Assembly (NCBI RefSeq): GCF_009914755.1
Contig: NC_060935.1
DNA length: 64,000 nucleotides
Reading direction: 5' to 3' (one strand)
Source: the human T2T-CHM13v2.0 reference genome, Homo sapiens
Positions 1 through 64,000 of this stretch are shown piece after piece. A program made the position numbers and the translations under genes. The notes beneath the pieces were generated by a model. That model made no database searches and had not been told where the DNA came from. It was given only the letters and a program-made list of their open reading frames with translations. Each line of letters starts with the position of its first letter. The first letter of the stretch is position 1.

Positions 1-75
1 GTTACATATGTATACATGTGCCATGTTGGTGTGCTGCACCCGTTAACTTGTTTATTTACATTGGGTATATCTCTA
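1..75 (-). mobile_element. L1PA 3'UTR fragment
   Basis: gttacatatgtatacatgtgccatgttggtgtgctgcaccc is the antisense of the L1 3' end. Confidence 0.85.
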
Positions 76-444
76 GCTTAGGAGTATTTTAAAGCACTTG
101 TTGTAAATAACAAAAGACTGTCTTTCAACTTTATCTTTTAGGAGTGACTTCAGGAACCAAGGATAATCAAATACTTTAACAAAAGATATTCTTACTGCTT
201 TAGTACTTGGGGCATGAGAAGTCTTATAGGAATCTTCCTAGTTGAAAACTAGGAGTCACGGATGGACAAAAACAAATTATATCTATCGTAACATCATAGA
301 TACTTATAAACATAAAAAGAAAATAATATTTCTGAGAGCCCAATATGAGGCAACCCCATTGAATGACTTATATATGTTAGCAGGTTTGATACTAACAACG
401 CTTTTATTTTTGTAATTGCCCACTGCACAGCTACAGCCGATTCG

Positions 445-1142
445 TAGACAGCAGTATTACAGTAAAGATTTTAATAAATACAGAGCTAGCCAAATGGAAG
501 GACAGGGGTTTATTACTCAAATCAGCCTCCTTGAAAGCTTGGGGGCTAGAGTTTTTCAAGGATAGTTTGGTTTGTAAGGGGCTAGGAGATGGGTAATGCT
601 GATTGGTTGGGGATGATATCATAGGGGTTTGAAAAATAGTTCCTGTGTGCAGAGTCAGCCTCTGGGTGGGGACCACAGGATCAGTTGAGTCATGAGTCAT
701 GAGTCCAGGTGGAGTTAGTAGGTCATCGTCATCAGAATGCAAAAGTCTGAAAAACATCTCAAAAGACCCATGTTAGGTTCTACAATAGTGATATTATCTA
801 TAGGAGAAATTGGAGAAGTTGCAAATCTTGTGACCTCCAGAACAACGGCTGGTTATTATCTAGGTTTGCCTACATTTTAGCAGAATTCAGGCCTCTCCCA
901 TAATCCTAATCTTTCATTAGTTTTACAAAGGCAGTTTTGTCTCTGAGCAAGGAGATTTGTTTTACAGAGGCACTATTATCATTTTTGCTTCAACGTTAAA
1001 CTATAACCTAATTCCTCCCATGGTTAGCTTGGCCTACACCCAGAAATGACCAAGGGCAGCCAATGTATGAGTCTAAAAGCAAGAAGAAATCAGCCATGCT
1101 AGACTTCTCTCACTGTCATAGTCTTTGCAAAGGGAGTTTCAT
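445..1142 (-). mobile_element. ERV1 (MER4-group) LTR, boundaries approximate
   Basis: Typical MER4-group LTR sequence (tgagtcatgagtca, gttagcttggcctacacccag, ctttgcaaagggagtttca). Confidence 0.6.
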
Positions 1143-2001
1143 TCTTAAAAACTATAAAAAAATCCAGAGATGATTTCTTTAATAAGTATTAGAGCTACAA
1201 TTTAAAATCTAGCACCTCTGAATGGAGTGTCTACATTGTTTTTGCTGTTATCACACTGGTACCAATAAGAAAAATATATAATATAATTGAAATATAAAAC
1301 ATTTTGAAAGACTTGTCTGCTGAGACTTCCTTCCTCGAAGACTGTAAGACCTTGCTATAGATCAGGAGTTTATTACTCAGATCAGCCTCCTTGAAAGCTT
1401 GGGGGCTGGAATTTTTCAAGGATAGTTTGGTTTGTTTTTTACAATATGTTTTTTTTTTTACAATATGGTTCCAGAAGCATGAAGACTTAACTGCCTCTCT
1501 AACGGCTCTTAGGGTGTTTACAGCTCACTGAATTAAATCTGATTGTCTGGTTAATGTTGGAGCTCAGAAGCTAATAACTCAAATTATGGCACTTTAACTT
1601 GCTGAACTGAAGAAACCTCAAGGTCTTTCTGACCTTCCCCGGGCTTCCATCATCTCTCCCAAAGAAGTTGAAGTGCCTTTATCTGCCTAAATTCCAGATC
1701 CACCAAGAAGAACAATTGGTTTTTTCTTTGCTTTTCTGTAAAACCAAAAATGTAACAACGCCTGAATAGACCCTTTCACTGTCAAAGAGAGTTATTTAAA
1801 AGTTAATCTGTTCCCAGGGATCCTTTTATTCTTCCTAGTAATATCCTCAATACAATTCCTCTTCTCTCCCCTCCCATAACCTTTCTGGCCAGCATAATGT
1901 AGTGGCATCATTGTCTGGGGTAACACCCAAGGTTTGTTGTCCCACGTCATTTAAAGCTAGGAGGCAGACACATCAGAGTGAGGTTAAGCATAGAAATTTA
2001 A

Positions 2002-3160
<1,159 letters not shown>

Positions 3161-4653
3161 AAAGAAAGAGAAGAGCTCTCTGAGCAGAGAGGGGTCCCAG
3201 AGAAAATGGGTTGCCACTTCAGCAGTGAAATGCAGAAGGTTTTATAGATAAGCTTGAGGAGGTGTCTGATTTACACAGGGGATGAAAGATTGACTGGACC
3301 AGGTGTGCCATTTGCATAGCATGTGAAGAAGCTGGTTGCCCCACCCTAATCTTTTAGGTTGCAGATAAGTTCTCTACTTGGCCAGCGTCATGTTGCCTGG
3401 TCCTTACTGTACACACGGTGACAAAGAAAAGGGAAGATGGAGCCTCCATGTTGAACATACCTGGCTTCCAGGTAGCCCTTTTCTATTGGCACAGCTGCTG
3501 GTATTCACCCGTGCAGGCTTCCAGCTTGCTTATCTATGTCTGCAGCTTGATTTTTCAGGCTGCTCTTTGTTAGAAAAGAAATGATTTGGGGCTGCTTTTT
3601 GTTAAAAAGGAAGCCTTGCCATGGACTTCTTTACATCTGCCTAAATAATTTCTTTCTAGCTCCTGTATCAATAGTATATAAGTTTCTGAACCATGTTGAG
3701 CAGTGAGTAATCCCCCTGTGGTTATAAATTTGTATGTTTTGTTTTTTTTTTTCCAATTAACCAGCCTTTTGTGAGTTGATTTTTCAGTGAATGTTTGGCA
3801 AATGGCTCCTACATTATCTCTGAAAATAGTACAAATAAGGAGGACTCAGTGGACCTAAATTTAAGATCTCTGTCAATGTGTGTGGCCTCTTCCATATATC
3901 AGTTAGTCCATGCACTCATTGCATGCCTAGCCTTGGGCTAGATGCTCTAGGCCTAGATAAAGCAAAGAGGAATGCATTACTGCTGCCCTCTGGTGTCAAT
4001 CAGTCTCAATAGGATGTAGGGATAGATACAAAAAGCAGAGGATGAGGTATGTTAGAGACTGACTCTCACTGTAAGGACTGTATTGGAGAAAAGAAAGGAA
4101 ATATCCTTGTGTGCTCATTTAGAACTTCCTGGAGAAGTTAGACCTGAGTGCATGTTCATAATTTTACTTGACCCTATTTGACTAAGAATTTGCATTCTCG
4201 TTCCATTTTTAACCTCTAGAGTTTATATTAGATAGCACATTTCTTAGGAAAGAAGAGAAGAGATAGTTTTGGGGGATGGGAGAAGAATGGATTGCTGACA
4301 ACAGAAATTTTAACATAAAGTTTTGGGAAAGATATATGGGGCAAGAGGTTGCCCAGTGATCCTCAATTTCCAACAGGCATGAAACTGTTTAACATTGACG
4401 CTGCTATTCTATCTTTAACTGCTGGAGAGATTGAGACAGTCTTTGTTTTTACTATTGTAATATCATTAAAAATATAAAATTATAATATGGAAATTCAAAA
4501 GTCTAACATGCAATATACCAGCATTGTCATGTTACCACTTCCCTCAAACATGTTCACGCTGTTTGACTCTAGTAGTCCTGGGATATAGGTTGACCAAAAA
4601 TAAATGTAAGCCATGGAGAATTTATATCATGTTCCAAGTGTCTCAGCAGCTAA

Positions 4654-5035
<382 letters not shown>

Positions 5036-5356
5036 ATCCATATACTCTTATGGAGGAGATACATACTTTCCAAATCTTCACTCTCTCATAAAACATACTT
5101 GTTCACAGGTCATGAACGGTACAATGCTGATTCTCATGATACTGGAGTTCTGAGTTGCTGGACTTACTTCAACCTGTTGTAGTATCAGGGATACCTGGTG
5201 TTCTTTGTGGGCCTCGGGAGACAAAACAACTTTACTTTGAATTGCAGTGCTTTAGAAAACAAGGTACTACTGCAGATATAACTTTTGAGGAGGAAGAGGG
5301 CTGATGACTGATTGGTAATGAAGATGTTAAAATAAGTATTAATTCAAAATCCAAGC

Positions 5357-5941
5357 TGTTGAAACTCTAAATTGTTTTGAGCCTTAAAGGAATGTGATTA
5401 TGGAGTCTGAGTCATGTGACAGACAGCTGTAACCTAGGCAGCTATAAACTTTGTTACTCTGATTATAGATTAGCCTCGTTCCTTACCTTCACTGCTTCGT
5501 AAAATGTTGAAAATGACTAAAGGGCACCAGGAAAACCTCTTTCCCCCTTCACTGTTGATCTTCATTATAGTTTAGTTTTTTTCTTACATTTCTTACACAA
5601 AGATATGGCTATCACACTGTTTTAAGATGGAATATTAAATATGCTGTTTTAAATTGGAAAGGATATAAAAACCAGCTGTAAATTAAAGAAAACAAGCCCT
5701 ATGAAAAAGAAAGCAAACCGTAATAATTAAATTTTTGTAACTCATAAACCAGCCTTGTATAGAAAAATTATACTAAACTTGTTTGTTTTCTGCCTATATA
5801 AGCGAGATGTTAACTTTTCACTTCAGAACACTGACCCCATTTATCTGAAGTCTGTTGTCTTCTGAATGACCATCCTCAACTTTTTGCTTGAACAAATTTT
5901 AAAAACTGGATTGCGATCCTTTTGCTTATTTCAGGTTAACA
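5357..5941 (+). mobile_element. Solo ERV1-class LTR
   Basis: TG...CA ends (tgttgaaact...ttcaggttaaca), TATA-like ctatataag. Confidence 0.6.
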
Positions 5942-6334
5942 AAGACTAGTTTTCTCTCACACATAATCACTCAGTATTTTCACTTCTACTCCTGCACTCA
6001 AGTCTTGTCAGAAAAGGATATTAAAAAATAAGTAAAAGTCTGTATCTAATAACACCTCTCAGATTTATAACAGTATCTTCAGGCAACAATTGAAAGTTTG
6101 AGGTTTTCTAAATCATTTATCAATATTAGTTCACTCCTGTATATACATGATCCTTCCATCCAGGCATCAGAGTTGTCTGTTAGTTCAACAGAGATAAGAA
6201 AAAGACAAATAGGCCATGGTTAGGCCCAGAAGAATAAGCAAGATACAGTGGGAGCAAAAAGAAAGATTTAGAAGAGGGCTTCTCAAGAAAACACATAATT
6301 AAGACTTCTTCAGGTAAACATTTCAAATAGTGCT

Positions 6335-8343
6335 TGATATGGTTTGGCTGTGTCCCCACCCAAATCTCACCTTGAATTATAGTAATCCCCATGTGTTAAG
6401 GGCGGGGACAGGTGGAGATAACTGAATCATGGGGGCAGTTTTCCCCCATACTGTTCTCATGGTAGTGAATAAGTCTCATGAGATCTGATGGTTCTATAAA
6501 TGGGAATTCCCCTACACAAGCTCTCTCTTGCTTGCCATCATATAAGATGTCCCTTTGTTCTTCCTTCATCTTCTGCCCAGATTGTGAGGCCTCCCCAGAC
6601 ATGTGGAACTGTGAGTGCTTTAAACCTCTTTCCCTTATAGATTACCCAGTCTTGAGTATGTCTTTATTAGTAGCTGAGAAAAGACTAATACAGTAAATTG
6701 GCACCGGGTAGTGGGGTGCTGCTGTAAAGATAACCCAGAATGTGGAATTGACTTTGGAACTGAGTAACAGGCAGAGGCTGGAACAGTTTGGAGGGCTCAG
6801 AAGAAGATAGAAAAATGTGGGAAAGTTTGGAACTTTCTAGAGACTTGTTGAATGATTTTGACCAAAATGCTGATAGTGATATGGACAATGAAGTCCAGGT
6901 TGAGGTGGTCTCAGATGGAGATGAGGAACTTGTTGGGAACTGGAGAAAAGGTGACTTGTTATGCTTTAGCAAAAAGACTGGCAGAATTTTGCCTCTTCCC
7001 TAGAGATTTGTGGCACTTTGAACTTAAGAGAGATGATTTAGGCATATGGCAGAATAAATTTCTAAGCAGCAAAGCATTCAAGAGGTGTCTTGGGTACCAA
7101 TGAAAGCATTCAGTTTTATTCATTCACAAAGATATGGTTTGGAGTTGGAACTTATGTTGAAAAGGGAAGCAGAGCATAAAGGTTTGGAAAATTTGCAGCC
7201 TGACAATGCAGTAGAAAATAATAAAAAAACAACAACAATTTTCTGGGGAGAAATTCAAGCTGGCTGCAGAAATTTGCATAAGTAAGGAGGAGCCAAATGT
7301 TAATTGCCAAGACAATGGGGAAAATGACTCCAGGGCATGTCAGAGGTCTTCACAGCAGCCCCTCCCATTACAGGCCCAGGAGCCTAGGAGGAAAAAATGG
7401 TACTCTGTGCCAGGCCCAGGGCCTTGCTGTTTTGTGCATTCTCCAGACTTGGTCCCTTGCATCCCAGCCATAGCTAAAATGGGCCAATGTGCAGCTCAGG
7501 TCGTTGCTTCAGAGAGTACAAGCACCAAGCCTTGGTGGCTTACACATGGTGTTGGGTCTGCAAGTGCACAGAAGTCAAGAATTGAGATTGTATAGAAATG
7601 CCTGGATGTCCAGGCAGAGGGGTGTTGCAGGGCTGGAGCCATCATGGAGAACCTCTGCTAGGGCAATGTGGAAGGGAAATGTGGGGTATGAGCCCCCACA
7701 CAGAGTCCCCACTGGAGCACTGCCTAATGGAGCTGTGAGAAGACGGCCACCATCCTCCAGACTCCAGAATGGTAGATGCACTGACAGCTTGCACTGTATG
7801 CCTGGAAAAGCTGCAGACACTCAACGCCAGCCCATGAAAGCAGCCAGGAGGGTGGCCATACACTGCAAAGCCACAGAGGCAGAGCTTCTCAAGGCCATGG
7901 GAGCCCACTTCTTGCATCAGCATGACCTAGATGTGAGACATAGAGTCAAAGGAGATCATTTTGGAACTTTAAGGTTTAATGTCTATGCTGTTGGATTTCA
8001 GACTTGCATGAGGCCTGCAGCCCTTTTGTTTTGGACAGTTTCTCCCATGTAGAATGGGTGTATTTATCCAATGCCTGTACCTCCGTTGTATCTAAGAAGT
8101 AACTAACTTGCTTTTGATTTTACAGGCTCAGAGCAGAAGGAACTTGCCGCATCTCAGATGAGACTTGGACTTGGACTTTTGGCTTAATGATGGAATGAGT
8201 TAAGAATTTAGGGGACTGTGAGGAAGGCATGACTGGTTTTGAAATGTGAGGACATGAGATTTGGGAGGGGTCAGGGATGGAATGATATGGTTTGGCTCTG
8301 TCCCCACCCAAGTCTCACTTTGAATTGTAATAATCCCCACATA
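6335..8343 (+). mobile_element. THE1-type MaLR: 5' LTR 6335-6692, internal region 6693-8282, truncated 3' LTR
   Basis: tgatatggtttggctgtgtccccaccc LTR start repeated at 8283; MaLR internal start gtaaattgg; polypurine tract before the 3' LTR. Confidence 0.92.
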
Positions 8344-8344
8344 T

Positions 8345-11300
8345 TATTATTATTAATATTATTTAATAGATATGGTTTCTGCTTGAGGTGGAAAAAAAGG
8401 TTTTGAATATAGTGATGGTTATGCAAAATTGTGAATGTAATTAATGCCACTAAATTGCACACTTAACAATAATAAAATGATAAAAAGGGCATAAGGCCAG
8501 CATTAGACTAATACTTATGAATTTATTCTTTAAAACCTGAAATGTGAAAATTAAATATAGAATGTTTTCATATTTTAAAAAAGTATCTGATTCAGTGAGA
8601 GCAGTTCTCTGAAAGAAAACTTATAGCCATAAATACCTATATTAAAAAAAGAAAAAAATTTCTCAAATGACCTAACTTGACATCCTGGAAACTAGAAAAA
8701 GAACAAATTAATCACAAAACTAATAAAAGGAAGGAAATAATAAAAATTAGACTATAGATGTATGTAATAGAAAATAAAATATTAGAGAAAATCAACAAAA
8801 CCAAAACTTGGTTCTTCAATAGATCAACAATATTGACATTTCAACTAGACTGATAGAGATAGACAATGCAAAAAAATAATAAAATCAGAAAAGAAAATGA
8901 GACATATCTACCTATCTTACAGAAATAAAAAGGATTATAAGAGGAGGCATTATCAAGATGGTTGACTAGAGGTGTCCAATATGTGTTTCTTCTGCAAGGA
9001 AGGAACAAAACAACATATAAATAATTGTTTTATAGGTAGAGTGACTAAGGGCCAACACTGGAATTCAGCAAGGAAGGGATAAAAAAGCCTCTGAAGAATA
9101 CACACTTGGGATGGCAGCATAGAGTGGGAAGTAAAGCATCTTGCCAGGATTGGTCTGAAGCCAGTAGGAATACTCCATTGTGAAAAAAAGTAAGCTGGAG
9201 ATCCCCAGTAGTTCCTATTACCACAGCAGATGCTTGCAATCATAGCTTCAGGAGAGCCCTGCAGCCCTCACAGGCCCTGAACCTAATATAGGAAGTTTCC
9301 TGAATATCATGCAGCTGTATTGCTACAGACAGAAAACTCACATTGTGTCCTTCAACTCCCTGAGACCCAAGCTGCTGTGGCACAGTACGATTTTGAGAAT
9401 ATAGTTATTGCTGGAGTGTGTCCTGTCTTGGGGCCAAATATCCCTTGCACCTCCATATTCCTGGGGCCTTTCCATTACCCCACTACATATACACAAAGAG
9501 TTGCTATGCCATGATCCTAGCTGGAACTAGTAGTATAGCTATGACTCTGGCACTTGAACCCACATAATGCCTTATATCCTATGGAACAGGCAGTCCAGCA
9601 CAGTGGCGTGCTTTCCCCATGACTGGGGAAGCCAACGATATGCTCTCCAGGGCCCGTGAACAGGCCCTCCAGTTCTCACCATCATCATTGACCCTCTGAT
9701 TAGTGGAGCTGCTGAGCACTATGCATGCCCCATTCTAAAGACTTAAGACTGGCTGGCAGGCATATACCTCCCTGTATCCTTGACCAGTGGAGATGCTGAG
9801 TGCTATGCACATTTTCCCTGGAGGCTGAGAGCCAGCCCACCAAGCAACTACTTCTGTCAGTGACCCCATCCTTGCATCTGGTGGAGCCCCTACACTTGGC
9901 ATGCAACCCCCCAGGAACTAGTACTGGCCAACCCAGTGGCCTCTTCCTCAACCAAAACCACACCCCATTTCCAGAAATACCCACAGTCTAGGCAACTGAG
10001 GCACTCACAGACACTGCTGACATTGATTACAGCTAAAGAAATCACATGGAGACTACAGTACTGCACTCACTAGAACACAAGCCACACCACTGTACTTGAC
10101 TGTTAATATAGGTCACAGCTACAGAAAAAGAACTTTTCCTATAAAAGCTACTCTAGTATATTGAAAGAGGCAACCATTCCACCAGATGTGCAGATATCAA
10201 TACAGAGAAACTAGAAACAAGGAAAAGCGAAGAAACATACTGCCAAAAGAACATAATAATTCCTTTGTAACAAACCCTAAAGAAAAGGAAATCTATGAAA
10301 GGCCTGAAAAGAAATTCAAAATAATAATCTTAAGGGTACTTAGGGAGATACAAGATAAACAGAATGACAATTCAACAAACTCAGAAAACAATTCATGAAC
10401 TGCATGCAAAATTCAATAGTTATACATCATTAAAAATAACCAAATAGTATCTTGAAGCTGAAGAATTCAATGACTATAATAAAAAATACAGTCAAAAGCT
10501 GTGATAGACTAGATCAAGGAGAAGACAGGCTTTCTAAACTTGAAAACAGATCTTCTGAAATAATCTAGTCAGACAACAAAAAAGAAAAAAAATGAAGAAA
10601 GCTTATGGTCCCTATGGGACACCATGAAACAAACAAATATTTACCTTATGACTGCTTCAAAAGAAGAGATGGTAAAAGGCATAAAAATCTATTTCACAAA
10701 ATAATGGCTGAATTAGTAATTGATGCTGGTAAAACTGAATATCGTATGCAGAAGCATAAAACTAGACCTGTTTCTTTAACCATGTACAAAAAACAAACTG
10801 AATATAGATTAATGACTTTAATATAAGATCCCAAACCATAAAAATACTTGAAGAAAACATAGGGGAAATGCTTAAGGACATTGACCTGGGCAAAGATATA
10901 TGGATAAGTCCTCAAGAACACAGGCAACAGAAGCAAAAATAGACAAGATTACGTCAAAATAATAAGCCTCTGCACAATCAACAGGGTAAAAAAATGAAAT
11001 ATAATAAATAAAAGTAAGAAAATGAAAAAAATACTTGAAATGTGTTCATCTGACGTGAAATTAATATTCAGAATATAAAAGGAACTCAATAGCAAAACCA
11101 CAAATAATCCAATTAAAGATGGACAATTGATCTAAATAGACATTTCTCAAAAGAAGACATACAAATGGCCAAGTGTATAAAAAAATACTCAACCTCACTC
11201 ATCAACAGGGGACTGAAAATCAAAACCACAATGAGATATCATCTCACCCCAGTTAGTATGAATGTTATGAAAAAAATGAAAAATAACAAATGCTGGTGAA

Positions 11301-13905
11301 TAGGCAGAGAAAATGAAATACTTGTAGACGATTAGTGGGAATGTAAATTAGTACAACCATTATGGAAAACAGTATGGAAGTTTCTCAAAAAGCTAAAAAT
11401 AAAAGTAACATATGATTTAGTAATCCTGCTACTGGGTATATATGTAAAAGAAGAGAAATCAGTAGTCAAAGGGGTATCTTTTACTCTCTCATGTTTATTG
11501 CAGTATTATTCACAATAGGCAACTATGGAATCAACCTAACTGTCCATCAACAGATGATGCATACAGAAAATGTGATATATATATCACATTTATATATAGG
11601 ATTTCAGCCATAAAAACAGAATAAAATCATGTCATTTGCAGCAACATGGATGAAACTGGAGGACAGTTTGTTAAGTGAAATAAGCCAGGCACAGAAAGAT
11701 AAATAATACATGTTTTCACTCATATGTGGAAGCTAAAAAAAGTGGATCTCATAGAAGTATAGAATATAATAGAGTTTACCACAGGCTGAAAAGGGCAGGG
11801 GAGAGGGAGTATAGAGAGAGGTTGTTTAGTGGAGACAACGTTATAGCTGGATGGGAAGAGTAAGTTCTAATGCTCTGTAGCAATGTAGGATAACTGTGCC
11901 TAACAATAATTTATTGTATATTTTTAAATACATAAAAGAAGAGATTTTTGAATATTCCCAACACAAAGGAATGATAAAGGTGTGAGGTGATGGATATGCT
12001 AATTACCCTACAAATTCCTAGAAAAAACATAAACTGTCAATATTGATGCAAGTGAAAAGAGAACATATGAACAGATCTATAATACGCCTATTGGCTGAAT
12101 CAATAACCAAAAACCTCCCTACAAAGAAAAGTCCAGGACCAGATGGCTTCACTGATGACTTCTACCAAACATTCAGAAAATATTAAATACCAATCCTTCT
12201 CAAACTCTTCCAAAAGTTGAAGAGGAGAGAACACTTCCTAACTAAATCTATAAGGCCATCATTACTCTGATGCCAAAGCCAGGTTAATGACTCCACAAGC
12301 ACATGAAATTGGAGACCATATCCCTTATGAATATAGATGCAAAAATTCTCAACAAAATATTAATCTAAATTCAGAAGCCTATTAATATTTAAATCTTATT
12401 ACCAAGAGGAATTTATCTCAGGAATGCAAGGGTGACAAAACATAAGAGAATAACTCAATGAAATATGCCACATTAATAGAATGAAAGAACAAAATTATCA
12501 TTTTATTTGATGCAGAAAAAGCATTAAAAAATCTAATACTTTTTGTTATAGAAAGCCAACAAATTAAGAATGGTTGGAAATTTCCTCAATGTGATGGAGA
12601 GCATTTATGAAAAACCCACAGCTAACATTATAGTCAATAATGAAAGACTAAATGCATTCTTTCTTAAATTAGAAATACAGGAAGGATACCCAATTTCACC
12701 ACTTTTATTCTACATTTTACTGGGATCTCCAGCCAGAGCAAATAAGCATGGAAAATAAATAAAAGGAATCCAGAATGGAGAGAAAGAAGTCTTCCTCCAG
12801 ATGACATGATTTTATATAGAGAAGCTTCTAAAGAATACAAAAAACTCTGGAAGGTACTTCAACAAGTTTGTGGAAAATGGAATTAAAAGTTGAAAATAAA
12901 ATGTAAACTTAATTTTAACATAAGGTCCATCAAGCTCAAGACACTTTGTAAGTTATGATACAGACTATTTAGCCCATCCTTAAGAAACTGAAGGTCCTGG
13001 AAATTTAACTATGTCACTGCAATCTGTTTTACACTATTAACTGAAAGAAAAATGAGTGTTTACAGATTTTTTAAGATTAGGAAACAAAAAAAAAAAAAGT
13101 CAGAAGGTGCTAAATCAGGAAAAAAATGTTTCAGGATGTTGATCCCACTTGTTTCAAATTTCCATTGAAATCTTTGCTCTTGTCCATAGTTGACAAGAGC
13201 ATCCATTAAGTAGAAACTTTGCTCAGTTTTAATTTTCCAGGCAGAATTATTTAAGCTGAACCAATTAAGGTGTCTATGGTGTTGACTATTATTTGTGCTG
13301 TTAGTCATTGGCCCTCTTCAAATAGGGCACAAACAAGGTGAAGTTTTTCCTTTCAAATTGATATGGATGGTCTGCTGCTGCCGGGCTTCATCTTCAACGT
13401 CATCTTGTCCTTTCTTAAAATGAGTTATTCATTTGTAAATCTCTGATTTCTTTGGACATTATCCACATAACGTTCTTGTAAATCATCAACAATTTCACCA
13501 TTCTTCCACCCAAGCAAGGGGCTCTTGCTTTAATTTTAGCAGGGTTTACATTGCTCTGATAGAGGCTGCATTCAAACTGATGTCTTATCTTTCTTAGTGC
13601 CTCAAACTACATGCTGTTCAGACCTGTTATAACAAGTTAGAATGAATTCATTTCAGTGCCCTCAAAATAGAATTCCATGCATATTTTTTCATAATATGCA
13701 TTTTCTATGAAGTTTTTGAAGGCCCGTCATATTACAAATTCAAGAAAGTTGTAGCACACAAAATTAAGAGGCAATAATCACACTAGCAATGAACAATACA
13801 GATCTAAACACTGGCAACGAACAATACAGAAATAAAATTATGGAAGCAATTCCATTTATAATAGCATAAAACAGAATAAAATACTTAGAAATAAATTTAA
13901 CCAAG
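8345..13905 (+). mobile_element. Old L1M fragments, with an internally deleted L1MA/PB-like copy (about 8942-12010) nested in an older L1 ORF2
   Basis: A-rich degenerate ORF1/ORF2; 5' motif caagatggttgactagagg at about 8954; ORF2 continuity across the nested element. Confidence 0.8.
12849..13730 (-). mobile_element. Internally deleted HSMAR2-like mariner transposon
   Basis: Inverted terminal repeats (cttcaacaagtttgtggaaaatg / cattttctatgaagtttttgaag); transposase motif PDLAPSDF in ORF 13060-13308. Confidence 0.8.
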
Positions 13906-15402
13906 GAGATTGCTGATTAGAGGAAATTTTGGAGAGTTGAAGATTACAGCAGCCATCATCCATTGTATAAATTTGGCTTTCATCTGTACTGAGGCGTCCA
14001 CTCACCTTTAGCTAAATCATTCGATATGTTTCAATATAATTTAATTTTAATTGGTGAGATATAGTGATTAAGCTGCCTGTGCTCTTCCTGCTGGAACTCA
14101 TTTTTGTTACTGTTTCCCATTTAGATTCAGTGTCTGCTGTAGTGGTAGCGAAGTCAGTGCCTAAACTGCAGATGATTAGAATGTGTTCTATGATATTTTC
14201 TTTCTTTTTTGTGTCTTTTATGGCTTATTTTAAAACACAAAATATATAAGACACACAAGTTTCTGTCCTTTATTATGCATCTGTGTGAAAACATATTAGT
14301 GTTAAGTTTTGCATTTGGAAGCCTTGTCCATTATTAGATGAGGTGGGGAATGGGGCAGAAGTGTCTGGATCAGCAAAAGGGTAGAACCAAGGAAACATTA
14401 CTGCATTAAGAGTTAGGGCCCAAAAGAAGTGAAATTTCTTGTGTCCATATGTTTCATGCCCCAATTTCTTGACAAATGACAGCACTTCCTACCAGTGAGC
14501 ATGGACTCTACACTGTTACTTCAAGCCATGAATATGGGGAAATGGCTTCCTAATCGATTAAACTGTTTGTATTTCTCCTGAATGAGCTAATCATGCCTTT
14601 ATTCTTTTTGTGTCCTTGACAGCATATCAGTATTTATATTTTTTAAAAGGTCTTGGATATGCTCACTAACAATAACAGCCATTTTCTTGGTTAATATTAA
14701 TTGTATCAAGACATTCCTACTTCATCCCTTAATCAATATCAATGGTCATTAAAGATTTACCTCTAAGTATGCGGAATAGATATAAGATGCACCTGCATCA
14801 AAGATGATATAATCTCATGAAAGAGACATCGGGGTTTCTATGAGAGTTACTGTACTTAAATATTTACAGTTATAATGGCATTATAATGAATTCATAGGCA
14901 TGTTCGTTATTTTTCTGTAGTTGACATTATCATTCTTAATTGATGAAGGCTAAGACAGTAACTTGTAAGTCAAAATAAAATTTCAAAATCAAATGAGTTA
15001 AAATATATAGTTACAAACATCAGAGAACACAAATAAGAGCAGGACAGAAAATACTGATCATAGAGTAGAGTTAATTGGTAGATTTTCCTAATCAAAGAAG
15101 GTAGATTGCTGTGAGTTGATGGAATTAAGAAAGAAAAGAGAGAAAACAAGAGTCAAGTATTTTATGATAGCATATGTAAAACTGATAGTTTAAACAGACA
15201 GACAAATAGAAAATATTTTGAGACAAGGAAAGGTAGTTGTGGGTACATCACACTAGAACATTATAAAAATATTGAATAAATAAGGATTTTAAGACAACAT
15301 TAACCAGCTGGCCAAGCTTAAAAAACAGGAACATTTTCAGCCTCTTGCAAACTTTAAGTTTAGTAACAGTCAAAAATCTTCATAGATTATTTTCAAATAA
15401 GA

Positions 15403-15693
15403 TTTTTTGTTTTTAAACAGAGTCTTGCTGTGTTGCCCAGGCTGGAGTGCAGTGGCGATCTCAGCTCACTGCAACCTCCGCCTCCTGGGTTCAAGTGATT
15501 CTCCTGCCTTAGACTCCCGAGTAGCAGGGATTACAGGCACAAGCCACTGCTCCTGGCTAATTTTTGTATTTTTAGTAGAGACAGGGTGTCACCATGTTGG
15601 CCAGGATGGTCTTGAACTCCTGACCTCAAGTGATCCACCCGCCTCGGCCTCCCAGAGTGCTGGGATTATTGGAGTGAGCCACCAGCCCCGGCC
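15403..15693 (-). mobile_element. Alu (S-type)
   Basis: Antisense Alu flanked by tcaaataagattt. Confidence 0.95.
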
Positions 15694-17436
15694 TCAAATA
15701 AGATTTAATTCTGTTTTGATTAGATGTATGAAGAACCCCCAAATTACTGCCAAACCCATAACTGATTAAAAATGACCATTTTTAGTTAGCTGCCCTGGCA
15801 GCATGCTTAGATTGGGAGGGACTTGTTAGATTATCAAGCACTACTCAGAGAAGGAAGAGTAGTTGCTATAAACATGGATAGTAGGTTGATGGGAAAAGAA
15901 AGAGCAACAAGGATAAGAATGAGAGATGAAATATTCCACTAGTTACTGAAAGTTGATTCTCATGTGAAGAGGGGAATAGATTATTGTCTCATGATAGAGT
16001 GGCACACTGTTTACATCACTAATACATTTCTACTAAGTAGGATGAATGAAAGCAGCAAGCCTAAGGTTGGATAAAAGTGATCAGGCTAATTGCCCTCCCA
16101 CACAGCAAAACAACTTCCTTTCTTGGTAAAACAAACAAAAGACACCAACTAAGTGGGATTGCTAGGATTCACTGAGATTTTACTGCCATACTCTCTTAGG
16201 CGGTTCTTTAAAGGTTCATGGATTAATAGATGTATGACCTTGGTTTTGGGTTTAGATGTAGCTGGCGCTAATAGGATTCTTCCCCTGAAGATGGTTATGA
16301 TTATAGGAAAGCTGGAACATTAGGGAAGGTGGAAAGAGGGGCTTAGCATGGCAATGGAGACTGAATTAGGATCTCAGAGCTGAAGATATTAAATTGTGGC
16401 ATAGTCATCAGTTATAGAAAGTCATATAAAAACAAAATGGCATTCAGTGAAGTGCAGCAAGTGCAGCATATATAATGTTAATATTAATACAAAATTTATA
16501 TTAAGATTATTCTTGTTTAACTATGTCCATAGCACTTAATATAATTATTTTTTCATTTTTAGTTTTTCTTGATTTTTATAATAGTTTGAAACGAGAGGCA
16601 CAATATGTTCTATCCCCTAGATGAAAAATCTAATATGCAAATGTCTCAAATCATATGGTATAAAGTAGTAGAGCCAAGAGGAAATTTAAGCTATTTTCAA
16701 AATTAGTTTAAGGAACTTTACATCAAAGATATTGTTAATCAAAAGAATACTTTCAGAAACTTAGAGAGGGAATACAATGTCACATAAGTACATATGAACA
16801 TTCTAAGAAATATCAGTAAATTGGCCTAGTAAAAATTAGAAGAAAATTATTTCCATGGAATTTTCCTGTTGGAATCGGCTCCTGGAAAGGATGCCTGTGA
16901 CAGAGATAATATTGCTCCTCATATACTTCACCTTTTCTGCTATGTATCCCAGTCTCCATGTGGTTAAGTCGGGCCAGGTGGTTAATTCTGGTGACTCAGT
17001 TGTGATCAGAAGTGATATATGTGGCCTCCAGGTCAAAGCACTTAGCTGAAAATGTGCCAGTATCCCACTCTCTCTTCCACTGCATTAAACCTGGATTATG
17101 CTATTCAAAATAGTGGTGTCAGAGATGGTGGAATCCAGTTGGTTTGAGTCTCAGTGTGATTATATGAAATAGAGCCACTTGATGACTTAACTGGGTTATA
17201 TGGAATTTGTGACTAATATAACTATGTTCTGAGAAGCATTGATGTTTCAGGACTTAGATTTTACTATGGCTTAATCTAGACTATGCTGATTAGGATAAAA
17301 GCAGCCACCAGAAAAGGATCTGAACAAGCTTTTGATTTCGTATTTTTTATTTTATTTTTTTCCAGTTGCCATCGCTATGTAACTACGTGACAGAGGTGTA
17401 TTCTTATGTCTGTGCATCTGTCTTAGAGATTGTAGT

Positions 17437-17542
17437 TTAAGAGGATGAGTCTCTCTGCTTGAGGTTTTGGTAAAATGAAGTTTGATTCAAGTCTTGATAA
17501 GAACCTTCTGAAGCTGGTTTCAGGGAAAAGTAATGCAGAAAT
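17437..17542 (-). pseudogene. Candidate relic terminal exon with tandem YxxL motifs
   Basis: Acceptor tttatttacAG; one frame reads ...PASEGSYQDLNQTSFYQNLKQRDSSS-TAA; AATAAA at about 17346-17356. Confidence 0.35.
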
Positions 17543-19399
17543 CTGTAAATAAACCAAACTATCATTAGAATAATTTTACCTACATCCTCAGAGTTTTATT
17601 ATAATCCTGTCCTTTAAGACATACCCTGACTTACAAAGCCTACCTCCAAAATATGCTGAGCTGGTGTTACTTAATACATATTATCCAGATAGTGTATGGT
17701 AGAGTCAACTTCAGTCACGACTGATGCTACTAGACTACTCAGTGATTCAGAGATGTGTGTCAGGCAAACATGTTTCCATCTACATCCGAGTACTCACAGG
17801 ATTTGTAGAAAAGGAAGACAAAAGAATGTTTATCCATCAGGAGATATTCTAGATGACACAAGTAGGGATATTTAGGAGGTCATTCAACCTGGTAATTTCT
17901 GGAAATCATGGAAATATGGGATATTTATGAGGGCCAGGAAAATTAATTTATGTCTATTAGGAGTGTAATATATTTGTGTGTGTATGCAAGTGTATATGTG
18001 TGTGTAATTTTATATCTATCTCTAGGCATATGTATAAAGGACATACCATAGACAAATATATGAAAGATTTTCTCAGGTATAAGAGAACATTTGTGTTTTC
18101 AATATACTTAAATTTATTCTTTTAATGCTTAAGGCTATATTTCCTCTCTTAGTCTTTAAAAAAATAACTTGTATATATCTGGACAAATGGCTGGCAATCT
18201 GTGGCTATGTTTTTAATTTTTGTTTTCATCTCATTATGGTCAGATTTGAAGACCTGACTGATTGAATGTAAGAAGAATTACCTTCATAGGACAATTTCTG
18301 AATTAAACACTTAAAATAAGTGGATGCTTCTTTCTTCTCTTCCTGTTTCCTGCTGACATGAATGGAGGCACAGTGGCTGAAACTGGAACCACCTCACTGA
18401 ATCCAGACATGAATTCTACAGATTGATGAGAATAAGGCTGTTCTACCATTCCTGATTTTTGAAGATATCTTATTTTGACAGACTCAAAGATCTAGATTGC
18501 AAAAACCTGGAACCATTTGTCATGTAATGCAATCTCCAGTTCCCCTGCACCATCAGGAAGTGGATGGAAAAATGGGGCAAACTTCCCAATACCCAGAGGG
18601 TAATAAGTAAAAGGCCAGAATGAGCAGAGATGAAAACCATATTATAAGCAGATCTTGCTGTATTTCTTGGGGAGCAAATCTCAATTCCTGCCTAAGAGAA
18701 TCAAATAAAGTCTATGAATAGGTAACTCCAGGATTACTAATTATTTCTTTGTCCAACTAGATGTTTTTATTCTTTTTAATCCTCCTAATTGATCATGGTA
18801 TTTTGACTGTGAGTGTGGGAAAGTACAGACAACATGATTTCCCAAATAACAAGAAAGTGGTTCCAGAATTGTAGGAAAAATAATGTTAAATCATTAAAAA
18901 TTTCCTGAGATTGTGCTAAGTATAACAAATGTCTGAGACTCTGGATTTTCTACCTCGATGAGAAAATAAGTGCATTTCCTTTTTGGGGAGAGAGTTGAAC
19001 ATTTGGGTGGCCAGAGAAAAGACTGTGTTAGGGCCAGAGAATGTGGATTGTCTAGCAATTTTTATTCTGATCTTGCTTCCTTGAATAGAGCTCCTGGTTT
19101 TAACCTAGACATACAACTGCTCAGTCAATAGCTAGATTTCGTCACCACTCATAACTGTGTGTGGTTATATGACAAAGATCTGTCCATATGATGCAGACAT
19201 AAAGGAAAAAGCTTTAGTTACAACTTTCATACCTTAAAAGAAGCCACACAAGGAAGAAAGCAAAGCTATACTCCCGGGTACGGACTACCTACTCCTGAGC
19301 TGTTGCAGAACAGGAAAATCAAATGACAATTTCTTTAAATCACTTTGTATATAGTCCTAGTTCACAGCATGTTAAATGTACTGTATCACAGTAGTATAA

Positions 19400-20025
19400 T
19401 TTATCTCTTTCTTTTTGTCACCCAAGGTGAAGTGCACTGTTCAATCAACACTTACTGTAATCTCAGTCTCCTGGGCTCAAACAGTTCTACCACCTCAGTC
19501 TCCCAAGTAGCTAGTACTACAGGCATGTGCCACACATCCGGCCAATGTTTTATTTTCTGTAGAGATGGGGTCTCACTCTGTTGCCCAGCTTTGTCTTGAA
19601 CTCCTGGACTCAAGTAATCCTCTCACCTCAGCTTCCCAAAGTACTAAGATTACAGGCATGAACCACTACGCCAGGGCCAATTTATTTCTTCATTGGGCAA
19701 TTGACTTTATATACTTTGAGTGTTTTGTTTTGTTTTGTTTTTTGAGACACAATTTCCTTCTGTCACCCAGGTTGGAGTGCAGTGGTATAATCTCAGCTCA
19801 CTGCAAACTCCGCCTCCCAGGTTCAAGTGACTCTTGTGCCTCAGCCTCCTGAGCAGCTGCGATTACAGACGTGCACCGCCACGCCCAACTAATTTTTGTA
19901 TTTATAGTAGAGATGGGGTTTCTCCATGTTGGTCAAGCTGGTCTCAAACTCCTGGCCTCATGTGATCTACCTGCCTCCGCCTCCCAAAGTGCTAGGATTA
20001 CAGGTGTGAGCTACTGCGCCCAGCC
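19400..20025 (-). mobile_element. Two adjacent antisense Alus (J-like about 19400-19678; S-like about 19720-20025)
   Basis: Alu consensus motifs; the second is flanked by tactttgagt. Confidence 0.9.
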
Positions 20026-20366
20026 TACTTTGAGTTTTTTTGAAGTGAATGGCCTACTTTCATATCCTTACCATGTGCACAGTGTATCAAACAAATAAGT
20101 GTTCAATAGATATTAAATCAACTAATGAATCAATTAACAAATAATATTGAATTACTTGGTGTTACCGTTGAGAGTTTCTGAGTATCCTAGGTGTTTATAA
20201 ATGTAGGGCAAATATGACCAAAATACTGTTTGAGGAGTGGTCCTCAAAAACTATACACGAACAACAGCTGTGCCTTTCTTCCTCTTAACAAATATTTGAA
20301 AAATTATATGCAAGATTACTAAATAAAATAATCAATTGCATCCTCATTCTCTCAACTGTTACTCAC

Positions 20367-20468
20367 CCAACTGATTTTACTGCCATCTGCAGTATAGGTG
20401 AGTGTGCAGAGAGCAAAAGTAATTGAAAGTTGCAAGCAGTTTAGCATCATCAGTACAATCACAAGGCC
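20367..20468 (-). pseudogene. Relic MS4A TM4 exon, 102 nt, acceptor mutated
   Basis: GLVIVLMMLNCLQLSITFALCTLTYTADGSKISW, 34 aa as in the MS4A6A TM4 exon; donor GTGAGT; acceptor ctgttctctttaacGG instead of AG. Confidence 0.7.
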
Positions 20469-21329
20469 CCGTTAAAGAGAACAGAATTCCGTTGGCTGGG
20501 ATTCCACCTCATGGTCGTATCAAGACTTGTATCCTAAAGCTTCATCTCAGGCCTTTGGAGTCCCCTCCACTTTGCATTAAACAAAATGATGACACGAGTT
20601 TGAATCTCAATTCAAAAATATATGTTCTGCTTTTGAAGAAGAAGTGGATTTCAAAAAAATAAAACAAAACACCAACACAAAACAAAACAAAGCAAACAAT
20701 AACAACAAAAAGCCAGCGTTACTTTGAATTTTAACGCAACAGTGCCTGTATTAAAAAATAGTCTCGGTAACTTTCCAGTATTCCCAACGATCATTTTGCT
20801 GAGGGCTTTCAGAGGTTGGAGGGTGGGAGCAGGGAGAGGATCAGGAAAAATAACTAATGGGTACTAGGCTTAATACCTGGGTGATGAAATAGTCTGTACA
20901 GCACGTTCCAATGCCACAAGTTTATCTATATAAGAAACCTGCACTTGTACCCATGAACTTAAAATAAAAGTTAAAGAAAAAGGCCCGAAGACAGTCCAAT
21001 GGATAAGGGTCTAGGGAGAAAGTTCAAAAGTTCCTGATTAATAAACACTTTCATGTGCAAAAAAAAAAAATAGGATCTCTTCTCAGACGTCAGAAAAAAA
21101 TGCAGTATCTGCACATTTTTTCAACGGATAGGGAATTCATGGAGAAATGGTAATGGACCCAGATCTCCCTACCGAATCTAGTCTCCTAAATAAAACTAAG
21201 AAGTCTCCAAAAGTTAGACGTTTCTGGAAATAAATGATTCATCTGACAGATGTGAAAGTATCTAGAGTCAAGCCAATACTGATTCTCATAGGTAAAGCAT
21301 GTTAGTTCTTTTCGTTTTGCTTCATGTTT

Positions 21330-25690
<4,361 letters not shown>

Positions 25691-26170
25691 TAATTTTTGT
25701 ATTTTTTGTAGAGACGGGGTTTCTCCATGTTGCCCAGGCTGGTCTTGAACTCCTGGGCTCAAGAAATTCACATGTCTCAGCCTCCCAAAGTGCTAGGATT
25801 GTAGATGTGAGTGACTGAGTCTGGCCAGATCACTAGACAAGTTCTAAAATGTTGGTTTTAACTCTAAGTAGGCAGCTCAAGACAGGTACCTCAAAGGCCA
25901 ATCTGCATTAAAGTAGCAAGAGAATACTATGAAGGAACGTATCTTAGAATGCTAGACTTGTCAAAGGGTAACTGTTTCTAATGTATCCTAACAATTATGG
26001 GGGAATTGAAAAAGATACATTTATTGTAGTTGGTAAATGCAAAAAAATGCACTCCATATTCAAATGGCTCCTTTTCTTCCTAAAACAATATGAAAAAAGA
26101 ACAGCATCAGAATACATTAAAATAAATTTAGCAGGAGAGAAGCAAAGTCAAGATGCCCAAATAATTTTTA

Positions 26171-28940
<2,770 letters not shown>

Positions 28941-31387
28941 TAATTTTTAAAATGCCCAGAATATGTCAGCAAAAACACACTTTCTAAAGAAATATTCTAT
29001 AAGTAACTAGAACAATAAAATCCTACTCATTCCAAGAATAGTTACAAATAAAAGCTGGAAAAACAATTTATAAAAATAGCCTATAAAATAAAGAGATAAA
29101 AAGGAGGAAAATGCACCAGAAATAGGGCTTTACCTCTGTGAAATATATCACAGAGGAGCATTCTGACTAGTTGAAACAACTTGTGCAGGCTGGTGGATAG
29201 GAGAGGCCACTATTGAGAAATCCTTTAAAGGAACAACAATTTGAACAACAGGTGTTTCTTTAAAAATAAAGAAAATGGAACATTTGTGAAGTGATTTTTT
29301 AAAACTAAAATTCCACATGCAATTTTATTGTAGAAACTTACCACAAGCTTAGTTGTCTAAAACAATATGTTTATTATGTCACATTTCCTGTGGTTCGGAA
29401 GTCTGGGCGTGGCTTGACTAGGTCTTTTGAGAAGCTGAAATCTAGGTTTCAGCAAGGCTTGCAATCTCATCACAGCATAGATAGCTTTGTAATAACTAAT
29501 CTTCCAGTCAACAAACATAATGTATTTCTCCACTTTCTCTAAAAAGAGTCTGGCGCCTCTTCCCCCTTGCTTCCACTGTTCCCTTGTGATCTCTGTGCAT
29601 GCTAGCTCTTCTTCACTTTCCACAATGAGTGCAAGCAGCCTGAGACTCTCACCAGATGCAGATGCCTAATCTTGAACTTTCCAGTCCTTGGAAGCATGAG
29701 CCAAATACACCTTATTTCTTTATAAGTTGCCAAGCCTTAGGAATTCCTTGATAAAAACACAAAAGGGACTAAGACACTTAATATATCTATTGCTATTGAC
29801 AATATAATTATTTTAAGTCATGTAGTCCTACTTTTTTATTGTCATACAGTTATACAAGTGATTTTAATATTTCCTCCATATACATCCTCCTTGCTAAATT
29901 CTCATTTTATATCTAATTTTTTTCTATAAATACATTTAAATTTTCTACACAAAAAATTCATTATCTGCAACTAATGACAGTTTGGTTCTTCTCTAACAAT
30001 TTATATTTAATTATGAATTGTCTTACTTTACTACATAAAGGACCCAGAATAATCCTGAATAAATGTAGGAAGTGTGTATAATTGTTGTGTTGCTGACAAT
30101 AATGTAACACTTTTCAGGTTTTATCACTAATAATGTTATTCACTGTAGGTTTAAAATAATTTTCTTGTTAGCTTAGGAAGTTTTCCTTTATCCTTATTTT
30201 TAAGAGTTTGCTTTAAAACTATGAATACTTGCTTTTTCATTCCAAAGATTTGTTGTCATGCATCTATTGAGATTATTATACTATTAAACTTTAAACAATC
30301 TGCTTCTGTGGTAAATGTGGTATTTAAAAATTAGAATGTTAAAATATATTTGAATATCTGGAATGAGTTCATCTTGATCTTGATACATTGTCATATTTTT
30401 TCTTTTCATATATTATAAAATTTTATTTGAAAAATTACTTCTGGCCCCTTACACTTCATTCATAGTGAGATATGCATATTATTTCCCTGCCTGTATTGAA
30501 CTTTTATTGTTCTTTTTTGAAGGATCCAAGGACGAATCCACCTCTTTGCATTTTTCAGCTTCCAGAGGTTGATCACAGTTCTTGGTCCCTTCAAAGCCAG
30601 CAATGTTGAGTTAAGTCCTTCTCACAAGGAAGGAGAAGAACTCTTCTGCCATTGTCACATCACTCACTATGACTACAAGCAGAAAAGGTTTTCCACTGTT
30701 AAGAATCCATGTGATTATACTGGACATGGGAGTGCATCCAGGATAATCTCCATATTTTAAAGTCAGAGTCTACCAATCTTAATTCTGCAACCTTTGACAC
30801 CCATGTGCCATATAATGTATTCAAAGGTTCTGGGGATCAGGATGTGGACATCTTTGTGGGGCTATTATTCTAAATACCACATTATTCTTGTCTAAGGATA
30901 TTGTCAAGGAAGATGGAAAACAATAACAGGTTATACTCCAGCTGAGGATTCATTGGCAGTAGAAATATCCTGTAACTTCAGTCATAGGGGAAGAACATAT
31001 TAAAAAGTGGGACAAATAGAGTTGTTGGGATGAGAAACAACCAACATGGATTTCTTTTTCTCCTTTGAAATACTTGTTGTGACATGGAGTGATACAAAAA
31101 TAACCAAACCAAAATAACCCAAACCAACTAACAACTTATTTCTATTATGGGTCTCATAACTTTGAAATGATATTCTGTGTCCTGGTTCTTGGAGAAGTAG
31201 GAGAAAGGAATGGTACAGAATCAAAACAATAATCAGCATTATAAAATAAGATGTCTTTATTATACTATATTTTGTCATTACAGGATTCTTAATGTGTAAA
31301 CTCCCAAATAGTCAGCTATATATAGTCTCACAGTTGTACATGGTGATTACCCAATAGTGTGAGAATAGGACAAATGTTTTGGAAACC

Positions 31388-31486
31388 TCAAACCACTGGG
31401 ATCTGTGGAAATGCCACATCATCATAGATATGTTCAGGAGAGACTACAGATCGTTCGTTCTCGTTATTTGGTACAAAAAACACAAC
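31388..31486 (-). pseudogene. Relic MS4A paralogue, candidate terminal exon
   Basis: VVFFVPNNENERSVVSPEHIYDDVAFPQIPVV-TGA, starting like the MS4A tails VVLILP and SVLFLP; acceptor tttcttcacAG; AATAAA at 31261-31256. Confidence 0.65.
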
Positions 31487-31559
31487 CTGTGAAGAAATAG
31501 GAAAATTCTAATTTTCTTATTTCTAATTATCTTATAGTTAGATAAGTAGGAAACTTATC

Positions 31560-32350
31560 TAAGTATACCAACAGGTATATGGGAAAGTACTGAAATCACT
31601 AACCATCAGGTAAATGAAAATCAAAACCGCAGTAAAATATTATCTCACACCTGTCAGGCTGGCAACTATAGAACAAAGCAAGTGTTGGTGAGGTTGTAAA
31701 GAAGTTGGTACCTTTGCACACTGTTGGTGGAAATGTAAAATGGTGCTGCCGCTCTGGAAAGACATATAATTTTTTTCAAAAACTTAAATAACTCCCATAT
31801 GATCCAACAATCCCATTTCTGGGTATTAATCCCAAAACAGTAAAATCAGGATCCCCAAGAGATATTAGCACTCCTATGTTCATTTAATCACTATTCATGG
31901 TAGCCAAAATATGAAAATGTGGTATATGCCAACCTAATACATAAATAAATAATGCTTTTGCTTTTTTTCTTCCAATAATGAAGAAAGGCCTTTTTAAGGC
32001 TTTAGAAAGAAGGAAATTCTGCAATATACTGCAACATAAATGAACCTTGAGGCCATGATGCATACGATAAAAACCAGTCACAGAAAGACAAATATTGCGT
32101 GATTCCAATCATACGAGGTATCTAAAATAGTGTGACTCATAGAATCAGAGGCTGAAATGCTGGTTACCAGGATCTGAGGATAGCAAAAGTGGGGAGTTGC
32201 TAATCAACAGATATAAAGCTTCAGTCAAGCAAGATGAGTAAGCTCTGGAGATCCTGTGTACACTATTGTACCTATAGTCAACAATAATATCTTGTACACA
32301 AAAATGCTTTAGGTTGCTAATCTCATGTTAAATATTCTTACCACAGTAAG
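31560..32350 (+). mobile_element. L1MA/MB 3' fragment inside the relic MS4A gene
   Basis: Degenerate ORF2 end (atcaaaaccgcagt...tatctcacacctg) and 3'UTR. Confidence 0.8.
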
Positions 32351-33016
32351 ATATACTATAGATATAGATATACTATTATTACATATATATACACACGTAT
32401 ATATATAAATATATATATGTATATTTAAAAAGAGTGGCAGATTAGACAAAGTGTCTAAACTGATTTTGTTTGTTTGTTTTAGCCATCCCTACACCTCATA
32501 GTATTTTGTTTGTTTTGTTTTGCTTTTGTTTGGCTTAGAAGTATCTTTTAGTCTTTAAAACCAGTTGCTTCTTATTTCACAACAGCCTGCATTTAACTCC
32601 CTGAACTTCTCACTCACTGTGGATGCCATTGAGGAAAATGAATGTATATGACCCAGTCATCTTAGCTTGTTGCTCAGAATCCTTGGAAATTATGGTGTAG
32701 CTACAGCTGTCAGTTTTCTGTTTTCTCTTCAGCTAGTGTTTCAAATCAAGAGGGAAGTGCTCCCTGGACTCTGAGTCCTTACAACATTTTCCATTGTCCA
32801 AGCACACAACATCAGAGTGGTCAGAGAGAAGAGGTTATTTTTTTTTCGGTACGTTATTCCTGGCATGGTTCAAAAGCCCAAATCCTGTAAATTTCAAGAG
32901 ATAGTCCAATATGTATAAGTCCAATGACTCCAGTTAGCTCCATGGTGAGAATTCACAAGGAAACCTCCTGAATATAAAACCTATTTATATTATTGTATTA
33001 GTGCAACAGTACTTAC

Positions 33017-33151
33017 TACAGAAAAAAATGTGCTATAAGTAGAGATACAAATTCTTCTTAAAAAGATATATATTACTTCCACAGCCATCAGAACTGTGCC
33101 TGTTCCTGCTGTGGTGGCACTGACTGTATTCATCCCCAGGCTGCCTTGGAT
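33017..33151 (-). pseudogene. Relic MS4A paralogue, TM3 exon, 135 nt
   Basis: IQGSLGMNTVSATTAGTGTVLMAVEVIYIFLRRICISTYSTFFSV with the GSLGMNxxS signature; acceptor ctttttctctccttttcAG, donor GTAAGT. Confidence 0.88.
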
Positions 33152-33560
33152 CTGAAAAGGAGAGAAAAAGATTTTTGGAAATATACAGTCTCGTGTTCTT
33201 TCTGTCTCTGAGAGTCCACAAAATGACATTTAACTCAGTTGATTTGAATTTGGATATCAACTTGGACAGTGCTCCCACTCTGGAAAAAAAAATGTTGGGG
33301 GGGAGGAAGCATCTGGTATAGAGGAAGCCTTGATTACATCAGGCTCCAATGCAGGGATTGTATTGCACATGGAATGTCATAGCACAGAGCTAAGTCTATC
33401 ATTCTTGCCTAAGTGTCACAGGGGAAAAATTTATTAGGATTACATGAGAACATTTCTAGGGAGCCTCTTTAGAGAACCAGCCAGGTTTGATGTGTCTTAT
33501 CCTTGCAGCTCAGGAAATGTCTCTTGCTAGAACTCTCAGGCTTAACCAAAAGACACTTAC

Positions 33561-33795
33561 CAGACCCTTGGTCGCTTTCCTTCCAGCAGCAAAGCCCCTG
33601 TTACAGACTTGTCCACTGACTCTCAAAGACATTAGCTTTCATATCCAGCATTCAGCAGTTCTTCCTAAATGAGGATACAAACCCAGTGTTGATGATGGTT
33701 ATGCTTCTGTGTACTAATTATTCAATTCATTTATACCTCTATTGTTTTTCCTGGCTGATTTGCTGCTATTTCCACAGTGCTCCAGACGGAAAGAA
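33561..33795 (-). pseudogene. Relic MS4A paralogue, 57-nt TM2b exon interrupted by a 178-bp insertion (33596-33773)
   Basis: Removing the insert gives exactly 57 nt, FFPSGALCFAAGRKATKGL, compare FIISGSLSIAAGIRTTKGL of MS4A4A; acceptor tttaatcAG, donor GTAAGT. Confidence 0.88.
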
Positions 33796-34006
33796 CTGAT
33801 TAAAGAGAATCAACTCAGAGCTTCCATCGGCACTCCCTTTCCTAAAATAATCTCCTACCTTCTCCCACTCTTTTGTCAATATTATTTACCCAAACAATTG
33901 TCCAAGTTTGGTATTTAAAATTAATGCATAGATTTTCAAGAGAAAATGATGAAGTCATTTGCAGATACCTGAAATTAGAAGTAGTAGAACAATGACTAGT
34001 ACTCAC

Positions 34007-34138
34007 TGAGAAGGATCCCCATAAATGATAGTTCATATTAATTATATGGAGAACTCCAACTGCATAAACAGTTGAAACAAAAAGCGCCATTGTGAGACGC
34101 AGGCATCGTGTCATCAGCCCAATCAGGATCTGAGCCTC
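34007..34138 (-). pseudogene. Relic MS4A paralogue, TM1/TM2a exon, 132 nt
   Basis: EAQILIGLMTRCLRLTMALFVSTVYAVGVLHIINMNYHLWGSFS, compare QILxGxM...YPFWG; acceptor tttactctccAG, donor GTGAGT, phase 0. Confidence 0.88.
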
Positions 34139-34339
34139 CTGGAGAGTAAAAAACATCCTGTGAGGAGGTGCATCTTCTCAGGGTGAAGGCCTTTCTAACA
34201 TCATTGCACATTAATTCCTTCCCCACCTCCGAGACTCCAAACTTGAGATATCTTGCAGGAAGATAAAAATGTATGCATTGTCTGTTCTCTTGTCCAACAC
34301 AGGATACTGCAATTAATCTTACTATTATTTATTTATATA

Positions 34340-34391
34340 TTTGCCATTACTTTTAATGGCAAAAACCGCAGTGACTTTTGCACCAACCTAA
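34340..34391. mobile_element. MADE1 (Hsmar1 MITE), partial
   Basis: gccattacttttaatggcaaaaaccgc...ttttgcaccaacctaa. Confidence 0.85.
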
Positions 34392-34625
34392 TACATAAGT
34401 AATGATAACATTTTTGTGTTTTTTTTCCTTCCAATAATGAACAGCTTTATTCAGTCCCTTTTCATTTTGTCAATTTGTAAGGTTTGTTTAGTTCAGAAAG
34501 GTTCAGATAGTTTTCTACCATACTCAGTGACCTGGAAAATGTGGATATCTTGAGGAAATCTCAGTCCTGTCTCAGGAAATGATGCTTTTCCCCTAAGCCT
34601 GTGCTCTGGTCTCGTGTTCACTCAC

Positions 34626-34788
34626 CCCTAGGACCTGGGGCTGCCTTTTCAGAAAAAGCCTCAAATCCTTCAGTTGCTGTTAGGGCAAGATCCAAGCCCC
34701 CGACTGGCTTGGTAGTAAGATGGTCTCTTTCCAAAGAAAGTTTATGATCCTTCCCTTGACTGCATCTGCCTCTGATGTCCAGGTATTG
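34626..34788 (-). pseudogene. Relic MS4A paralogue, N-terminal exon (in-frame stop, no ATG)
   Basis: ...WILP*QQLKDLRLFLKRQPQVLG|GTGAGT matches the MS4A FLKxxPKVLG exon end; TAA at 34682-34680; acceptor ccaacAG tentative. Confidence 0.8.
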
Positions 34789-36896
34789 CTGTTGGCACCA
34801 GGAGAGAAAACGCTTAGTGGAGAGCCACTTCTAAATATTTTCCTTGATCAATATCAAAATGTAGTGGCAAGAGATTTTGTGTCTCTGGAAAATAATATCA
34901 TAATAATATAATGATATTTGATTGAAATAATCAAATAATATTCATAATATTTTATTTCCACAACTTTGATTAGGGCAGAGCTGGATTTTTTACTTACATC
35001 CTCATTCTCGTATTGACCCAGGCAGTCAGCTAGGACAAATCTGCACTGAACTATAGCTGCCTAATCCTCGGCAAGGGAACACAGTGTTACTGACCTTATG
35101 CAAAGTATCTAAGCCTTGATGAACGAAATTTGGACATTTACCTTCCTGCTCAGATTCCAGAAAGAAAGAGAACTGACTATTTGCAGCAAAATTTCAGGCA
35201 ATATTTTTCCATACCCAAGTTTCCTGTAGCTCAGTTTACAGTGACCCCCACAGGCCTGGCGTTCACATCATCTCCACTTAGACTCCTTGTAAGATCAAAC
35301 ATGGGACTACTATAAGGCACGGTCTCTTCCTACCTTTGCATCTCTTCAGGGCACACCAATGGAAGTTATTGTCCTTTCTGGTGTGTGGACTCTAATTCAC
35401 AGTCCTCAAAGAGGATGAATACCTGTCTGATGTGTAATTTGTGATGAAACTTTGTCTTAGACCCATGGGCCACTAGTTTCCTGTGATTTATCTCACTCTC
35501 CTTGCCAGATAGGTATCTGCAATGTTTTTAAGTTTTGTAATATATCCCTGATATAATAATCTAACTTCACTTCTCACATGCTAACACAGTATCAATGTAA
35601 GAGCACATTGTCAATGCTAGCTCCCCTCCATTGCCGTGTCTCCTGAATAGTATGCATGTCTCGCTTGCCAGATTCACTGTTAATAGGACTCATGTTTCTC
35701 TGGCTTCATGTAATAAAAACTAACTATAAATTATGAGTGCTTCTGAATTAGGGATCTTCTTAAAAACATGATTTTATTTAATAATATTGTATTTTATAAA
35801 ATCCTTATTGTGTATCTTATCACATAACAGTTGTAATTATTTAATATACTTTCCCGACTATTACTTCTGTTTTTTTGAAAAACTCTCCTCCCGGTTCATG
35901 TGATTTCATTAGACTTGTAACCCCAGGTATGACAAAGTCTTTTCTTATGCCACAGTAACTGGACTGCTCTATTTTCTCATCCTTGTAAAATGGTAACTCC
36001 TTAGTGAATGCTTCAGAAGTTTCCAAAAATTCAAGAAAAATACCATATTGTTGGCAAATGTTAATTTATTGTGTATCATATTTAAGGCAGTAGGAAAAAT
36101 GTTTCATAGAACCAAAAGATTGACATCATGTAAACAAACAAACAAAAATCAGTTTGCTACTAACACTTTCCCAATCCACTCTCTCATCTTGGTATTTTTT
36201 TCTTTTTCTTTTTCTTTTTTTTTTGCCAAGGACTTCTTAAAATCTTTTCAGGATTTTTCTTATAAAATATTTTGTAATATTTGAAACAAAACAATAAGCC
36301 TAATAACATCCTGACATCCATTAACATTTAAACAATTCAACTTGGACTCTAAATTCCCTCTACAAATCATGTTAATTCTATGATTCCTCCACAAGAATTT
36401 ACATAGGTGAATATCTATACACATATGTATGTTTACATATATATGCACATATCTATATACATATATATGTGTCTTTTAACTTACTGATTTTTTTCTCCAT
36501 TGTAAGCACTTATTTGGATGTTCAAGACACATGATAATAGAAACATTTACTTCCAAGTTTAATTTTGTAAGGCAAAATTCTCATTTTGTTTCTGGACAAA
36601 AATATCTTTTGGGCCTTTATATCAGCCTCCTCATATATTTTCTCATTCCAGGGGAGAAACTGGTTTTCATCTGGTTCTGTCGATCAACCAGAAAACTCTT
36701 GGATATCCCATTTCAGAGTCAAAGATATTAACATAATGTTCATTACACTATTGTGTGTGTAATTGGTTAAATTACAGCATAATTTTCTCTTTCTTTGCAA
36801 CAGAATTGTGTTTTTGCCATGGAAAACATGTTCCCAATTAAGTGTGGTGACTGGAGGCCACTCATTGGTAAATTACAGATGTCACTTTATACCTGG

Positions 36897-36933
<37 letters not shown>

Positions 36934-37010
36934 AGCATGCATGTGTATATATACATATATATGTGTATCTTTATATGTGTGTGTGTGTGTGTATATATAT
37001 ATGTATATAT
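36897..37010. repeat. Compound (TA)n/(TG)n microsatellite
   Basis: Directly visible. Confidence 0.95.
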
Positions 37011-37658
37011 CTCCCAGATATCACTAGATAGGCTTTTACCAAAAACAAAACAAAACAACTGCAGGATGTCATTTTACAGCACTTTCAACTATCTCCATGG
37101 ATACAATATGATGTTGTTTCTCTGTCCAGTCCCAGCTAGATGCAACACAAGGAAAACTAGTTATCCATGGCACATGGACCAGACCATTAAAGAACAATGG
37201 TAAAGACACCACTTTCCACAATACCCTTCCGTGAGTTAGTCTCACTGTCGCTTTTGCATAGATGCATGTCCCTGTTACAGACTTGTCCACTGACTCTCAA
37301 AGACATTAGCTTTCATATCCAGCATTCAGCAGTTCTTCCGAAATGAGGATACAAGGCAAGTGTTGATGATGGTTATGCTCTAGTGTCCTAATTATTCCCT
37401 TCATTTACACCTCTATTGTTTTTCCTGGCTGACTTGCTGCTATTTCCACTTCCCTGGAGTAGTGCTAGCTCTACACCTATTTAGGTTAGCAAGTCCTGTT
37501 CACTCTTATAAGGTGTCTTTGGGGATAGATTTGTTAGGGTGTAACTCAGCACAGTAACCCCACAGAGGGTTCTAATTTCCCCTCAGATATGTGGTCTTGT
37601 GGTATTTCTATAATGTGTTATATTTCTAGATTTTTATGTGTATTTCCAGAAAAAAAAA

Positions 37659-38812
<1,154 letters not shown>

Positions 38813-39123
38813 ATGCTGATGCTGATTATGCATTTGATTTCCCACCTTTCAACCCCACAACTTCTCAAGGAACCAGGAAACAGGGTACCATTTTAAAACT
38901 TCCAAATTTGTGAAAATAGAAATAAATTTATTACTTGAATTAAGTTCTTTTTCATCAGCTCATGTCACACCAAATCTTTCATGGGACAAAAAGAAACCCA
39001 CGTTGGTTATGACTCATTGCCTCACCACATGTCTACTGACAATGAGCTCCCAGCCAGTGTCGGCCAGGACACAGTTGTTATTTTTCTTCTATTTTCTGCA
39101 ATAACAACATCAAAAAAGGCAGT

Positions 39124-39645
39124 ATGTTACCAAGAATAATAGTACCCAAAGTTATCCACATCCTACTCCCTGGAATCTGAGAGTATGCTATGATATCTGG
39201 CAAATGATTTTAAAAGTTACAGATAGAATCAAGTTTGCTAAGCAGTTGATCTTAACACAGAGTTTATCCTGGAGAATTATGGCAATTCTAATGTAATAAT
39301 AAGAGTCCTTATAAGTGGAGAACCTTTCCCAGGTAAGTCTAAGAGAGAATTGAGGATAGAAGAATAGTCAGAGGTGCAACATGAGAAGGACATGATCTGC
39401 CACTGCCAGCCTTGAAAAAGCCCATGAGTCAATGAATGAGACAGCCTCAAGGAGCTAGAAAAGGCAAGGTCATGGATTTTTTTCCCTAGAAGCTCCAGAG
39501 AGGAAAGTAGTTCTGTAGATAACTTGATTTTTAGCCCAGTGAGACCAGTGTTGTATCCTGACCCACAGAACTCTAAGATAAAATTGTATTGTTTTAAGTC
39601 ACAAAGCTTGTGGTAATTTGTTACAGGCACAATAGAAAACTAATA
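39124..39645 (+). mobile_element. MLT1-type MaLR LTR
   Basis: Ends in ttgtggtaatttgttacaggcacaatagaaaactaata. Confidence 0.75.
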
Positions 39646-39944
39646 TAAGCAGTGTGATAATGAGAAATTATAAATCACTCTCCCTCATATATATAGATGT
39701 AAGAAACTGAAAAATAAAAGTGGCAAATAGAATAGGAAGATGTATTTTTAAAGCATTTGGTCATGGCCAAATTGAACTCATTCCAGTTATTCATATATAA
39801 TTTGACAATAGAAAATCTTCGAAAATCACTTACTGCAGAAACACATCAAATAAGAAAAAAAGACTTTGTTAATCTCAACAGAGGTATGCAGACAAAGCTT
39901 TTGATAAAAATCGATATATACAATTTTTTAAAGAAATTCATGGA

Positions 39945-40720
39945 GAAGTATGGCCATTTTAACAATATTGATTATTTCTATCCATGAGCATGAACTGTTT
40001 TTTCATTTGTTCATGTCGTCTCTGATTTCTTTCAGCAGTGTTTTGTAGTTCTTATTGTAAAGATCTTTCACCTACTTGGTTAGCTCTACTCTTGGTATGT
40101 TATGCTTTTTGTAGCATTGTAAATGAGATTGCATTCTTAATTTGGCTTTCAGCTTGAACATTATTGGTATATAGAAATGCTAGTAATGGTTCTACATTGA
40201 TTTTGTATCTTGAAACTTTACTGAAGTTGTTAATGATTTCTAGGAGCCTTTTGCTGGAGTCTTTAGGATTTTATAAGTATAGAATCACGTTGTCTGTGAA
40301 GAGAGACAATTTGACTTCCTTCCTCTCTTTCTATTTGGATGCCTTTTATTTCTTTCTCTTGCCTGACTGCTCTGGCTAGAACTTCCAGTACTATGCTGAA
40401 TAGAAGTGATGAGAATAATCATCCATGCCTTTTTCCAGTTCTCAGGGGGAATGCTGCCTGCTTTTGCCAGTTCAGTATGATGCTGGCTGTTGGCTGTGGG
40501 TTTGTCATAGATGGCTCTTATTATTTTGAGTTATGTTCCTTTGATGCCTAATTTGTTGAGGGATTTTTAACATGAAGGATGGTGAATTTTATCAAAAACC
40601 TTTTTCTGCATCTATTGAGATGTCATATGGTTTTTGCTTTTAATTCTGTTTATGTGGTGAATCATATTTATTGATTTGTATATGTTGAACCAATTTCACA
40701 TCCCAGAAATAAACCCTACC
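39945..40720 (-). mobile_element. L1 ORF2 fragment
   Basis: Antisense RT-region sequence. Confidence 0.85.
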
Positions 40721-40828
40721 AAAAATAATAAAATTAAACTTCTGAAAGCAATAAGAAAATGTATTTTAAATGTACAGTAAATAGTATAATTGGTATTGAG
40801 ATATTAAATTTTTTAAATAATCAAGAAC

Positions 40829-42849
<2,021 letters not shown>

Positions 42850-43189
42850 ATAATAAATAACTTTTGAAAAATGCATAGTTTCCCCTCACTGATGACATGT
42901 GGAGACACTGTAAAGGACAAAGGTAGCAAGTGTGATTTCCTGTGGTCAAGTTAGATACCTCCAGTGAATTCCAGATACCTTGTTTTGCCTTTTTCTATTT
43001 CTCTTGGGAGAAAAGTTGTTCCTCGTTATCACCATAAGGTGTCAGTAGAGTCAACTGTGCAGAAATTGGGAAAGGCCAATAATTCTAAAATCTTTCTCCT
43101 GCAAAGGGAAGAGAAAACATGTTTCCTACACAGTCTGAGTCATCCTATTTAGAGCATTCTACAACTTTCTTTCTCTCTTTTTTTTCCTC

Positions 43190-43496
43190 TCTTTCCTTTT
43201 TTTTTGTTTTTTCAAGGTCTTGCTCTGTCCACCAAGCTAGAGTGCAGTGGCAAGATCATGGCTCAATGAGCCTCAACCTCTCAGTTTCAGGTGATTTTCC
43301 TGCCTCAGCCTCTTGAGTAGCTGGGACTACAGGCATGTGTCACCACACCTGGCTAATTTTTTTTTTTTTTTTTTTATAGAGATAGGGTTTGGTCATGGTC
43401 TCCAGGCTTGTCTCAAACTCCTGAACTCAAGCAATCTGCCCGCCTCAACCGCCCAAAGTGCTGGGGTTACAGGCAAGAGCCACTGTGCCTGGCCCA
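43190..43496 (-). mobile_element. Alu (J-like)
   Basis: Diverged antisense Alu. Confidence 0.9.
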
Positions 43497-44148
43497 GACT
43501 TTCTTGAAGAAATGAAAGATTTCATGAGTATAATCAGGTTCCAAATCCCAGCGATGTATTGGGGTTGAAGTTAATTTTAGACATAGAGGGTGGAAGTGGA
43601 AGGGGAAGGAAAGTTGGACTATGGAAGTGAAAGCAAAGGGAAGTAAACACACAATAAAACTCGAGTTCACTGAGCATCTTTCATGTGTCAGCTATATTGG
43701 TAACTGCTTTACAAAGGTTATCTCAATACATCTTCTATCTCAAGGTAGGCATCATTCTCACTTGACTTGGGCTGAAGGGGCATTGCTACTTGAAAGAAAA
43801 GATATCAGTGGATGACATGGCAGTGAGGTTGAGCCTAGGATAAAAAGTGGCTTTGAGTGTTGCCTAAAGGGCTGGATGCCTTCTCTGATAAACAAGTCAA
43901 AGCTGAAGAGAGACCCGGGGGGAACTTTGAAGACCAGAAGTTTGACTGGGTAATCAGTAAGACTTCTGGTATCCAGAGTGCTGTGGTGGTGGTGAAGACA
44001 TGGTGGCAGGGGGTGAGGAACAAAGCTGGAGTGTGAGTACAGTAGATGAATACACCAATTGTGGACTCTGAGTCATAGTCCTCTCCTGTGGCAGAAGGTG
44101 GCACCATGTGATTGATATGGGGGATGTGGATTTTCAAAAGAAGGACTC

Positions 44149-44196
44149 TCTCTCACACATACACATACACACACACAAACACACACACACACACAC
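44149..44196. repeat. (CT)n(CA)n microsatellite
   Basis: Directly visible. Confidence 0.9.
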
Positions 44197-44903
44197 CTGT
44201 TTATCCCCTACATTCTTTTAGGCAGAAGAAGGTATGCTTTATTCTGTGTTCAAATAATAGTTAGTGCCCTGTATATATCCCTAATTTCACTGTCATCTCT
44301 GTTTCTCTTATTTGACATAGTGTCTGGTATCCAATAAGCGTCAATAAAAGTTGAATGTCCACAGTAGGTAAATAAATAAAAGAAATGGTGTGTGTCAGTG
44401 GGGGGTGCAATGGACAGGGAGAAGACATAATGAACGAGAGTTTGAAGATAAAGCTAAAATCAAAGAATCTGACAGTCCAGTTTCAGCCTGGAAAAGAAAA
44501 CAGCAGAAAAGCTGAGTATCAGGATATCTGATACAGTGGGTATGACCCCTGCTACAGTGGGTAAAAGCAAGGGAAACATGACCAGTTCTTTCAATGAAAT
44601 GGAGCTCATGTAAAATTGAAATACTTTTCTACGTGTGTGTGTGTACACACATGCTGAAACTTAATATTTATACACAAACAATTGGTCTTTCTTGCAATAA
44701 GAAAATAAGTATGAACTGGTCGATGCTTCATAAAAAATGAGTATTCCTGGTTAGCTTTTGTTTGCTCATTAGTTTTGTTTGAATATTTGATGGGGAGAAA
44801 ATGGAGTTCCAATTTGGGTTTATGTCTGTCATTGTTGACTTATTCTGTGTTTAAGGGAAAAAACAACAAAACGAGTGTTAAAACAAAATATGCACTCAAA
44901 AAT

Positions 44904-44909
44904 TTTATT
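44904..44909 (-). terminator. MS4A6A: Probable MS4A6A polyadenylation signal AATAAA
   Basis: TTTATT on the + strand about 530 nt downstream of the stop, followed by T/GT-rich sequence on the minus strand. Confidence 0.65.
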
Positions 44910-45441
44910 TTGAAGCCAGCTACTTTCATATACCCTGAGACTTCATTATATGGGGCTTGCCTTTATGCACTAATGAGTTAAAATACATAGGATAAAACAC
45001 TAGCACCTGTATAAAAAAGTCTGAGCACCACAACAAATCAGTTAACTCCTGTTGACAATTAAGGGGTACAATAAAAAGTTGTGTCCTTTGCTTCACTGTG
45101 ATCCATTGAATGATCATGCTGTCTAGTTTTCTGGGAAACATTTTCTGGGAAATGTTTCTGGGAATGATCATTCTGCCTTGTTTTCTGGAAATTCAGACTA
45201 TTTGGCTAATCTAGTAAATGGTAATTTACAGCCCCGTGCTTTTGCTGAAGTCAATGTCAGGCAAATCAAGAGATCCCCAATGAACACATATCTTAAATGA
45301 CAGTGAAATAATGGTTTTTTTTAATGTTCATTACTTTAAAAGCTTACATTTAGGAAACTCAAGCTTTGCTTTTCTATAATGGTTAACTTTTCCATATTAT
45401 CATAAGAATCAACTTTCTGATTAATATTTCTCCCTTTTTTC

Positions 45442-45537
45442 TTAAGAAGTCAATAGTTCTTCATATCCACAGTCATGAGTCATTTTTGAGGACATGCCAG
45501 AATTACCAATGTAACTGTGAGGCAGGAAAAGTACACT
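45442..45537 (-). CDS. MS4A6A: MS4A6A terminal coding exon (C-terminal tail and stop)
   Basis: SVLFLPHSYIGNSGMSSKMTHDCGYEELLTS-TAA; acceptor ttcttctAG; the exons sum to 248 aa. Confidence 0.96.
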   Translation of the reverse strand, partial: SVLFLPHSYIGNSGMSSKMTHDCGYEELLTS

Positions 45538-46311
45538 CTAGAAGAAACAAAATATGTTAGGTCTTCAGACTTCAATCAGGTTCAAGATAGATGTATATAT
45601 GCCATTTTTCCAACTGTATACATAGAATTCTTAGCTAATCCAAGATAAGTAGAGCATATCACCAGGTTCTTCAAATAATTGCAATTTATCACCCTAGTAT
45701 TCATTCTACACTCTATAATACAATTTTGGATAAATCAAGGCTTTTTAATTCAGTTAAATAAAGCAATAAGTCCATAGGGGTTTGATTCAACAATACATTT
45801 TTAATATAGCTTTAAAAAGGCAAACGAATTTTAAGATCACCAGGGGCAAATGCAGAGCATAAGACATTCACTGGATCCAGTTACGTGTGTAAATGCCCTT
45901 TACCAAGTCAATACTATTAAAGAGACTAGTGGTTGTGGCAGAAATTGTTTCTGCTTATAAGGGAGGCAAGCCAGGTTCTAGTGTCCTCAGCAAAGGCACA
46001 AACTCATAGCATAATGCCAGGCCAGTCATTTAACTTCCCAGAGTCTCATTCCCTTCGCTGACAAAATAGGAAGATTGAATCAGTTGATTTCTCATGATTA
46101 ACTATTTTCATATCCAGTGAATTTTCAGCTTATCAGCTACTCAATTGCCATCTGCTTTTCTTCTCTGTCTTCCATCACAATGCAAATGCCCTCCCATGTG
46201 TATCTCGTGATTGGCTGGTTGTTCCTTCTACCACTCTTGGTGACATACTCAACACAGTGCAGGGATAAGATACACTAGGCAAGGTTAAGTGAAGCCGGCC
46301 AGCACACTCAC

Positions 46312-46413
46312 CCCAGGGAAGTCAGAGTAAGCCTGTTTCCACCGCAGCACAGCAGTGAGCACAGCTAGGCAGAATTCCAGCAGAGTGCAAATCAGCATCA
46401 GAGAGAGAGTTCC
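46312..46413 (-). CDS. MS4A6A: MS4A6A coding exon 5 (TM4), 102 nt; read-through of the donor gives VSVLAGFT-stop (TAA 46287-46285)
   Basis: GTLSLMLICTLLEFCLAVLTAVLRWKQAYSDFPG; acceptor ctttcAG, donor GTGAGT. Confidence 0.97.
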
Positions 46414-47610
46414 CTGAAAGTCAAGAAATAAAAGATTGATGTTGCTTAGGTCAGCTGAAGCCTTCATGCCTAGTTGAGAGGTGACCATAGAGATGAAGAC
46501 CACCTCAACCATTAGAGAATGAAGAAAGGACACCATCAGGAAGATAAAACTGCTCCTCCCACACCTCACAATTGTCTTAATTCAACCCCTTAACTCATTT
46601 CCTTGAGAGGAGAAAGGGAGATGAATAGTAATTAAATCAACTAATCTACTTCATACACTTATTTCTTACTTCTTTGAGACATCCATAGTTCTGATGACAT
46701 TGTTCACTCGGTAAGAAAGCAGAGTGGCGTAATAACTCCCAGGACTGAGAATCAGCAGCTCCGTTCCAGTCTCACCTTTACTGCTTAGTAGCTGTGTAAG
46801 CCTGGACAAGTCTCTCTCTTTCTCTAGCTCCTGTTTCCTCATGTATCAAACATGCATACTAACATTTCTTTCTCAGAAATTTGTAAGGATCAAGGAGGTT
46901 TTGACTGTGCAAGTCCTTTGTAAAATTTAGTATTGACATCCCTGTCTATGTATCTGAACCCCTTTGTATTTCTTCTTGATTTTTGTTGTTGTTTCTTTGT
47001 TGTTTTTTCTTTTTTTTCTTTTTTTTGGGGGTGTAACTGTAAGGCTTAGAAAAAAACAGTGAAGGTAGTAAACTGTCAGAGTTGCTAATCACCAACACCA
47101 ACTCACAAGAATGAATTCTATCATTTCTGTCCTGAGACATTCTTTGTGCAGAACTGGCCATCTGATAATAAACGGAAATAATTTGATCACATGAAACTTT
47201 GGTTTGTGGTATTTATACACAGTTAAAGAGAAGATATAACTTTTTCCATTACTGGAAATTGTTCCAGCAAGCAAACTTGACAGAATCTCTCTTATTTCCA
47301 ATGTAAAATCGTCCCATCATGAATTTATACTTTATCACTACCAAATTTCTCTGAAATTTCTCTTCAGAATTTTTCCCAAGGTGGAATTGGCTGTGCCAGG
47401 TATTAATCTGTGCCAATTGCTGTCAGCCTCATTTACTTGTACTTTTTCTCATTATACCATTACCTTGGGAGCAAGGCCCTCTTTATAATGAGTGCTATAC
47501 AAACATGACTTTGACCAGACCTTTCTATCTGTCCATCTTCCAGCTGAGTTCTTGGCTTATCTTGTTTTTATGATTGCAGGACAACAAATATTCTGCAATT
47601 TCTTTATTCC

Positions 47611-47905
47611 TTTTTTTTTTTTTTTGAGACGGAGTCTTGCTCTGTCACCCAGGCTGGAGTGCAGTGGCGTGATCTCAGCTCACTGCAACCTCCGCCACCT
47701 CCCAGGCTCAGGTAATTCTCCGCCTCAGCCTCCCAAGTAGCTGGGATTACGGCTGCCCGCCACCACACCCAGCTAGTTTTTGTACTTTTAGTAGAGATGG
47801 GGTTTCACCGTCATGGCCAGGCTCATCTTGAACACCTGACCTCGTGATCCATGCACCAGGGCCTCCCAAAATGCTTGTATTATAGGGGTGAACCACTGAC
47901 CCAGC
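47611..47905 (-). mobile_element. Alu in an MS4A6A intron
   Basis: Antisense Alu on +, flanked by ctttattc/ctttactc. Confidence 0.95.
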
Positions 47906-48685
47906 CGTCCCTTTACTCTTATGTTGCCTGTTTTTCTCTCAATGTGTTGCTGACCATGCACATGCCCCTTAATCTTTCAACTTCAGACATATTATTTCTA
48001 TTAGCCAAACTTCATTATTTTTCTTCTTCCAAAGAGATAGAATTCTCCTGCAATCATTCTCAATTACACTCTCCATCTCCCTATATTTCTTATCTCCTGA
48101 TTTAATATATCACACTTCTTTCAGCTATAACAAAAAGCAACAATAATGTTGCATTCTCACCTGATCAGTATTATTCATTATTGTGATCATTAGAAGAAGA
48201 AGCCCTTATCTTCTCATCCCATATTTCCTATCCTCTTTTTCTTAGTACTGAATCTGATGTCTTCTCAAACCAAATTAACTCCTTACCATGCACACATACT
48301 GTTTCCTTGTTGGCCTATTCTGATCTCCTGGGTCTTTCTGCTCTGTTTCCATTCTTAATTCACCACTCCATGTACCAAGATTCTCATTTTGATAAACTCA
48401 TAATTTATGCCTCCAAAATTGGATTAGTTTGATAATTAAGAACCTCTACAAACAGTAAGTTTTAGTTTTTCATCATCAACCTTATTTAACATTTTCAATT
48501 CCACTCTATTAGTATGTAATCCCCTTAATCTCATCCCTGTAGTCCCCTTTGATTTACATAAACCTGGTTTTCCCCCAGATGCCCAAACCAGAACCAATAG
48601 AGAGATTTTCAAAAGAAGGAATAACAAGAAATCAAGGCTTTTGAATACCTCATAAGATTAGAACATCCCATCTAAAAATACTTAC

Positions 48686-48895
48686 AGCCAGACTGGCTTT
48701 GGCTGTATAGCAGTCCGTGGTATAAAGTGAATCATGATAAAAGTAAGAAACATAACTTCTTGTTGGTATATTATTTTTGTCCAACTCACACTGCAGTGAG
48801 GCAGGATTTAAGGTGGCCTGTTTGACAGACAGGATAATGAAACCCACCAGGGCAGACAGAGCACTCAGAATGCTTCCAACCAGGCTGCTATGCAC
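48686..48895 (-). CDS. MS4A6A: MS4A6A coding exon 4 (TM3 and large extracellular loop), 210 nt
   Basis: VHSSLVGSILSALSALVGFIILSV...DCYTAKASLA with the two loop cysteines; acceptor ctttcAG, donor GTAAGT. Confidence 0.97.
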
Positions 48896-49324
48896 CTGAA
48901 AGAGAAATGTTGGGTAAGGATCATTGCTAATGACTCATGAATCTGTTATGCATCTTTGCCATTAAATTGTAAGTTATTCCCTTATCTGTCCCCTCAGGAG
49001 GTCTGGGATTGATCATTTATTGCTGTATGCCTCTCCAGTGTCCAGCAAAAATCTCTCAATCTCCAGGGTAATTCTTGGCTGAATGAATGACTATACGAAC
49101 TGGTTCACCTTAAGCAGGACCTCAGTGGTGTGGTAGAGAATGTTACTCTCCTAAATTCTTTCCCCAGGACAGATAGCAGGGCTTTCATGAGGCTTTACCT
49201 GCAACATTACCAAGAGAGCGTGACCCAAAGTGAAGGTGGCAACGTACCAGATGCAGTTTCTCTCTCGCTCAACTCAAAAACCCCTGGCGGAAGCATCAGC
49301 CACATGGAAAAGATAGATCATGTA

Positions 49325-49390
49325 TTAGCATGGTGCAAAAGTAATTGTGGTTTTTGCCATAAAACCACAATTATGTTTGCACCAACCTAA
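49325..49390. mobile_element. MADE1 MITE (palindromic) in an MS4A6A intron
   Basis: TIRs ttagcatggtgcaaaagtaattgtggttt / aaaccacaattatgtttgcaccaacctaa, TA flanks. Confidence 0.85.
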
Positions 49391-51543
49391 TAGCTCACTC
49401 TCGCCTGCCCATTGCTTCTCTCAAAAGCACACCTCTCAAAGATGAGTGAGGGGGTGGTTCTGAGTCTCAGGCAGGCCCTGGAACATGGGCAGGCATATGA
49501 TTGGCCACACTGAGTGCAGTATGGGGTGGCTGTGGGCAGAGGTCTAGGTGCAGGCCCAAGGATGGTGTAATGTGTGGGAGGCAGCGGGAAGTACAAGAAA
49601 AAGGTCTGAACTGGAGGTCAGAATATTGAAGTCACAGTACTAGACTTGCCTTGGTTTATTCCCTTGGGTAATCAGTTCCTTGATTTTATTTCCCACTCTG
49701 GTTCTCATTTATACATTTATGAAGTGAAGGGAATAGATAAACTAACCTCAGAAGTGACTTCTTTTGTACTCCAACTCACACAGAAAAGAGAATTGAGCTA
49801 AGAGTACTCTGAGAGCTATAGTTACAGGTAGGTAGGCTCCAGGGCACACCTCACAGCCATACAGTAGAATGTTACTTAATCCCACATGGGCACTTCTTCT
49901 TTTAGGAACTCACCAGTTGATGCTCTGGGACCCCAATTTCCCAACATAATGACTGAAGTGTACACTCCTGGGCCTCCTAGTAGCCAGTAGTATTCTTGAT
50001 GCCTAGAGTCTATATTTCTTAGAATAAGCTAGATTTGTCTTGAGATGGCACTCTTCTTCAATCTCAAAAAGGGCTGGTGCAATGTGTGACAAGAGTAGAA
50101 CTCGCTAAAGCCTCGATGTCTCTGGTAAGTCTGAGCCCACCCCGAGACCACATCCTGCATCCTTGAGCTTCCTGCATGTTCACTGTGGGATTGTTCTCTG
50201 GAGTAACAGGCCCATATATTTCCTCCTAAAAGTTTGAAAGCACTACCCTTGTGCCAGGCTACTCAGTATGGTTGCCAATAGCCACATAGACTATCTATAT
50301 TTAAAGTAAAATTAAGAGAAATTTTTATTCAGTTGCACTATATTTCACATCATCGATAGCCACATGTGACTGCCATATTGTACAGTACAGCTGTAGTGCA
50401 TTTCCATCATCATAGAAAGTTACATTTCATTTCTATCATCATAGAAAGTTACATTTCATTTCCATCCTCAAAGAAAGTTAAATTAAACAGCACAGATCTA
50501 GTTAGTAGTTCCGAGTCTAACTGAGGGTTCCAAATAATAATCTCTAAATACCGATGAGAAAAAGAATTGGCATTTTTCTGGATGCCGTTTCTCACTTCCT
50601 TGCTGGCTTTGGGAGATTTTTGTAGCCAGAGCTTCCAAATTGAGTCTCGGTGCAATTGCATGGTATGACATTCTCTCACATAATCTCCAACATCAACCCC
50701 TTGAGAGAGAATGGATTGAGCGAAGACTTAATGAAACTTTAAAGACAAGAGAAGATTCTCCCTATAATCCAGGCTTTGTCTCCCTGCCACTTCCAACTCT
50801 AGTTTTTGCTGGAATAAGGGATAAAGACGGGTAAAGCTTTGTTTTTTGTTGTTGTTGTTTTGTTTTTTTGTTAGCTAATACAAATGACTAAGGACAACTT
50901 TTTAGGGTGCAAGAATTTATACTCAAACAAAATAAAAGTATTATACTTCTGGTGAGATAGATGAAAGGATACAGTCAGCCAGCACTACCCAAAACTATTG
51001 AAGTCCTCAAGGAAAAGGAAAATCTGAGAAAGTCTAAAGGAACCTGAGGAGACATCAGGCCTAAATGTAATGTAGTATACTGTAGTAGCCTCTGTGTCTA
51101 CTTTGGATACCTCACATGAACAACACTTTGACTCATTTTTTTTTCAAGGGTTGTAACACCTGGGCTTAAAGAATGGACCCCAACCAATAGACCGCTTTAT
51201 AACACTGTCAGCTTCCTTGCCACTGAAAACCTGAATTTGAAGGCCAGTTATCACCGAAAGAACCTCATAAACAGGCACAATTTCTCTGTGATACATTCTT
51301 CGGCATGGGCAGAGGGAATATTATAATCCCCTGAATGCAGACTTTGATGTAGGGTACAATAATTGGAGAAATGTGCTCTGAACAAGGATACAGAGGATCC
51401 AGGCCCAGCTCCTAATTCTAACAACAACCAACTGCTCTGGAACTGAGTTTTCAACTTTTCAAAGTAGAAAGACTAGCCTTAAAGAGTTCTGTCTAAGTTT
51501 TATTTTGATCCATTGGGTTGTGGGTTATAGCTCTCTTACTCAC

Positions 51544-51600
51544 CAAAAGCTTGGTTAACCTTTTCTCTGTGGCGATTGATAGAGAGCCAGAGATGATAAA
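51544..51600 (-). CDS. MS4A6A: MS4A6A coding exon 3 (end of TM2 and intracellular loop), 57 nt
   Basis: FIISGSLSIATEKRLTKLL, translated manually; acceptor ttttatcttAG, donor GTGAGT. Confidence 0.96.
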
Positions 51601-53115
51601 CTAAGATAAAAGAGAAAATGGTCAGGTCAGATTCCATGTACAGAGTACCTTCGACGTCACTATCACAATGTTTATAGACAACTCTCATGGGAAAATCCCT
51701 GAGAAACCAGTGATCAATGAGGTAAGTTCCATTTAAATACATAGATTTGTCCCTTTGTCCATATAACATTCAGATAACATCAGAAAAAAAAAAGATAGCA
51801 GAAATATATCCTAATAAACAAAAAATATCCCACTAAACAAAAAAAGACCTTAAAAGCCAGGAAATAATTTTTGTTTTTTTAATAAAATGAGACAGTTTTG
51901 GTGTAAGATGTTCTCTAGGGAAGGACATAAAAGCAATGGTTAAAAAAAAAAGTAGTAATTTTACAGAGGAGAAATCTGGAAAATACTACCCCAACCACAT
52001 AATCAAGGTTAATTGTGTCAGTGACATTATGTTGGTAGCATGACCCTTGATACGACTTGATGAAAATGGTGCTTTACCTCATCATCACCACCCAAAAATT
52101 CATCACCATACTTTAAACATCAAAAAAAAAAAATCAGACAAACCCAAATTTAGGAACATTCTATAAAAATCTCAGCCAGCGCTACCCAAAACTATCAAAG
52201 TTCTCAAGGAAAAGGAAAATCTTAGACAGCCTAGAGGACCCTGAGGAGACATCATGACAAAATGTAATGTAGTGTAAAGTAGTAGCTTGGCATGGATCTT
52301 GGAACAGAAAAAGGTCATTTGGGGAAAACCAATGAAATCCAAATCCAAGTGTAACTTTAGTTAATAAGACAAGAAAAATGGACAAGATACACAAAAAGGT
52401 GGACTTCTTGGTGCATCAAATACACAAATGTAAGAAAAACAAATAGCTACTGAATTGCAGGAAGTTGAAGGAAAAAACATCTATGAAAGGGAAACTTACC
52501 TATGAGAAAGCCCCCATCTTAGAGAAAGCAGTTCTCTGAGGAAAGGACTACTAAGTCCTTTTGAAACTCCAGACTTGCAGCTATTTCAGAGGAATTTCCT
52601 GTCAATCACTGGGCATAGATATCTGCTCAGCCTTACCTGGGAATCAGTCAATGCAGTAAAAGTATTTTCAAAATGCTCAGAGGTGTAAGTTCTCCTTCCT
52701 CCATGATCCCCACAAGCATGGGGGGGATAACAGTGTGGTTTCTCTGTGAGTGTGTGATGTCTTCCATTTATGCTCTTTTTTTTTTTTGTATAAAATGTTC
52801 CTTCCCAACTTTATCCTAATTCATGGATTTTTTTTTCGCCTAAACCTGGAGAGAAGTCACTAGCTTCATCATAGCTCAAGATGATAATGTGAAGAATAAG
52901 ATGATCTTCAAAAGAAATGTTTATTTGAGTCTGATAAGAAATTGATCTAAAATCAAGCAACCCCTGTCATCCTACCCGACAGGAGAACAAGATTCACCGT
53001 TGACTCCTTGCTCCTGGCAGATCAAACATAGCAAGCTGGCAGGTGGGAAGTCTAAGCTATTGGTATCTTCCTCCCCTCTTTGCCCCATCCTGCCCTCCTC
53101 AGAAACTCTACTCAC

Positions 53116-53250
53116 AAAAAAGGGTCCTATGAATGGGTAAGCAGAGTTCAACAGTGTAGAAGTCACTTGGGTAAAATTTGGAGAGAAGGAAGCAGATGCC
53201 AAAATGATCCCCAAGCTCAATACCATCATGCCACACAAGATCTGGATAGT
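53116..53250 (-). CDS. MS4A6A: MS4A6A coding exon 2 (TM1 and start of TM2), 135 nt
   Basis: TIQILCGMMVLSLGIILASASFSPNFTQVTSTLLNSAYPFIGPFF; acceptor cttcccacAG, donor GTGAGT; phase 0. Confidence 0.97.
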
Positions 53251-53774
53251 CTGTGGGAAGAGAAAGTGAGATTGAGGATGAAAACCAGCATTTGTAAAGA
53301 CAGGGCCTTTTTGCCGCTCCCATGGCACTAATGCATTATCGCCTTCTGCAAGATCCTAATGAGGATACAAACCCTGTGGAAACTCTGGAGTGAGAAATAT
53401 GAAAAGACATCCTGGAGGGTGTGCAGCTCTGCCACAGAAGCCACAGTCTCAGGTGTCTGGCAGGTGCTCAGGAAGGCTTCTGCATTTCTGCCTCTCAGGC
53501 CCTGGTCTGCTCATGAGACTTGCTTCCAGCTCACAGCAAGTGCTGAGATTTACTTTCCCAGCTCTCAGGACCTCTAAGTCCATGACTAGTTAACTCTCTT
53601 TCTATCTCTCTGAAAACAGGGGACATCTGAAAGCCCCCACATTCTCTGCAGTATTGGCAGTGCAGAAGGCCCTCCCCTCATCTCCCAGACTCCACTGGAC
53701 ATGGAGTTTGCCCCTTTGGTCACTTCCTCGGAAACTGCAGTTCACAACCCTATAGCTGAAGCTCTGGAAGCTCT

Positions 53775-54067
53775 TTTATTTTTAGCTTTTATTTTAAGTT
53801 CAAGGGTACAACTGCATGTCTGTTACATAGATAAACTTGTGTCATGGGGGTTTGCTGTACAGATTATTTCATCACCCAGGTATTAAGCCTAGTATCCATT
53901 AGTTATTTTTCCTGATCCTCTCTCTCCTCCCACCCTCCACCCTCTGAAAGGCCTCAGTGTGCATTGTTCTGTTCTACGTGTCCATGTGTTCTCATCATTT
54001 AGAGGCCATCCCCCTTAGCAGACTAACACAGGGACAGAAACCAAATACTGCATGTTCTCATGTATAA
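53775..54067 (-). mobile_element. Short L1PA 3' fragment with 5' inversion
   Basis: Antisense 3'UTR to about 54001, then a sense ORF2-end segment; ctgaagctctg on both sides. Confidence 0.7.
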
Positions 54068-54865
54068 CTGAAGCTCTGTCTTAGGAGGTAGTTTTCCTTC
54101 CTGACATCCACCTCAGAGATTCACAGCTCTATTATCATTTACCAAAAAGTTTTCTAGACCTTATGTCACATGAGCCTCATAGAAACCCATGTGATTGTAC
54201 ATGAGGCAAGGAAACCAGTCCCACCAGGTCCTGAAATCCAGTCAAACAGAGTGCCTCACCTCAGATCACATAAGTGCAGAGGCAATTCTAGAAACCAAAA
54301 CTCTGTGTTTCCCTCCCAATCCAAGATAGATCCCTTCTTTCTCTCCTCCCTTCATGCAATACAGCTTCTTTAATAAATTCTGGGTGAGAGGAGAAACAGA
54401 CAAACAAAAGGTGAATATCATTTCCATTCTCAAAAACGTTAGGAGAAAAGAGGAAAAGGAGTTGTATATTTCCTCTAATTTGCAGTGAGGGAAAAATTAT
54501 TTGCAAAAAGTCAGTTTGGATTATTAAGCATGCAGTTGTGGAATATATACACATACACACAATATGTCATTATTTACCACCATTACTTTTGTAAAAGAAA
54601 ATATAGAAAAGCACTGTATTGTAAAAATACAAAGACAACAATAGAAAATCAATTCCTCATATTCAGAATAAGGGAAAATATATTTTTAAGACAACCTCTT
54701 GTGGAAAAGTTCTGGGACAGTTTTCTCCAAGTGGCTTCTACCCTAAAGTCCCTCTAGCAAAATTTTAGGGTCTCCACACTCACGACAGATGTCCAGTCCC
54801 AAGACATATATCATCTCTTGGCACTTCCCCCAACCCCTCTCCAACACGTTCTGAATTAGATTTAC

Positions 54866-55012
54866 CCCAATAACTTTGATTTCTGCGTGTAGATGTTTCT
54901 TCAGGCTATCCTGCCCCTGGTTGGTGGGTTCGGGTTTCTCTGCTTGGGAGAAGTTGATGACATTTGATGGGAGCACTATGATGGTCTCATTGGGAACAGG
55001 TTGTGATGTCAT
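54866..55012 (-). CDS. MS4A6A: MS4A6A coding exon 1 (N-terminal cytoplasmic domain, aa 1-49); the exon starts at 55026 with 14 nt of 5'UTR
   Basis: Encodes MTSQPVPNETIIVLPSNVINFSQAEKPEPTNQGQDSLKKHLHAEIKVIG, the recognised MS4A6A N-terminus; acceptor ttttcttacatAG (55028-55027); donor GGG|GTAAAT. Confidence 0.97.
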
Positions 55013-56262
55013 GATGGTGTTGCCAACTATGTAAGAAAAAATAGATTTAGCTCTTAAAAAGTACAGAGCTCCCAGGTTCTGACTCCAAAAACAGTAACTC
55101 AGTCTTTGCCAATTAGTCTAGGCTTGGCCTGTCCATTAGAGAAAGAAACTGATAGTATGGAACAGTGAAAACCACACAATCTTGGTTTCATGAGGATTTT
55201 TCCATAATGTTTGACACAGTCCATTATAGATAATAAACACATCACAGGGTGGCAGCAACATGAATCTTGAGAGGTCTCAATGTCCAGAGGCAAATGGTCA
55301 CACAAAATTTGCAATATGCAACAACCTCCCTTTCCTCTAGTCCTACTGACAACAACTGTATTGCCATATATTTGATGAATTTTCAGACTAATAAATGAAC
55401 TCTGCTTACTTATTTCTTGTTTAATAATACTATTTATTAGCACTCAGATATGTTTATCATATTTTACCAGACACATTCTTAATTTTTACCCTGCAGTGCT
55501 TTTAATCCTTACAACAGCTCTGCATGTTAGTAAGTTAGTAAAAACATGTAATAAATAAGAAAATGCAAAATAAAGTTTAAGTTATGAATGCAAATAATAT
55601 ACCTATTGCATATATGTGTGGCCCAGAGTTAATGCTGAAGAAATATTTGCAGTTACCCTTATTGTTCACCCTGGTTCACACAGCCGGGAAGCTGTAAAAC
55701 CAGTCTTGGATCTCAGCTTTCCTGGAGTCTGAAGCCTTTGCATAAATCTCTAGATCATTCTACCTCTTCCTAATTTCCCACCTGGCATTGCCAGCCTGTG
55801 TCTGAGTTTACTCAGGCTGGAGAAACAGCTGCATGCAGTGGTATGAGAACAAGTCTTGGACTCATAACACATAGGCTCGCGTCCTTGGTCCTCCCCACTT
55901 TTTAGCATAAAGACCAAGTAGGTTGTGGTATTTGTTGCTAAGCTCAGCTTGGATCCCTTTTCACGGCACCATTCTCAAAGCACAGACCGCCCAGTTTACA
56001 AATGGTCTAAACACATTTGAAGAGACAAGAGCTCTGCTCCCATTAATTACACAACCTTAGGTAAGTGACTCACTGAGTTTATGCAATTAGAATACAGCGG
56101 ACACAGAGTTAAAAACAGATACTCCTTCCATTTGCCCACTCTATTTCCAAAAGGCCCTAGTGTCTCTTAACTGCTGTCAAGGAGTTTCAAGTTAAATTAC
56201 TCCTCTAATGAGGTCACGGCAAGGGAATGGTGAGATGAGAAAAGTCTTCCAGCATTACCTAC

Positions 56263-56420
56263 CTGTGCCCGTTGGTTCCAGCTGAGTCCTCAGAAGCTCC
56301 AAAGAGGTTTTAACTCTGGTTTCTCAGTCCCATCAACGGTTTCTACTTACCTTCATCTTCTGAAAGTCATCAGCCCTTCCTTATTCCAGTGTTTACAGCT
56401 ATACAGGATGTGATACTCAC
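56263..56420 (-). other. MS4A6A: MS4A6A non-coding 5' exon (5' end approximate) with alternative donors
   Basis: Donor CAG|GTAGGT (exon end 56263) and a second consensus donor AAG|GTAAGT (exon end 56351), 1.2 kb upstream of the ATG exon. Confidence 0.7.
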
Positions 56421-56447
56421 AGATTGTAGATTTGTGAAATGTTCCTG

Positions 56448-56460
56448 CACTTCCTTTTCT
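56448..56460 (-). promoter_or_regulatory. PU.1/ETS-type site in the MS4A6A proximal promoter
   Basis: AGAAAAGGAAGTG matches the purine-rich PU.1 consensus just upstream of the 5' exon, consistent with myeloid expression. Confidence 0.6.
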
Positions 56461-58184
56461 GTAAACTTCTAGCAACTTCAGTAAAACCATGAAAAGAGCC
56501 AACTAATATTTGTGAGAGTTCAGGAGTCATGGAGCCTTATGTGTGAATTGCCACTTCGAGACATACAAGTTTCCTGTTGTTAGGCAAGTCTGTTCTTGAA
56601 GCTTCAGTTTTCTAATCTGTTAAATAGAGGAGCAATACCAACACTGGAGAATTGTCATAAAGATGAGCAAAAATATTTATAAAAAGCCTATGCTGCTTTG
56701 AAGCTTTCAATAACATGTAACTAATAACAGTAATAGTGCTAGTAATCATAATATAGAGAAAGAACAATATTCCACTGTCTATAACTAACCATAATAATAA
56801 TAATAGCAATAATGACTACACTGCTTTAAAGGAACATTCATTAATATATAGCTAATAGTAATATAGAACATAAAAAGACTTTTAAAAAATTGTTTTTTAT
56901 ATATATAGTTTGTTTGTTTGTTTTGTTTTATCTTGCTTTTCTAATTCCCCAAGTCTTGGCAGGCTGAAAGCAACCTTTCAATACTGATTGCCCAACTGCT
57001 GCCTACCCTCAAGTCATCTTCCTCCTCTGGCTGCTCTTTTTCTCTAACAACAGATCTTTGCCCTCCAGAAAGGTTGGGCCCCTCCAGGGAAGCATTGAAA
57101 TATTGAAACAGAGAAGGAACAAATGGGAAAGATTCAGCAGGACCTAAATGAATTCAGTAAACTCATATGCAGGCTGGTTTTGTGAGGACAGAGGCACTGT
57201 GCCCCTTCAAAACCTTGGGTGGCATTCTTTGGAAGCTGACTTCAGTGTATCAGGCAAGGAAACCAGAGCCAGTCAGGGCAATGGCAAAGCCCCACCCTGC
57301 AAGCTTCCTTCCTCCTTTCCTTGGGGGAGCTTCCAGAATGAACCCAGAAACACAACCTGAACCATCACCGTCACCACAGAGGGCCATGGATTCTGCACTT
57401 AATTCCACACATTAACTCTCCTGTTGAAGAAAGGAGTTAAGAAGCACCATTTAGAAGGCTGGATTAGTTCTCAGCGTCTGAATGACACAGACATTATGAA
57501 ATGTAATTGGCTTGTCTTAAGTTCTAACAATAAATCTGAGAGGAGGAATGGACTCACACAGAAAGCCTGGGGAGAGGGGCAGAATCACCTCCAACCTTGC
57601 TCACCCAAGCTCCTGGCGCCCCTTCCTCTTTCGCAGAGTGCCGTCTGTGTTTCCAGTGGGTGCCCTGCATCTTTGTCACCCTCACAGCATCTGTGAAACA
57701 GTGGAATGCAGCTCTCCTCCTGAGCTTTGATTAAAAAGGAGCCCAGTCTCTTTGGTCTCTTCAGGAGCAATCACACCCCCTTTCCCTTCAGGGGAATGTG
57801 CTAATAAACCAGTTAAAGTTGCCTACCTAAGCAAAGGCTCCCTCTCCAGTCAGTTTTCCTCTCTGTGCTATTTAATTTAAAATCATTTCTGAGTTTTAAG
57901 GATTATGTGAGACAACACGTGTAAGGTTCCTAGCACAGAACCCTTCGGAATGATGGCCTAAAAGCGGTCTGTTGACTGTCTTCCTCACCCCCCAATCCTC
58001 CCCCCTCTTTTTTTTTCCATTTTGGCTTTAGTAAGCTTAAAACAATTCTCCTTTCTCTTGTCTTTCAGCTTACACTCATTCAGCCTTTTACATTCCCAGT
58101 TTTTTCCAGAGTCTGAATTCTACCAACCTAACTACAAGGGAGAAGACTGGTATATCAATAACACGTTCTGATTAATGATCTGGG

Positions 58185-58405
58185 ACAGGTTTCTCAAAAA
58201 AGCTACTAATGCCACTTTGGACTGGGTAATTCTTTACAGTAGGTGGCTATCCTGTGCACTGTAGGATGCTTAGCAGACTCCCTGGCCTATGCCAGCACAA
58301 TCCCACCCTATGTGTAACAACCAGAAACAGTATCTGATATTGTCAAATGTCTCCTGATGGAGGGAGAACAAAATCCCCTCACATTCATGTTGAGAGCTAC
58401 TGACC
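58185..58405. mobile_element. MER20-like DNA transposon
   Basis: caggtttctcaa...ttgagagctactg with an internal tatcctgtgcactgtaggatg palindrome. Confidence 0.7.
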
Positions 58406-58730
58406 TAGGAGCAAAAGGGTTTTTGTGTGTTCTGTGTAAAGGCAGGTGTGCTAGAAACAGAACAATATTTTCTTTAAATCAATTTCTCAACTTTTATTTT
58501 TAAAATTTTAAATTGTGGTACAAAACACATATAATTCATTATTTTAACCACTTTTTAGTGTACAGACCACTAGTATTAATTTTGTTCACATTGTTGTGTA
58601 ACAGACCTCTAGAACTTTTTCATCTTGCAGAACTGAAACTCTATACCCATTGAACAACCACCCCTTTCCTTCCTATTCCTAGCCCCTAGTAACCACCATC
58701 CTACTTTCTGTTCCATGTTTGCTCTGTCTC

Positions 58731-59190
58731 TAAGGGAGGAGACCACCCCTCATATTGTCTTATGCACAGTTTCTGCCCCCAAAGAAAGAAGAAGTAAAAA
58801 CTAAAAGGCAGAAATGAAATCTACAGGCAGACAGCCCTGTGCTGCACCTTGGGCCTCGTTAAAGATTGACCCCTGACCTAACCGGTTATGTTATCTATAG
58901 ATTCCAGACATTGTATGGAAAAGCACTGTGAAAATCCCTTTCCTGTTCTGTTCTGTTCTGATTACTGGTGCATGCAGCCCCCAGTCACATACCCCCTGCT
59001 TGCTCAATTGATCAAGACCCTCTCATGGGGACCCCCTTAGAGTTGTAGGCCCTTAAAAGGGACAGGAATTGCTCACTTGGGGAGCTTGGTTTTTAGAGAT
59101 GTGAGTCTTGCCAAAGCTCCTGGCCGAATAAAGCCCTTCCTTCTTTAACTCGGTGTCTGAGGGGTTTTGTCTGTGGCTTGTCCTGCTACA
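58731..59190 (+). mobile_element. LTR2-family (HERV-E/Harlequin) 5' LTR
   Basis: Starts taagggaggagaccacccctcatattgtc, has aataaa near 59127, ends tcctgctaca. Confidence 0.85.
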
Positions 59191-62100
59191 TTTCTTGGTT
59201 CCCTGACCAGGAAACAAGGTGATTAATGGATGGTCGAGACAGCTCCTTAGGTGGCTTAGGCCTGCCCTGTGGAGCATACCTGAGGGGGACTCCAGCCAGC
59301 TTGAGTGAAGCAGATCCTGAGAGCACTCCCAGGTAGGCAATTGCCCCAGTGGAATGCCTCATCAGAGCAGTGCACAGCAGGCCCCTGTGGAGGATCAATG
59401 CAGTGGCTGAACACCATGAAGGAACTGGCACTTGGAGTCCGGACATCTAAAACTTGGTAAGACTGGTCTTTGGAACTTGCCCACTCCATTTAAGTGGAAG
59501 CATGGCCTGATCACCCATGGTGTGCCTGTACCAGCACTTTGGTTTTTGATTTTGACTTGACTTGGATTGCTTGATACTTTGGTTTTGGTTTTGACCCGGC
59601 TTGGATTTCCTGACACTCTGATTTTGGTTTTGATTCTGGTTTGGTGTAAACTGCAAAAGTGTGTGTGTGCCCTTTTTACCCATTTTTGTTTTGCAGTGTG
59701 AGCATGGTGTTTTGTCTTCAGGAAGCATGGGCCAGGCACAAAGTAAGACCACTAGGAGCTATGTTGAAAAATTTCAAGAAAGGATTTAAGGGAGATTACA
59801 GTGTTACTATGACACCAGGAAAAACTAGAACTTTGTGTGAAATAGACTGGCCAGTATTAGAGGTGGGTTGGCCATCAGAAGGAAGCCTGGACAGGTCCCT
59901 TGTTTCAAAGGTGTGGCACAAGGTAACTTGTAAGCCAGGGCACCCAGACCAGTTCCCGTATATAGACACTTGGGTACAGCTGGTTTTAGACCCCACCCAC
60001 TCACAGTGGTTGAGAGAACAGCAGCATAAGCAGCTGGCAGAGGCAAGGAAAGACCAGCAGAGAGAGAGAGAGGAAGAGACAGAGAGACAAAGAGGGAGTC
60101 AAGGAGAGAGAGAGAGAAAGAAAGAGGCAGAGAGAGAGAGAGAGAAAGATACAGAGGCAAAAGGAAAGTCAAAGAGAAAGACACAGAAAGTCAAAGACAG
60201 AAAGAAAGAGATATACAAGTAGTTAAGAAAAAAACAGTGTACCCTATTCCTTTAAAAGACAGGGTAAATTTAAAACCTATAATTGATAATTGAAGGTCTT
60301 CTCTGTGACCCTACAACACTCCAATACCACCTTGCTGTAAGTGTAAACAAGTGCGTAGCCCGAAAGCACTGAGGCCACTGACAACCTGTAGACTTCCTAT
60401 CAAAAATCTTTAACCTAGTAATCTGCGGATGGCACAAATGCATTCACTCTGTAGCGGCAACTACTTTGCTAACAGAAGAAAGTAGAAAAATAACTTTTAG
60501 AGGAAACCTCATTGTGAGCACACCTCACCAGTTCAGAAGTATCCTAAGGGAAAAAAAAAAAAGATGATTTAACATTAACCACTAAAAATTCCCTTAACCC
60601 AGCAGGTTTCCTAACAGGGGATCTAAATCTTAATTGCCATACAAAGGTCTGACCAGACCTAGGAGGAACTCCCTTCAGGACTGGATGATAGACGGTTCCT
60701 CCCAGGTAATGGAAGGAAAAGAAAAAGCCGTCTATACCAATTCTAAGTTAATTTGGACTAAACAAAGTCTTACTAATAGCAAAGGATAATTGAAATCCCA
60801 AACGTACAAGGTTTTCAACAAAAGTAAAATTTGCTAAAAGTTAACAGTGTAACATGTATAATAGTAACTTCTAATCTTGTAGCCTTAGACAGTCTAATCC
60901 ACAGACATAAAGGAAGTTTGCTTTGGAAAAGAATGGTTATCCCCCCAAAAAAAGGGGGAAAAAAGCGGGGGCAGAATTTATGTAAAAAGAATCTTATATA
61001 GTAAATTCTTGTCCTGAAATAAATTAACTGGTTGTTTAAAGAAAGAAATGTTTGTAATAAGTCAGAAAGTTGAGGCATGTTGAAGAATTGTCTACAAAAG
61101 TCATGAAAGAAAAAGAGTTATAAAAAAAGAATTGATGCAAGAAATGTTGTATAATTTAAAAGTAACTAGGCCTCCTGAATGTAAAACTACTGAGAAAACA
61201 GTTTATGTGCAAGGTGTATAAGAAAAGTAAAATACACCTCTGGTAAAAGCATTATAAGGAGGCATAAGAATGTGGATTTTTACCTACATTAAAAGATTTT
61301 TAAAAATTGTTTTGAAGGTTTAAGCAAGTTTTAAAACGTCAATTGTAAAGGAAATTCTGTGTGTAAACATATTGGCTAAAGTTAAAGGGGTATCATCCAG
61401 TTTTTCTGTGAACTGAACATTAAAATAAAAACACAATGGGTTTCTCTTAAAGCATTAACCTGCTCTTTAACAAAGATTATAAAAGGTTAAAAAGAGTCTA
61501 TAAAAATCTTACCTTATGATCTAACATTAAAAATTAAATAAATATGCCTACTAAGTTTTATTAAAACTAAGTTTAACATTAATAGCACACTAATATAAGG
61601 GTGACATTTAGCTTATCTGGTATAAAAATCATACAGGAAGCGTCAAATATAAAAAGCTGTTTGGCTTCTTTGGTCTAAAAACTAATAAAAAATAGGTGCT
61701 AAAGGAAATTTCTCAGTAGAAAGGCACCAAGGACTATAAAGTCCACTGCTGACATCCCCACATTTAAAACAAAAGGTCAATTTCTTAAAAATTATATACT
61801 TGGTTTATCTCCCACTTTCCTTTCCCTCAAAACTAAAAGTCTTTTAACACATGTGCCACCCCTACAATTTCTGGTAAGCCAGCACCAGTCTGAAGATCAC
61901 ATTCTCATCAAAAAGTGAAAAAAAAAGAGGAAATTCGAGCCAGCCTAGGAAGGACCCTACCCTGTGCTGCTAACCACCAAGACTGCTGTTCATACAGTGG
62001 AAAAAGGATGGACTCATCACACCAGTCAAGAAAGCTCCACCCGCTCCAGAGTCGTGGGCCATAGTCCCAGGGGAAAACCCTACCAAACTAAAGCTGAGAA

Positions 62101-64000
62101 AAATTTAACTCTTTTATCTATTCTATTACTCTTTCTTCTTTCCTCACTCTATTGCTGACCATCTAGTTATTAACATAACCAAGTCAATTTTGCCTCAAAC
62201 TATTGCATTTAATGCTTGCCTTATTATACCCTGTGGGGACTTGCCAAGTCAAAGACAGCTCTCTACTTCAGAAAAGTACCTCTGTCCCTCCTGACTCTCC
62301 TCAGACTGGGCATTAGTAAATTAGGACTATTTGATTGGGGGAAACTTTGGTAAAGACTCCAGTGTCAACCAGGAGTCTTGCCCCCCAATGTAGAACTTTT
62401 ATGCCATAGTTGGTCCAACGTTCTGTTGACCACTAAAGAGCAAGGATGGACTGACCCAACTGGTTTTTGTAATTTCCTAAAATCATACATTCATTTTACT
62501 AGAGGATCATAGAAGTTAAAGACTTAAAACAAACTTTGGCAGTTAAGACAAGATACCAAGATGCAAATGCCTGGTTAAAATGGATCAAATATTCCATTTG
62601 CACGTTAAACAAAAGCAATTGTTATGCTTGTGCACATGGCAGGCCAGAGGCCCAGACAGTCCCCTTTCCACTAAGGTGGTCCTCCAGTGGACCGTGGGCT
62701 GCATGGTATCTCTTTTCCAGGATTCTACAGCCTGGAGTAATAAGTCATGCCAAGCTCTCTCTGCTATATCCCAAAGTCTGGCACCCTGAAGTTCAGCCCC
62801 CGAGGGCCATCCAGCTGCCATCTCCCAACACTAAGTTCATTTCGTGTCTCTCACAATAGGAAGGAAACTTAGCGTTCCTTGGAAACCTGAAGGGATGTAG
62901 TGAATTTAAGAATTTTCAAGAGCTTATCAATCAGTCAGCCCTTATTCATCCCAGAGCAGATGTGTGGTGGTATTGTGGTGGACCTTTACTGGGCACTCTG
63001 CTGAATAACTGGAGTGGCACTTGTACTTCAGTCCAATTGGCTATCCCTTTCACCCTGGCATTTCATCAGCCAGAGGGAGGAAAAATAAGACATTGTAAAG
63101 CGAGAGAAGCCCCTTATGGGTCTTTTGACTCTCACGTCTATTTAGATGCAATTGGATTCCCATGGGGAATACCAGATCACTTTAAAGCTTGAAATCAAAT
63201 AGCTGCAAGATTAAAGTCAACATTTTAGTAGATAACTGTAAATAAATATGTAGATTAGATGAACTACATCTATTACAACCAACAGCAATGAACTTTTCAT
63301 GAGTTAAAAGAAAAACTCATGTTGGCCTCAGCCCTGGGGCTACCTGACCTGACAAAACCCTTTACACTCTATGTGTCAGAAAGAGAAAAAATGGCAGTTG
63401 GAGTTTTAGCCCAGACTGTCGGGCCCTGGCCAAGGACAGTGGCCTATCTCTCAAAACAACTAGACAAAGTTTCCAAAGGCTGGCCCCCATGTCTAAGGGC
63501 CCTGGCAGTGACAGCCCTGTTAGCACAAGAAGCAGATAAACTAACGCTTAGGCAAAACCTGAATATAAAGGCCTTCCATGCTGTGGTAACTTTGATGAAT
63601 ACCAAAGGACATCATTGGCTAACAAATGCTAGATTAACCAAGTATCAAAGCTTGCTATGTGAAAATCCCCCATAACCATTGAAGTTTGCAACACCCTAAA
63701 CCCTGCCACCTTGTTCCCGGTATCAGAGAGCTCAGCTGAACATAAATATGTAGAGGTATTGGACTAGTTTATTCTAGCAGGCCCAACCTCCAAGACCATC
63801 CTTGAACATCAGTAGACTGTGAGCTGTATGTGGACAGTAGCAGTTTCACCAACCCCTGCAAAGTGACTCTGAAGAGGACAACAAGCCCTGCTCCAGTCAC
63901 ATCCAGAAGCTGACTGGTCCACACATGGCCAAAGCATAAGAAAACTCATCATGGGACTCATTTTCCTTAAAATTTGAACTTGTACAGTAAGGACTTCAAC
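59191..64000 (+). mobile_element. Harlequin-like mosaic ERV internal region (defective; runs past the window end)
   Basis: Frameshifted gag matrix (MGQAQSK..WPSEGSL..HPDQFPYI, about 59728-60000), GA-rich tract, AT-rich spacer, env fragments (about 62100-63300), then an RT connection fragment (63319-63675, PDLTKPF..VAYLSKQLD). Confidence 0.8.
59196..59213 (+). promoter_or_regulatory. Retroviral primer-binding site for tRNA-Glu
   Basis: TGGTTCCCTGACCAGGAA, one mismatch from the complement of the tRNA-Glu 3' end, 5 nt after the LTR. Confidence 0.85.

What the first reader, a model, noticed from the sequence alone, without database searches (positions are those of the whole stretch)
31256..34788. 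Unprocessed MS4A paralogue (fossil tetraspan gene) about 10 kb downstream of MS4A6A
Seen in sequence: five minus-strand segments bounded by AG/GT sites translate to FLKRQPQVLG| EAQILIGLM..NYHLWGSFS| FFPSGALCFAAGRKATKGL| IQGSLGMNTVSA..| VVFFVP..stop, followed by AATAAA. All junctions are phase 0 and in the same order as MS4A6A, with exon sizes of 132 and 57 nt against 135 and 57 nt in MS4A6A. Established: FLKxEPKVLG, QILxGLM, Y(P)xWG, FIISGSLSIAA and GSLGMN are MS4A/CD20 family signatures. Several motifs are closer to MS4A4A/MS4A3 than to MS4A6A, so this is not a recent MS4A6A copy. Lesions: TAA at 34682-34680, no in-frame ATG, a frameshifting insertion, and no TM4 exon found before the tail exon. 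Inference: a distinct ancestral MS4A gene was lost in the primate lineage. I do not recall a pseudogene annotation here, but cannot verify that.
Basis: partly seen in the sequence, partly recalled or inferred. Interest (0 to 1): 0.9.

Follow-up and report, generated by a model that had tools for sequence, protein, structure and literature searches.

The report
LINC02705 is a dead MS4A gene
The stretch is a broken, intron-containing relic of an extra CD20/MS4A-family gene next to MS4A6A, and its old splice sites are still used by the RNA annotated as LINC02705; it is a real but ordinary kind of gene fossil.

Summary
On the minus strand at 31.3-34.8 kb lie five MS4A-like exon relics in gene order. 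Each has an AG acceptor, and the four internal ones have GT(A/G)AGT donors in phase 0. A six-frame scan of the whole window with a profile of seven human MS4A paralogues put the TM3 and TM1 relics directly after MS4A6A's own exons (E 4e-5 and 2e-3; noise at most 7.4 bits). The joined core scores 69 bits against that profile; true paralogues score 54-88. A stored 77-aa spliced ORF identical to the window passes Pfam CD20 at 31.9 bits (cut-off 27.9).

Five of LINC02705's six splice sites are the fossil's own.

Lesions:
- a TAA and no ATG in the first coding exon;
- a 178-nt insert in the 57-nt TM2 exon, copied from 3.7 kb upstream (93% identical, only these two copies in the genome);
- no detectable TM4 exon.

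It is closest to MS4A4A (36 of 95 residues) but is a deep, unresolved branch and not a recent copy of any paralogue. Loss within primates is plausible but untested, because no other mammalian genome was available. I found no paper describing it. It is a new member of a known kind, of modest interest.

The parts
34626..34788 (-). Relic of the first coding exon. It ends ...FLKRQPQVLG followed by gtgagt. There is an in-frame TAA at 34682-34680 and no in-frame ATG. Its donor is the donor of LINC02705 exon 1.
   Evidence: The motif matches FLKGEPKVLG of MS4A4A and FFKRKPKVLG of MS4A4E at the same exon end. The acceptor at 34788 is inferred from the sequence only. The upstream part is not recognisable.
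34007..34138 (-). TM1 exon relic, 132 nt, open, phase 0. It is identical in extent to LINC02705 exon 2.
   Evidence: It matches the MS4A4A TM1 exon at 13 of 40 residues, E 0.013. It scores 16.0 bits, E 2e-3, in the unbiased window scan. It has no Pfam hit on its own.
33561..33795 (-). TM2 exon relic: 21 nt (33775-33795) plus 36 nt (33561-33596) make 57 nt, split by a 178-nt insert. Its gtaagt donor is the donor of LINC02705 exon 3.
   Evidence: With the insert left out it matches the MS4A4A TM2 exon at 11 of 19 residues.
33597..33774 (-). A 178-nt templated insert that frameshifts the TM2 exon and brings a TAG. It carries the acceptor (AG at 33666-33665) that LINC02705 exon 3 (33561-33664) uses.
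   Evidence: It is 93.3% identical over 180 nt to 37270-37449 in the same orientation. These are the only 2 copies in the whole genome. One base of shared sequence sits at each junction. K2P distance is 0.070.
37270..37449 (-). Source copy of the insert, 3.7 kb upstream, inside LINC02705 exon 1.
   Evidence: Its flanks do not resemble the exon halves.
33017..33151 (-). TM3 exon relic, 135 nt, open, with a GTAAGT donor in phase 0. Its acceptor is the acceptor of the last LINC02705 exon (32523-33151), which then reads on unspliced.
   Evidence: Pfam CD20 gives 19.6 bits for this exon's open frame read on to the stop (32990-33151), against 19.9 bits for MS4A6A's TM3 exon. It matches MS4A3 at 12 of 26 residues (E 0.003) and MS4A2 at E 0.007. 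It scores 21.5 bits, E 4e-5, in the window scan.
31388..31486 (-). C-terminal tail exon relic: cag|VVFFVP...PVV then TGA.
   Evidence: It matches the MS4A4A tail exon only weakly (8 of 21 residues, E 0.67). The motif count is post hoc. It is assigned mainly by position, strand, acceptor and stop.
31256..31261 (-). AATAAA, 127 nt after the stop codon of the tail exon.
31487..33016 (-). The interval where a TM4 exon is expected. None is detectable. It holds dispersed-repeat fragments (31567-31916 and 32008-32144) and a simple repeat at about 32360-32430.
   Evidence: The TM4 profile gives background only (best 4.9 bits). One search shows similarity to other repeat copies in the window. The repeat family names are recalled, not tested.

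Best explanation
This is a transcribed, unprocessed pseudogene of the MS4A/CD20 tetraspan family, lying tail-to-head behind MS4A6A on the minus strand.

What it keeps: the family's phase-0 exon plan, namely the N-terminal exon end, TM1, the 57-nt TM2 exon, TM3 and the tail exon, with consensus splice signals.

Why it cannot make an MS4A protein:
- the first coding exon has an in-frame TAA and no ATG;
- the TM2 exon is split by a 178-nt copy of sequence from 3.7 kb upstream;
- the TM4 exon is gone.

Transcription still runs through it. The RNA annotated as LINC02705 is spliced at five of the fossil's own sites plus one new acceptor that the insert brought in.

Shown here: family membership, the exon plan, the lesions, and the coincidence with LINC02705.

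Inferred: the gene was once functional, it belongs to a deep MS4A4-like lineage, and it lost constraint within roughly the last tens of millions of years. The second inference rests on 324 nt of TM1-TM3 still being open and on the two insert copies differing by 7%.
For: Family membership
- An unbiased window scan puts e4 and e2 right after MS4A6A's exons, at E 4e-5 and 2e-3.
- The joined core scores 69.2 bits against a profile of 7 paralogues. True paralogues left out one at a time score 54.5-87.8 bits. The best of 200 shuffles scores 10.8 bits.
- Against all 8 paralogues tested, Z is 10-21 and 0 of 1000 shuffles reach the observed score in each case.
- Stored protein P0056 (77 aa) equals window 33561-33632 spliced to 32993-33151, letter for letter. 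It scores 31.9 bits against Pfam CD20, above the 27.9-bit cut-off.

Exon plan
- All five segments match the corresponding MS4A4A exons, in order along MS4A4A. MS4A4A is the top hit for e2 only; e1 is near-best, and e3b, e4 and the tail have better-scoring hits in other paralogue regions.
- Exon sizes are 132, 57 and 135 nt, all in phase 0, with AG acceptors and GT(A/G)AGT donors.

Lesions.

LINC02705
- The exon borders 34626, 34007-34138, 33561 and 33151 come from the annotation supplied with the finding.
- LINC02705 is reported as expressed, and its level correlates with MS4A6A at r 0.458 (passage seen in PMC8627656).
Against: - e2 alone has no Pfam hit at E up to 10.
- The whole-genome Pfam scan did not list this locus among its 37 matches.
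- The protein-to-genome search with e4 found only itself.
- e1 and the tail are weak when taken alone.
This inflates the joined scores, but not the scan.
- No intact orthologue was found. e4 and e2 gave no hit at E up to 10 in a database that does hold primate MS4A6A and MS4A6E proteins. An earlier functional state is therefore inferred, not shown.
Confidence: 0.9

Rival explanations
1. It is a unitary pseudogene in the strict sense. A separate ancestral MS4A gene, with intact orthologues in other mammals, was lost in the primate lineage.
For: - It is a deep branch outside the MS4A4A+MS4A4E pair (support for that pair 86/94), with a terminal branch as long as those of distinct family members.
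- Identity to the nearest paralogue is at most 38%, and there is no DNA-level similarity to any paralogue.
- 324 nt of TM1-TM3 are still open. That has probability below 0.05 if neutral divergence since the loss exceeds about 0.07 per site (the indel-to-substitution ratio of 0.1 is recalled).
- The insert copies differ by K 0.07.
Against: - No orthologue was seen, although the database holds ape, Old World and New World monkey MS4A6A/6E proteins. If an intact copy exists, it is not in annotated anthropoids.
- The open-frame argument is biased, because the exons were noticed for being open.
- The trees reject no placement (p-AU 0.23-0.43).
Confidence: 0.4
2. It was a dead-on-arrival or short-lived tandem duplicate of an MS4A4-like gene. 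It never had a function of its own and has simply decayed.
For: - MS4A4A is the nearest relative on all four compared exons taken together.
- The cluster is built from tandem and inverted duplicates, for example MS4A4A and MS4A4E with 70-91% identity per exon.
- No orthologous protein was found.
Against: - All exons present keep consensus splice sites and open frames. This is not expected after the long neutral decay needed to fall from paralogue-level identity to 35-38%.
- It lies outside the MS4A4A+4E pair.
Confidence: 0.3
3. The locus works today as an RNA. LINC02705 would act as an enhancer-associated or regulatory lncRNA for MS4A6A, and the MS4A-like exons would only be its raw material.
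For: - The transcript is annotated and spliced.
- PMC8627656 lists it in an enhancer-RNA table with MS4A6A as its putative target, r 0.458 (passage).
- A review reports it as raised in pulpitis (PMC11677139, passage).
- A review table lists it as a late-onset Alzheimer locus label (PMC11736697, passage).
Against: - Co-expression with a neighbour in one chromatin domain does not show function.
- Nothing tested here bears on RNA function.
- This reading is compatible with the pseudogene reading and does not replace it.
Confidence: 0.15
4. It still encodes a short protein, such as the 77-aa ORF from spliced exons 3-4 (half of TM2 plus TM3).
For: P0056, which is identical to that spliced ORF, is stored in a protein collection. 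It starts at an ATG inside the insert.
Against: - It is a predicted sequence with no name or evidence attached.
- It would hold one and a half membrane spans of a four-span fold.
- Its start codon arose from the insert by accident.
Confidence: 0.03
5. The resemblance is chance, or the locus is a recent segmental copy of MS4A6A or MS4A4A.
For: Single-exon E-values against individual paralogues are only 0.003-0.9.
Against: - The scores and shuffles exclude chance.
- True paralogue exons give the same range of single-exon E-values against each other.
- There is no blastn match to any paralogue region, and identity to the five paralogues whose whole gene regions were searched is 28-42% (up to 38% over alignments of 86 residues or more), so it is not a recent copy.
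Confidence: 0.01

Closest known systems
MS4A4A (and its near copy MS4A4E), human 11q12
   Same: - The exon plan and phases are the same.
- The first coding exon ends in the same motif (FLKGEPKVLG against FLKRQPQVLG).
- The TM2 exon is 57 nt and matches at 11 of 19 residues.
- The TM3 exon starts VRGSLGMN against IQGSLGMN.
- The tail starts VVLILP against VVFFVP.
- It gives the best overall score: 158, with 36 of 95 residues identical.
   Different: - Identity is only 35-38%, whereas MS4A4A and MS4A4E share 70-91% per exon.
- It falls outside their pair in the tree.
- The TM3 exon is 135 nt against 159 nt.
- It is broken and has no TM4 exon.
MS4A6A, the neighbouring gene in the window
   Same: It is on the same strand, about 10 kb upstream, with the same exon order and phases and a 57-nt TM2 exon (annotation).
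   Different: - Among the eight paralogues with TM1-TM3 exons it is one of the less similar: score 92, above only the paralogues at 60.33, 60.38 and 60.41 Mb (84-87), with 27 of 86 residues identical.
- Its first coding exon ends in a different motif (HLHAEIKVIG).
- Its TM3 exon is 210 nt.
Transcribed unprocessed pseudogenes annotated as lncRNAs
   Same: Introns and splice sites of a dead gene are reused by a non-coding transcript. Disabling lesions sit alongside preserved exon borders.
   Different: Here one lesion, the templated 178-nt insert, also donated the acceptor now used by the RNA (annotation). I know of no named precedent for that detail, and I did not search for one.

Membership tests
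MS4A / CD20-like family (Pfam PF04103) | A significant match to the family profile | tested here: met
   - P0056, the spliced TM2-half plus TM3 and identical to the window, scores 31.9 bits against the 27.9-bit cut-off, E 1.6e-7.
- e4 alone scores 19.6 bits.
- The joined core scores 69.2 bits against my own 7-paralogue profile.
- The full joined peptide could not be given to Pfam, because joined sequence may not be typed into a tool.
MS4A / CD20-like family (Pfam PF04103) | Four membrane spans in the order TM1-TM4 | tested here: not met
   TM1, TM2 and TM3 relics are present and in order. No TM4 exon was found with a 7-paralogue TM4 profile. The locus is therefore filed as a relic of a family member, not as a working one.
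MS4A / CD20-like family (Pfam PF04103) | The chromosome 11q12 gene plan: phase-0 exons, one per span, with a 57-nt TM2 exon | tested here: met
   Sizes are 132, 57 (after removing the insert) and 135 nt, all in phase 0 with consensus sites. MS4A6A has 135, 57 and 210 nt (annotation). MS4A4A has 129, 57 and 159 nt.
Unprocessed pseudogene | Introns are retained and there are disabling lesions in the coding sequence | tested here: met
   - The introns between relic exons measure 487, 211 and 409 nt, and about 1.5 kb (coordinates).
- Lesions: TAA at 34682-34680, no ATG, the 178-nt insert and the missing TM4 exon.
Processed pseudogene (retrocopy) | No introns, a poly(A) tail, and a location away from the parent gene | tested here: not met
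   The exons are separated by introns with splice signals, and the locus lies inside the MS4A cluster.
Unitary pseudogene | An intact orthologue in other species and no working copy of the same orthology group in human | not testable with these tools
   - No other mammalian genome could be searched.
- Protein searches with e4 and e2 found no orthologue.
- The supplementary lists of the unitary-pseudogene survey PMC2864566 could not be opened.

The most novel reading that the evidence does not exclude
LINC02705 has been used as the label of an Alzheimer-risk locus. On this reading it is the transcribed carcass of a seventeenth human chromosome-11 MS4A gene, from an MS4A4-like lineage of its own. 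That gene was still under constraint until within primate evolution. It was disabled by a short templated insertion in its TM2 exon, and the same insertion supplied the splice acceptor the RNA now uses. Intact orthologues would then exist in some non-anthropoid mammals.
Probability: 0.3. Interest if true: 0.45.

Novelty: new member of a known kind. Interest (0 to 1): 0.3.

Why it matters
- It adds one member, a dead one, to the human MS4A inventory, which reviews count as 16 chromosome-11 genes plus TMEM176A and TMEM176B (PMC11663944, abstract and passages).
- It explains where the exons of LINC02705 come from.
- The MS4A cluster is a major Alzheimer-risk locus, and LINC02705 appears as a locus label in at least one review table (PMC11736697, passage). 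Knowing that it is a pseudogene transcript co-expressed with MS4A6A helps in reading expression-QTL and RNA-seq signals there. Reads or probes may also be wrongly taken as evidence of an independent regulatory RNA.
- The templated insert that both broke an exon and created a splice acceptor is a neat small example of how pseudogene transcripts are remodelled.

None of this changes any general principle.

Tried and rejected
- **TM4 candidate at 32857-32952.** The peptide ...GVIGLIHIGLSLEIY... has the same G-x10-LE spacing as the MS4A4A and MS4A6A TM4 exons, as I read it. It has no Pfam CD20 hit and is not among the top 25 hits of the TM4 profile scan. Its tblastn hits were to TM1 exons of other paralogues at E 0.46-4.5. 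Rejected as chance.
- **Tail-like sequence at 43001-43072.** E 0.018. At the DNA level only the acceptor tract aligns. Left open as a passing note.
- **N-terminal similarity upstream of the FLK motif.** None in any frame.
- **Whole-genome searches.** The protein search with e4 found itself only. The whole-genome Pfam scan does not list the locus.
- **Orthologue searches.** The search for homologous proteins with e4 and e2 found nothing at E up to 10. The control with an MS4A6A exon found 50 proteins, nearly all from primates. The representative library returned 4 hits at E up to 0.001: two ORFs of this locus and two multi-domain proteins at 34% and 46% identity. One of those two is CD20-family by Pfam.
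- **Trees.** Two trees were built, with 8 and 9 rows. The paralogue at 60.45 Mb was left out because its TM3 exon was not fetched. They leave the position unresolved.
- **Mirror-image hypothesis.** I tested whether the relic pairs with the paralogue at 60.33 Mb. Its score is 84, whereas that paralogue scores 200 against MS4A6A. Rejected.
- **Literature.**
  - 'LINC02705': 3 papers, none on its origin.
  - 'MS4A19P', a symbol I only half recall: 0 papers.
  - MS4A + pseudogene + MS4A6A + MS4A2: 14 papers by listing; one was opened and was irrelevant.
  - 'MS4A gene family' + phylogenetic + pseudogene: 3 papers, listing only.
  - 'unitary pseudogene' + MS4A: 1 paper, listing only.
  - PMC2826416 and PMC11663944 do not contain the word 'pseudogene' in their main text.

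Full report
**What is in the sequence**

The window is human chr11 (T2T) 60078001-60142000, as stated with the finding. A script fixed the borders.

| Relic | Window position | Size | Content and borders |
|---|---|---|---|
| e1 | ends at 34626 | - | ...FLKRQPQVLG then gtgagt; in-frame TAA at 34682-34680; no methionine back to a plausible acceptor at 34788 |
| e2 | 34007-34138 | 132 nt | open; gtgagt donor |
| e3 | 33561-33795 | 235 nt | see the section on the TM2 exon below |
| tail | 31388-31486 | 99 nt | starts directly after cag; ends in TGA; AATAAA at 31261-31256 |

**The TM2 exon and its insert**

- e3 is 235 nt long. It begins FFPSGAL (33775-33795) and ends GFAAGRKATKGL then gtaagt (33561-33596).
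- Between the two parts lie 178 nt.
- blastn shows that 33596-33775 is 93.3% identical (12 mismatches in 180) to 37270-37449, in the same orientation.
- A whole-genome DNA search finds only these two copies, so the insert is not a dispersed repeat.
- The alignment shows that the flanks of the upstream copy do not resemble the exon halves. One shared base sits at each junction.
- Removing 33597-33774 leaves exactly 57 nt in frame. This is the size of the TM2 exon of MS4A6A (annotation) and of MS4A4A. The restored exon matches MS4A4A at 11 of 19 residues.
The residue at the join is G, not C.

**Is it more than chance?**

Single exons are weak, as they also are for real MS4A genes.
- Pfam CD20 (PF04103) gives 19.6 bits for e4 and nothing for e2.
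- MS4A6A's own TM1, TM3 and TM4 exons give 34.3, 19.9 and 14.2 bits.
- The genome-wide exon-by-exon Pfam scan did not list this locus.

I fetched the gene regions of MS4A3, MS4A2, MS4A4E and MS4A4A and used the loci around other Pfam hits.
- tblastn places all five relic segments on the corresponding exons of MS4A4A, in order along that gene. MS4A4A is the top hit only for e2; for e1 it is near-best, and for e3b, e4 and the tail other paralogue regions score better.
- The E-values (0.003-1) lie in the same range as real MS4A6A or MS4A4A exons give against other paralogues.

I then cut TM1, TM2 and TM3 exons of seven paralogues at their splice sites and built a profile without the relic.
- A six-frame scan of all 3909 open fragments of the window gave MS4A6A's three exons first; these were in the training set.
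- Next came e4 (21.5 bits, E 4e-5) and e2 (16.0 bits, E 2e-3), in the right order along the profile.
- After that came noise at 7.4 bits or less. This scan does not depend on anyone's choice of segments.

The joined TM1-TM2-TM3 core was joined by coordinates inside scripts.
- It scores 69.2 bits against the profile. True paralogues left out one at a time score 54.5-87.8 bits. The best of 200 within-exon shuffles scores 10.8 bits.
- Pairwise, it scores 158 against MS4A4A (36 of 95 residues identical, Z 21). None of 1000 shuffles reaches the observed score for any of the eight paralogues.

The search of 1.84 billion representative proteins with e4 returned two ORFs of this locus.
- One of them, P0056 (77 aa), equals window 33561-33632 spliced to 32993-33151, letter for letter.
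- P0056 passes Pfam CD20 at 31.9 bits, against a cut-off of 27.9.

**What is missing**

- A TM4 profile from seven paralogues finds only MS4A6A's TM4 exon in the whole window. Nothing stands out between e4 and the tail, where the best score is 4.9 bits.
- A candidate I noticed at 32857-32952 fails both that profile and Pfam.
- The interval holds fragments similar to other repeats in the window.
- Upstream of the FLK motif, no frame resembles the MS4A4A N-terminus.

**Relation to the annotation**

The RefSeq table supplied with the finding gives the LINC02705 exons as 34626-37682, 34007-34138, 33561-33664 and 32523-33151.
- Five of its six splice sites are the fossil's own: the e1 donor, both ends of e2, the e3 donor and the e4 acceptor.
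- The sixth, the acceptor at 33664, lies inside the 178-nt insert (ag at 33666-33665).
- LINC02705 is therefore the transcript of this pseudogene. The insert both broke the exon and supplied the acceptor now in use.
- Papers mention LINC02705 only in lists (passages seen): an enhancer-RNA table with MS4A6A as its putative target, r 0.458 (PMC8627656); raised in pulpitis (PMC11677139); a late-onset Alzheimer locus label (PMC11736697).

**Which MS4A is it, and how old?**

- blastn finds no similarity between the relic and any paralogue region apart from shared repeats, so it is not a recent copy.
- MS4A4A is nearest by score and identity. MS4A6A, at 92, scores below MS4A4A, MS4A4E, MS4A3 and MS4A2 and just above the three lowest paralogues (84-87).
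- In the 8-row tree the relic sits with MS4A4A and MS4A4E with support of only 33/56. In the 9-row tree it falls outside that pair, which itself has support 86/94. No alternative placement is rejected (p-AU 0.23-0.43).
- It is best described as a deep, MS4A4-like lineage of uncertain position.

Two indirect clocks point to a loss within the last tens of millions of years.
- The insert copies differ by K2P 0.070. That corresponds to about 16-35 million years at 2.2e-9 to 1e-9 substitutions per site per year (the rates are recalled).
- The 324 nt of TM1-TM3 hold no stop and no frameshift. This has probability below 0.05 once neutral divergence exceeds about 0.07 per site (the indel-to-substitution ratio of 0.1 is recalled, and the exons were noticed because they are open).

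Against a very recent loss:
- Searches with e4 and e2 found no related protein at E up to 10.
- The same database returns ape, Old World and New World monkey MS4A6A and MS4A6E proteins for an MS4A6A exon.
- No anthropoid therefore seems to have an annotated intact copy.
- No non-human genome could be searched, so 'lost in primates' stays an inference.

**Novelty**

- I found no paper that describes this relic or the origin of LINC02705.
- The MS4A phylogeny paper PMC2826416 and the 2024 review PMC11663944 do not use the word 'pseudogene' in their main text.
- The supplementary lists of the human unitary-pseudogene survey PMC2864566 could not be opened and may bear on this.
- GENCODE and HGNC pseudogene tracks could not be checked.
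- An unprocessed pseudogene inside a tandem gene family, transcribed as a lncRNA, is a well-known kind of object. This is a new, or at least unpublicised, member of it.

**Verdict**

- Interest is modest.

Noticed in passing
window 43001-43072 (-): This short frame has an acceptor-like tract followed by LTLLTPYGDNEEQLFSQE. It resembles the relic's tail exon including its acceptor (10 of 24 residues, E 0.018), about 1.9 kb beyond MS4A6A's last annotated exon. At the DNA level only the pyrimidine tract and cag align. It may be chance or a second faint tail relic.
   Followed up: partly
L040, chr11 about 60165853-60165909 (-), MS4A4E TM2 exon: In MS4A4E the 57-nt TM2 exon (FIISVSLSVAAGIRTTKGL) has no in-frame AG acceptor directly before it, whereas MS4A4A has ttttag there. 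MS4A4E may not be able to include this exon normally.
   Followed up: no
window 32857-32952 (-): The open frame ...TGVIGLIHIGLSLEIY... resembles the TM1 motif of three other MS4A paralogues (7 of 9, 6 of 10 and 5 of 11 residues identical; E 0.46-4.5). It has a TM4-like G-x10-LE spacing. No profile supports it, so it is probably chance.
   Followed up: yes
stored proteins P0055 and P0056: Public protein collections hold two predicted ORFs of this locus. One is the unspliced 79-aa frame around e4, which differs from the window at one residue. The other is a 77-aa ORF across the LINC02705 exon 3-4 junction, which starts at an ATG inside the insert.
   Followed up: partly
window 34340-34441 and 31929-31982: These short stretches share similarity of 81-88% with each other, with 49320-49364 and with a site in the MS4A4A region. 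They look like copies of a small dispersed element in the relic's introns. The family was not identified.
   Followed up: no
L047/L048, chr11 60281001-60297000: In this 16 kb, where I expected MS4A6E from recalled coordinates, the core profile finds a TM3 exon very like MS4A6A's (22.7 bits) but no TM1 or TM2 exon.
   Followed up: no

What the first reader, a model, noticed from the sequence alone, without database searches (positions are those of the whole stretch)
31256..34788. Unprocessed MS4A paralogue (fossil tetraspan gene) about 10 kb downstream of MS4A6A
Seen in sequence: five minus-strand segments bounded by AG/GT sites translate to FLKRQPQVLG| EAQILIGLM..NYHLWGSFS| FFPSGALCFAAGRKATKGL| IQGSLGMNTVSA..| VVFFVP..stop, followed by AATAAA. 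All junctions are phase 0 and in the same order as MS4A6A, with exon sizes of 132 and 57 nt against 135 and 57 nt in MS4A6A. Established: FLKxEPKVLG, QILxGLM, Y(P)xWG, FIISGSLSIAA and GSLGMN are MS4A/CD20 family signatures. Several motifs are closer to MS4A4A/MS4A3 than to MS4A6A, so this is not a recent MS4A6A copy. Lesions: TAA at 34682-34680, no in-frame ATG, a frameshifting insertion, and no TM4 exon found before the tail exon. Inference: a distinct ancestral MS4A gene was lost in the primate lineage. I do not recall a pseudogene annotation here, but cannot verify that.
Basis: partly seen in the sequence, partly recalled or inferred. Interest (0 to 1): 0.9.

Follow-up and report, generated by a model that had tools for sequence, protein, structure and literature searches.

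The report
Fossil MS4A gene reused as LINC02705
The lncRNA LINC02705, next to the Alzheimer-linked gene MS4A6A, is built on the broken remains of a once separate MS4A (CD20-family) membrane-protein gene, which is an ordinary kind of gene fossil but one that papers on this locus do not mention.

Summary
On the minus strand at 31256-34788 lie five exon-like segments with AG/GT sites, all phase 0. They have the MS4A exon plan of 163, 132, 57, 135 and 99 nt.

A profile of eight human MS4A paralogues, built without the relic, scores the joined exons 2-4 at 71.6 bits. None of 2000 shuffles reaches that score (maximum 12.3). Left-out real paralogues with all three exons score 71-108 bits. Exon 4 alone hits Pfam CD20 at E 6.7e-4.

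The relic is 25-37% identical to every human paralogue compared, which is as far apart as the subfamilies are from each other. MS4A4A is nearest, but no tree branch supports that. It is therefore not a recent copy.

Lesions:
- an in-frame TAA, and no in-frame ATG in exon 1;
- a 178-nt insertion in exon 3, copied from 3.7 kb upstream, with only these two copies in the genome;
- no detectable TM4 exon.

New here: five of the six internal splice sites of LINC02705 are the old coding splice sites. The sixth lies inside the insertion.

Loss "in primates" is plausible but could not be tested. Interest is modest.

The parts
34626..34788 (-). Relic exon 1, the first coding exon (163 nt). It ends with the MS4A motif FLKRQPQVLG followed by a GT donor.
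   Evidence: The last 10 residues are 7/10 identical to the exon-1 ends of MS4A4A and MS4A4E (E 0.09-0.45, weak on its own). The donor at 34626 is the end of LINC02705 exon 1 (hub table). The MS4A6A counterpart exon is 161 nt (hub table).
34680..34682 (-). In-frame TAA stop, 18 codons before the end of exon 1. There is no in-frame ATG in the exon.
   Evidence: ORFs 34680..34847 and 34593..34679 are in one frame, separated by this stop; the ATG at 34765-34763 is out of frame and its frame closes after 7 codons.
34007..34138 (-). Relic exon 2 (132 nt, open frame): TM1, a short loop, and the start of TM2. It carries the QILIGLM and ..LWG motifs.
   Evidence: Paralogue profile: E 1.3e-3 among 14,120 ORFs. 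The best paralogue exon is MS4A4A exon 2, 13/43 identical and in register. It is identical to LINC02705 exon 2 (hub table).
33774..33795 (-). Relic exon 3, 5' piece (22 nt), after AG at 33797-33796.
33596..33773 (-). 178-nt duplicative insertion that splits exon 3. It contains the AG (33666-33665) used as acceptor by LINC02705 exon 3 (33561-33664).
   Evidence: BLAST gives 33596-33775 versus 37270-37449 at 93.3% over 180 nt; the alignment is. There are only 2 copies in the whole assembly. The source copy has C where the insert has the A of the AG.
33561..33595 (-). Relic exon 3, 3' piece (35 nt), followed by the gtaagt donor. The two pieces together make 57 nt.
   Evidence: Its last 10 residues are 70% identical to the exon-3 ends of MS4A4A and MS4A4E. 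The joined exon is 11/19 identical to MS4A4A exon 3. The donor at 33561 is used by LINC02705 (hub table).
33017..33151 (-). Relic exon 4 (135 nt, open frame): TM3 with the GSLGMN motif, plus a short loop. The donor is gtaagt at 33016-33011.
   Evidence: Pfam CD20 PF04103: E 6.7e-4, 20.2 bits, profile positions 61-99. All 3 PDB sequence hits are Fc-epsilon-RI beta, which is MS4A2 (E 0.23-2.2). Paralogue profile: E 1.7e-4. The acceptor at 33151 is used by LINC02705 (hub table).
31388..31486 (-). Relic tail exon (32 codons plus TGA), starting VVFFVP.
   Evidence: A degenerate hexapeptide pattern for the exon start hits 9 places in the six frames of 262 kb. Only 3 of them follow an AG: the MS4A6A tail, the MS4A4A tail and this one (the pattern was chosen after seeing the data). 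This exon is not part of the RefSeq lncRNA model.
31256..31261 (-). AATAAA, 127 nt after the stop codon.
   Evidence: it is the only AATAAA or ATTAAA between 31390 and 30900 on this strand.
37270..37449 (-). Source copy of the inserted segment, 3.67 kb upstream, inside LINC02705 exon 1.
32523..37682 (-). LINC02705, a RefSeq predicted lncRNA whose internal splice sites coincide with the relic's exon borders.
   Evidence: Hub annotation table, compared with the exon borders.

Best explanation
This is a transcribed, unprocessed pseudogene of a separate MS4A (CD20-like four-pass membrane protein) paralogue. It lies in the MS4A cluster between MS4A2 and MS4A6A, in the same orientation as MS4A6A.

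Shown:
- It keeps the family's exon plan. Exon 1 ends with the FLK..P.VLG motif. Exon 2 (132 nt) covers TM1 and TM2. Exon 3 is the 57-nt exon. Exon 4 holds TM3. The short tail exon follows. All introns are phase 0.
- It can no longer encode the protein. It has a stop and no start codon in exon 1, a 178-nt insertion in exon 3 copied from 3.67 kb upstream, and no detectable TM4 exon.
- Transcription persists. LINC02705 splices at the old exon-1 donor, both ends of exon 2, the old exon-3 donor and the old exon-4 acceptor. It has gained one new acceptor inside the insertion.

Inferred:
- The gene was a distinct subfamily-level lineage, loosely nearest MS4A4.
- It died some tens of millions of years ago.
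- The TM4 exon was removed by a deletion.
- Today's RNA is most likely a non-coding by-product of a still active myeloid regulatory neighbourhood, not a functional product in its own right.
For: Family membership:
- Joined exons 2+3+TM3 score 71.6 bits (E 2.6e-24, Z=1) against an HMM of 8 human paralogues built without the relic. None of 2000 shuffles reaches that score (maximum 12.3) and the reversed sequence scores 2.0.
- Left-out real paralogues score 71.3-107.7 bits when complete, and 37.3 and 17.5 bits for the two that lack exon 3.
- Exon 4 alone hits Pfam CD20 at E 6.7e-4, at the expected profile positions.
- All 3 PDB hits of exon 4 are MS4A2.

Specificity: in 14,120 six-frame ORFs of 262 kb, only exons of known MS4A genes and relic exons 2 and 4 fall below E 0.01.

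Exon plan: lengths of 132/57/135 nt compare with 129/57/159 in MS4A4A, 135/57/210 in MS4A6A, 138/57/162 in MS4A3 and 135/57/159 in MS4A2.

Distinct lineage:
- Identity to the paralogues is 16/68 to 33/90, against 22-40% between subfamilies and 76% for MS4A4A versus MS4A4E.
- There is no blastn match to any paralogue exon.
- Exons 2 and 4 each find only themselves in the genome.

Insertion.

The lncRNA exon borders come from the hub table.

Expression context, from passages seen in papers:
- LINC02705 is co-expressed with MS4A6A, r 0.458 (PMC8627656).
- It is raised in pulpitis (PMC11677139).
- It is listed among late-onset Alzheimer risk loci (PMC11736697 Table 1).
Against: - Taken alone, only 1 of the 5 segments hits Pfam CD20, and that hit (20.2 bits) is below the whole-protein cut-off of 27.9. 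Exons 1 and 2 and the tail give 0 families.
- Exon 2 has no PDB relative.
- The genome-wide Pfam scan did not list the relic among its 37 matches.
- The joined peptide could not be given to the Pfam tool itself. The 71.6-bit score comes from my own small profile, and the relic was present when the columns were aligned.
- Evidence for exon 1 (E 0.09-0.45) and for the tail exon (a pattern chosen after the fact) is weak on its own.
- Subfamily placement is unresolved: 5 of 6 inner branches of the tree are unsupported, and the relic sits on a long branch.
- No transcript data were examined. The lncRNA model is a predicted RefSeq model.
Confidence: 0.9

Rival explanations
1. Timing variant: the gene was already dead in the common ancestor of placental mammals. 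It would then be an ancient failed duplicate, not a gene lost within primates, and no mammal would carry an intact orthologue.
For: Identity to all paralogues is low. TM1 carries two arginines and the YP.WG motif is altered, which could reflect long decay. No orthologue could be examined. The MS4A family survey found no extra lineage: 0 mentions of 'pseudogene' in the passages searched (PMC2826416).
Against: About 140 codons (exons 2, 3, 4 and the tail) have no stop and no small indel apart from the one insertion. Every AG and GT of the five segments is intact. Using assumed neutral rates (my inference, not a computation from orthologues), roughly 90 million years of decay should have left several stops and indels. 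The insertion differs from its source by only 12 of 180 bases.
Confidence: 0.25
2. It is a recent, degraded duplicate of a living human MS4A gene (MS4A6A, MS4A4A or MS4A4E).
For: It sits beside MS4A6A in the same orientation. MS4A4A is the nearest paralogue.
Against: Identity is 26/90 to MS4A6A and 33/90 to MS4A4A, whereas MS4A4A versus MS4A4E is 76%. MS4A6A protein against the region gives nothing significant. blastn of 31000-35000 against 262 kb finds no paralogue exon.
Confidence: 0.02
3. Chance: unrelated ORFs and splice-like sites that happen to resemble MS4A motifs.
For: Single-exon scores are modest.
Against: None of 2000 shuffles comes near the joined score. Exons 2 and 4 are independently significant, lie in the correct order and strand, and have the family's exon lengths and phases. 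The split exon reassembles to exactly 57 nt once a segment with a second copy elsewhere is removed.
Confidence: 0.01
4. The locus still encodes a protein, either a truncated MS4A-like product or an intact allele in some people (a polymorphic pseudogene).
For: Exons 2 and 4 and the tail are open, and the locus is transcribed and spliced (hub table).
Against: In this assembly there is no in-frame ATG and there is a TAA in exon 1. The lncRNA's exon 3 carries 69 nt of insert, and the insert contains stops in the coding frame. TM4 is absent. The 12 differences between insert and source show that the insertion is old, not a recent polymorphism.
Confidence: 0.02

Closest known systems
MS4A4A (human, chr11 cluster), the nearest living paralogue
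   Same: Same exon plan: exon 1 ends FLK..P.VLG; exon 2 is 129 nt against 132; exon 3 is 57 nt and 11/19 identical; exon 4 opens with GSLGMN; the tail exon opens VV...P straight after its acceptor. It has the best exon-2 alignment score of the 12 paralogue exons compared.
   Different: Only 33/90 identical over exon 2, exon 3 and TM3, which is no closer than different subfamilies are to each other. The tree gives no support for the grouping. The exon-4 loop is shorter (45 against 53 residues). The relic has no TM4 exon and is broken.
MS4A6A, the neighbouring gene 10 kb upstream
   Same: Same strand, same cluster and the same phase-0 exon plan, including the 57-nt exon (hub table). LINC02705 expression correlates with it (PMC8627656 passage).
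   Different: 26/90 identical. MS4A6A lacks the GSLG.N motif in TM3. tblastn with its protein does not find the relic.
lncRNAs that are fossils of lost protein-coding genes (Hezroni et al. 2017, PMC5577775)
   Same: A lncRNA whose exons and splice sites sit on the remains of coding exons of a gene that lost its frame.
   Different: [quoted passage not shown] This relic looks younger and lies inside a tandem family. The locus does not appear in that paper: 0 occurrences of MS4A or AP001257 in the main text, and 0 of MS4A, AP001257 or LINC02705 in the 4 supplementary files held.
MS4A4E, a degenerate family member in the same cluster
   Same: An MS4A locus with signs of decay: its exon-3 acceptor reads TAT where MS4A4A has TAG, and the SG motif reads SV.
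   Different: MS4A4E is a young copy of MS4A4A (76% identity in the core) and is annotated as protein-coding (hub table). The relic is old, distinct and annotated as a lncRNA.

Membership tests
MS4A / CD20-like family (Pfam PF04103) | Significant match to the family profile | tested here: met
   Exon 4 alone: PF04103 at E 6.7e-4, 20.2 bits, positions 61-99 of 156. That is below the 27.9-bit whole-protein cut-off, as expected for a 45-residue piece. Joined exons 2-4 against my HMM of 8 human paralogues: 71.6 bits, with 0 of 2000 shuffles as high. The joined peptide was not scored against Pfam itself.
MS4A / CD20-like family (Pfam PF04103) | Family exon plan: phase-0 introns, an exon 2 of about 130 nt, an invariant 57-nt exon 3, and separate TM3, TM4 and tail exons | tested here: met
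   Exons of 132, 57 and 135 nt plus a tail exon, all phase 0, compared with five paralogues. The TM4 exon is missing.
MS4A / CD20-like family (Pfam PF04103) | Four transmembrane spans in one open reading frame | tested here: not met
   TM1-TM3 are recognisable. No TM4 exon was found: the best profile hit in the interval is 6.1 bits, E 7.2. The frame is broken by a TAA, the lack of an ATG and the 178-nt insertion. It is therefore filed as a pseudogene of the family, not a member gene.
MS4A / CD20-like family (Pfam PF04103) | Location in the 11q12 MS4A tandem cluster | tested here: met
   The hub table places it between MS4A2 and MS4A6A. Pfam hits for neighbouring genes are at the expected places.
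Unprocessed pseudogene | Introns retained at the parental positions, plus disabling lesions | tested here: met
   Four introns lie at family positions, with AG/GT sites. The lesions are as listed.
Unitary pseudogene | No functional close paralogue in the same genome | tested here: met
   37% identity or less to the 8 paralogues compared over three exons, and to 12 compared over exon 2. Exons 2 and 4 find only themselves genome-wide, although that search has low sensitivity for short queries.
Unitary pseudogene | An intact, functional orthologue in other species | not testable with these tools
   No mammalian genome other than the window's own assembly is held. The protein database returned no vertebrate relatives.
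lncRNA derived from a protein-coding gene fossil | lncRNA splice sites coincide with the former coding splice sites | tested here: met
   Five of the 6 internal splice sites of XR_007082148.1 (34626, 34138, 34007, 33561, 33151) are relic exon borders. The sixth (33664) lies in the insertion (hub table). Real transcript data were not examined.

The most novel reading that the evidence does not exclude
LINC02705 is the fossil of a further, otherwise unrecognised MS4A lineage that is still an intact gene in some non-primate mammals. Its continued transcription and splicing in myeloid cells, inside the Alzheimer-associated MS4A haplotype block, would not be neutral: it would influence expression of MS4A6A or MS4A4A, or mark the element through which the risk variants act.
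Probability: 0.1. Interest if true: 0.6.

Novelty: new member of a known kind. Interest (0 to 1): 0.33.

Why it matters
Genetic studies of Alzheimer's disease and of neutrophil counts name the lncRNA at this place as the 'nearest gene' and treat it as an RNA of unknown origin (passages in PMC11736697, PMC11837265 and PMC7749173). That 'AP001257.1' in the last two papers is the same lncRNA is my recollection, not a tool result.

Knowing that the locus is a dead MS4A gene has three uses:
- It explains the RNA's exon structure and its co-expression with MS4A6A.
- It warns against reading the RNA as a purpose-built regulator.
- It adds one lineage to the history of a family studied for immune signalling and, in mice, chemosensation (recalled).

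The dated insertion gives a simple marker for placing the loss on the primate tree. Beyond that, it is an ordinary product of birth-and-death evolution in a tandem gene cluster.

Tried and rejected
1. A complete 59-nt exon 3 at 33795-33739, with a 2-nt frameshift. I read this by eye. It is rejected: its second half is part of the inserted segment, which has a 93% identical copy at 37270-37449.

2. A TM4 exon at about 32854-32952, also read by eye. It is unsupported. Pfam gives no CD20 hit. tblastn with the TM4 exons of MS4A3, MS4A4E and MS4A6A finds nothing in the relic at E below 5. A profile of 5 TM4 exons does not place it in the top 40. That profile is weak, though: it gives the real MS4A2 TM4 only 10.6 bits.

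3. The search for homologous proteins with exon 4 returned no relatives. That database seems to hold no vertebrate MS4A proteins.

4. The genome search with Pfam CD20 over the whole assembly gave 37 matches but missed the relic. With exon 2 or exon 4 as protein query it found only the query itself, so it is too insensitive for short diverged exons.

5. PDB search with exon 2 gave only an irrelevant hit, E 7.5.

6. A tree of 9 sequences over 93 columns was unresolved.

7. A mirror-image idea, that the relic is the inverted-duplication partner of the gene at 60.336 Mb (MS4A7 by recollection), is not supported: 18/71 identical.

8. The N-terminal part of exon 1 shows no similarity to MS4A4A or MS4A4E beyond the last 10 residues.

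Paralogues there are represented only by single exons.

10. Literature searches:
- 'MS4A19P' and 'MS4A19' gave 0 papers.
- 'LINC02705' gave 3 papers and 'AP001257.1' gave 7. Of these I opened passages in all 3 LINC02705 papers and in 3 of the 7 AP001257.1 papers; none of the passages seen mentions MS4A ancestry.
- 'MS4A' with 'unprocessed pseudogene' gave 13 papers and with 'unitary pseudogene' gave 1. None is on topic by title, and one was checked.

Full report
**What is there.** The window is T2T chr11:60078001-60142000 (hub table; confirmed). I read the minus strand of 31000-35000 and listed all stop-to-stop frames.
- Exon 1 is 34788-34626, after AG at 34790-34789. It ends with FLKRQPQVLG and a gtgagt donor.
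- Exon 2 is 34138-34007 (132 nt, open).
- Exon 3 is in two pieces, 33795-33774 and 33595-33561.
- Exon 4 is 33151-33017 (135 nt, open), with a gtaagt donor.
- The tail exon is 31486-31388 (32 codons plus TGA). AATAAA follows at 31261-31256.

The lengths make every junction phase 0. MS4A6A, 10 kb upstream on the same strand, has coding exons of 147, 135, 57, 210 and 129 nt.

**The insertion in exon 3.** I first thought 33795-33739 was a complete, slightly frameshifted exon 3. That was wrong.
- blastn of the region against 262 kb of the cluster showed that 33596-33775 is 93.3% identical over 180 nt to 37270-37449 on the same strand (alignment).
- These are the only two copies in the whole assembly. 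This is therefore a local duplicative insertion, not an interspersed repeat.
- The two copies share a GT at one junction. Once that is allowed for, the insert is 178 nt (33773-33596), which shifts the frame.
- The flanking pieces are 22 and 35 nt and add up to exactly 57 nt, the invariant size of MS4A exon 3.
- The copies differ at 12 of 180 positions, several of them adjacent.

**Is it an MS4A gene?**
- Taken singly, only exon 4 reaches Pfam CD20: PF04103 at E 6.7e-4 and 20.2 bits, at profile positions 61-99. The other eight frames I submitted gave no CD20 hit.
- Against PDB sequences, all three hits of exon 4 are the Fc-epsilon-RI beta chain, which is MS4A2 (E 0.23-2.2). Exon 2 had no relevant hit.
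I therefore fetched chr11:60.000-60.262 Mb and used the exon loci from a genome-wide Pfam scan.
- From these I worked out exons 2, 3 and 4 of MS4A3, MS4A2, MS4A6A, MS4A4E and MS4A4A, and of three further paralogues that I name by coordinate. I then built an HMM from these eight, leaving the relic out.
- The joined relic peptide scores 71.6 bits (E 2.6e-24 for one sequence). None of 2000 shuffles exceeds 12.3 bits.
- Real paralogues left out in turn score 71.3-107.7 bits when complete, and 37.3 and 17.5 bits for the two that lack exon 3.
- The same HMM run over all 14,120 six-frame ORFs of the 262 kb gave 17 ORFs below E 0.01: 15 with exons of the five annotated genes, plus relic exon 4 (E 1.7e-4) and relic exon 2 (E 1.3e-3). 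The next hit had E 1.4.
- One caveat applies: the relic was present when the columns were aligned.

**Which MS4A?**
- Over exon 2, exon 3 and TM3 the relic is identical at 33/90 positions to MS4A4A, 31/90 to the gene at 60.381 Mb, 30/90 to MS4A4E, 28/91 to MS4A3, 26/90 to MS4A6A and 23/90 to MS4A2.
- It is identical at 18/71 positions to the gene at 60.336 Mb and at 16/68 to the gene at 60.414 Mb, which I recall is CD20.
- Different subfamilies are 22-40% identical to each other, and MS4A4A versus MS4A4E is 76%.
- Of 12 paralogue exon-2 peptides, MS4A4A gives the best alignment score.
- A maximum-likelihood tree puts the relic beside MS4A4A and MS4A4E, but without support, and the relic is on a long branch.
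- There is no nucleotide-level match to any paralogue exon, and MS4A6A protein does not detect the relic.
- It is therefore a distinct, subfamily-level lineage and not a recent copy.

**Lesions.**
- Exon 1: TAA at 34682-34680, in frame, 18 codons before the end of the exon. There is no M in that frame within the exon. An ATG at 34765-34763 is out of frame and its frame closes after seven codons.
- Exon 3: the 178-nt insertion.
- TM4 exon: in the paralogues TM4 is a separate 102-nt exon. A profile of five such exons finds nothing in the 1.5 kb between exon 4 and the tail exon; the best hit there is 6.1 bits, E 7.2. A candidate I had picked by eye is unsupported.
- That interval is 1.5 kb. The matching interval is 3.1 kb in MS4A6A and 5.4 kb in MS4A4A, so a deletion is the likeliest cause (inference).
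- Exons 2 and 4 and the tail are open, and all their splice dinucleotides are intact.

**The tail exon.** It starts VVFFVP directly after an AG. The MS4A4A and MS4A6A tail exons start with similar hexapeptides and also end within 23-32 codons. A degenerate pattern for this start occurs 9 times in the six frames of 262 kb. Only these three occurrences follow an AG. I chose the pattern after seeing the data, so I treat this as supportive rather than decisive.

**Relation to LINC02705.** The hub table gives the exons of the RefSeq model XR_007082148.1 as 34626-37682, 34007-34138, 33561-33664 and 32523-33151.
- Five of its six internal splice sites are the relic's exon-1 donor, both ends of exon 2, the exon-3 donor and the exon-4 acceptor.
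- The sixth, the acceptor at 33664, uses an AG at 33666-33665 inside the insertion. The source copy has CG at that place.
- The lncRNA's third exon is therefore 69 nt of insert plus the 35-nt 3' piece of old exon 3.
- The lncRNA is thus the transcript of the dead gene, still spliced at its old sites. I did not examine transcript data, and the model is a predicted one.

**Age (inference).**
- Twelve differences in 180 bases give a Jukes-Cantor distance of 0.070 between the copies. That is about 35 million years at an assumed 1e-9 substitutions per site per year, and 16-70 million years for rates of 2.2e-9 to 0.5e-9. Clustering of the differences would lower the estimate.
- About 140 codons survive without a stop or small indel, which also argues against a death before the placental radiation.
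- Both arguments fit a loss within primates, but they rest on assumed rates. No other mammal could be examined here.

**What is known.** I saw passages only, not whole papers.
- LINC02705 appears as a lncRNA co-expressed with MS4A6A (PMC8627656), as raised in pulpitis (PMC11677139), and in a table of late-onset Alzheimer risk loci (PMC11736697).
- 'AP001257.1' is called a lncRNA holding Alzheimer lead variants (PMC11837265) and a lincRNA in a neutrophil TWAS (PMC7749173). I recall it as the older name of the same RNA but did not verify that.
- None of these passages mentions MS4A ancestry.
- The MS4A family survey PMC2826416 has 0 occurrences of 'pseudogene', and so does the 2024 review PMC11663944.
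- The study of lncRNAs as fossils of coding genes (PMC5577775) does not list the locus in its text or in the 4 supplementary files held.
- Searches for 'MS4A19P' and 'MS4A19' found nothing.
- I could not consult GENCODE, HGNC or the pseudogene tracks, so an existing database label cannot be excluded.

**Verdict.** This is a transcribed, unprocessed pseudogene of a distinct MS4A lineage, and it is now the scaffold of LINC02705. The timing of the loss is untested. It is a new member of a well-known kind, of modest interest, made somewhat more useful by sitting in a heavily studied disease locus.

Noticed in passing
L041, chr11:60165853-60165927 (MS4A4E exon 3 region), compared with chr11:60252271-60252348 (MS4A4A): Just before its 57-nt exon 3, MS4A4E reads TAT where MS4A4A has the TAG acceptor, and the conserved SG of the exon reads SV. 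MS4A4E itself may be decaying, although it is annotated as protein-coding.
   Followed up: no
window 34383-34441 and 31929-31982; also 49320-49364: Short, roughly 81-87% similar copies containing 'ttaggttggtgcaaaagt' lie in relic intron 1, in the intron before the tail exon, and in MS4A6A. This looks like the end of a mariner-type miniature element; that name is recalled and was not tested.
   Followed up: no
window 31567-32285: A stretch of about 0.7 kb, 65-70% similar to at least six other places in the 262 kb, fills about half of the interval where the TM4 exon should be. It is an old interspersed repeat that is not in the hub's list of masked stretches.
   Followed up: partly
window 34080-34112 (relic exon 2, TM1): The TM1 part of exon 2 encodes two arginines from CpG-containing codons, with three CpGs within about 33 nt. 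This is unusual both for a membrane helix and for old neutral DNA.
   Followed up: no
chr11:60000001-60262000 (L031-L050 plus the window): The six-frame scan with the paralogue profile found no further unannotated MS4A-like exon between MS4A3 and MS4A4A. The best background hit had E 1.4.
   Followed up: yes
window 32360-32430: A TA/CA-rich simple repeat lies in the intron between exon 4 and the tail exon. Similar tracts occur at 36433-36479, 37012-36946 and elsewhere.
   Followed up: no

What the first reader, a model, noticed from the sequence alone, without database searches (positions are those of the whole stretch)
33561..33795. Exon disabled by a 178-bp templated copy of DNA from 3.7 kb away
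Seen in sequence: 33596-33773 matches 37270-37447 gap-free and in the same orientation, with 12 mismatches by my count (about 93%). It has no polyA and no TSD, and 2 nt of junction homology (ac) at one end. Excising it joins 22 nt + 35 nt into exactly the canonical 57-nt MS4A exon, in frame, which shows the 33.6-kb copy is the derived one. 178 is not a multiple of 3, so the insert frameshifts. Inference: a template-switch or break-repair insertion. About 7% divergence is similar to human-Old World monkey neutral divergence and gives a rough date for one disabling lesion.
Basis: partly seen in the sequence, partly recalled or inferred. Interest (0 to 1): 0.75.

Follow-up and report, generated by a model that had tools for sequence, protein, structure and literature searches.

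The report
Repair copy inside dead MS4A gene
A 178-base piece of nearby DNA sits copied inside one exon of a broken human membrane-protein gene (MS4A family) whose likely counterpart is intact in cats, bears and a sloth; it likely arose as an ordinary DNA-repair accident, and as one of three breaks it may not be what killed the gene.

Summary
33596-33773 matches 37270-37447 gap-free with 12 mismatches, and only these two copies were found in the genome. Removing the insert restores a 57-nt exon that matches cat 'MS4A4A-like' protein at 15 of 19 residues. So the 33.6-kb copy is the derived one. It fits a published class, repair-mediated duplications (mean 162 bp, donor under 5 kb away; PMC2671141).

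The host, annotated as LINC02705, is a transcribed unitary MS4A pseudogene whose orthologue is intact in Carnivora and sloth.

- The start codon is not lost.
- There are three lesions: a TAA in exon 2, this insert, and a missing TM4 exon.
- The insert stops the frame at codon 10, before any frameshift matters. The annotated RNA instead enters through a new acceptor inside it.
- 6.7% divergence spans great-ape to anthropoid ages.
- A rough model gives 0.29-0.54 that the insert came first.

The mechanism is ordinary. The unrecognised lost MS4A gene is the modest gain.

The parts
33596..33773 (+). Inserted (acceptor) copy, 178 nt net; identity to donor extends to 33775
37270..37449 (+). Donor copy, non-coding, about 1.9 kb upstream of the pseudogene's ATG and inside the predicted first exon of LINC02705
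   Evidence: annotation in the finding
33774..33795 (-). 5' part (22 nt) of ancestral 57-nt exon 4, with intact acceptor
33561..33595 (-). 3' part (35 nt) of ancestral exon 4, with intact donor
33665..33666 (-). New AG acceptor inside the insert; the donor copy has CG here. It begins the annotated LINC02705 exon 33561-33664
   Evidence: annotation in the finding
33766..33768 (-). In-frame TAG at codon 10 if the whole 235-nt exon were included
33630..33634 (-). Overlapping stop and start (TAATG): ends the exon-3 frame and opens a 77-codon frame that re-enters the MS4A frame (stored protein P0002)
35334..35341 (-). Coding part of exon 1 with intact ATG and GT donor (phase 2)
34626..34788 (-). 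Exon 2, 163 nt, with premature TAA at 34682-34680
34007..34138 (-). Exon 3, 132 nt, open (19 of 44 residues identical to tiger)
33017..33151 (-). Exon 5, 135 nt, open; weak Pfam CD20 match
31487..33016 (-). Intron in which the TM4 exon (exon 6, 33 codons in orthologues) is expected but not found; holds an old L1-like stretch
31388..31486 (-). Last coding exon, open, with terminal TGA

Best explanation
A 178-nt copy of DNA from 3.5 kb away interrupts exon 4 of a broken MS4A gene, and it was most likely written in during repair of a germline DNA break, when one broken end likely borrowed the nearby stretch as template and then rejoined. Shown: the duplication, its polarity, the gene's exon structure, three lesions, and an AG in the copy that the donor lacks. 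Inferred: synthesis-dependent strand annealing or similar template switching, an age between the great-ape and anthropoid ancestors (catarrhine most likely), and a later point change creating the acceptor. With that acceptor the surviving transcript (LINC02705) splices through the insert and stops 10 codons later. The gene is likely a unitary pseudogene, and the insert is one of three lesions of unknown order.
For: Size (178 nt), spacing (3496 nt), single second copy and absence of polyA match the published proximal class. The rejoined exon matches tiger at 15 of 19 residues. 12 of 24 orthologue models with a locatable exon 5 carry the full uninterrupted 19 residues. The tiger protein's best hit in the human genome is this locus. 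The tree groups it with carnivores (95/90) apart from MS4A4A, MS4A2, MS4A3 and MS4A6A. Frameshift-aware alignment to meerkat and panda needs no shifts or gaps over exons 1-5. 5 of the 6 splice sites of the annotated lncRNA model are ancestral MS4A sites (against the annotation). An unnamed stored protein spans insert, exon 4 remnant and exon 5, which implies a spliced RNA.
Against: The only junction mark is 2 nt of homology, about a 1-in-6 chance by my arithmetic (no call); in the published sample 'microhomology only' was 2 of 39. No outgroup DNA could be read, so the empty site is shown only at protein level and only outside primates. The mismatch pattern is uneven (0 in the first 70 nt, 12 in the rest; 7 of 12 transversions), which a single copy plus neutral drift explains only moderately well. 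The tree used 89 columns with long paralogue branches, and synteny of the carnivore genes was not checked.
Confidence: 0.82

Rival explanations
1. On order of events: the insertion was the first lesion and killed a working gene.
For: The remaining 594 coding nt carry only one point or small-indel disablement; ATG, terminal stop and all 10 remaining splice dinucleotides are intact. So gene death is not much older than the insert: model median 0.016-0.024 substitutions per site from disablements alone, against about 0.03 for the insert.
Against: The same model gives only 0.29-0.54 that the insert is oldest of three (rates assumed). No named primate protein appeared in three searches that included human exon words, which hints at loss across simians, possibly before the insert. 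Exon 4 is skippable in frame (8 of 24 models).
Confidence: 0.35
2. On the clock: part of the divergence was made at copying by error-prone synthesis, or part was erased later by gene conversion, so 6.7% misdates the event.
For: All 12 mismatches lie in 33666-33759. A clean end run of 70 nt has P=0.004 if the mismatches are independent. 5 neighbouring pairs lie within 2 nt (P=0.005), and 7 of 12 are transversions (P=0.054). Error-prone synthesis at structural-variant breakpoints is reported (PMC4937565, abstract only).
Against: Counting clusters as 7-8 events raises the end-run P to 0.035-0.059, and any-gap P to 0.16-0.23. No local template for the clustered changes stood out. Published divergences broadly track species ages.
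Confidence: 0.25
3. On mechanism: the template was the gene's own nascent RNA or a cDNA of it, not DNA.
For: The donor is in the same orientation and lies inside the predicted first exon of LINC02705 (annotation).
Against: No polyA, no TSD, no splice junction inside the insert, and its ends are not exon ends. The donor is 1.9 kb upstream of the ATG exon and may not have been transcribed ancestrally.
Confidence: 0.07
4. Both copies are independent insertions of a repeat.
For: The genome search skips very common words and is a lower bound. A 6-nt direct repeat flanks the donor.
Against: Only 2 matches in the genome. Neither copy is among the listed masked stretches (only the longest are listed). 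The 6-nt repeat occurs in 8% of random placements.
Confidence: 0.02

Closest known systems
Repair-mediated duplications (Pace, Sen, Batzer, Feschotte 2009, PMC2671141)
   Same: Insertion of 50 nt or more copied from a single donor within 5 kb (824 human cases, mean 162 bp, maximum 619 bp), no polyA, short microhomology.
   Different: The acceptor site is a coding exon rather than a transposon, so their pipeline could not list it. It is not among the 47 chr11 rows of their proximal sheet. No filler, and no deletion evident at codon level.
'MS4A4A-like' proteins of Carnivora, Choloepus and Vicugna (NCBI/UniRef names)
   Same: Same exon sizes and phases; 50-54% identity to seven carnivores and 45% to sloth over the retained exons.
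   Different: The human copy has a TAA, the insert and no TM4 exon. Despite the database name they are not MS4A4A orthologues in the tree.
LINC02705 (RefSeq lncRNA model XR_007082148.1)
   Same: Same strand and span; 5 of its 6 splice sites are the MS4A sites.
   Different: The supplied annotation does not call it a pseudogene; coding homology extends past its 3' end to 31388.
Exonisation through a newly created 3' splice site (general knowledge, best known for Alu; recalled)
   Same: One base difference supplies the AG that lets inserted DNA enter an exon.
   Different: The inserted DNA is unique sequence and lies inside an old exon whose own acceptor is bypassed.

Membership tests
Repair-mediated duplication (PMC2671141) | Inserted segment of 50 to about 620 nt | tested here: met
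   178 nt
Repair-mediated duplication (PMC2671141) | Donor on the same chromosome within 5 kb | tested here: met
   3496 nt between the copies
Repair-mediated duplication (PMC2671141) | Only one other copy in the genome | tested here: met
   the tool gives lower bounds
Repair-mediated duplication (PMC2671141) | No polyA/T tail | tested here: met
Repair-mediated duplication (PMC2671141) | Microhomology, filler or deletion at the breakpoints | tested here: inconclusive
   2-nt homology only, inside their 2-9 nt range but at chance level
Repair-mediated duplication (PMC2671141) | Empty orthologous site in outgroup DNA | not testable with these tools
   Only proteins were available; they show the uninterrupted exon in 12 of 24 models
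Retroposed copy / L1 transduction | PolyA tail and target-site duplication | tested here: not met
Segmental duplication | Longer than 1 kb | tested here: not met
   180-nt match only
MS4A gene (host) | CD20-like domain PF04103 above the curated cut-off | tested here: inconclusive
   Exon 5 alone scored 20.2 bits, E 7e-4, cut-off 27.9; exon 3 gave no match. Most named orthologues carry PF04103
MS4A gene (host) | Family exon plan with a 57-nt phase-0 exon | tested here: met
MS4A gene (host) | Four transmembrane segments encoded | tested here: not met
   TM4 exon not found: best score 25 against 24-34 for 15 shuffles, controls 89 and 64. A pseudogene remnant, not a working member
Unitary pseudogene | Disabled, with intact orthologues elsewhere and no closer working copy in the same genome | tested here: met
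   synteny not checked
Unitary pseudogene | Lesions fixed in the human population | not testable with these tools
   One human assembly only

The most novel reading that the evidence does not exclude
The repair copy killed a working MS4A gene in a catarrhine ancestor and was then co-opted. A new acceptor, and a start codon overlapping the stop, re-enter the old MS4A frame. So LINC02705, at the MS4A Alzheimer's locus, makes a 77-residue truncated MS4A membrane microprotein, and the mismatch-free 70 nt reflect selection on the exonised part.
Probability: 0.03. Interest if true: 0.7.

Novelty: new member of a known kind. Interest (0 to 1): 0.3.

Why it matters
The mechanism is known and common (824 human cases in transposons alone). 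This case is useful because the old exon supplies the empty site, showing such a copy landing in coding DNA and later feeding a new splice site. The larger gain is annotation: LINC02705, listed as an Alzheimer's risk gene in one review table, looks like the transcribed remnant of a distinct MS4A gene that carnivores and sloth keep. That adds a datable gene loss to the MS4A cluster and changes how the lncRNA should be read.

Tried and rejected
- Donor as an upstream coding exon: the clouded-leopard N-terminal extension maps to 35578-35333, not to the donor.
- TM4 exon: searched by acceptor scan, tblastn and frameshift-aware alignment with one and then six orthologue peptides (scores 25-33). Not found.
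- Junction oddities, tested against 3000 random placements: a 6-nt direct repeat around the donor (P=0.08); an 8-nt inverted match between the empty site and the donor end (P=0.009, or 0.06 for either orientation, noticed post hoc and predicting an inverted copy, which is not seen); a 6-nt direct match 11 nt beyond the donor end (not scored on its own). None is taken as evidence.
- Local templates for the clustered mismatches: longest matches 7-10 nt, similar for copy and donor.
- Rfam: 0 matches in 31000-38000.
- Exon 3 alone found 0 of 24 candidates. Exon 5 against the representative library gave 4 proteins, 2 identical to this locus and 2 distant.
- Literature: no description of this insert or pseudogene surfaced in searches for LINC02705 (3 papers), MS4A with pseudogene terms, 'MS4A4A-like' (0 papers), MS4A gene loss or 'repair-mediated duplication'. 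Most hits were seen only as listings, and subscription papers and gene-loss catalogues such as TOGA or Ensembl were not searchable.
- No Atlas look-alikes and no earlier scan notes were available, so neither bears on novelty.

Full report
Observation. 33596-33773 and 37270-37447 align without gaps at offset 3674 with 12 mismatches; identity runs 2 nt further, to 33775/37449. A genome search found these two places only, and the donor's flanks add no further copy; both searches are lower bounds. There is no polyA or TSD. Removing 178 nt leaves a 57-nt open exon with AG and GT ends on the minus strand. Three registers give 57 nt.

The host gene. The rejoined exon is 58% identical to the 57-nt exon at the MS4A4A locus (locus names follow the supplied annotation spans). 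Protein searches gave closer relatives. Of 35 hits, 27 were named (25 Carnivora, one sloth, one alpaca; most called 'MS4A4A-like') and 8 unnamed; only the 7997 best-sharing candidates were scored and the profile was cat-heavy. Against tiger the human exons match at 27 of 56, 19 of 44, 15 of 19 and 20 of 44 residues. The tiger protein's best human hit is this locus, E 2.6e-5. A tree of 13 rows and 89 columns groups it with the 7 carnivore rows (95/90), with sloth and four human paralogues outside; 19 of the 27 named proteins were left out as isoforms, partial models or near-duplicates. Of 27 named proteins, 24 had a locatable exon 5: 12 carry the full uninterrupted 19 residues, 4 Canis models carry a version 5 residues shorter, and 8 lack the exon. 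This settles polarity at protein level and shows the exon can be skipped in frame.

Lesions. The coding exons are 35341-35334, 34788-34626, 34138-34007, the split exon 33795-33561, 33151-33017 and 31486-31388. All 10 remaining splice dinucleotides are intact, and alignment to meerkat and panda needs no frameshift; sloth needed several gap or shift steps in the divergent N-terminus. Three lesions remain: TAA at 34682-34680, the insert, and absence of the 33-codon TM4 exon (score 25 against 24-34 for shuffles, controls 89 and 64).

What the insert does. Included whole, the 235-nt exon stops at codon 10. The RefSeq model instead splices from exon 3 into 33664, using an AG whose A is one of the 12 differences; the donor has CG. 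That path stops after 10 codons, 71 nt before the last junction, a likely decay substrate by the recalled 50-55 nt rule. The stop overlaps an ATG that opens 77 codons and re-enters the MS4A frame. An unnamed stored protein has exactly this sequence across the exon 4-5 junction, which implies a spliced RNA but not translation. The start context is weak and 73 ATGs lie upstream in the model, so I take it as incidental.

Mechanism. PMC2671141 (parts 1-5 of 8 of the text read) describes 824 human insertions with donors under 5 kb away, mean 162 bp, without polyA, attributed to synthesis-dependent strand annealing. This case meets the size, distance, copy-number and no-tail criteria. Its breakpoint mark is weak: 2 nt, and 'microhomology only' was 2 of 39 in that paper. 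The pathway is therefore inferred from class membership, not shown. The event is absent from the 47 chr11 acceptor rows of their proximal sheet (120 of 123 'chr11' places seen), as expected for a pipeline confined to transposons.

Date and order. 12 of 180 is 6.7%, 95% interval 3.5-11.4%. By my count of those 47 rows, the 12 at 5.5-8.0% divergence were 3 great-ape, 5 catarrhine and 4 all-primate events, so the prediction of an empty site in New World monkeys has roughly 2-in-3 odds. The mismatches are also uneven: none in the 70 nt that became exon, 5 close pairs, 7 transversions. The one-sidedness is P=0.004 for independent changes but 0.035-0.059 when clusters count once, so error-prone copying or gene conversion is possible, not shown. 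A disablement clock with assumed rates puts gene death near 0.02 substitutions per site (upper bounds 0.054-0.079) and gives 0.29-0.54 that the insert is the oldest lesion. Against that, no named primate protein was found, although human exon words were in the queries. This hints at older or repeated loss, or at annotation gaps.

What is in print. PMC2826416 (abstract and passages) lists 16 human MS4A genes and never uses the word pseudogene in its main text. PMC4016189 (passages) adds nothing on this locus. PMC11736697 (one passage) lists LINC02705 among late-onset Alzheimer's genes. PMC11837265, PMC7749173 and PMC9498881 (passages) mention AP001257.1; that this is LINC02705 is recalled and not confirmed by any search. 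PMC4937565 was seen as abstract and opening text only. Searches surfaced no account of this insert or pseudogene. Gene-loss catalogues and their supplements were not seen and may list it.

Verdict. A real, ordinary repair-mediated duplication in a probably unrecognised unitary MS4A pseudogene: a new member of a known kind, interest 0.3.

Noticed in passing
window 31388-35341 (-): LINC02705 overlies a near-complete MS4A gene whose orthologue is intact in Carnivora and sloth; the databases' name 'MS4A4A-like' hides a separate orthologous group.
   Followed up: yes
window 31388-31486 (-): The last exon keeps a tyrosine-acidic motif shared with all orthologues that reach it, and runs 5-6 residues past their C-termini; possibly a lost ancestral stop.
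   Followed up: no
window 35333-35578 (-): Sequence upstream of the ATG still aligns in frame to the clouded-leopard model's N-terminal extension (35% identity, E 5e-4, three stops), marking conserved 5' exon or promoter DNA.
   Followed up: partly
window 21706-21808 and 22652-22754: Inverted pair of 103 nt, 87% complementary, 843 nt apart; could be another proximal duplication or the arms of an old element.
   Followed up: no
window 20799-20981 and 53775-53957: Inverted pair of 183 nt at 89%, 32.8 kb apart, with a weaker related match near 38636-38809; probably a repeat family.
   Followed up: no
window 41186-41211 and 42246-42271: 26-nt inverted match at 96%, about 1 kb apart, one arm inside the annotated enhancer 41696-42895.
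   Followed up: no
window 37440-37455 (-): The donor's end carries a GGAAG core resembling an ETS/PU.1 site (motif recalled); the copy starts inside it and does not keep the whole motif.
   Followed up: no
L010:5754-5810 (MS4A4E locus): The 57-nt exon there reads Val where MS4A4A has the Gly conserved across the family, and it did not pass my splice-pattern scan.
   Followed up: no
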